64,000 nt of DNA, from NCBI RefSeq assembly GCF_009914755.1, contig NC_060934.1. The stretch is one strand, 5' to 3'. This DNA comes from the human T2T-CHM13v2.0 reference genome, Homo sapiens. This document shows, one piece after another, positions 1-64,000 of this stretch (positions within the stretch are counted from its first letter, which is position 1; each line of letters starts with the position of its first letter). Both the position numbers and the translations under genes were made by a program. Below the pieces are notes generated by a model. The model was not told where the DNA came from. It did not search any database and was given only the letters and a program-made list of their open reading frames with translations.

Positions 1-25899: not shown

Positions 25900-27480
25900 T
25901 AGGGAGCCTTGGCGAGGTGGTGGGTCGGGTCCCTGCACGGCCCGGGATACAGCCTTGATCTTAAAGACGCAGCGCTTTGGAAACAAAAGGCCTGGCAGGC
26001 CCGCCGCTGGACACCAGCGCTGGGCAAGGAGCATCGAGCTGCAGGACAGAGCGCTGGGTCCCGGCCGCCGTTGACGCCCCTCCGAAAACAGCCGGGAGGA
26101 AGACCAGTCCCGCTCCGGTCGAGGCAAGTCAGGATCTATTCCAGTGAAGCGGCCCTTCCTGGGCTCAGTCGCTCCAGAGCAGAGTCTGCTCTGCCTCGGG
26201 GAAAGAATCACAGGAAACTTCCGCTCGTTTCAGAGCGGAGAGAGCTCGGGGCGCCATTTCCGCCAGGGCCACCGACTCCGAGAGTCCAGGCAGCCGGCCC
26301 GGGAGGAGCGGCTAGCAGGTCCCGAAGGCGGGTGAGGTGGCAGGCAGGGGCCGGCAGGGCAGCCGAGGGCCTTTCCTACGTCATGCCAAGAGGGCTGGGA
26401 GCCCCTAGAGCTGATCCTCCCTTAGCCCAGGTCAAGAGACTGGCTCGCGCGCGCTGTCTCTCTCCCTGTCTCCCTCAGAGGGCCCCTGCTCTCTGGAGCT
26501 CTTGACAAGAGCCCGAGGCTCCTCTTGCCGCCTAGGTCTGCCGAAAGTCCCCTCGGGTTCCCTCCTGCCCTAGGCAGCAGTTCCCTGCCTGTGCGCTTTG
26601 GGAACCCGGTGGCCGTGAAGTGAGGTGCGGACAGCTTCTGGGCCGCCTCGGCCAAGATGCTCAGGCGCACCTGGGGGTGTGTGCGGGAACCCTCAGCGGC
26701 AGCAGCCCAGCCCGGGGTGCAGTGTTGGCCCCAGAAACCAATGAGGTCCAAACGCCAGTCTCAGTTCCCCATCCCTGACATCGACCGAGGCAAGTTCCTA
26801 TTAAGGCCCAGAGATGACCCCGGGACGAGACAGGCTCATCCGGCGCGGATGAGACAGGCTCAGACCTGCGCGGTCTGAGGACGGCGCGCTCGCCGAGCAA
26901 CCCGGCAGGTCAGAACCCTGGACAGCGGCGCCGGTTTCCGCACCCCCACCCACCCCCGGCTGCTGCGGAGAAAGAAGCCGTACCGGGGGCCCAGCCGGGG
27001 CCCCTCGCTGCTCAGGGGTGGGATCCGCCCGGCCGGACCCCAGGCGTCCGGGGACCGACCCCAATCCTCTCCCAGTCCAAACCTGCGAAAGTTACTCCGG
27101 ACATGCGCTCAGCGCTGGCAACAGAGACAAAACTCCCTTCTCCGCAGTACCACGCGCCGCTCCTACCCGGCCGCTGCAGCCGGAAACCATCTCGCGGCCC
27201 CCGAGGAGAGTCCGGCCGCCTCACTGACTAGATAACCAGCCGAGCTCCCTCAACACACCCACCTCGCGGGGGCTCTAAGCCGGCTTGGGACCCTCGGCCT
27301 CGCCTCGCCCGGCGCTCCTCTCCCGGAGCCGCTAGGCTGGGCTCCTTCCCGTTGGCAAAACAGCGAGTAAACAAACAACCAAACAACCTTAGAAACGAAA
27401 GGCTGCACCAAACTTTGATGACGCCAGCCCCCTTTTTTTCCGAATGTCTCGACACCCGGGAGAAGGTGACTAATAGGTGT
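25900..27480. promoter_or_regulatory. Second, upstream CpG island
   Basis: GC/CpG-rich block separated from the promoter island by an AT-rich spacer (about 25480-25890). Confidence 0.85.
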
Positions 27481-29640
27481 TCGCTACGGTCCCCCTCCCC
27501 CTAAAAAAGGGCGTTAGTAACGAAAAGGTTATTTTTCCTTAATTTTTGTGCGGTAAAATGTATTTTCCAATTAACCAAATTCGCCGATCTGTCTCGCTTG
27601 GACACTCTGATAATTTACAACCTAAAAGTGTACTTTCTTTATCTAAAGACCAAGGTGACTGCTTTTAATTTTCTCTAACCTCTTTACACTTGATGTTCAC
27701 CAGACTCATAATGTTAATTGGCTTCATATACGGATCATCAGTTTAATGAAGAAATAAATCCTGTGTTGCTTTATGTTTTAACAGTGATTGCTTTAATGAG
27801 GAATGTGACGTGTTCCAAAATCAAAGCTGCAGGAGACATTAGAGGGGCTTCCACTAGGACAGAAATGCTTATTTAAAGTTAAAACCGCGGGGTCATATTT
27901 CAGCAGATTCACAGTCCTCCCCACCCCCTCCCCCGCTCCCCGCCCTCACCTAGCCTGCCTCCCGCCTCTGTAGGGAGACAATCCTGGGTCCTCAGTGCCC
28001 CTTCTCTCCGCATCTCATACCCGCAGCCACAGCATCTGCATTCCCGAGAATCATTTCCTGGTTGCTACATAGGGTGTGCTACTTTGCCTCCTGTCCCATA
28101 GGGAAGAGAGAAGCCAGCTCAGGGTGGGGAGTTCAACTTTCAAAGTTGTTCATGTTTTTAAAAATAAAATGGGAAGACAGTAACACGCCTGAAGACTGGC
28201 GTGCAGATGTTGTTACAGATGCAGCTCCCCCAGAGCCGCATGTCTTAGTGCTGAAAATTCGAGGCTTGGCTCCCAAAGGCTGACAGCTCCAGCTCAGGCC
28301 CAGTGAGTGGGCTGCTGACCCCCCAGGTTCTAGCCACTGCAACTGTCTGCAGGGATGCGCTAGGCTTCTGCCCAGGTGATGGAAGTTTTACATCTCTATA
28401 TCAATTAATAGCAGAGTAAATCTGCTTTCTCTAATGGGTGTTTGATTTTTCTAATTTTAAGCTGGTTCTATGAAAGGAAAACTGTCATCTCAGAAACACT
28501 AAGAGCAGCAATAAAAAGCTGGAAATGCGAGCATCTATCTAAGCCCTCAATTGTTTTCAGTTGAATTATGAATCATTTTAAATTGATTCCTGAAAAGAAT
28601 TCCAAATCCTTAGAAAATGTAGGGGTTTGAAGGCTCCGAGTTGGGTCTTAAATACCATACATAGTATTCATTTCTTACTGTTTGCCTTGTTTTAGGAAAA
28701 TTGGGAAAATATTTGGAGACACCTCTGTCCTCATCTTTTGAGCCCAAATACAAAAATATGTGTTGGATTTGACATCTTAATTGTGCTCAGAAAGGATTTT
28801 CACAACCTCCCTTTTAAAACTTTCCTTAGCAGAAATGACTTCAGTACACATGGCTTAAACCCATAGCAAGAGGGTAAAGCAGGTAAAATACTTAAATTAT
28901 CAGGGAGGAAAAAACCACACTGAATTCCTAATTATATGTTTTGGAAGGGCCCAGGTTTGATATTTTTACAAATGTTTTAAAGGCTCTCTAGCATAATCCC
29001 CGGTGGATATATCTCAGTGTGAATATGGCGTATTCTCTACTTGTCGGCAAATCTATCGTTATATTGTAGTTTTGGAAATTGCCAAAAAAGTTAGCTTAGC
29101 TAAGCTAAACATGAGAGAATATGTGAAGGACATAGCAGTTAATGGAAATTCCAGATTTCCCGGGGACTTAGGAACAGAAAATATATATACACAACAAGGG
29201 ATAGATATGCATTTTATCATCCTGGAAATTCCCTATAATTCACTAGTTTTACTGCCATATAAAACATAGTAGCTGCTCAAATGCAAGCCAACTTCCAATA
29301 ACTTCACCTGTTCTTGTCCAGTGACCACAGGACAAAGTATATTCCCATGTGGTTCCCAGGGATCTCAGAGCTCAGCTTCAACCTTTGGCCCTGTGTTTGC
29401 TGCAGAGCTTGGAGGGTTGCCCATGGCCTCCTAACTCTCACAAGGAAAGAGAGCACAGCCCAGGAGGAAGGCCCACCACCTGCAGAGTCTGTGCCCCTGC
29501 CTCCATTCAAGCAGGCTTCGGTCCTCAGGAGACCAGTGAGCTTGAGCAGGTCACTTACTCTCTCAGGACATCCCTCTCTCATTGTGTGACATGGGACAAC
29601 AATGCCACATCAAGTGCTGGAGGGAGGATTAAAAGACAGT

Positions 29641-30240
<600 letters not shown>

Positions 30241-30914
30241 TTTTAAAGAGGGTGCTGAACACAATGCCCAGCACATAGCAACTGCCCTGTGAACATCAGC
30301 TGCAACTGTGGCATTATCATTATCATTATTATTGTCTTGCTGCTAGGGCCACGTTCCTGGAGAGATGATCCTGTGAGCCATTTTGGGAACTTACAGATGG
30401 CACCTGAATCTTCTGGTGGTCTCCTAAATGAGCCCTGTTCCTCACCAGGCCAAAGCCACACCACCCTTGGGAGAGCTCCCACTTGCCTGTCTGCCACACT
30501 TGCTTCCTTACCGTTTTTTGTTCTTCATACTTAATTGCCTGGTTTGTTGAACTGTACTCAAAACACCTATTTTGCTAGAAAACCTAAACCAAGGTCCTTT
30601 GAGCTCAATCAAAGGCATCTTATCCAGTTGATAGAAATGTTTTAGAAATTTAAATCCATTGCCTTTAGATTGGGCATGTCAACTACTTGGTCACAGACCT
30701 CACTATTCCCTACTACTTTCCTCTCTCCAGGTTGTGTAACCCCCCGGCTCCTGCAGTTATCTGTCTTTCCTACCCTTGACATAAATTCTATGTGAGTTTA
30801 TCATTATTTTCAGACTGATAATGACTTTTTGTCAAGTGTTAGGATAAGAAAGGGGTGTGTTGAGGAAGGCCAAGTCTTCGGCTTCTAGCATTTCAGGGTC
30901 TCGTTCAGTCCATT

Positions 30915-31035
30915 TCAACTCTTCTCTCCTTCTCCCTTCTTTCTTTCTCTCTCTCCTTTCTCTCTCATTCTCTCTCTCTCTCCTTTCTCTCCTTCTTTCT
31001 TTCTCTGTCTCTCCTTCTTTCTCTCCCCTTCTCTC
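30915..31035 (+). repeat. Polypyrimidine (CT-rich) tract
   Basis: Almost purely C/T for about 120 nt. Confidence 0.9.
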
Positions 31036-32204
31036 AGGTATCTAGCACCTTCTCTGTGCCATGCCAGGGGATGCAGTTCTGAGCTCACAGCCCTGGGGAA
31101 CCAGCCCCTAGGGATTCTGGCTAGGGAAGGAGATGGGGATGCAGAGGTAAGGGAAACTCGCACCACGTGGAAACCACACCCAAAGGTACTGGATCCACTG
31201 TACCTTGTCTCCACCGCCCTAGAGGAACTTCTGGATGGGCAGCTCTGAGAACATAGCTCACCTCTAGCTGGGGAGGAGCTCCTGTCCTTATGTGCTCTCC
31301 TGCAGCTTCCAGTGGAGAAGAGACCAAAGACACAGTATCTCCTCTGTCCCCAGAGTTCTCGCCAGAGTCTTGTCAAGGGGTCTTGACAGGGCTAAGCATC
31401 AGCCGTCAGCCTCCTAATGGGACAATCTTGAGGGGCTAGGAGACCCACATTGGTCTGGGAGACCTCCTCCAGGTACACCCACAGTTTCGATTTCTTAGAT
31501 CCCAGCATCCAAGACTGCTCTAATTGATTCACTGGAGTCACTGACTTGGAGCAAAATACTTTTATAAGTATTTAGTTGGTAAGTCTAGCTACTATTAACA
31601 TGCAATAATGAATTGCTAATAAGAAAACTAAATCAATCTAAGGAAATCTCAAATTGGGACCGGCCAGAAATAGAAGAAAGATCTCAGTCTCCAAGTCTAA
31701 ATTATTTCACCAATAAACCTCTAGAAAAAAAAAATAGCTTTCAAGGTCAGCTCTTGGGTGCAAAGCTCTTTGGGTGCATTCATATGACTTGAATGGAGCT
31801 GTGGTACATGGAGAGGGGACTGGGAACAGCAGAGGCAGGGTTGGCGGCCAGTCCTCCTGATCCCCAGCCCGACACCCCCGGCTGCTGCCCCCTAAATAGG
31901 ACATGGCTCCCCTCAAACAAAACGCACGTTCAATTGCCCATATTAAGTGCTCGATAAATGTGTGGAATTTAATGGAAATTACCACGGAAGGAATGAAGTA
32001 AGTTTGCTACATGAATAATTAGCAAACACAATGAATCTTTTCCATTTCTAAGACTTGGATTATGTACATAGCTGCAGCAGGAGGCGTTTGGGTTTTCAAC
32101 CAGGAGAACTTGGGGTCAAGTCTGGCCTCTTAAACCTCCCTATTGACAAGGTCTGCCTGTCAGTACTTGATCCAGGCATCAGTAGGTTATTCTCGCTGCC
32201 CCCA

Positions 32205-32716
32205 GCACTCTCTCTTCTTTCTCTCTTTCCCTCTCCCCGTTTCTCTTTCTTCCTTTCACCACTTCATTCTTTCTCTTTCCAGCCCTCTCTCTCTTCCTCT
32301 TTTTTCTCTCCCTGTCTCTCTTGCTCTTTCTCTCCTTCTCTCCCTCTCCCTCTCTCTCCCTTCTTTCTCTCTCTCCTTCTCTCTCATTCTCTTCTTTCTC
32401 TCCTTCTTTCTGTCTCTCTTTCTCGCTCTCCCCTTTTTTCTCTCCCCTTCTGTCTCTCCTTTCTTTCCTTCTTTCTCTCTCTCTCTCTTTCTCTCTCTCC
32501 TTCTTTCTCTCTCTCCTTCTTTCCCTCCCTTTCTCTTTCTCCCCCTCCCTTCTTTCTCTCTCTCCTCTTTCTCTCTCTCCTTCTTTCCCTCCCTTTCTCT
32601 TTCTCTCCCTCCCTTCTTTCTCTCTCTCCTCTTTCTCTCTCTCCTTCTTTCCCTCCCTTTCTCTTTCTCTCCCTCCCTTCTTTCTCTCTCTCCTCTCTCT
32701 CTCCCCCTCCCACTCT
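32205..32716 (+). repeat. Long CT-rich tract containing a 64-bp tandem unit x~3
   Basis: ttccctccctttctctttct recurs at 32521, 32585, 32649. Confidence 0.9.
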
Positions 32717-34517
32717 CTCACACACGCAAAGACACACACAGTGAATACTTCTCAGCTGTGACTTCACTGTCATGCTCTTGCAATCCTGGATCAGCAGGGC
32801 CCTCCGTCTCCCCACCTGACCAGCCCACTCCCATCCACATCGGTCCCACCTCTCCAGGACTGCCCTCTGCCCTCCCCAACACCTCACTGCTCTGCTCTTG
32901 GTGACTCTGTTGGCCATGACCTTGCATGGCATAGCCAGGCCATAACAGGACTCCTCAGCACATTTCCCAGGGGTGGGGCACTGCCTCCCTCTCCTCCCCG
33001 TGGCCTCAGTCTCACTCAACAGCAGACTCTCAGAGCACATTTAGATCCCAATAGAAATATTTATTCCATGAAATTGTCTGCTGTCTAGGCAAGGCTGGCC
33101 CAGGCAATTCCCACTTTTCAGCCCCATCCCCAATCAGCCTGCAGCCCCCACAGGCCAGCCTGGCGAGAGGCAAGGTAACACACAGGGAGGCATGCACCTT
33201 TGCCCACCCATCCATCAGCCTCCTTATCCATTATTCAGACAGCTGTGCAGCCCCGTTTCGGTGGTCAGGTAACATTCAGCAGATGTACCTGGGGACCTGG
33301 GGAGGTTGGGGTGTTGGGAGGGCCTCGTACAGACACTGTAGCAAAGCTTGCCAAATCGAGACCTCCAGCAACAGGGAGTAGGTCCCCTGGATGCAGCCCT
33401 GGAGAGGACCTCAGCTGTCCAAGGCAGCCCCTCAGCCCCGGCAGCTTGGGCTCAGGGAGTCCCAGCCAGCCAGGCTGTCCATGGCGTCTTCACTCCCCCG
33501 CCACACCAGCCCAGCTCAGGACCAGGCCTCCCTTTTGCTGGAGGATGGAGGCCCCTCCTGTAGCCTGCACATTCTTCTTCTCCCTTATGCACTCATTTCT
33601 TCAACAGATGCTCACTGAGAACCCTGTTCATGCCAGCCTTACATGGGGGCAAAAGAAAAGAGATGTCATTTCCTTCACAGTGCTTAAACCTTTTAATATA
33701 ATATTTGTGTGTGTTCGTGTATGTGTGTTTACCAATATTATTTCCCCAACTAGACTGTAAATGCTGACTGTAAACAGCAGGTCAGCATGGGCTTAGCAGT
33801 GCTGGCACCTAGTAGGCATAAAATAAAGATCTGTTCAATGCATACATTAATAAGACAAGATCTACAGCTTCAAGTCACAGAGGACATAGCCGTGAACAAA
33901 GCATTTGGAGATAAGTGCCTCAGACAGCGAACAAAGCCAGTGCCTCCCTGCAGTGCTGGGCTGGTGTCCTTCAGTGCTCTCTGGGACAAGTCAGGCCTTG
34001 AATAATCGCATGAATTAAAGAGGGACAATCAATTGTCTCTTCTTTCCTGTATCTGTTACTAAAGGTTGCTGAGGGCCTTTAGAGAGTCACCTTCTACATG
34101 GTCATGGGGATACACGGTGTGCGAGCCAGGTGAACACCCTCTCCAGTCTTACAGGAAAGGCTGCAGCAGTGGGAAGGCACTTCTCCCTAGCCTGCTTCTC
34201 TTGACTGCACCCACAAACCATCCCAATGGCTACTCTCCCACCACGCTGCAGCTGAAGTCATAGAATGGATATGGGGCTTCATGTCCCAAATCCTTATTGC
34301 TGCTTTCCAGCTCTTTGGTTGTCTTAGCTTTTTGAGCATCATTTTTCCCATCTGCAAAGCCAAAAGGATTCCCATCATGGAAGAACTACTGTGTGAAATG
34401 GTAACATTCTCCACAGCTGATGGTGGTGGTTAGCAACTGTGACAGCCTTTCAGAAAACAGAGGAGGGGGGCAGCCCTTCCACATCTGCATATCTGTCCTC
34501 ACTCCTGAAATGCCCCC

Positions 34518-34725
34518 CGTCTTTCTCTCTCTCCCTCTCTCTCCTTCCTCCTTTTCTCTCTCCTCCTCCTCTTCCCTTTTTCCCACCCTCTCTCCCTACT
34601 CTCCCCTCCACTCCCTCCTTCCCTTCCTCTTTCCCTTCCCTCCCACTCCCTCTCCCTCTCTCCTCACCCCTTTCCCTCTCCCCTCCCTTCTGTCCCTCTT
34701 CCCCCTTTTCCTTCTCCTCCTGCCT
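34518..34725 (+). repeat. Polypyrimidine (CT-rich) tract
   Basis: C/T-dominated low complexity. Confidence 0.85.
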
Positions 34726-35264
34726 GTCCCCACCCAGGTCCAGACTCTGTCTGGCAACATCTATGCTAAACTCTGCTGTGTCCAAGTAATGCCTACTCCC
34801 CATTCCCTGCAATGGCTCTCCCAGGAGCACCTGCCTTGGCTCTCATGTCCTCGCCCCTTTAACCAGGAAATTGTGTTTGGAGTTGGGGGGTAGGAATGCA
34901 GAAGGGGTGAAGGGAAGGGGACCCTCATTTCTTACTTTAGGCAAAGGTTACCTTCTGGCTGTCCAGCCAGTGGGAGCATTGAGTTGTTTGGCCAGTGTCA
35001 GTATTAGAGTCGTTTTGTATTTTCTAAAATGTGAAAACAATTGCACGGAATGCATCTGGCGGAGGTTCTGGTCCCTTGGAATATCTCACCCCTCACACAA
35101 GGATACTTTCTGTCTCTTGTCTGAAGGCAGCTGAACTTATAATCCCTGAATGTATTTTTTAAGTGCTTTGTTTATGGCTGACTTTCCTTTTATTATGCTC
35201 TTCAGAAAAAGTTGTCTAAAGGAAAATCAATCAATCAATGAATTAAATGTTTAAAAAAATTTTA

Positions 35265-35425
<161 letters not shown>

Positions 35426-36518
35426 AATTTTTGTTATTTTCTTAAAATAAATTTTCAGTAGATACATGATCTGATCAAAGAATAAGCATATTGCAGATGC
35501 CTCAAATTACTCACAGTCCTTCCTATTTCTGTGAAAGCCCATCAGTGACCATTGGCATGCAAGTATTTTTCTCTTCATCTTCACTTCCACCTTGAGCAAC
35601 CTTCAGCTCCCCCTCCTTAACCAAGTGGCCCATCCTCTTGGGTGGTGAGACACCCACGAGCACAGCTCCATGTGGAAAACTACATCCATCATGCAAATCC
35701 CAGAGGCCTCTGAGTCAGCCACTCTAGTCAGTGGTGGCAAAGTTAGAGCCAGGCAGGGTCTCAGGGACGGCCTGGGATGTTGGACACTTATGTGAGGACC
35801 CAGGCCAGGGACAGAGGTCTGTAGGAAAGCCCTGAGCCTCCAGATAGATGCTTCAGTAAAGAGGCTGGCTGGGGGAAGAGGTCATAAGCAGGTAGCCCAA
35901 AGCTAAAGGTCTCTGGGGTGGAGCTGGAAGCCTGTAGAGGCAGGTCCTAGGACAATCAGTCATGAGGTCAGGGGTCTGTTTTCCGTGGCCAGGAAAAAAG
36001 ATACTCACAAGTTCAGATAGTAAAGGAGTCAAGGTCAAGGCTGCTGGCTGTTTCTCCCAGGCAGGGTCATCTAGCATGTGGCATATGGTGGTCCTCAGAG
36101 CCTCCCCTGAACCCGCTTGGCTCCTCCCACGGTCTCAGAGGGCTGTCAGCAGCAGATGGGGCTCTCTGCCTACAGCCCTACAGAGAGACTCCTCAGTGGC
36201 CATACTTTCTGGGTCACTGGACAGAACTATAAACTCCATAAAAATGTAAATTCAGAGTAGTAACCACTGCCTCCGAGGGAGCACAGGGGAAACAGTGGGA
36301 AGCCAGGTAGCCTGCCACCAATCGTGGGAAAAGGGAAGTGGGGGCAGGGAGGGGTCTCTGCATCCCCAACATTCTCCCAGCTCAACTTCCTCAGACTGGG
36401 CTGAGAAGAGGCATTAACCTACTTGGTACTTTCTGAAACAGCTGCTGCTGTCCTGAAGTTGCACAGAGCCACCCAGCCCAGAATCATCCTCACTGATTTC
36501 AGCCAGAGCCAACAGCTG

Positions 36519-36532
36519 CCACCAGGTGGCAC
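36519..36532 (+). promoter_or_regulatory. Candidate CTCF site
   Basis: CCACCAGGTGGCAC matches the core CCASYAGRKGGCRS. Confidence 0.5.
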
Positions 36533-39500
36533 CAAACTGCAGACGGAGTAGCTCCTTTTCCGCTGGAGAGAGCTTCATGTGGATGGCAGGAGCCAGGGCC
36601 AATCTGGGTGTTCCTGCTCCTACTAAGGCCCTGGAACAGCCTGGGGTATCAGAAATTGCAAATGCCTGCTGGGTGGAGAATGGATGGATAGGTGGGTGGA
36701 TGGAAGGAGGAAGGAGGAATGAAAAAATGGATGGATGAAGGGACAGATGATGGAGTTCATTCTACCTCCCTAGCCCCACAGTAGCTGGGCACCCCTTCTC
36801 CTTTAGGTGGGCACCACAGGTGAAGCTGGAGATGTGCCCTGGACCTCACAACTCCAACTCAAGAATATGTCCTCCCAGGTGCCTCTGCCTCTAGCTCCAC
36901 CTGAGGTACACAGCCTGGAGAGAGGGCCTTTATTGAATAAATTAGTGGGGACAAGGTCTGCCTTCTGTGTCAGGGGGTAGAGAGCAAGAGGTCACTGGGG
37001 TGTCCTCACACTCTGCATCACACCAGGGGCAGTCGGGGAGAAAACCCATTCCTGTACCCCGTTCCCACTCCAGCCTGGCCAGACACCATCACCCACCTTC
37101 CCACCAGTCCTTGCCCTTCCCACTGTCTGGAAAGCTGCCCCTGGGTGGCCTTCAAGACTCTGGCCCTCACTTCATCCTAATCTCGGCTTAAAGTCTTCTC
37201 TTCAAGAGAAGACTTCCGAGACGAAAGAAGCCCAATTCTCGTCCCCACTACTCTCCACCTTTATTCTTGCTTTGGTTTCCTGCTTAGCTGTTAAGTCCTT
37301 CTCAAATGCTTTATTGGCACATGCTTGGTGTCTGTCTCAGTGCTCTCATGCAAGCTCCACGGTGCACCCTGGCTTCTAGAACAGCACCTGGCATGCAGCA
37401 TTTTGTTACGTAAATGAGCCCCAGCTCCCCTACTGGCTGGACCAGCAATAGGCAGCCCCTGGTCCCCATGGCTACCCCCAGCCGGACTCCCCTCCACCAG
37501 GAGAGTTCATTATCCCTGAGAAGTTCACCGTTGCAGTAAAAAGGCGACACCTCCTTAATTACCCTGCTAATTACAAGTCCTGTAGTCCTCAACTGTGCAC
37601 CAACACCGTTGCAAATCTCATTTCCTTGCAAAGTCCAGGATAAACAAATCCAATATATTTTGTTTTAATTATTGCTGTTTAATGGACCATAATGAAACTA
37701 TAGTGAGGGTGCACAAAAGGAGATCATTTGGAGTATCCACCTGTGCAGGTCCAGTGGTGAGTGGGAGCCTCGATGTTCAGGTTTCATTTACCGTAATCCC
37801 AGCTTCCTCTCTGTGCCCAGAAATCCCATCACTTATTTATCGGCCTTGCCTTTGGCTCTGAGCCCGCCACCAGGGCAGGATGTCTGCCCTCCTGGAGAGC
37901 AATCTAAAACCCGAGGACCTCGGGGATGGTGGAATTTCTCCACATGCCAGGTGCCTGGATTTGACAAGCCACACAAAAAGGCATTTTGTTTTATCTCAGG
38001 GTTTTTTCTTTTTTCCATTTTTACAGGCTAAAACAGTTTATCATACATATATTGACTATATTGTATTTTTTTAAGTTGTTTGTGCCGGGCCAAGGTGGGG
38101 GGACTTCCTCTTCTCCGCCTGTTTTCTTTTTGAAAGGTTCATAGCTTGTGAGAGCTTTTAATGTCATAAGGCTTTCATCTTCCATTTGTCATCTGTGACA
38201 CAGATGTTTTTCCCAATTTCTTGTGTGGCAGTGGTTGTGTGTCCACTCACATGACAGTCTCAACTGCCTCGGCCCTTTTAGTCTTGGTGAGGGTGGGAGA
38301 CAGCCCCCAAGGCCCCATTCCCCCAGAAAGTCCTTGCGGCAGGAACATCAGAGCTCCACCAGTTGGGTGAGGTAGCACCCGGCACTGATTCTCTGGCTAC
38401 CCAAGAAGAGAGACCCTCTCCTTGCCAACCCCAGCAGGGCCTGTCTCACCCATCTTCCCCCCAAGGGCCTTCCTCCTTCCTGCCCTCCTGCATCCCTGGC
38501 TCTTCAACCTCTTTATTCCCATCTTGCATTCAGGCTCCTGGCTTTTTGAGTCTTTGTTTCTACTTAGGAAGGGACTAGGGGAGGACAAAACAACCTGGGA
38601 CACCAAAGAGGGAAGAAAGGGGAAAGAAATCTGCAAGAAAGCCACACAGTCCAGGAGCGCGTCCAGCAGGACAGCTGGACTTCACCGGTGTGTTTTCTCA
38701 GAAAGTCTTCTAAACCCTGTGGCCCTCCCCAGGTCTGCAGGTGGGGCTCCTTTCAGAATTCACCATCATCAAAGGAGCACTAGATGGCAGGATTGGGGGA
38801 GGCTGTGTCAGCAGCAGAGAAGGTGGGAGGACCTTTGAGACTGCTGCAGGTGAAGCTGGGCTCTGCAGACCCACATCGGGCTCCTTACTCACTGTCCTTG
38901 ACCCTAGAGAGCCCAGACAGCCCCAGGAGGAAGTGGCAGATGCCCCTCTCTGGGATTCCTTGGCTCAGCCTGGGGCCGGCCCCGGGCACACAAAAAACCA
39001 GAGGGGAGCTGAGGCAAGTAGCGGGCTTATCTGGCTCCTAATTATGGTCCTGGGGTTATTGGGAGAAAGTGGGTCTTGTATGTGCTTCTATCTATTCAAT
39101 CAACAAACTGTTGCCAGGCCAGAGGGTCCCAGGCATTCCCAGGGTTGTCCTGCTGTGGGGGCACCTGCGTAGTGATGGGATAGAGGGCTCTGCAGGTGCA
39201 CTAAGGAGTTTATTCCCATTTTGCTGCTGCCAGCAGCCTGTGCTTTTATAGATTCATTCCTGCGGTCCTGTTACCTCCCCCTTATCTTTATTAAGTAGCA
39301 GACATGTTCCTAACACCAGGCCTGGGCACTCTGCCCAGCCTGGGCACTGCCAGGCCTGGGCACTGCAGAGGAGTGCTGGCAAAACCAGCTCCCGGGTGCT
39401 CCCAGCCCAGCCCCACACCATCTTCTTGGCTGGCTTTTATGTGAACTAGTGTTTGTCTCATCTCCTCACTAGAGATGAGTGTCTCTTGCTTTCTATTTGC

Positions 39501-40245
39501 TTACTGTGCCATTTATTCCCCCATAAGCCCTTTAAGAGACGTGGTATTTCCCATTCTTTGCAGATAAGAAGCCTGCCACTCACAGAGGTGAGGGAATTTT
39601 CCTAAGGTCACACAGCTGGGTGGCCAGGGACAGAGCCAGGTTCAAATGCAGGACTTTGAACATATCCTCGGTTCACAGAGGGCTGGGATGGGACTGTCTT
39701 CACCTCCCCGCACCCCAGGTCTGCAGGGCACCGAGAGACTGTCCTTGAATGGCACCTTAGGTTGATCTAGGAACCCTGAGTTAGGAGAAGCCTCAGAGGT
39801 CACCAGAACCTCATTCATGCCAGGCAGGAGCCCACCAGGACCTGGCAAATGAAGCCTGAAGATGCCCCTGCCTGGCTGTCCCCACCTTCCCCCACAGACA
39901 CCCCTGTCTCCCAGTCAGATCCAAAGAACACACAGAACACATCTGCTCTCTTTTTAAATCAGTTACGTTTTTTCTTTTAAATAAAATTATATATCTTCAC
40001 TGAAGAAAATGTAGAAAACATAGCTAAATAAGAAGAGAATAAAAACCACACATGATCTCACTAATGAGAGAAAAGCTTTCCAGTGTTGACTGTAATGAAT
40101 TTCTGCCTGGTGTTTTTTCTATACAAATAGTTGTAAACAAAAATAGGATCATATTGTGAAGACTTCTGTGACCAGCTTTTTGAATCAAACAGTGTTGTTG
40201 AACATCTTGCTATAAACATCATCTTCAATGTCTTCTCCATAATTT

Positions 40246-40328
40246 GGATGGATGGATGAATGGACGGATGGATGGATGGATGGATAGATGGAAGGATGGA
40301 TGGATGGATGGAAGGATGGATGGATGGG
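40246..40328 (+). repeat. (GGAT)n microsatellite
   Basis: ggatggatggatg repeats with interruptions. Confidence 0.95.
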
Positions 40329-41251
40329 TTTGCTTCACTTTAATCTAAGCAATACCACACATCCACAATGGACAACAGAGGAAGTTGTTCTCTTTCCACT
40401 ACCTGATTGAGAGTGGTAGCTTACTGGCACGGCAGGGCTCTTGTTCTGATTTCATTAGATCTCAAATGGTCTCACTTGGGCTCCAGGAGGGTGGTCAAGA
40501 AGAGTGAAGATCAAAAAGGTTTTTCTCTCCACCACTCTGTCCCAGTGGTACAGAAACACAGGTGCCACTGGCCACCAGCTGTGCAGGGTCTCAGCTCTGC
40601 CAGTGACCTGCTTCCCTAAGCTTTATAAATTCCACTGCTGATCACCTGCTAAAGCTGACCAATTCCACCATCTCCCAGTCAGCCAGCCAGGAGAGTTTAG
40701 GTTCTGCCCGCAAACCAGGACTTCTGGACCTAAGCTGGGAAGGAGGTGGGGGAAGGCAAGAAAGCTATAAAACTCTTCCTCCTGCTTTAAAAAAACAGGA
40801 CATCGCCTTGTGAGAGAAATAGCTAAATATGATCACACTGGGCTTTAAGTGGAAAAAAAGAGTTAAAAAGAAAAAGAATGACAAGAGAAGCCTCTGATCC
40901 GTTCGTTATTCATTCAATAAATACCAACGGCTGTCTCTGTGCTGGGCCAGTGTTGCCCTGGGGAACCCAGCTGTATGTTTTATGGAATAGAATAACACAG
41001 GAGGCAATAGTCCCCCCTAAGCTGGCCCCCATACCTCCCCTCAGCCAGCACCATTCCCAGGATGGATAAACCGAGGCTTAGGGAGAGTCTATGCCTCACC
41101 CAAGATCATACAGGGACTTCAATGTCATCATTAAATGAGATCTAGTGCTCTGAGTTCCCAAGTGGATATCATTTCTTCCCACACCATTCCCACTGCTCAC
41201 CCTACTCAGCAGTCATGAAAAGTCAAGAGAAGCTCATGCCAGGGCGGGACC

Positions 41252-41629
41252 CTCCCCACAGCCACACTCTCCAGCGCTCTGTTTGCATACTCCCTCAGCA
41301 AGACCATCTTCTGTGAGTCCAAGTAAAGGAGTCTGGTGGAGTTGAGCTTGTTGGGGACATAAGCGGGGTTGGAGATGTCAGGGTTCACCTTGAAGTGAGA
41401 GAAGAAGGACATGAAGGAGGTGTGATGGGAGGCATTGGTCTTGTGGCCCACTGGGAAGACACACCAACCCTTGCAGTAATTGATTCGGTAGCTTGATGGG
41501 TGGTGGGAAGACTCAGCCAATGTCCTGGAAGTCCACTTTGTGTCTCACACTCCTCAGCCACCTGGGCTGGCTGGCGGTGATGTCTGGGGCAGCCAGACAC
41601 TGGGGCAGACGCTACAGCCCCAAGGGCAG
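41252..41629 (-). pseudogene. Last exon relic: furin site plus mature TGF-beta cystine-knot domain
   Basis: Acceptor ctctccactgctctgcag|41629; RHHR 41574-41585; C-ET/KVDFQDIG*(TGA 41513-41515)/HPSSYRINYCKGWCVFPVG...NPAYVPNKLNSTRLLYLD...VLLREY...E/CGC (41258-41266). Confidence 0.92.
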
Positions 41630-41814
41630 CTGCAGAGCAGTGGAGAGCATCAGAGGGGGCTCAGTATGACCATCCCCATTTGACCCTGCCCTGCACCCCA
41701 GCTCCCTTTGCCTGTGCCCCAGCCCTTGCACACCACTTCTGGCCTCACAGGCAAAGCTTTACTGGCCAACCAAGAACCACTTCTGCCTTCCAGGTGGTCC
41801 TACCTTTTCCTTAC

Positions 41815-41870
41815 CTCGTGGCCACGAGTAACACAACCAGGAGCCAGGCACTGAGCTGTGTGCTTCCCCG
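41815..41870 (-). pseudogene. Prodomain exon 3' end relic (LLVV/T motif)
   Basis: CTC CTG GTT GTG TT ACT resembles the prodomain PxLVxFT motif and ends at a strong donor GAG|GTAAGG. Confidence 0.5.
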
Positions 41871-41899
41871 TGTTAACTCTGCACCAGGTGCCAAATGGA

Positions 41900-42070
41900 T
41901 GGGAGCTAAACAGGATGCCTGCAGCCACACTGCCTGGATTCAAACTCTGGCTCAGGCTCTTACCAGCTGAGTGGCCTTTTTGTGCCTTCGTTTTCCTAGC
42001 TGTATAATAGTAATAATAATGGTATAAATCTCCTAGGCCTGCTGAGAACATTAAATTCATATGACTTGGT
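41900..42070 (+). mobile_element. MIR-like SINE
   Basis: gcagccacactgcctggattcaaactctggctc head and gtgccttcgttttcctagctgtataat core. Confidence 0.65.
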
Positions 42071-42119
42071 ATAAATGACAATTGATTCAGCTCCACATGA
42101 GAGGAACCAAATTGACCCC

Positions 42120-42343
42120 AGCTTAGGCCTCAAGTGATTCTCCCACCTAGCCTCCCAAGTAGCTAGGACTACAGGTGTGCAACACTACATCTAGCTCATC
42201 TTTTTTTTTTTTTTTTTTTTTTGGTAGAGACGGGGTCTTGCTGTGTTGCCAAGCTAATCTCAAACTCCTGGGTTCAAGCCATCCACCTGCCTCAGCCTCC
42301 CACGGTGCTGGGCTTACAGGGCATAAGACACTGAGCCCAGCCT
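42120..42343 (-). mobile_element. Partial AluJ-like element
   Basis: Reverse Alu: cctcccaagtagctaggactacagg, T-run linker, ggtagagacggggtcttgc, ctgagcccagcc. Confidence 0.85.
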
Positions 42344-42344
42344 A

Positions 42345-42592
42345 ATACCATATTTTTACTGCACCTCTTCTATGTTTAGATACGGTTAGAGACACAGATA
42401 TTTACCATTGTGTTACAATCACCTGCTCTACTCAGGACAGTAAAAGCCTGTACAAGTGTGTAGCCTGGGTGTGTAGTAGGCTATATCATCTAGGTCTGTG
42501 TAAGTACACTCTATGATGTTCACACAACAACAAAATCACCTAATGATGCATTTCTCAGAATGTATCCCCATCATTAATCAACACATGACCGT
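42345..42592. mobile_element. Tigger3/MER7-like DNA transposon fragment
   Basis: gtgtgtagtaggctatatcatctaggtctgtgtaagtacactctatgatgttcacacaac...cacatgaccgta. Confidence 0.75.
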
Positions 42593-43199
42593 ACCCACCA
42601 ATTCCCTTTCAGACAAACTGAATGAGCAAGTCATTGCTTCCAAGCCAGTGCACATTTGCAATGGAAAGACAACCCCAATAAACATTTTATCTTTGAATAT
42701 TAGCAATAGAAAAAATCTTCAATTTTGTGCAGTCTGACATCCCATACCCCAAAGTAGGAACCCAGAGAACAATGTCCCTGATTGCCATTATAGATTTGAG
42801 TTCCTAGAGCACCAAGGTGCCCCGCCTCATTGATTGGCATTTTGTGCCTCGGTTTCCCCATCTGTATAATAGCAGTAATACTGGTAAACCTCACAGGCTT
42901 GCTGAGAGTATTAAACTCATATGCCTTGGCATGGATGAGCTACTTCTCATAGCCCAAGGCAATATTCACAAGGTTGGGCATTCAGTGGTTTGTGAGGATG
43001 CCAAAGGGCCCATTGGTGTTCAGACCCAAGTCCAGCACGATGTGGCCCAGGTTTTCTTGATTTTACTCATTCATATTCTCTAATTTCAGCCACATTCCAT
43101 CTTTGTATCTAAGATCTACTATTGACTTCACATTTTTCTGTCAATTGCCTCACTTTGGTAACCAAAAGTGTAATTTAAATGGACACTTGGTAGCACTAT

Positions 43200-44625
43200 G
43201 ATAAACTCAGTATTCTTATGCACACAAGGATCAATATAAAATAAACACATCGTACAAATGATACTCCAATAGCAACGTGCACAAAAAGGGCTCACTGGCT
43301 TCTAAATAATATTCCCCACTGCAACAGGGGCCAGGCTTGCAAATGTTACATAAGTTTGAAATTATTTCAGAATGAAGAGTTTAAAATCGGGAGGAGGGAG
43401 GAAGGGAGGGAAGGACAGGACTTCTCAGAAGGAGGTCTGATTCCAGCCAGGATACGGAATGTACACAAGGAGCTGTGCCAGGAGGTGAGGACATGGCCAA
43501 AGGCAATGGGAGCCTGTCAAAAGGCCACCAGCACTATCTCACAGCAGCTCCTGGCCAAGACTAGGAATATTTGAGCATCAAAATAAATGATGAGGCTAAT
43601 GGATTATAATCTAGTGAATAAAACAAAATTCCATGAGTCCATTCTGATGGAAATAAATAAGGAGGAGCAGCTCTTCCTTCCAGTAAATGCCGATAATAAA
43701 TGTAGGAGTGACAGAGTCAGAAAATCCTTTGGCAGCCCTCATAGTAATAATGCATTCAGGCAAAACTCATCAATGAGGTTAAAACACTGGGCAAAAGTTG
43801 GATGAGGAATAGGATACTTGCATAATCTCAGAAAGATGTCCCCACAAATTACTTACTGAGCTCAAAGGCGTTAAAATTAGCTTACATTCGCAGGGCCTGG
43901 AGTCGACCACCCTACCCAGGGATTTCGGGACAGATGTGCCCCTCCTGATGTGATCGGCTACAGATGCTTCACCCAGAGCATGAGGAAACATCAGGCAGAC
44001 CCAAACCAAGAGACATTCTGTGAACTCCAAATTGTGAATGTCATGAAGGCTGAGGAAGGGCGGGGGACTATCCCAGCTGCAGGAGACTAAAGGGGTAGAT
44101 GACCGAATGCAGCATGGGAGCCTGGACAGGCAGGCAGGAGAGCTGCTAAGGACAGTGTGGGAAGAGCTGGCAAAGTGTGAATGTGGATCAGTGTTGTGTC
44201 AATGTGAAGTTTCCTGGTTTTGATAACTGTACTGCGATTCTCTAAGAGATCGCCCTTGTGCCTTGGAAAAACACTGAAATATTTAGGCGCAAAGGGGCAT
44301 GATACCTGCAACTTACTCTCAAACGTTTGGGGAAAAAAAAATGTGTACTTGTGTATGCATGCGTGCATGTATATGTGTCTGGAGAGAGAGAGAGGAGAGG
44401 AGAAGAAAGACAGAAGAGGAGAAGGGGAGGAGAGGGAGAAAGAGAGGAGAGGAGAGATGAGGAAAGAAGGGGAAGGGAGAGGGGAGAGAATACAAATGGT
44501 AAAATAAATGGAACAAAAACATAAACAGTTGGTGAATTTGGATCAAAAGCTCATGGGAGTTATCTGCCACTCTCATAGCTTTTCCGTAAGTTTGAAGTTA
44601 TTTCTAAATAGAAACATCTTTAAAG
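43200..44625 (+). mobile_element. Old L1M (L1MC/MD-like) 3' fragments with internal GA-rich tract (44382-44490)
   Basis: L1M 3' ends at about 43385 and 44625 (taagtttgaa(a/g)ttattt), gaaaaacactgaaatatttagg...gcatgatacctgcaacttactctcaa. Confidence 0.65.
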
Positions 44626-44725
44626 TGAAAGGTATTTGACCGTGTGCTGATCCAGATGCTCTGCTTTGGGCACCACCAAAAGAGTGACAAAGGGATGTGG
44701 CTGACAGCTCCCAGCCCCCCAGCAC
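44626..44725 (-). pseudogene. Possible 5' half of a prodomain exon (VLGGWELSATS/FVTLLVVPKAEHLDQHTVKYLS)
   Basis: Weak acceptor cacag|GTG; spacing W...D...V-K-Y-x-S resembles the ADMP W...D...I-R-F-A-S segment; abuts the L1M end. Confidence 0.3.
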
Positions 44726-44930
44726 CTGTGTGTGAGGTATCTGGGAGTCCTCCCAACCGTGATCTCCCCACACCTGTAAATGAGCCAGATAGGCTGGAGG
44801 AGACTCCTCTGAAATGAGGCATACAGAAGCACCAGGAGTGGTGTCTGGTAGGTCCTGGGTGCTCCATGACACTGCTCCCCTCACCCCTGGACCCCTCTAG
44901 TCCAGAAGGTCCAGACCCTCACTGTCTTAC

Positions 44931-45045
44931 ATCTGGGTGACATCAAAAGTTAGCCAGCTTTGGGAGGCCAGAGGCATGCTTCTGGCCAAGAGGAGGCTCC
45001 CTCCTTCTGACTCTGGGGTAGATCCAAGGAATTTGTGGATTTTAC
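44931..45045 (-). pseudogene. Prodomain exon relic (V/IHKFLGSTPESEGGSLLLARSMPLASQSWLTFDVTQ)
   Basis: Acceptor gtgtccccag|GTA, donor |GTAAGA at 44930; LL..R......W..FDVT is the conserved TGF-beta prodomain motif. Confidence 0.8.
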
Positions 45046-46332
45046 CTGGGGACACAGCACTCCTGCCATGAGCATAGCCCTCACTCCCAAAAGAGAAGAA
45101 GAAAAGCTACACATCGTGCCCTTGAGAAATAAGACACAGGTGCAAGAAAAGCTTGCTGTCATGCAAGCAGGGAGGTGGAAGGTGAACGGCCTCTGACCTG
45201 GGAAGTCTTGCAAGAAACTGATGTAAAATGAGAGGGGAGAAAGATTTCATGCATGGAAATGTCCAGAGGGGTTATTTATAACAGAAGAAGCTGGGAAATT
45301 GATGTTAAGTAAATTAGGATACACCCACTTGATACAATATTATGTGATCCGAAGAACTCTTCAAAGGGGAAAATGATTGGATTAAGACATCAAATGAAAA
45401 TATACAGATAGATAAACTATAATCTACCATGAAAAACTATAAGAAAAAAGACTGGAAGGAAATAGATCTAGATGTTAATTACAGTCGCTCCTGAGTGGTG
45501 CGATCATGGGTGTCTTACTTGCCTCTCCTTTGGACTTTTTGTAGTTCCCATGGGTTATGTTACCTTGTTGCCTGTGGAATAAAATCCAACTGCCTTGTTC
45601 CCATTCCTGGCCTTCTGTGATGAGCCCTGGCTCATCACTCATTCCAGCAGTGCCCTCCTTGCCCATGCTCTCCTCCTCCTAGAGTCCCTCCTGGGCCTAG
45701 CAAAGTCTGTGCAGCTCTCAAGGCCAGCTCAGACGACAGGAGCGTTTCTGGGGACAACGCTGGCCTCCAGTGTTGCCCCACTGATGAGTGTGGAAGAGTG
45801 AGTGTAGTGCCGTTTCGGATACCTGCCTCCTAGGCATCCAGCTCTGTCCCTTAAGACCCTCCCCAAAACGGGCATTCTCCCTGCCTCTCCATGGCTCCTG
45901 GAGAGCCTGTCTCTCCACCTTGTCTCCCCAGATCAGGGCCTTTGAGAACAGAGCCCTTACCTGACTTACCCTTAGAAATAAACAAGAAACAAGCAGTAAA
46001 GGAGTGAGGGGAACAGGGAGAGGAAAGGAGTTGGGGCTTGCTAGATCACCCGGAAACACAGAGCACCCACCCTGTGCCACCTGCATGCTGGCTGCTGGGA
46101 CGCCCACCCCGGCTCCTTCAGAAACAGCCCTGGAGCCAGAGCTGCTGCCCTCGTGGCTTCTCCCCCACAGGCCACCCCCAGGCCAGGCTTGAGGCCAGGA
46201 AACTGGCTTGCAGGGAGCCCAGGGGAAATGCATCTGGACGGGTCAAAGCCGGCTGTCCTCCCCAGGAGCGCTCCCTCCAGCGTGGACTCGCAGACTGCCT
46301 CCCGGCACCGCACCACACCACAGGCCTCTCAC

Positions 46333-46447
46333 CTGTGCTAATGCTAGGCTTTGTCTCAGGAAGTAGTCTCCTGCGGATGCCAGAGCTTGAACATGTGGAG
46401 CTGAGCTTGGCTGTCAGAACCTTCTCCAGCTTGGCCCAGGGGAGACC
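46333..46447 (-). pseudogene. Prodomain exon relic (AKLEKVLTAKL/HMFKL)
   Basis: CTAAC branch point 46476-46480, acceptor cccttttcctccag, donor CAG|GTGAGA; 5-nt AGCTC duplication frameshift; matches EKILTAELHLFKL of ADMP as recalled. Confidence 0.85.
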
Positions 46448-46714
46448 CTGGAGGAAAAGGGCGGCTGTCGGTGCTGTTAGGAGCCCGCGGCCCCTAGCAC
46501 TCGCCCTTGGGCGGGGTTGGGAATAAGGGTAAGGCCGGGGAGGCTGGGTCCGAGGAACAAAAGCGTTAGGTCCGGGGTGGCGCTCCTGCCCTCCAGTAAG
46601 GGGGCCTCACTCCTGCTCCCCTTCTCCCAGTCTGTTTCCCTCTCCCCTCCCCGACACGCCCCCACCTCCAGACCCACCCTCCATCTCCCCCCCACCCACC
46701 AGGCAGCCCAGCAC

Positions 46715-46987
46715 CCTCTCCCCCTGGAGGCACCACACGTGTTGCCTGTGGCAGCGTTGGTCCTTGGTGACCCCGCTGGAGTCGGCACCCTTCTGGAAGG
46801 GGTCCCGCATGCAGCCAAGTGTGGGTGGGGGAACACATGGGCGTGCCCCTCCAGGGCAACAGGTGTTCCATCTCCAACACCAGCTGCTTCTCCTTCTCGG
46901 CCTCGTACCTGGCCACCAGTGCCCCCAGGCCCAGGAGCAGAGGACCAGGCTGGCCCAGCTCGCCACAGGCAGCAACTGCAGGGCAAC
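46715..46987 (-). pseudogene. First exon relic: signal-like peptide and N-terminal prodomain (CMRDPFQKGADSSGVTKD/NAATGNT/V)
   Basis: Hydrophobic VALQLLPVASWASLVLCS without ATG; YMxDL-like motif at 46810, ADxxGVTKD and GNTV with the spacing of ADMP; exon ends approximate. Confidence 0.75.
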
Positions 46988-48629
46988 GGCTCCCGCCCTG
47001 GGGGTGGGGGTGGTGACCAAGGGCTGGGTAGGTCTGGCCCCACCCTCCCTGGAAAGGAGGCCTCCTGAGGGGACAGAGTGGGTACCCTCTGTGCCCAGGA
47101 CCATACTTGTGTTTGGGCCTCAGTTTCCCCATCTGCAAAGAGCTCCTGAAACCCCCATAGAGGGTACCCGGAGGACACTCTGAGGTTGTAAGTGGAGCAC
47201 CAGCAAAGCACAGGCACCAAATATTAACTACTTTAATGATTTCACACTAGATACCTAAAGAAAAAAATCTCAACTCCAGAAGTGCATGGGAGGAAAATCT
47301 GTGCTTCTAGGGCCCTCCTGTGCTTGCATTTGGTATTGTTTGTATTTGGAAGTGAATTGTAGGGAAGGGCATTTTACCGCTTCAGGGTTTGGGGGCTCCA
47401 AAGGCCCTTACAGAATTCTCATCTGCTTCTCATGCCCTCATGGGGGCAAGAGTGGATCCCCAATATAGATCCCTCCCAGGGCAGAATGTGGGCCCCAGGG
47501 GCATTCCTCAGCCCAGACTGCAGGCCACAAGCCCGGGCTTCTGCCCTGCCTCAGCACCCATAGCTGAGGGCAAATTACGTTGCTTTGCCCTGCCTCAGTT
47601 TCTCCATTTGCAGTCAGGGATGAACACTTCATGCGCAGGACTGCAATGAGTAATAAATCAAATGAGGGTGTGAGCCTACCCAGCTCACAACAACCACTGC
47701 TGGACAAAACCCAGCTCTGCCCACCTCATAGTTTTTTCAAATTCCTGACTAGGCTTAAAAAAGACTGGTCAATCTGGTTGGACCCCAACATTTTTAAAGC
47801 CAGAAGTCTGAGAATCTTTCAGGGGAAGTATGGGAGCAATGCTGTGGGTGTTGCACTAACTCTGTTCAGTAAAAAGAACTGGGCTTGGAGTGACAGAGAC
47901 CTAACTTCCCGTTCTGCCCCTGCCGGGGATGTGTGCAAACCCAGGCATGCTGTTTGAACTCAGCTTTGTCATCTACAAACAGGAATAACAACATTCCTGC
48001 CAAGGGCTGTGGGGAAGATCAGGGATCAAGATCACTCCACTTACCGGCTCTGTGGGAGGCTTGGTGCTGGCTGAGGTGTGTCAGTGACTGCCACGGGCTG
48101 CACCCCTCACTGTTGCCTGAAGTCACCCAAGGTCGCCCAAGGTCAGTGGGAAATATCCAGGGATGACGGTGGATCCTGGGAGCGCCTCACAACAGCTACC
48201 TTCGGCACAGCACGACTTTGGAAGGCCTAAAGTTTGAACCAAAAATGGAGCCCCTGCCGCTCTCCCCATATGGGATTCAAATTGAAAAGCTACAAGGTAA
48301 AATAAGAGAAGCCACAGGTGCAGAGTTTTCTTCCTGGGGGCAAGCCTGTTACTTTTCTTTTTTTTTTTTTATTGTAAATATACTTGTTTTTATTTTTTAT
48401 TTATTTATTTATTTTTTTATTATACTTTAAGTTCTAGGGTACATGTGCACAAAGTGCAGGTTTGTTGCATATGTATACATGTGCCATATTGGTGTGATGC
48501 ACCCATTAACTCATCATTTACATTAGGTATATCTCCTAATGCTATCCCTCCCCTCTCCCTCCACCCCACAACAGGCCCCGGTGTGTGCTGTCCCCCTTCC
48601 TGTGTCCAAGTGTTCTCATTGTTCAATTC

Positions 48630-52450
<3,821 letters not shown>

Positions 52451-52513
52451 TATGATGTTAGCTGGTTATTTTGCTCATTAGTTGGTGCAGTTTCTTCCTA
52501 GCCTCGACGGTCT

Positions 52514-53530
52514 TTACAATTTGGCATGTTTTTGCAGTGGCTGGTAACGGTTGTTCCTTTCCATGTTTAGTGCTTCCTTCAGGAGCTCTTGTAGGACAGG
52601 CCTGGTGGTGACAAAATCTCTCAGCATTTGCTTGTCTGTAAAGTATTTTATTTCTTCTTTACTTATGAAGCTTAGTTTGGCTGGATATGAAATTCTGGGT
52701 TGAAAATTCTTTTCTTTAAGTATGCTGAATATTGGCCCCCACTCTCTTCTGGCTTGTAGAGTTTCTGTCGAGAGATCAGCTGTTAGTCTGATGGGCTTCC
52801 CTTTGTGGGTAACCCGAGCTTTCTCTCTGGCTGCCCTTAACATTTTTTCCTTCATTTCAACTTTGATGAATCTGACAATTATGTGTCTTGGAGTTGCTCT
52901 TCTCGAGGAGTATCTCTGTGGCATTCTCTGTATTTCCTGAATTTGAATGTTGGCCTGCCTTGCTAGGTTGGGAAAGTTCTTCTGGATAATATCCTGCAGA
53001 GTGTTTTCCAACTTGCTTCCATTCTCGCCATCACTTTCGAGTACACCAATCAGATGTAGATTTGGTCTTTTCACATAGTCCCATATTTCTTGGAGCCTTC
53101 GTTCGTTTCTTTTTATTCTTTTTTCTCTAAACTTGTCTTCTTGCTTCATTTCATTCATTTGATCTGTCATCACTGATACCCTTTCTTACAGTTGATCGAA
53201 TCAGCTACTGAAGCTTGTGCATTCATCACGTAGTTCTCGTGCCATGGTTTTCAGCTCCATCAGGTCCTTTAAGGACTTCTCTGCATTGGTTATTCTAGTT
53301 AGCCATTCGTCTAACCTTTTTTCAAGGTTTGTAACTTCTTTGCTATGGGTTCGAACTTCCTCCTTTAGCTCAGAGAAGTTTGATCGTCTGGAGCCTTCCT
53401 CTCTCAACTTGTGAAAGTCATTGTCCATCCAGCTTTGTTCCGTTGCTGGTGAGGAGCTGCGTTCCTTTGGAGGAGGAGAGGCGCTCTGATTTTTAGAATT
53501 TTCAGTTTTTCTGCTCTGTTTTTTCCCCAT
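52514..53530 (-). pseudogene. L1 ORF1, disrupted by two in-frame stops
   Basis: MGKKQSRK at 53530; TGA 53201-53203 and TAA 53186-53188; same frame continues to ...QKHAKL*. Confidence 0.93.
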
Positions 53531-54957
53531 CTTTGTTGTTTTATCTACCTTTGGTCTTTGACGATGGTGACGTACAGATGGGGTTTTGGTGTGGATGTCC
53601 TTTCTGTTAGTTTTCCTTCTAACAGTCAGGACCCTCAGCTGCAGGTCTGTTGGAGTTTGCTGGAGGTCCACTTCAGACCCTGTTTGCCGGGGTATCAGCA
53701 GCGGAGGCTGCAGAACAGCGAATATTGGTGAACAGCAAATGGTGCTGCCTGTTCGTTCCTCTGGAAGTTTCATCTCAGGGGGTACCCGGCTGTGTGGGGT
53801 GTCAGTCTGCCCCTACTTGGGGGTGCCTCCCAGTTAGGCTACTTGGGGGTCAGGGACCCACTTGAGGAGGCAGTCTGTCTGTTCTCAGATCTCAAGCTCC
53901 GTGTTGGGAGAACCACTACTGTCTTCCAAGTTGTCAGACAGGGATATTTAAGTCTGCAGAGGTTTCTGCTGCCTTTTGTTTGGCTATGCCCTGCCCCCAG
54001 AGGTGGAATCTACAGAGGCAGGCAGGCCTCCTTGAACTGTGGTGGGCTCCACCCAGTTTGAGCTTCCTGGCAGCTTTGTTTACCTACTCAAGCCTCAGCA
54101 GTGGCCGGCGCCCCTCCCCCGCCTCGCTGCCACATTACAGTTCTATCTCAGACTGCTGTGCTAGCAATGAGCGAGGCTCCGTGGGTGTAGGAGCCTCCAA
54201 GCCAGGCGCGGGATATAATCTCCTGGTGTGCCATTTGCTAAGACCATTGGAAAAGTGCAGTATTAGGGTGGGAGTGATTTGATTTTCCAGGTGCCATTTG
54301 TCACCCCTCCCCTTGGCTAGGAAAAGGAATTCCCTGTCCCCTTGTGCTTCCCAGGTGAGGCGATGCCTCGTCCTGCTTCGGCTCATGCTCAGTGTGCTAC
54401 ACCCACTGTCCTGCACCCACTGTCCGACAATCCCCAGTGAGATGAACCCAGTACCTCAGCTGGAAATGCAGAAATCACCTGTCTTCTGCATCTCTCACGC
54501 TGGGAGCTGTAGACTGCTGTAGACTGGAGCTGTTCCTATTCGGCCATCATGGAACCGCCCAAGCCTGTTACTTTTCTAGAGTATGAAAATTATTCCAACC
54601 CTGTTTCTCATGTGGAAGCTTGGGTGACTGACCCGGGAGAAAGCTCTGGGGCCCTACTACCTTCCAGGCAGCTCTGGTTTCAGCCTAAATGGCCTGGGGC
54701 TGTCAGTGACTCTCTCCAGGAAGAGCTTCCTGGCTGCCCAGAGCCCTCTCTCCCACTCCTGCGCATGACTCTGAGGGGTGTCAGTCACCCCATGCCCAGC
54801 AGCCCAGGCTCACCAAGACGGCCTCTTCCCAGGGCTCAGAGGGATGAACAAGCATCGGTGTGTGGAGGAGGGGGCGTCTGGAGAGGGGGGGTCTTGAGAT
54901 TGCACCTGCCTTGGGATAGGTTCCTCCTTGGTCCAAGGGTGAGTTGGGGATGGGAAG

Positions 54958-55326
54958 TGTGTTAGTCCATTTGCATTATTATAAGGAGATGCCTGAGGCT
55001 GGGTAATTTATAAAGAAAAGAGGTTTATTTGGCTCAAGGTTCTGCAGGCTGTACAAGAAGCATGGCACCAGCATCTGCTTCTGGGGAGGGCTCAGGCAGC
55101 TTCCACTCATGGTGGAAGAGAGAGCAAGAGAGAGAGGGGAGGCAACAGGCTCTTAACCAGTTCTCCTGTGAACTTATAAAGTGAGAGCTCACTCATTATG
55201 GTGAGGACAGCACCAAGCCATTCATGAGGGATCCACCCCCAAACACCTCCCACTAGGCCCACCTCCAATATTGAAGGCCACATTTCAACATGAGATTTGG
55301 AGGGGACAGACATCCAAACCATATCA
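54958..55326 (-). mobile_element. MaLR solo LTR (MSTB-like)
   Basis: TGATATGGTTTGG start on minus, TG..CA ends, 5-bp TSD ggaag/gggag. Confidence 0.88.
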
Positions 55327-56596
55327 GGGAGAGGCGCCTGAACTGACTCCTAGCTCATGGAGAGCTCATGTGTTAAATGCCCGGTAGCTTCATGCCACCT
55401 GCACTACCATGGGCTGGCAGCTGCTCTGAGGTCTCTTCTGATGACACCGTTGGCTGATGACCACAGGCAAGAGCCAAAGTTGGGCAGAACCAAGCCTCTC
55501 AGCAGACAGAGGATCAACCGCCATGGGGTAGCACCCTTAAATCACTTGAGAGGTAGCGGCTGGCTGATGGATGGCCTTTAACCCCCAGATACTTTAGCGG
55601 ATATTTCCCAAGAACAAGTACATTCTCTGACGTAACCACAGTCCAGTTGCCAAATCCAGAGAGTTCACAGTGACACTATGCTACTATGGAATAAACTACC
55701 CTGATTAGAGAATCAGGGGCTTCCTGGACTGCATTTAGAACTCGAGTGTTTTGTGTCTCCCCTCTTGTAGAACAGCCTTTTGGGGTGTTTTATAACCTGA
55801 CATTTTTTAAGAATTCAGGCCAGATTCTTTTATACAGCACTGTTTTTAAACAAATGGTATCACATTGCAAATCCTGCTCCACAAGTTTTTTCTCACTTAG
55901 CTGTATATGTGTGAGGTATTTCTGCATCAGTAAATAAATGGCCACTGTGTCCCCTTGAAACTGCACCTCAGTGTATAAATAAATACAGCACTCAGGACTG
56001 TGACTAAACCATCGTCACATTGTTCCTGCCCAGATAGATTATAGGTTGCCACAATTTGAAATGACATGCCTGTGTATGTGCCTCTTTGTCAGAATTTAAA
56101 TAGATACAGCAAAATGATCAGTTTACATTTCCATCAACAGAAAGCACCCCTTTCCAACATGGAGAACAGCATCCATTTTTGGCTATTTTTCCCACATAAT
56201 GGTTCATAGGCACCTCCGCTGTGGCTGAGTTGGGTCATTTGACTCTGCAGCCAAGATTCTGTGTCTGCACCTGATACTGATCATGTGAACTTCACACATT
56301 ATTGTTTTCTTATCACTTTCTATATGGTTTCTACATTTTGGGTACAAATCCTGTGCTGGATATGTTGCAGGTATGTTGTCCCAGACTGTTTTTATCATTA
56401 CTTATAATGTCTGGTACAGCTGAGAAGCTTTAACATTATGACAGATTAAAATATATCCATCTTTTTGTCTATATTTTATAGTTCTTTATGTGGGTGTGTG
56501 GATGTGTTGCTTTTGAGGGCCTTTCCTAGTCTTTTTATACACAGGTTATTCAATAATTTCTCCCAATGCTTTTATGTATTTTTACTTTTAGTTCTT

Positions 56597-56900
56597 TAAT
56601 TTTTTGTTTTTTTATTTTTGAGACAGGATCTCACTCTGTCACCCAGGCTGGACTGCAGTGGCGCAATCATGGCTCACCACAGCCTTGAACGCCCAGCTCA
56701 AGGGATCCTCCCACCTCCCCCTCCAGAGTAGCTGGGACCACAGGTGCACACCACCACACCCTGCTAACTTTTCTATTTTTTTGTAGAGACAGGGTTTCAC
56801 CATGTTGCCTAGGCTTGTCGTGAACTCCTGGGTTCAGGCAATCTGTCTGCCTTGGCCTCCCAAAGTGCTGGGATTACAGAAGTGAGCCACCTCGCCTGGC
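56597..56900 (-). mobile_element. AluJ-like element
   Basis: Reverse full Alu from T-tail to cctcgcctggcc. Confidence 0.88.
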
Positions 56901-58009
56901 CTTGAAATTAATTTGTACATAATTATCTACAACTATCTGCAATATGTTACAAGTAGATCTAGCTTTTCAGTACTGTTTGTTAAGTAAGTCTCCTTGTCCT
57001 TCTGGCCCCAGACCATGTAGAAATTTCCTGTGTGTATACGAGCTGTTACTGGATCCACTCTGGTTCACTGATAGGTTTGTCTTTTTTATAGACCAACGAT
57101 GCTTTATCATTATCATTATTGTGTAACTCTGTGATCCATCTATGTGTCTGGTGAGGGCAAACTTTCCAGAAGCCCCGCAGGGCAGTGAGTAAAACAGAAA
57201 GAAAGTGCTGAAACCCAGGACATGGAAGCTTTGTTTTCACAGAGTCAGAGGGCAGGGGCCCCAGAGGAAAAGGTACTTGTCCCAGGTCACCCAGCAAGGG
57301 GTTCCTGACCCCCACTGGAGTCCCTCTCTGCTCCCTCCTGTTGAAAGAGACCCTGACCCAACCAGAGGGCCCTCCCCTCAGCACTCCACTGGAGTGGGCC
57401 TCCTTGGGTCCTCACACCGCCTGGGCAGACCACCATCTTTCATAAGGAAATCCATACTGATCTCCTTTACCCAGCCCTGATTGTGCGGCACGAGGAGGGG
57501 ACCAAGAGAAGAAAGGCCCTGTTCCTGGCAGCAGCTGCCTGGGAATCTGCATTTCCCTCCCTTGGGGAACCTGCTCTGGAGGGAAAGGTTTGGGGTGACC
57601 CTGGGACAGATGAGCCTCCTCCTGGGCAGAGGGTAGTAGGGCCCAGGCCTTCCCTCCTAGCCCCGCTCCCTGGACCTCTGGCCAGGGGCCGGGGGAGGAC
57701 ATATCAGAGTCCCCTTAGTGGATGGAGCTCCTTCGTGCAGCTGGGGCTGATGGGTGCCTGCAGCGCAGGCCCTTCCTGAGAGATGCCATGGGCCCCTCTC
57801 CCCCAGCTCTGCTGCCAGCCTTGGCCTCTGAATTTTTCTTGGGCACCTTGGAATCACCTGCAATGGAAGTAAAATCCTCTTTTCCTGAGCCGCCTATGGC
57901 TCCAGCTCAGGGACGCTTTCTTCACCCAAAGCTAGCAATATGGGTGCCCCAGGGGTCCTGCTCCTCTATTCTGCACAGCACAGCCTCACCCTCTCCCCCA
58001 CAGGCTCCT

Positions 58010-58230
58010 GCCTGTCAGTCTATCACATGGCGAGAGAGGAAAGAGATGCTAGGCTCGTTTTAATAATCAGATCTCACATGAGCTAGAATGAGAACTCACT
58101 TATTACCTTGAGGATGATACGAAGACATTCATGAGGGATCCACCCCCACGACCAAAACACCTCCCACTAGCTCCACCGCCAGCACTGGGGATTACATTTC
58201 AATGTGAGATTTGGAGGGGTCAACTATCAC
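58010..58230 (-). mobile_element. Partial MST LTR
   Basis: gagaactcacttattacc...attcatgagggatccacccccacgaccaaaacacctcccactag...gtgagatttggaggg. Confidence 0.75.
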
Positions 58231-58799
58231 CCTCTTTCATCTGCATCCTGACTTGAAGAAAATTTTTGGTATGTCTCAACAATGGTTTCTTCCTGGTCCT
58301 CCTGCCCTTGTAGGTTTACACAATAGGGTTTCAGGAAGGAGCGGGGAAAACTGAGAGCTCAAACTCCCTTTCCAACTGAAGGCCTCTGCTTCATTTTCTA
58401 AGTGGCTGTAATGTTGTTAAGGGTGTTTCCTAACTTCGCTGGGCATGAGTAACCAACCACCTTTGTAAGCCAAGAATGCCGAGTTTCAAGCATACTTAAG
58501 ATCTCCCAAATGCCCCAGGTTGTTGGGGCCCAGGATTAAGCACTGTCTTTGGGACAATAACTTTTCACTGACGGCAGACCATGGCACTGGAGGTCACAGC
58601 ATGGGGCAAAGTCTCTGCAGTAAAATTTGACGTTGAAGAGACAGGGAGTCTCTGAAAAAAGAGAAAGAAAAAACGCCTATTCTGCTTCTGTATCAGGTGG
58701 GTCACTCACCTCTGGTACATAGCCTTGGCTTCCCCATCCTTATTTTAATGAAAGCACCATTGTGCAGGTTGCAGGGACCAAGGGAGGGAAATTATATCA

Positions 58800-59091
58800 A
58801 TGATAAATGGAAAATGGTGAATGGAAGTGAATGTGGTTGGTGAATAGCAGGTGGTGGATGGTAAATAGTGAATAGTGAATGATGGATGGTGGATGGAGAA
58901 TAGAAAAAGGTAGATGGTGAATGGAGATGGAGGGTGAATAGACAGAAGGTGAATAATAAATGGTGGGTGGTTAATGGAGGTGAATGGTGGATAGTGAATG
59001 GTGGATAATGAGTGGAGGTGACTGGTGGGTGGTAAATGGTAGATGATGAGTAGAGGTGACTGTAGATGGTGAATGGTGGTTGGCGAATGGT
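58800..59091 (+). repeat. TGGA/TGAA/TGG low-complexity repeat
   Basis: Degenerate ggtgaatggtggat units. Confidence 0.85.
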
Positions 59092-59255
59092 GAAAAATAC
59101 AAAAACTAGTCAGGCATAAGGCACGGGCCTGTAATCCCAGCTACTCAGGGGGCTGAGGTGGGAGGTCAAGGCTACAAAGAGCTATGATTGCGCCACTGCA
59201 TCCTAGCCCAGGTGACAGAGTGAGACCCTGTCTCAAAAAAAAAAAAAAAAAAAAT
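59092..59255 (+). mobile_element. Alu right-arm fragment
   Basis: aaaatacaaaaactag...cctgtaatcccagctactcagg...gacagagtgagaccctgtctc poly(A). Confidence 0.85.
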
Positions 59256-59259
59256 ACAA

Positions 59260-59535
59260 CAGGAGCCACAGATTGAATTATAAATGTTCTAGAAGCAATA
59301 TTTTTAAAAAGTAAAATGAGACAGATTATGTTAAATTATGTTTTATTTAAGCCAATACATCAAAACATTATTATTTCAACATGTATCCATATACAAATAT
59401 ATTGAAATATTTTACTTTTTTCACCCAAGTCTTTGAAATCCCGTGTGTATTTTAAGCACATCTCAATCTGTGAGAGCCACACTGCAAGCACGCAGCAGCC
59501 ACCTGAGCCTGGTGCTTACCGTACTGGAAGGGGCA
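59260..59535. mobile_element. hAT-Charlie MITE (MER3/MER33-like)
   Basis: aaaacattattatttcaacatgt...gtctttgaaatcccgtgtgtattttaagcacatctcaat...gcttaccgtactgga. Confidence 0.6.
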
Positions 59536-59766
59536 GCAGTGCTGGACGCTATCCCCATGCTCCCACCCACACACTCCTCTCTCTCCTCCAAGAACCTGAC
59601 CTGGGGTGAAGGCATGCACCCACGACTCTGGTGGTGCCCTTCCTCTACAACTGTCTCCTTATTACTGCGAGTAGAAATTTCACCACTGATTTCATATTCA
59701 GAAGATTCACACCTGTATTTGAACATTTCTGTTGCTCACCTGTGATAATTAGCCCTGTGCTTTACT

Positions 59767-61037
<1,271 letters not shown>

Positions 61038-62323
61038 ACTTTATCACCCCACAAAGAGAGAGGAGAAGCAGCGTTGCGTGCATTCAAGCTAGAGAACTGG
61101 AACTACATAAAGCTGAGATCCTTGAGAGTGGGAGGCTGCCATGAAAGGAGAATGAGAAAAATTCTGCCCACTAGCATGTAAGAGGTCAAGAAAGCTGGTA
61201 TCTGCCTAGAGCACTGAAGGAAAGGAGGAGAGGAGGAGGACTCTCCTAAGGGAAACTGAGACCCTGAGCTTACATTATGCACAGGTTTGAAGTCCATGTG
61301 TCACTGAAATCCCTAAACTGCAAAAGTAACATGAGAATTGTTTATAATTGGTTGAGACTTCAGTTGTCTCAGAGACAGCAAAGGCAAAACCCATCCTTAG
61401 AAAAAATTTCCCAGCCCAGAGGTTCCTACATTAAAAACTAACAAACACAAATCTTGCCATATAGGAGGTCCCAGTTTAAAAATTTCAAAACACACAAGGA
61501 AATATGACACAATGAGTAAAACTCAACAGAGCTATTCCACTCAGTTTTTCTGTGAACCTCAAACTGCTGTAAAAAATAAAGCCTATTTAAAAAAAAAAAA
61601 AAAAGCAGAAATGGCAAACTAGATTGGCTTCTCCCAACCCTCACCAAACTTGAGTCAGTAAAATATTATGAAAATGTTTATAAAATAAGACTATTTCAAA
61701 AGATTAAAGAAACTAGAAATCATATGAGAAAAGAGAACTTCTAAAAGATTAGGTAAAGGAAAAATAAAACACTTAAAAATATAAAAAGTCACTAAGAGAA
61801 TAGATGTTAAATGTTCTCACTACAAAAAAAAATGGTAAGAATGTTAGGTGATAGGTTATCCAGCTGGATTGTGGCAATCCTTTCAGAATGTATAGATATA
61901 TCAAGTTATCATGTACACTGTAAATATATACAATTTTTATTTGTCAATTATACCTCAATAAAACTGAAAAATAAAATTAAAAGGCATTGAAATTAAAAAC
62001 TCAATGGGCACGTTAAATGCAAGTTAAACACCTGTGGGGAGAGAATTCGTGAAGTGGAAGATACTTCTGAGGAAATCACCTAGAATGCATCACAGAGATA
62101 TAAATAATTTTTAAAAAAACCTTGAAGGGCTCAAAAACTGGAGAAAAAAATAAGAGCTGACACACAGCTGATGGGCCTATAGAAAGGAGAACTTTCTGAA
62201 TGAAGAGGGAGGAGAGGCAATATTTGAGAGATTCGTCATTTTAAAGAAATTATTAAAAATATAAATCCTTGGGTTGAGTAAGTACAAGTAGTTCTGAGCA
62301 CAAAAAGTAAAAATGAATACATG

Positions 62324-62607
62324 GGCTGGGCGCAGTGGCTCATGCCTGCAATCCCAACACTTTGGGAGGCCAAGGCAGGGAAATAACTTGAGGCCAGGAG
62401 TTCAAGACCAGCCTGGTCAACATGATGAAACCCCATCTCTACTAAAAATACAAAAAATAGCCAGGCATGATAGCACGCACCTATAGTCCAAGCTACTCAG
62501 GAGGCTGAGGCAGGAGAATCACTTGAACCCACAAGGCAGAGGTTGCAGTGAGCCAAGATCGTGCCACTGCACTCCAGACTGGGCGACAGAGCAAGACTGA
62601 CTCAAAA
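62324..62607 (+). mobile_element. AluS element with TSD
   Basis: Full Alu, TSD aaaaatgaatacatg. Confidence 0.92.
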
Positions 62608-63281
62608 AAAAATGAATACATGGATATACCTCAATAAAAATCATAAAATGTCAAAGACAAAGAGAAAATCTAGTTAGCAACCAGGGAGAAAAGACTAATA
62701 ACCTAGCAACCAGCTTCCACTTGACGGACCGCAGATGCCTAAAGTGCAATAGAAGAGGTCTGAAGAAAAGAGAATCACATCTTCAATGTGCTGGAAACAA
62801 ATAATTTTAACTGAACATTCCATGCCCTGTTCAACAAGCATTCCAGAATGAGAGTGAAATGAAGTAATTTTCATTCAAATAGAGCACCCCACACACACAC
62901 ACATAAACACACTGAGAGAACTAGTGAAGAACATAATTCAGAAACAAAGACAGAGTGAGATGCAATGAGCAGGAAAAGTAATAAACATGCAGGGAAATCT
63001 AAACCTAGCGACCACAAACTGTTTGAAACAATACTAATGATGAATGGGGATCATTAGAAACAGGGTGGACCTAAAATTAAGACAATAGAACATGCAAGTT
63101 GAGGGAAAGATACAATAATAACAGTTACGGAGTTCTGTGGTTCTTTTATTCTGGGGAAAGAAGATGAAAATACTGGCTTTAAAAGTGCATATTAAATTTG
63201 TAAAGACTAGGAATAAACCGTATAACTTCAGTGAAAAAGGGAAAGCGAATAACAAAAGTCCAATTAATTCATAGGAGACAG

Positions 63282-63702
<421 letters not shown>

Positions 63703-64000
63703 TTATACATTGACTATGTTTGTATACTGATGAAAATTATCTGTATACTGATGAAAATTATTTGTAAAATGATAAATGAAAAAACATACTAGGCAAATAT
63801 TAATCAAAAGAGAACAGTTCTAGCTATACTTACATTAGACAAAATAAACAAGACAAAAAGCATTATTAGGGTGAAAGAGGTTATCATGTGATCATGGGAA
63901 CAATTTCTATCATATATGACAATGAAAATTCACCATAAAGATATTTTTAAAATCCAGAATCTGTATGTTTCTAACAATATAGTCTTAAAACAGAAAAATC

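What the first reader, a model, noticed from the sequence alone, without database searches (positions are those of the whole stretch)
41252..41629. Lesion inventory and unusually well-preserved coding signature of the mature-domain exon
The exon has a frameshifting deletion after Cys1 (41547-41549), W-to-stop TGA at 41513-41515, a second deletion in the WII-x-P segment, Cys5 TGT>TAT, and a 1-nt deletion before CGC. Yet about 75 codons remain open, and 48 of 60 codons in 41281-41460 end in G/C (hand count). The many non-consensus residues (NASHHTSFMSFFSHFK) use clean GC3 codons. This suggests the protein diverged while still functional, and that the gene died late or decayed slowly.
Basis: partly seen in the sequence, partly recalled or inferred. 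Interest (0 to 1): 0.7.

Follow-up and report, generated by a model that had tools for sequence, protein, structure and literature searches.

The report
Human fossil of lost ADMP2 gene
Between DRGX and ERCC6 the human genome holds an unannotated broken copy of ADMP2, a BMP-family growth-factor gene reported as absent from mammals; predicted intact versions in marsupials, echidna, sloth and other non-boreoeutherian placentals mean it was likely lost only after placental mammals split.

Summary
The exon is the last exon of an unannotated, single-copy unitary pseudogene of ADMP2 (BMP family; minus strand, 46966-41255). Four of five exons remain; exon 4 was not found. The mammalian proteins fall inside vertebrate ADMP2 (100/100; grouping with ADMP1 rejected, p-AU 0.0005). 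Database models with a whole mature domain exist in four marsupials, echidna, sloth, tamandua, manatee and elephant; no named boreoeutherian appeared. This conflicts with the published absence of ADMP2 from mammals (PMC3296468).

GC3 48/60 is confirmed and is the strongest such signal in the window. The lesion list needs correcting. The W-I-I-x-P lesion is best read as -9 and +4. The stop, Cys5>Tyr and the -1 before CGC hold.

Most 'non-consensus' residues are inherited mammalian ADMP2 features (12 of 16 match sloth), so divergence while functional is supported. GC3 cannot date the loss; 22 of 94 conserved residues changed, which fits a loss older than the anthropoid ancestor, likely about 50-90 Mya. 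All therian models lack the interchain cysteine.

The parts
46718..46966 (-). Exon 1 remnant: signal peptide and start of prodomain; start codon reads GTG; six deletions (1,1,6,1,2,1 nt)
   Evidence: (115-136 bits against controls of 30 or less)
46335..46467 (-). Exon 2 remnant (prodomain): 1-nt deletion, 5-nt insertion, stops at 46358, 46346, 46340
   Evidence: (53-64 bits against 22 or less)
44932..45045 (-). Exon 3 remnant (prodomain), 37 open codons, 22 of 36 identical to sloth
   Evidence: (E 1.6e-9)
41660..44931 (-). Interval where exon 4 (62 codons in orthologue models) is expected; no trace found, likely deleted
   Evidence: best window hit iE 2.9; 16-20 bits, same as controls
41255..41629 (-). 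Last exon: end of prodomain, furin site and TGF-beta mature domain (5' edge 41629 or 41659)
41612..41614 (-).
41543..41554 (-).
41536..41542 (-). Junction of the in-frame 39-nt deletion that removed Cys1
41497..41517 (-). Net -5 lesion: 9-nt deletion, W>TGA (41515-41513), 4-nt insertion
41269..41499 (-). 77 open codons, GC3 58/77; Cys2 (41475) and Cys3 (41463) kept
41359..41364 (-). Interchain-Cys position (Ser in all therian models, Ala here) and Cys5>Tyr
41258..41268 (-). 1-nt deletion, then out-of-frame C-G-C; native stop lost

Best explanation
This is a broken, single-copy, multi-exon remnant of the vertebrate ADMP2 gene that cannot encode a folded ligand, and it likely stopped working on the human line about 50-90 million years ago, after placental mammals split. 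Shown: TGF-beta domain, four exon remnants in order, the lesions, placement with placental proteins, and placement of the mammalian proteins in ADMP2. Inferred: the ancestral product was a secreted precursor (signal peptide, prodomain, furin cut at R-S-V-R, cystine-knot ligand) signalling through BMP receptors and Smad1/5/8 like other ADMPs. In therians it would dimerise without a disulfide, because the interchain Cys is Ser. The protein changed fast on the mammalian and therian stems while under selection, which explains the odd residues. The high GC3 is leftover codon bias from a GC-rich gene, eroded by roughly 0.07-0.14 substitutions per site of neutral decay. The loss was likely separate from that in the lineage(s) behind the unnamed decayed records P0002, P0004, P0005 and P0039.
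For: Pfam TGF_beta E 3.9e-10. Closest whole proteins are marsupial, xenarthran, afrotherian and echidna models. The human row groups with placental rows 100/99. The mammal clade lies inside ADMP2 100/100; mammals+ADMP1 rejected p-AU 0.00046, mammals outside both 0.00041. Exons 1-3 and 5 are colinear on one strand. One locus in the genome: 59% identity to sloth against at most 51% for the 28 other matches; the DNA search finds only itself. 22 of 94 residues invariant in 7 therian models are changed; simulation fits nominal d 0.07-0.13 and rejects 0.05 (P 0.01) and 0.16 (0 of 80). 24 of 31 human-sloth differences need one base change. The frameshift after Q-K-T, present in 4 of 4 unnamed decayed records against sloth, is absent in human. 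Human's 39-nt deletion is absent in P0002, P0004 and P0005, and Cys5>Tyr is absent in all four.
Against: Synteny of the intact models was not testable. 'Intact' rests on gene models only: manatee and tamandua carry 48- and 38-residue insertions that look like retained intron, and the four elephant models lack the N-terminus and disagree; one changes 6 of 49 invariant residues. Some may be decaying. The protein searches are incomplete: one search missed the marsupial proteins found, and neither named a bird or reptile ADMP2, so absence of boreoeutherians is weak evidence. Mammalian branches are long. Dating uses only gap-free blocks, a guessed mutation model and a partly recalled calibration; the 77-codon block alone allows d up to about 0.22. 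A +1 frameshift shared by P0002, P0004 and P0005 lies in the stretch deleted in human, so a shared first lesion cannot be excluded. The source taxa of those records are unknown.
Confidence: 0.85

Rival explanations
1. Same gene, but one loss on the boreoeutherian stem (about 90-95 Mya, recalled date), with all visible lesions arising later and separately.
For: No named boreoeutherian among 77 and 66 hits. The 77-codon block alone fits d 0.14-0.22. The +1 lesion of P0002/4/5 falls where human has a deletion. A clade of human plus the four decayed records is not rejected (p-AU 0.44).
Against: The all-exon count rejects nominal d 0.16 (0 of 80). No lesion is shown to be shared. Human keeps the invariant Pro that is Ser in all four decayed records.
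Confidence: 0.3
2. ADMP2 was already relaxed in the placental ancestor and is dying in every placental order; the xenarthran and afrotherian models are lightly damaged pseudogenes.
For: Long branch to placentals (0.39; 0.48). Odd insertions in the manatee and tamandua models, partial elephant models.
Against: The sloth model is whole, with signal peptide, furin site and six cysteines. Terminal branches of sloth, tamandua and manatee are short (0.04-0.11) against 0.46 for human, which needs selection.
Confidence: 0.1
3. A mammal-specific BMP paralogue or an ADMP1 remnant rather than ADMP2.
For: The mature-domain tree alone leaves the mammal clade outside both ADMP groups. RefSeq names the models BMP2-like, BMP7-like or dpp-like.
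Against: Full-length trees and AU tests. The exon-2 segment matches caecilian ADMP2-clade rows closely.
Confidence: 0.05
4. The open frame is kept by selection on a present-day product (an 81-aa peptide or an RNA).
For: A 98%-identical 81-aa predicted ORF, P0001, is in the library. GC3 is high.
Against: A stop-free 77-codon block arises in 33-41% of neutral runs at d 0.14 (substitutions only). 12 of 42 invariant residues changed. No transcript is annotated. P0001 is a mechanical prediction.
Confidence: 0.03

Closest known systems
Vertebrate ADMP2 (Xenopus laevis admp2.L, P0173)
   Same: Same clade in full-length trees; signal peptide, prodomain, furin site, TGF-beta domain.
   Different: Mammalian members are much diverged and lack the interchain Cys in therians; the human copy is dead. 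PMC3296468 reports ADMP2 absent from mammals.
Vertebrate ADMP1 (admp, pinhead-linked)
   Same: Sister paralogue; same domain layout.
   Different: Grouping rejected (p-AU 0.00046).
Human unitary pseudogenes, such as the crescent remnant (PMC6886504) and GULO or UOX (recalled)
   Same: Single-copy, intron-containing, disabled orthologue of a gene that is coding elsewhere.
   Different: Not in the RefSeq table of this window and not among the chr10 rows of the 44 unitary pseudogenes of PMC6886504. Its intact orthologues lie outside Boreoeutheria, so comparisons with mouse would miss it (inference).
GDF9, BMP15, GDF3, Lefty (TGF-beta ligands without the interchain cysteine; recalled)
   Same: Therian ADMP2 models have Ser at that position.
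   Different: Separate lineage, so a convergent loss; dimer state untested.

Membership tests
TGF-beta/BMP superfamily | TGF_beta mature domain above Pfam's cut-off | tested here: met
   40.8 bits against cut-off 27; best PDB matches BMP3/6/7
TGF-beta/BMP superfamily | Six cystine-knot cysteines in one frame | tested here: not met
   Human: Cys1 deleted, Cys5 Tyr, Cys6-7 out of frame. Met in the sloth, tamandua, manatee, elephant and marsupial models.
TGF-beta/BMP superfamily | Signal peptide, prodomain and R-x-x-R site | tested here: met
   As remnants by alignment: exons 1-3 and R-S-V-R at 41554-41543; no signal-peptide predictor was run
Vertebrate ADMP2 | Clade with Xenopus admp2 to the exclusion of ADMP1 | tested here: met
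   100/100 for full-length mammalian models, AU tests; human row with placental rows 100/99
Vertebrate ADMP2 | Conserved synteny with frog, fish or bird admp2 | not testable with these tools
   No vertebrate genome other than the window's own is held
Vertebrate ADMP2 | BMP-type signalling activity | not testable with these tools
   Needs an assay
Unitary pseudogene | Disabling lesions | tested here: met
   12 small indels, 5 stops, start lost, one exon missing
Unitary pseudogene | No intact copy elsewhere in the genome | tested here: met
   29 matches to the sloth protein, only this one above 51% identity; DNA search 1 match
Unitary pseudogene | Intron-containing, not retroposed | tested here: met
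   Four remnants over 5.7 kb, with breaks at the positions where orthologue models show insertions
Unitary pseudogene | Functional orthologue in other species | tested here: inconclusive
   Whole or near-whole gene models in 9 mammals; expression and synteny not seen

The most novel reading that the evidence does not exclude
Therian mammals carry an overlooked TGF-beta ligand: ADMP2 was remodelled on the mammalian stem, lost its interchain cysteine like GDF9, BMP15 and GDF3, and took a new role, possibly in the ovary or early conceptus. It is almost invariant across marsupials, still works in sloths, anteaters, manatees and elephants, and was lost several times independently in boreoeutherians, including the early primate line.
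Probability: 0.25. Interest if true: 0.75.

Novelty: new member of a known kind. Interest (0 to 1): 0.55.

Why it matters
ADMP2 is cited among the axis-patterning genes lost in early mammals (PMC3296468, repeated as 'ADMP' in PMC12344233). If the gene models are real genes, it survived into marsupials, echidna, Xenarthra and Afrotheria under misleading BMP2-like or BMP7-like names, and the placental ancestor had one more BMP ligand than human or mouse suggest. The loss can then be dated lesion by lesion in public alignments, and function can be tested in opossum or dunnart embryos. It also adds an unannotated human unitary pseudogene.

Tried and rejected
Word-index search with the human fragment: 0 of 5 candidates scored. 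ESM Atlas gave no answer for the human fragment or P0002; for P0003 it gave only general BMP/ADMP clusters. Pfam on six other frames near exons 1, 2 and 5: 0 of 6 matched. The mature-domain tree does not separate ADMP1 from ADMP2. With distant BMP outgroups the root fell among ADMP2-clade rows, so the tree was rebuilt on invertebrate ADMPs. AlphaFold of the sloth protein had mean pLDDT 45 and was not used. Exon 4 was not found by two methods. A 60-column tree could not place the four unnamed decayed records within placentals. GC3 was rejected as a clock. Literature: 0 papers for DRGX+ERCC6+synteny and for 'unitary pseudogene'+admp; searches listed no paper on this locus by title or abstract start. 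Earlier scan findings were not available.

Full report
Observation. The minus strand at 41499-41269 gives 77 open codons of a TGF-beta mature domain (Pfam E 3.9e-10; best solved relatives BMP3/6/7). It is the strongest phase-GC contrast in the window; 0 of 311 background windows reach it.

Lesions. Frameshift-aware alignments to sloth, tamandua, manatee and elephant models confirm the TGA at 41515-41513, Cys5>Tyr at 41361-41359 and the 1-nt deletion before C-G-C. They overturn the first lesion. It continues into V-D-F-Q-D-I-G, so Cys1 was removed by an in-frame 39-nt deletion. The segment around the stop is net -5: -9 and +4 with 3 of 4 references, -4 and -1 with tamandua. A further stop at 41614-41612 and loss of the native stop were not listed.

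The whole gene. Orthologue models find three more exon remnants upstream on the same strand: 46966-46718, 46467-46335 and 45045-44932 (53-136 bits against controls of 30 or less). Exon 1 has GTG at the start position and six deletions; exon 2 has two indels and three stops; exon 3 is open. The 62-codon exon 4 was not found by a protein HMM or by a frameshift-tolerant search, both of which found exons 1-3. The locus is single-copy: 1 DNA match, and the only one of 29 protein matches above 51% identity. The RefSeq table given with the finding has no row for it.

Identity. A full HMMER search gave five hits at E up to 1e-10. One, P0003, is a 394-aa marsupial protein. Searching with it (77 hits of 1736 candidates) and with part of the sloth protein (66 of 207) returned models from Gracilinanus, Macrotis, Trichosurus, Sarcophilus, Tachyglossus, Choloepus, Tamandua, Trichechus and Loxodonta, then amphibian and fish ADMPs, including Xenopus admp2.L. 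No named boreoeutherian appeared, but one search missed the marsupials and neither call named a sauropsid, so this absence is weak evidence. The human reading groups with the placental rows at 100/99. In a 19-row full-length tree rooted on two invertebrate ADMPs, five mammalian rows lie within ADMP2 (100/100); mammals+ADMP1 is rejected at p-AU 0.00046 (rows were a hand-picked subset). The mature domain alone did not resolve this. Synteny of the orthologues could not be checked.

The odd residues. The 16-residue segment matches sloth at 12, manatee 10, marsupials 8 and non-mammalian ADMPs 3-4 positions. Of 43 human residues absent from six non-mammalian rows, 20 are shared with an intact mammalian model and 23 are human-only. 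All therian models have Ser at the interchain cysteine, whereas echidna, amphibians and fish keep Cys. The four marsupial mature domains differ at one position.

Dating. Of 94 residues invariant in seven therian models, 22 are changed in human. Neutral simulation (HKY with CpG, parameters my own choice) fits nominal 0.07-0.13 substitutions/site and rejects 0.05 (P 0.01) and 0.16 (0 of 80); the 77-codon block alone fits 0.10-0.22. The distance from the ape-New World monkey ancestor to apes is 0.042 (10.1101/036434, passage). PMC10195156 sets 0.18 for about 90 My in a simulation (passage). The loss is therefore older than anthropoids and likely 50-90 Mya. Biases run both ways: gap-free blocks understate decay, and such sites also change in working lineages (one elephant model, 6 of 49). 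GC3 of 58/77 is reached in 20%, 66% or 83% of runs at d 0.14 for starting weights 0.85, 0.92 or 0.97, so it is no clock.

One loss or several. Four unnamed records (P0002, P0004, P0005, P0039) are ORFs read across frameshifted copies of this exon and fall in the placental clade (97/97). Against sloth, all four have a frameshift after Q-K-T that human lacks. The three that cover it share a +1 after D-I-G, in the stretch deleted in human. The three that cover Cys1 keep that segment, and none has Tyr at Cys5. No lesion is shown to be shared with human, which favours separate losses, but their taxa are unknown and a shared first lesion is not excluded.

How it worked. By family knowledge (inferred, untested): a secreted precursor cut by furin at R-S-V-R, releasing a cystine-knot ligand for BMP receptors and Smad1/5/8, likely a non-covalent dimer in therians. 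Xenopus ADMP2 is reported as needed for primitive blood and heart (Kumano 2006, seen only as a reference title and as cited in PMC3296468). A tilapia gene named admp2 is ovary-enriched (PMC5979292, passages). The human copy cannot fold: three of six knot cysteines are lost or altered (Cys1, Cys5) or out of frame (Cys6-7 together).

What is known. PMC3296468 (abstract, passages, sections 9 and 23; supplements not readable) states that mammalian orthologues of ADMP1 and ADMP2 were absent. It notes that Afrotheria and Xenarthra had only 2x genomes, and that TBLASTN of eutherian genomes found no orthologue of the lost genes. Its Table S3 on platypus and opossum may already record a non-eutherian ADMP2. 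PMC12344233 repeats the absence of ADMP (passage). PMC6886504 (passages; supplements 2-7 and 9 searched, 1 and 8 not) and PMC10195156 (passages, one supplement) have no hit for ADMP, DRGX or ERCC6; of the chr10 places in PMC6886504 file S1 I saw 30 of 239. PMC11226491 (passages) concerns the ambulacrarian ADMP2, a separate naming; PMC4600745 gave no hit. Ten library searches showed no description of this locus; subscription journals, GENCODE and HGNC were not searchable.

Verdict. A real, unannotated unitary pseudogene of ADMP2. The interest lies in the apparent survival of a cysteine-altered ADMP2 in marsupials and in Xenarthra and Afrotheria, which rests on gene models, of which the manatee, tamandua and elephant ones are imperfect.

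Noticed in passing
48344-54104, minus strand: A long LINE-1 with broken ORF1/ORF2 frames ends about 1.4 kb upstream of the pseudogene's start codon; it may have inserted into the old promoter and its age could bound the loss.
   Followed up: no
46000-47200: GC 0.65 but CpG observed/expected 0.29, against 0.71 at the island 25900-27300: looks like a decayed CpG island over exons 1-2.
   Followed up: partly
41209-41451, minus strand: The protein library holds an 81-aa predicted ORF (P0001) 98% identical to this frame, likely a spurious call on host DNA.
   Followed up: partly
P0156, P0157 (manatee, tamandua models): 48- and 38-residue insertions at exon junctions suggest retained intron in the model or damaged splice sites.
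   Followed up: no
DRGX coding exons 24225-15261: GC3 114 of 175 (65%) in the live neighbour gene, lower than the dead exon's 75-80%.
   Followed up: no
32050-32760 and 34420-34840: Long CT/GA-rich simple repeats giving spurious long ORFs.
   Followed up: no
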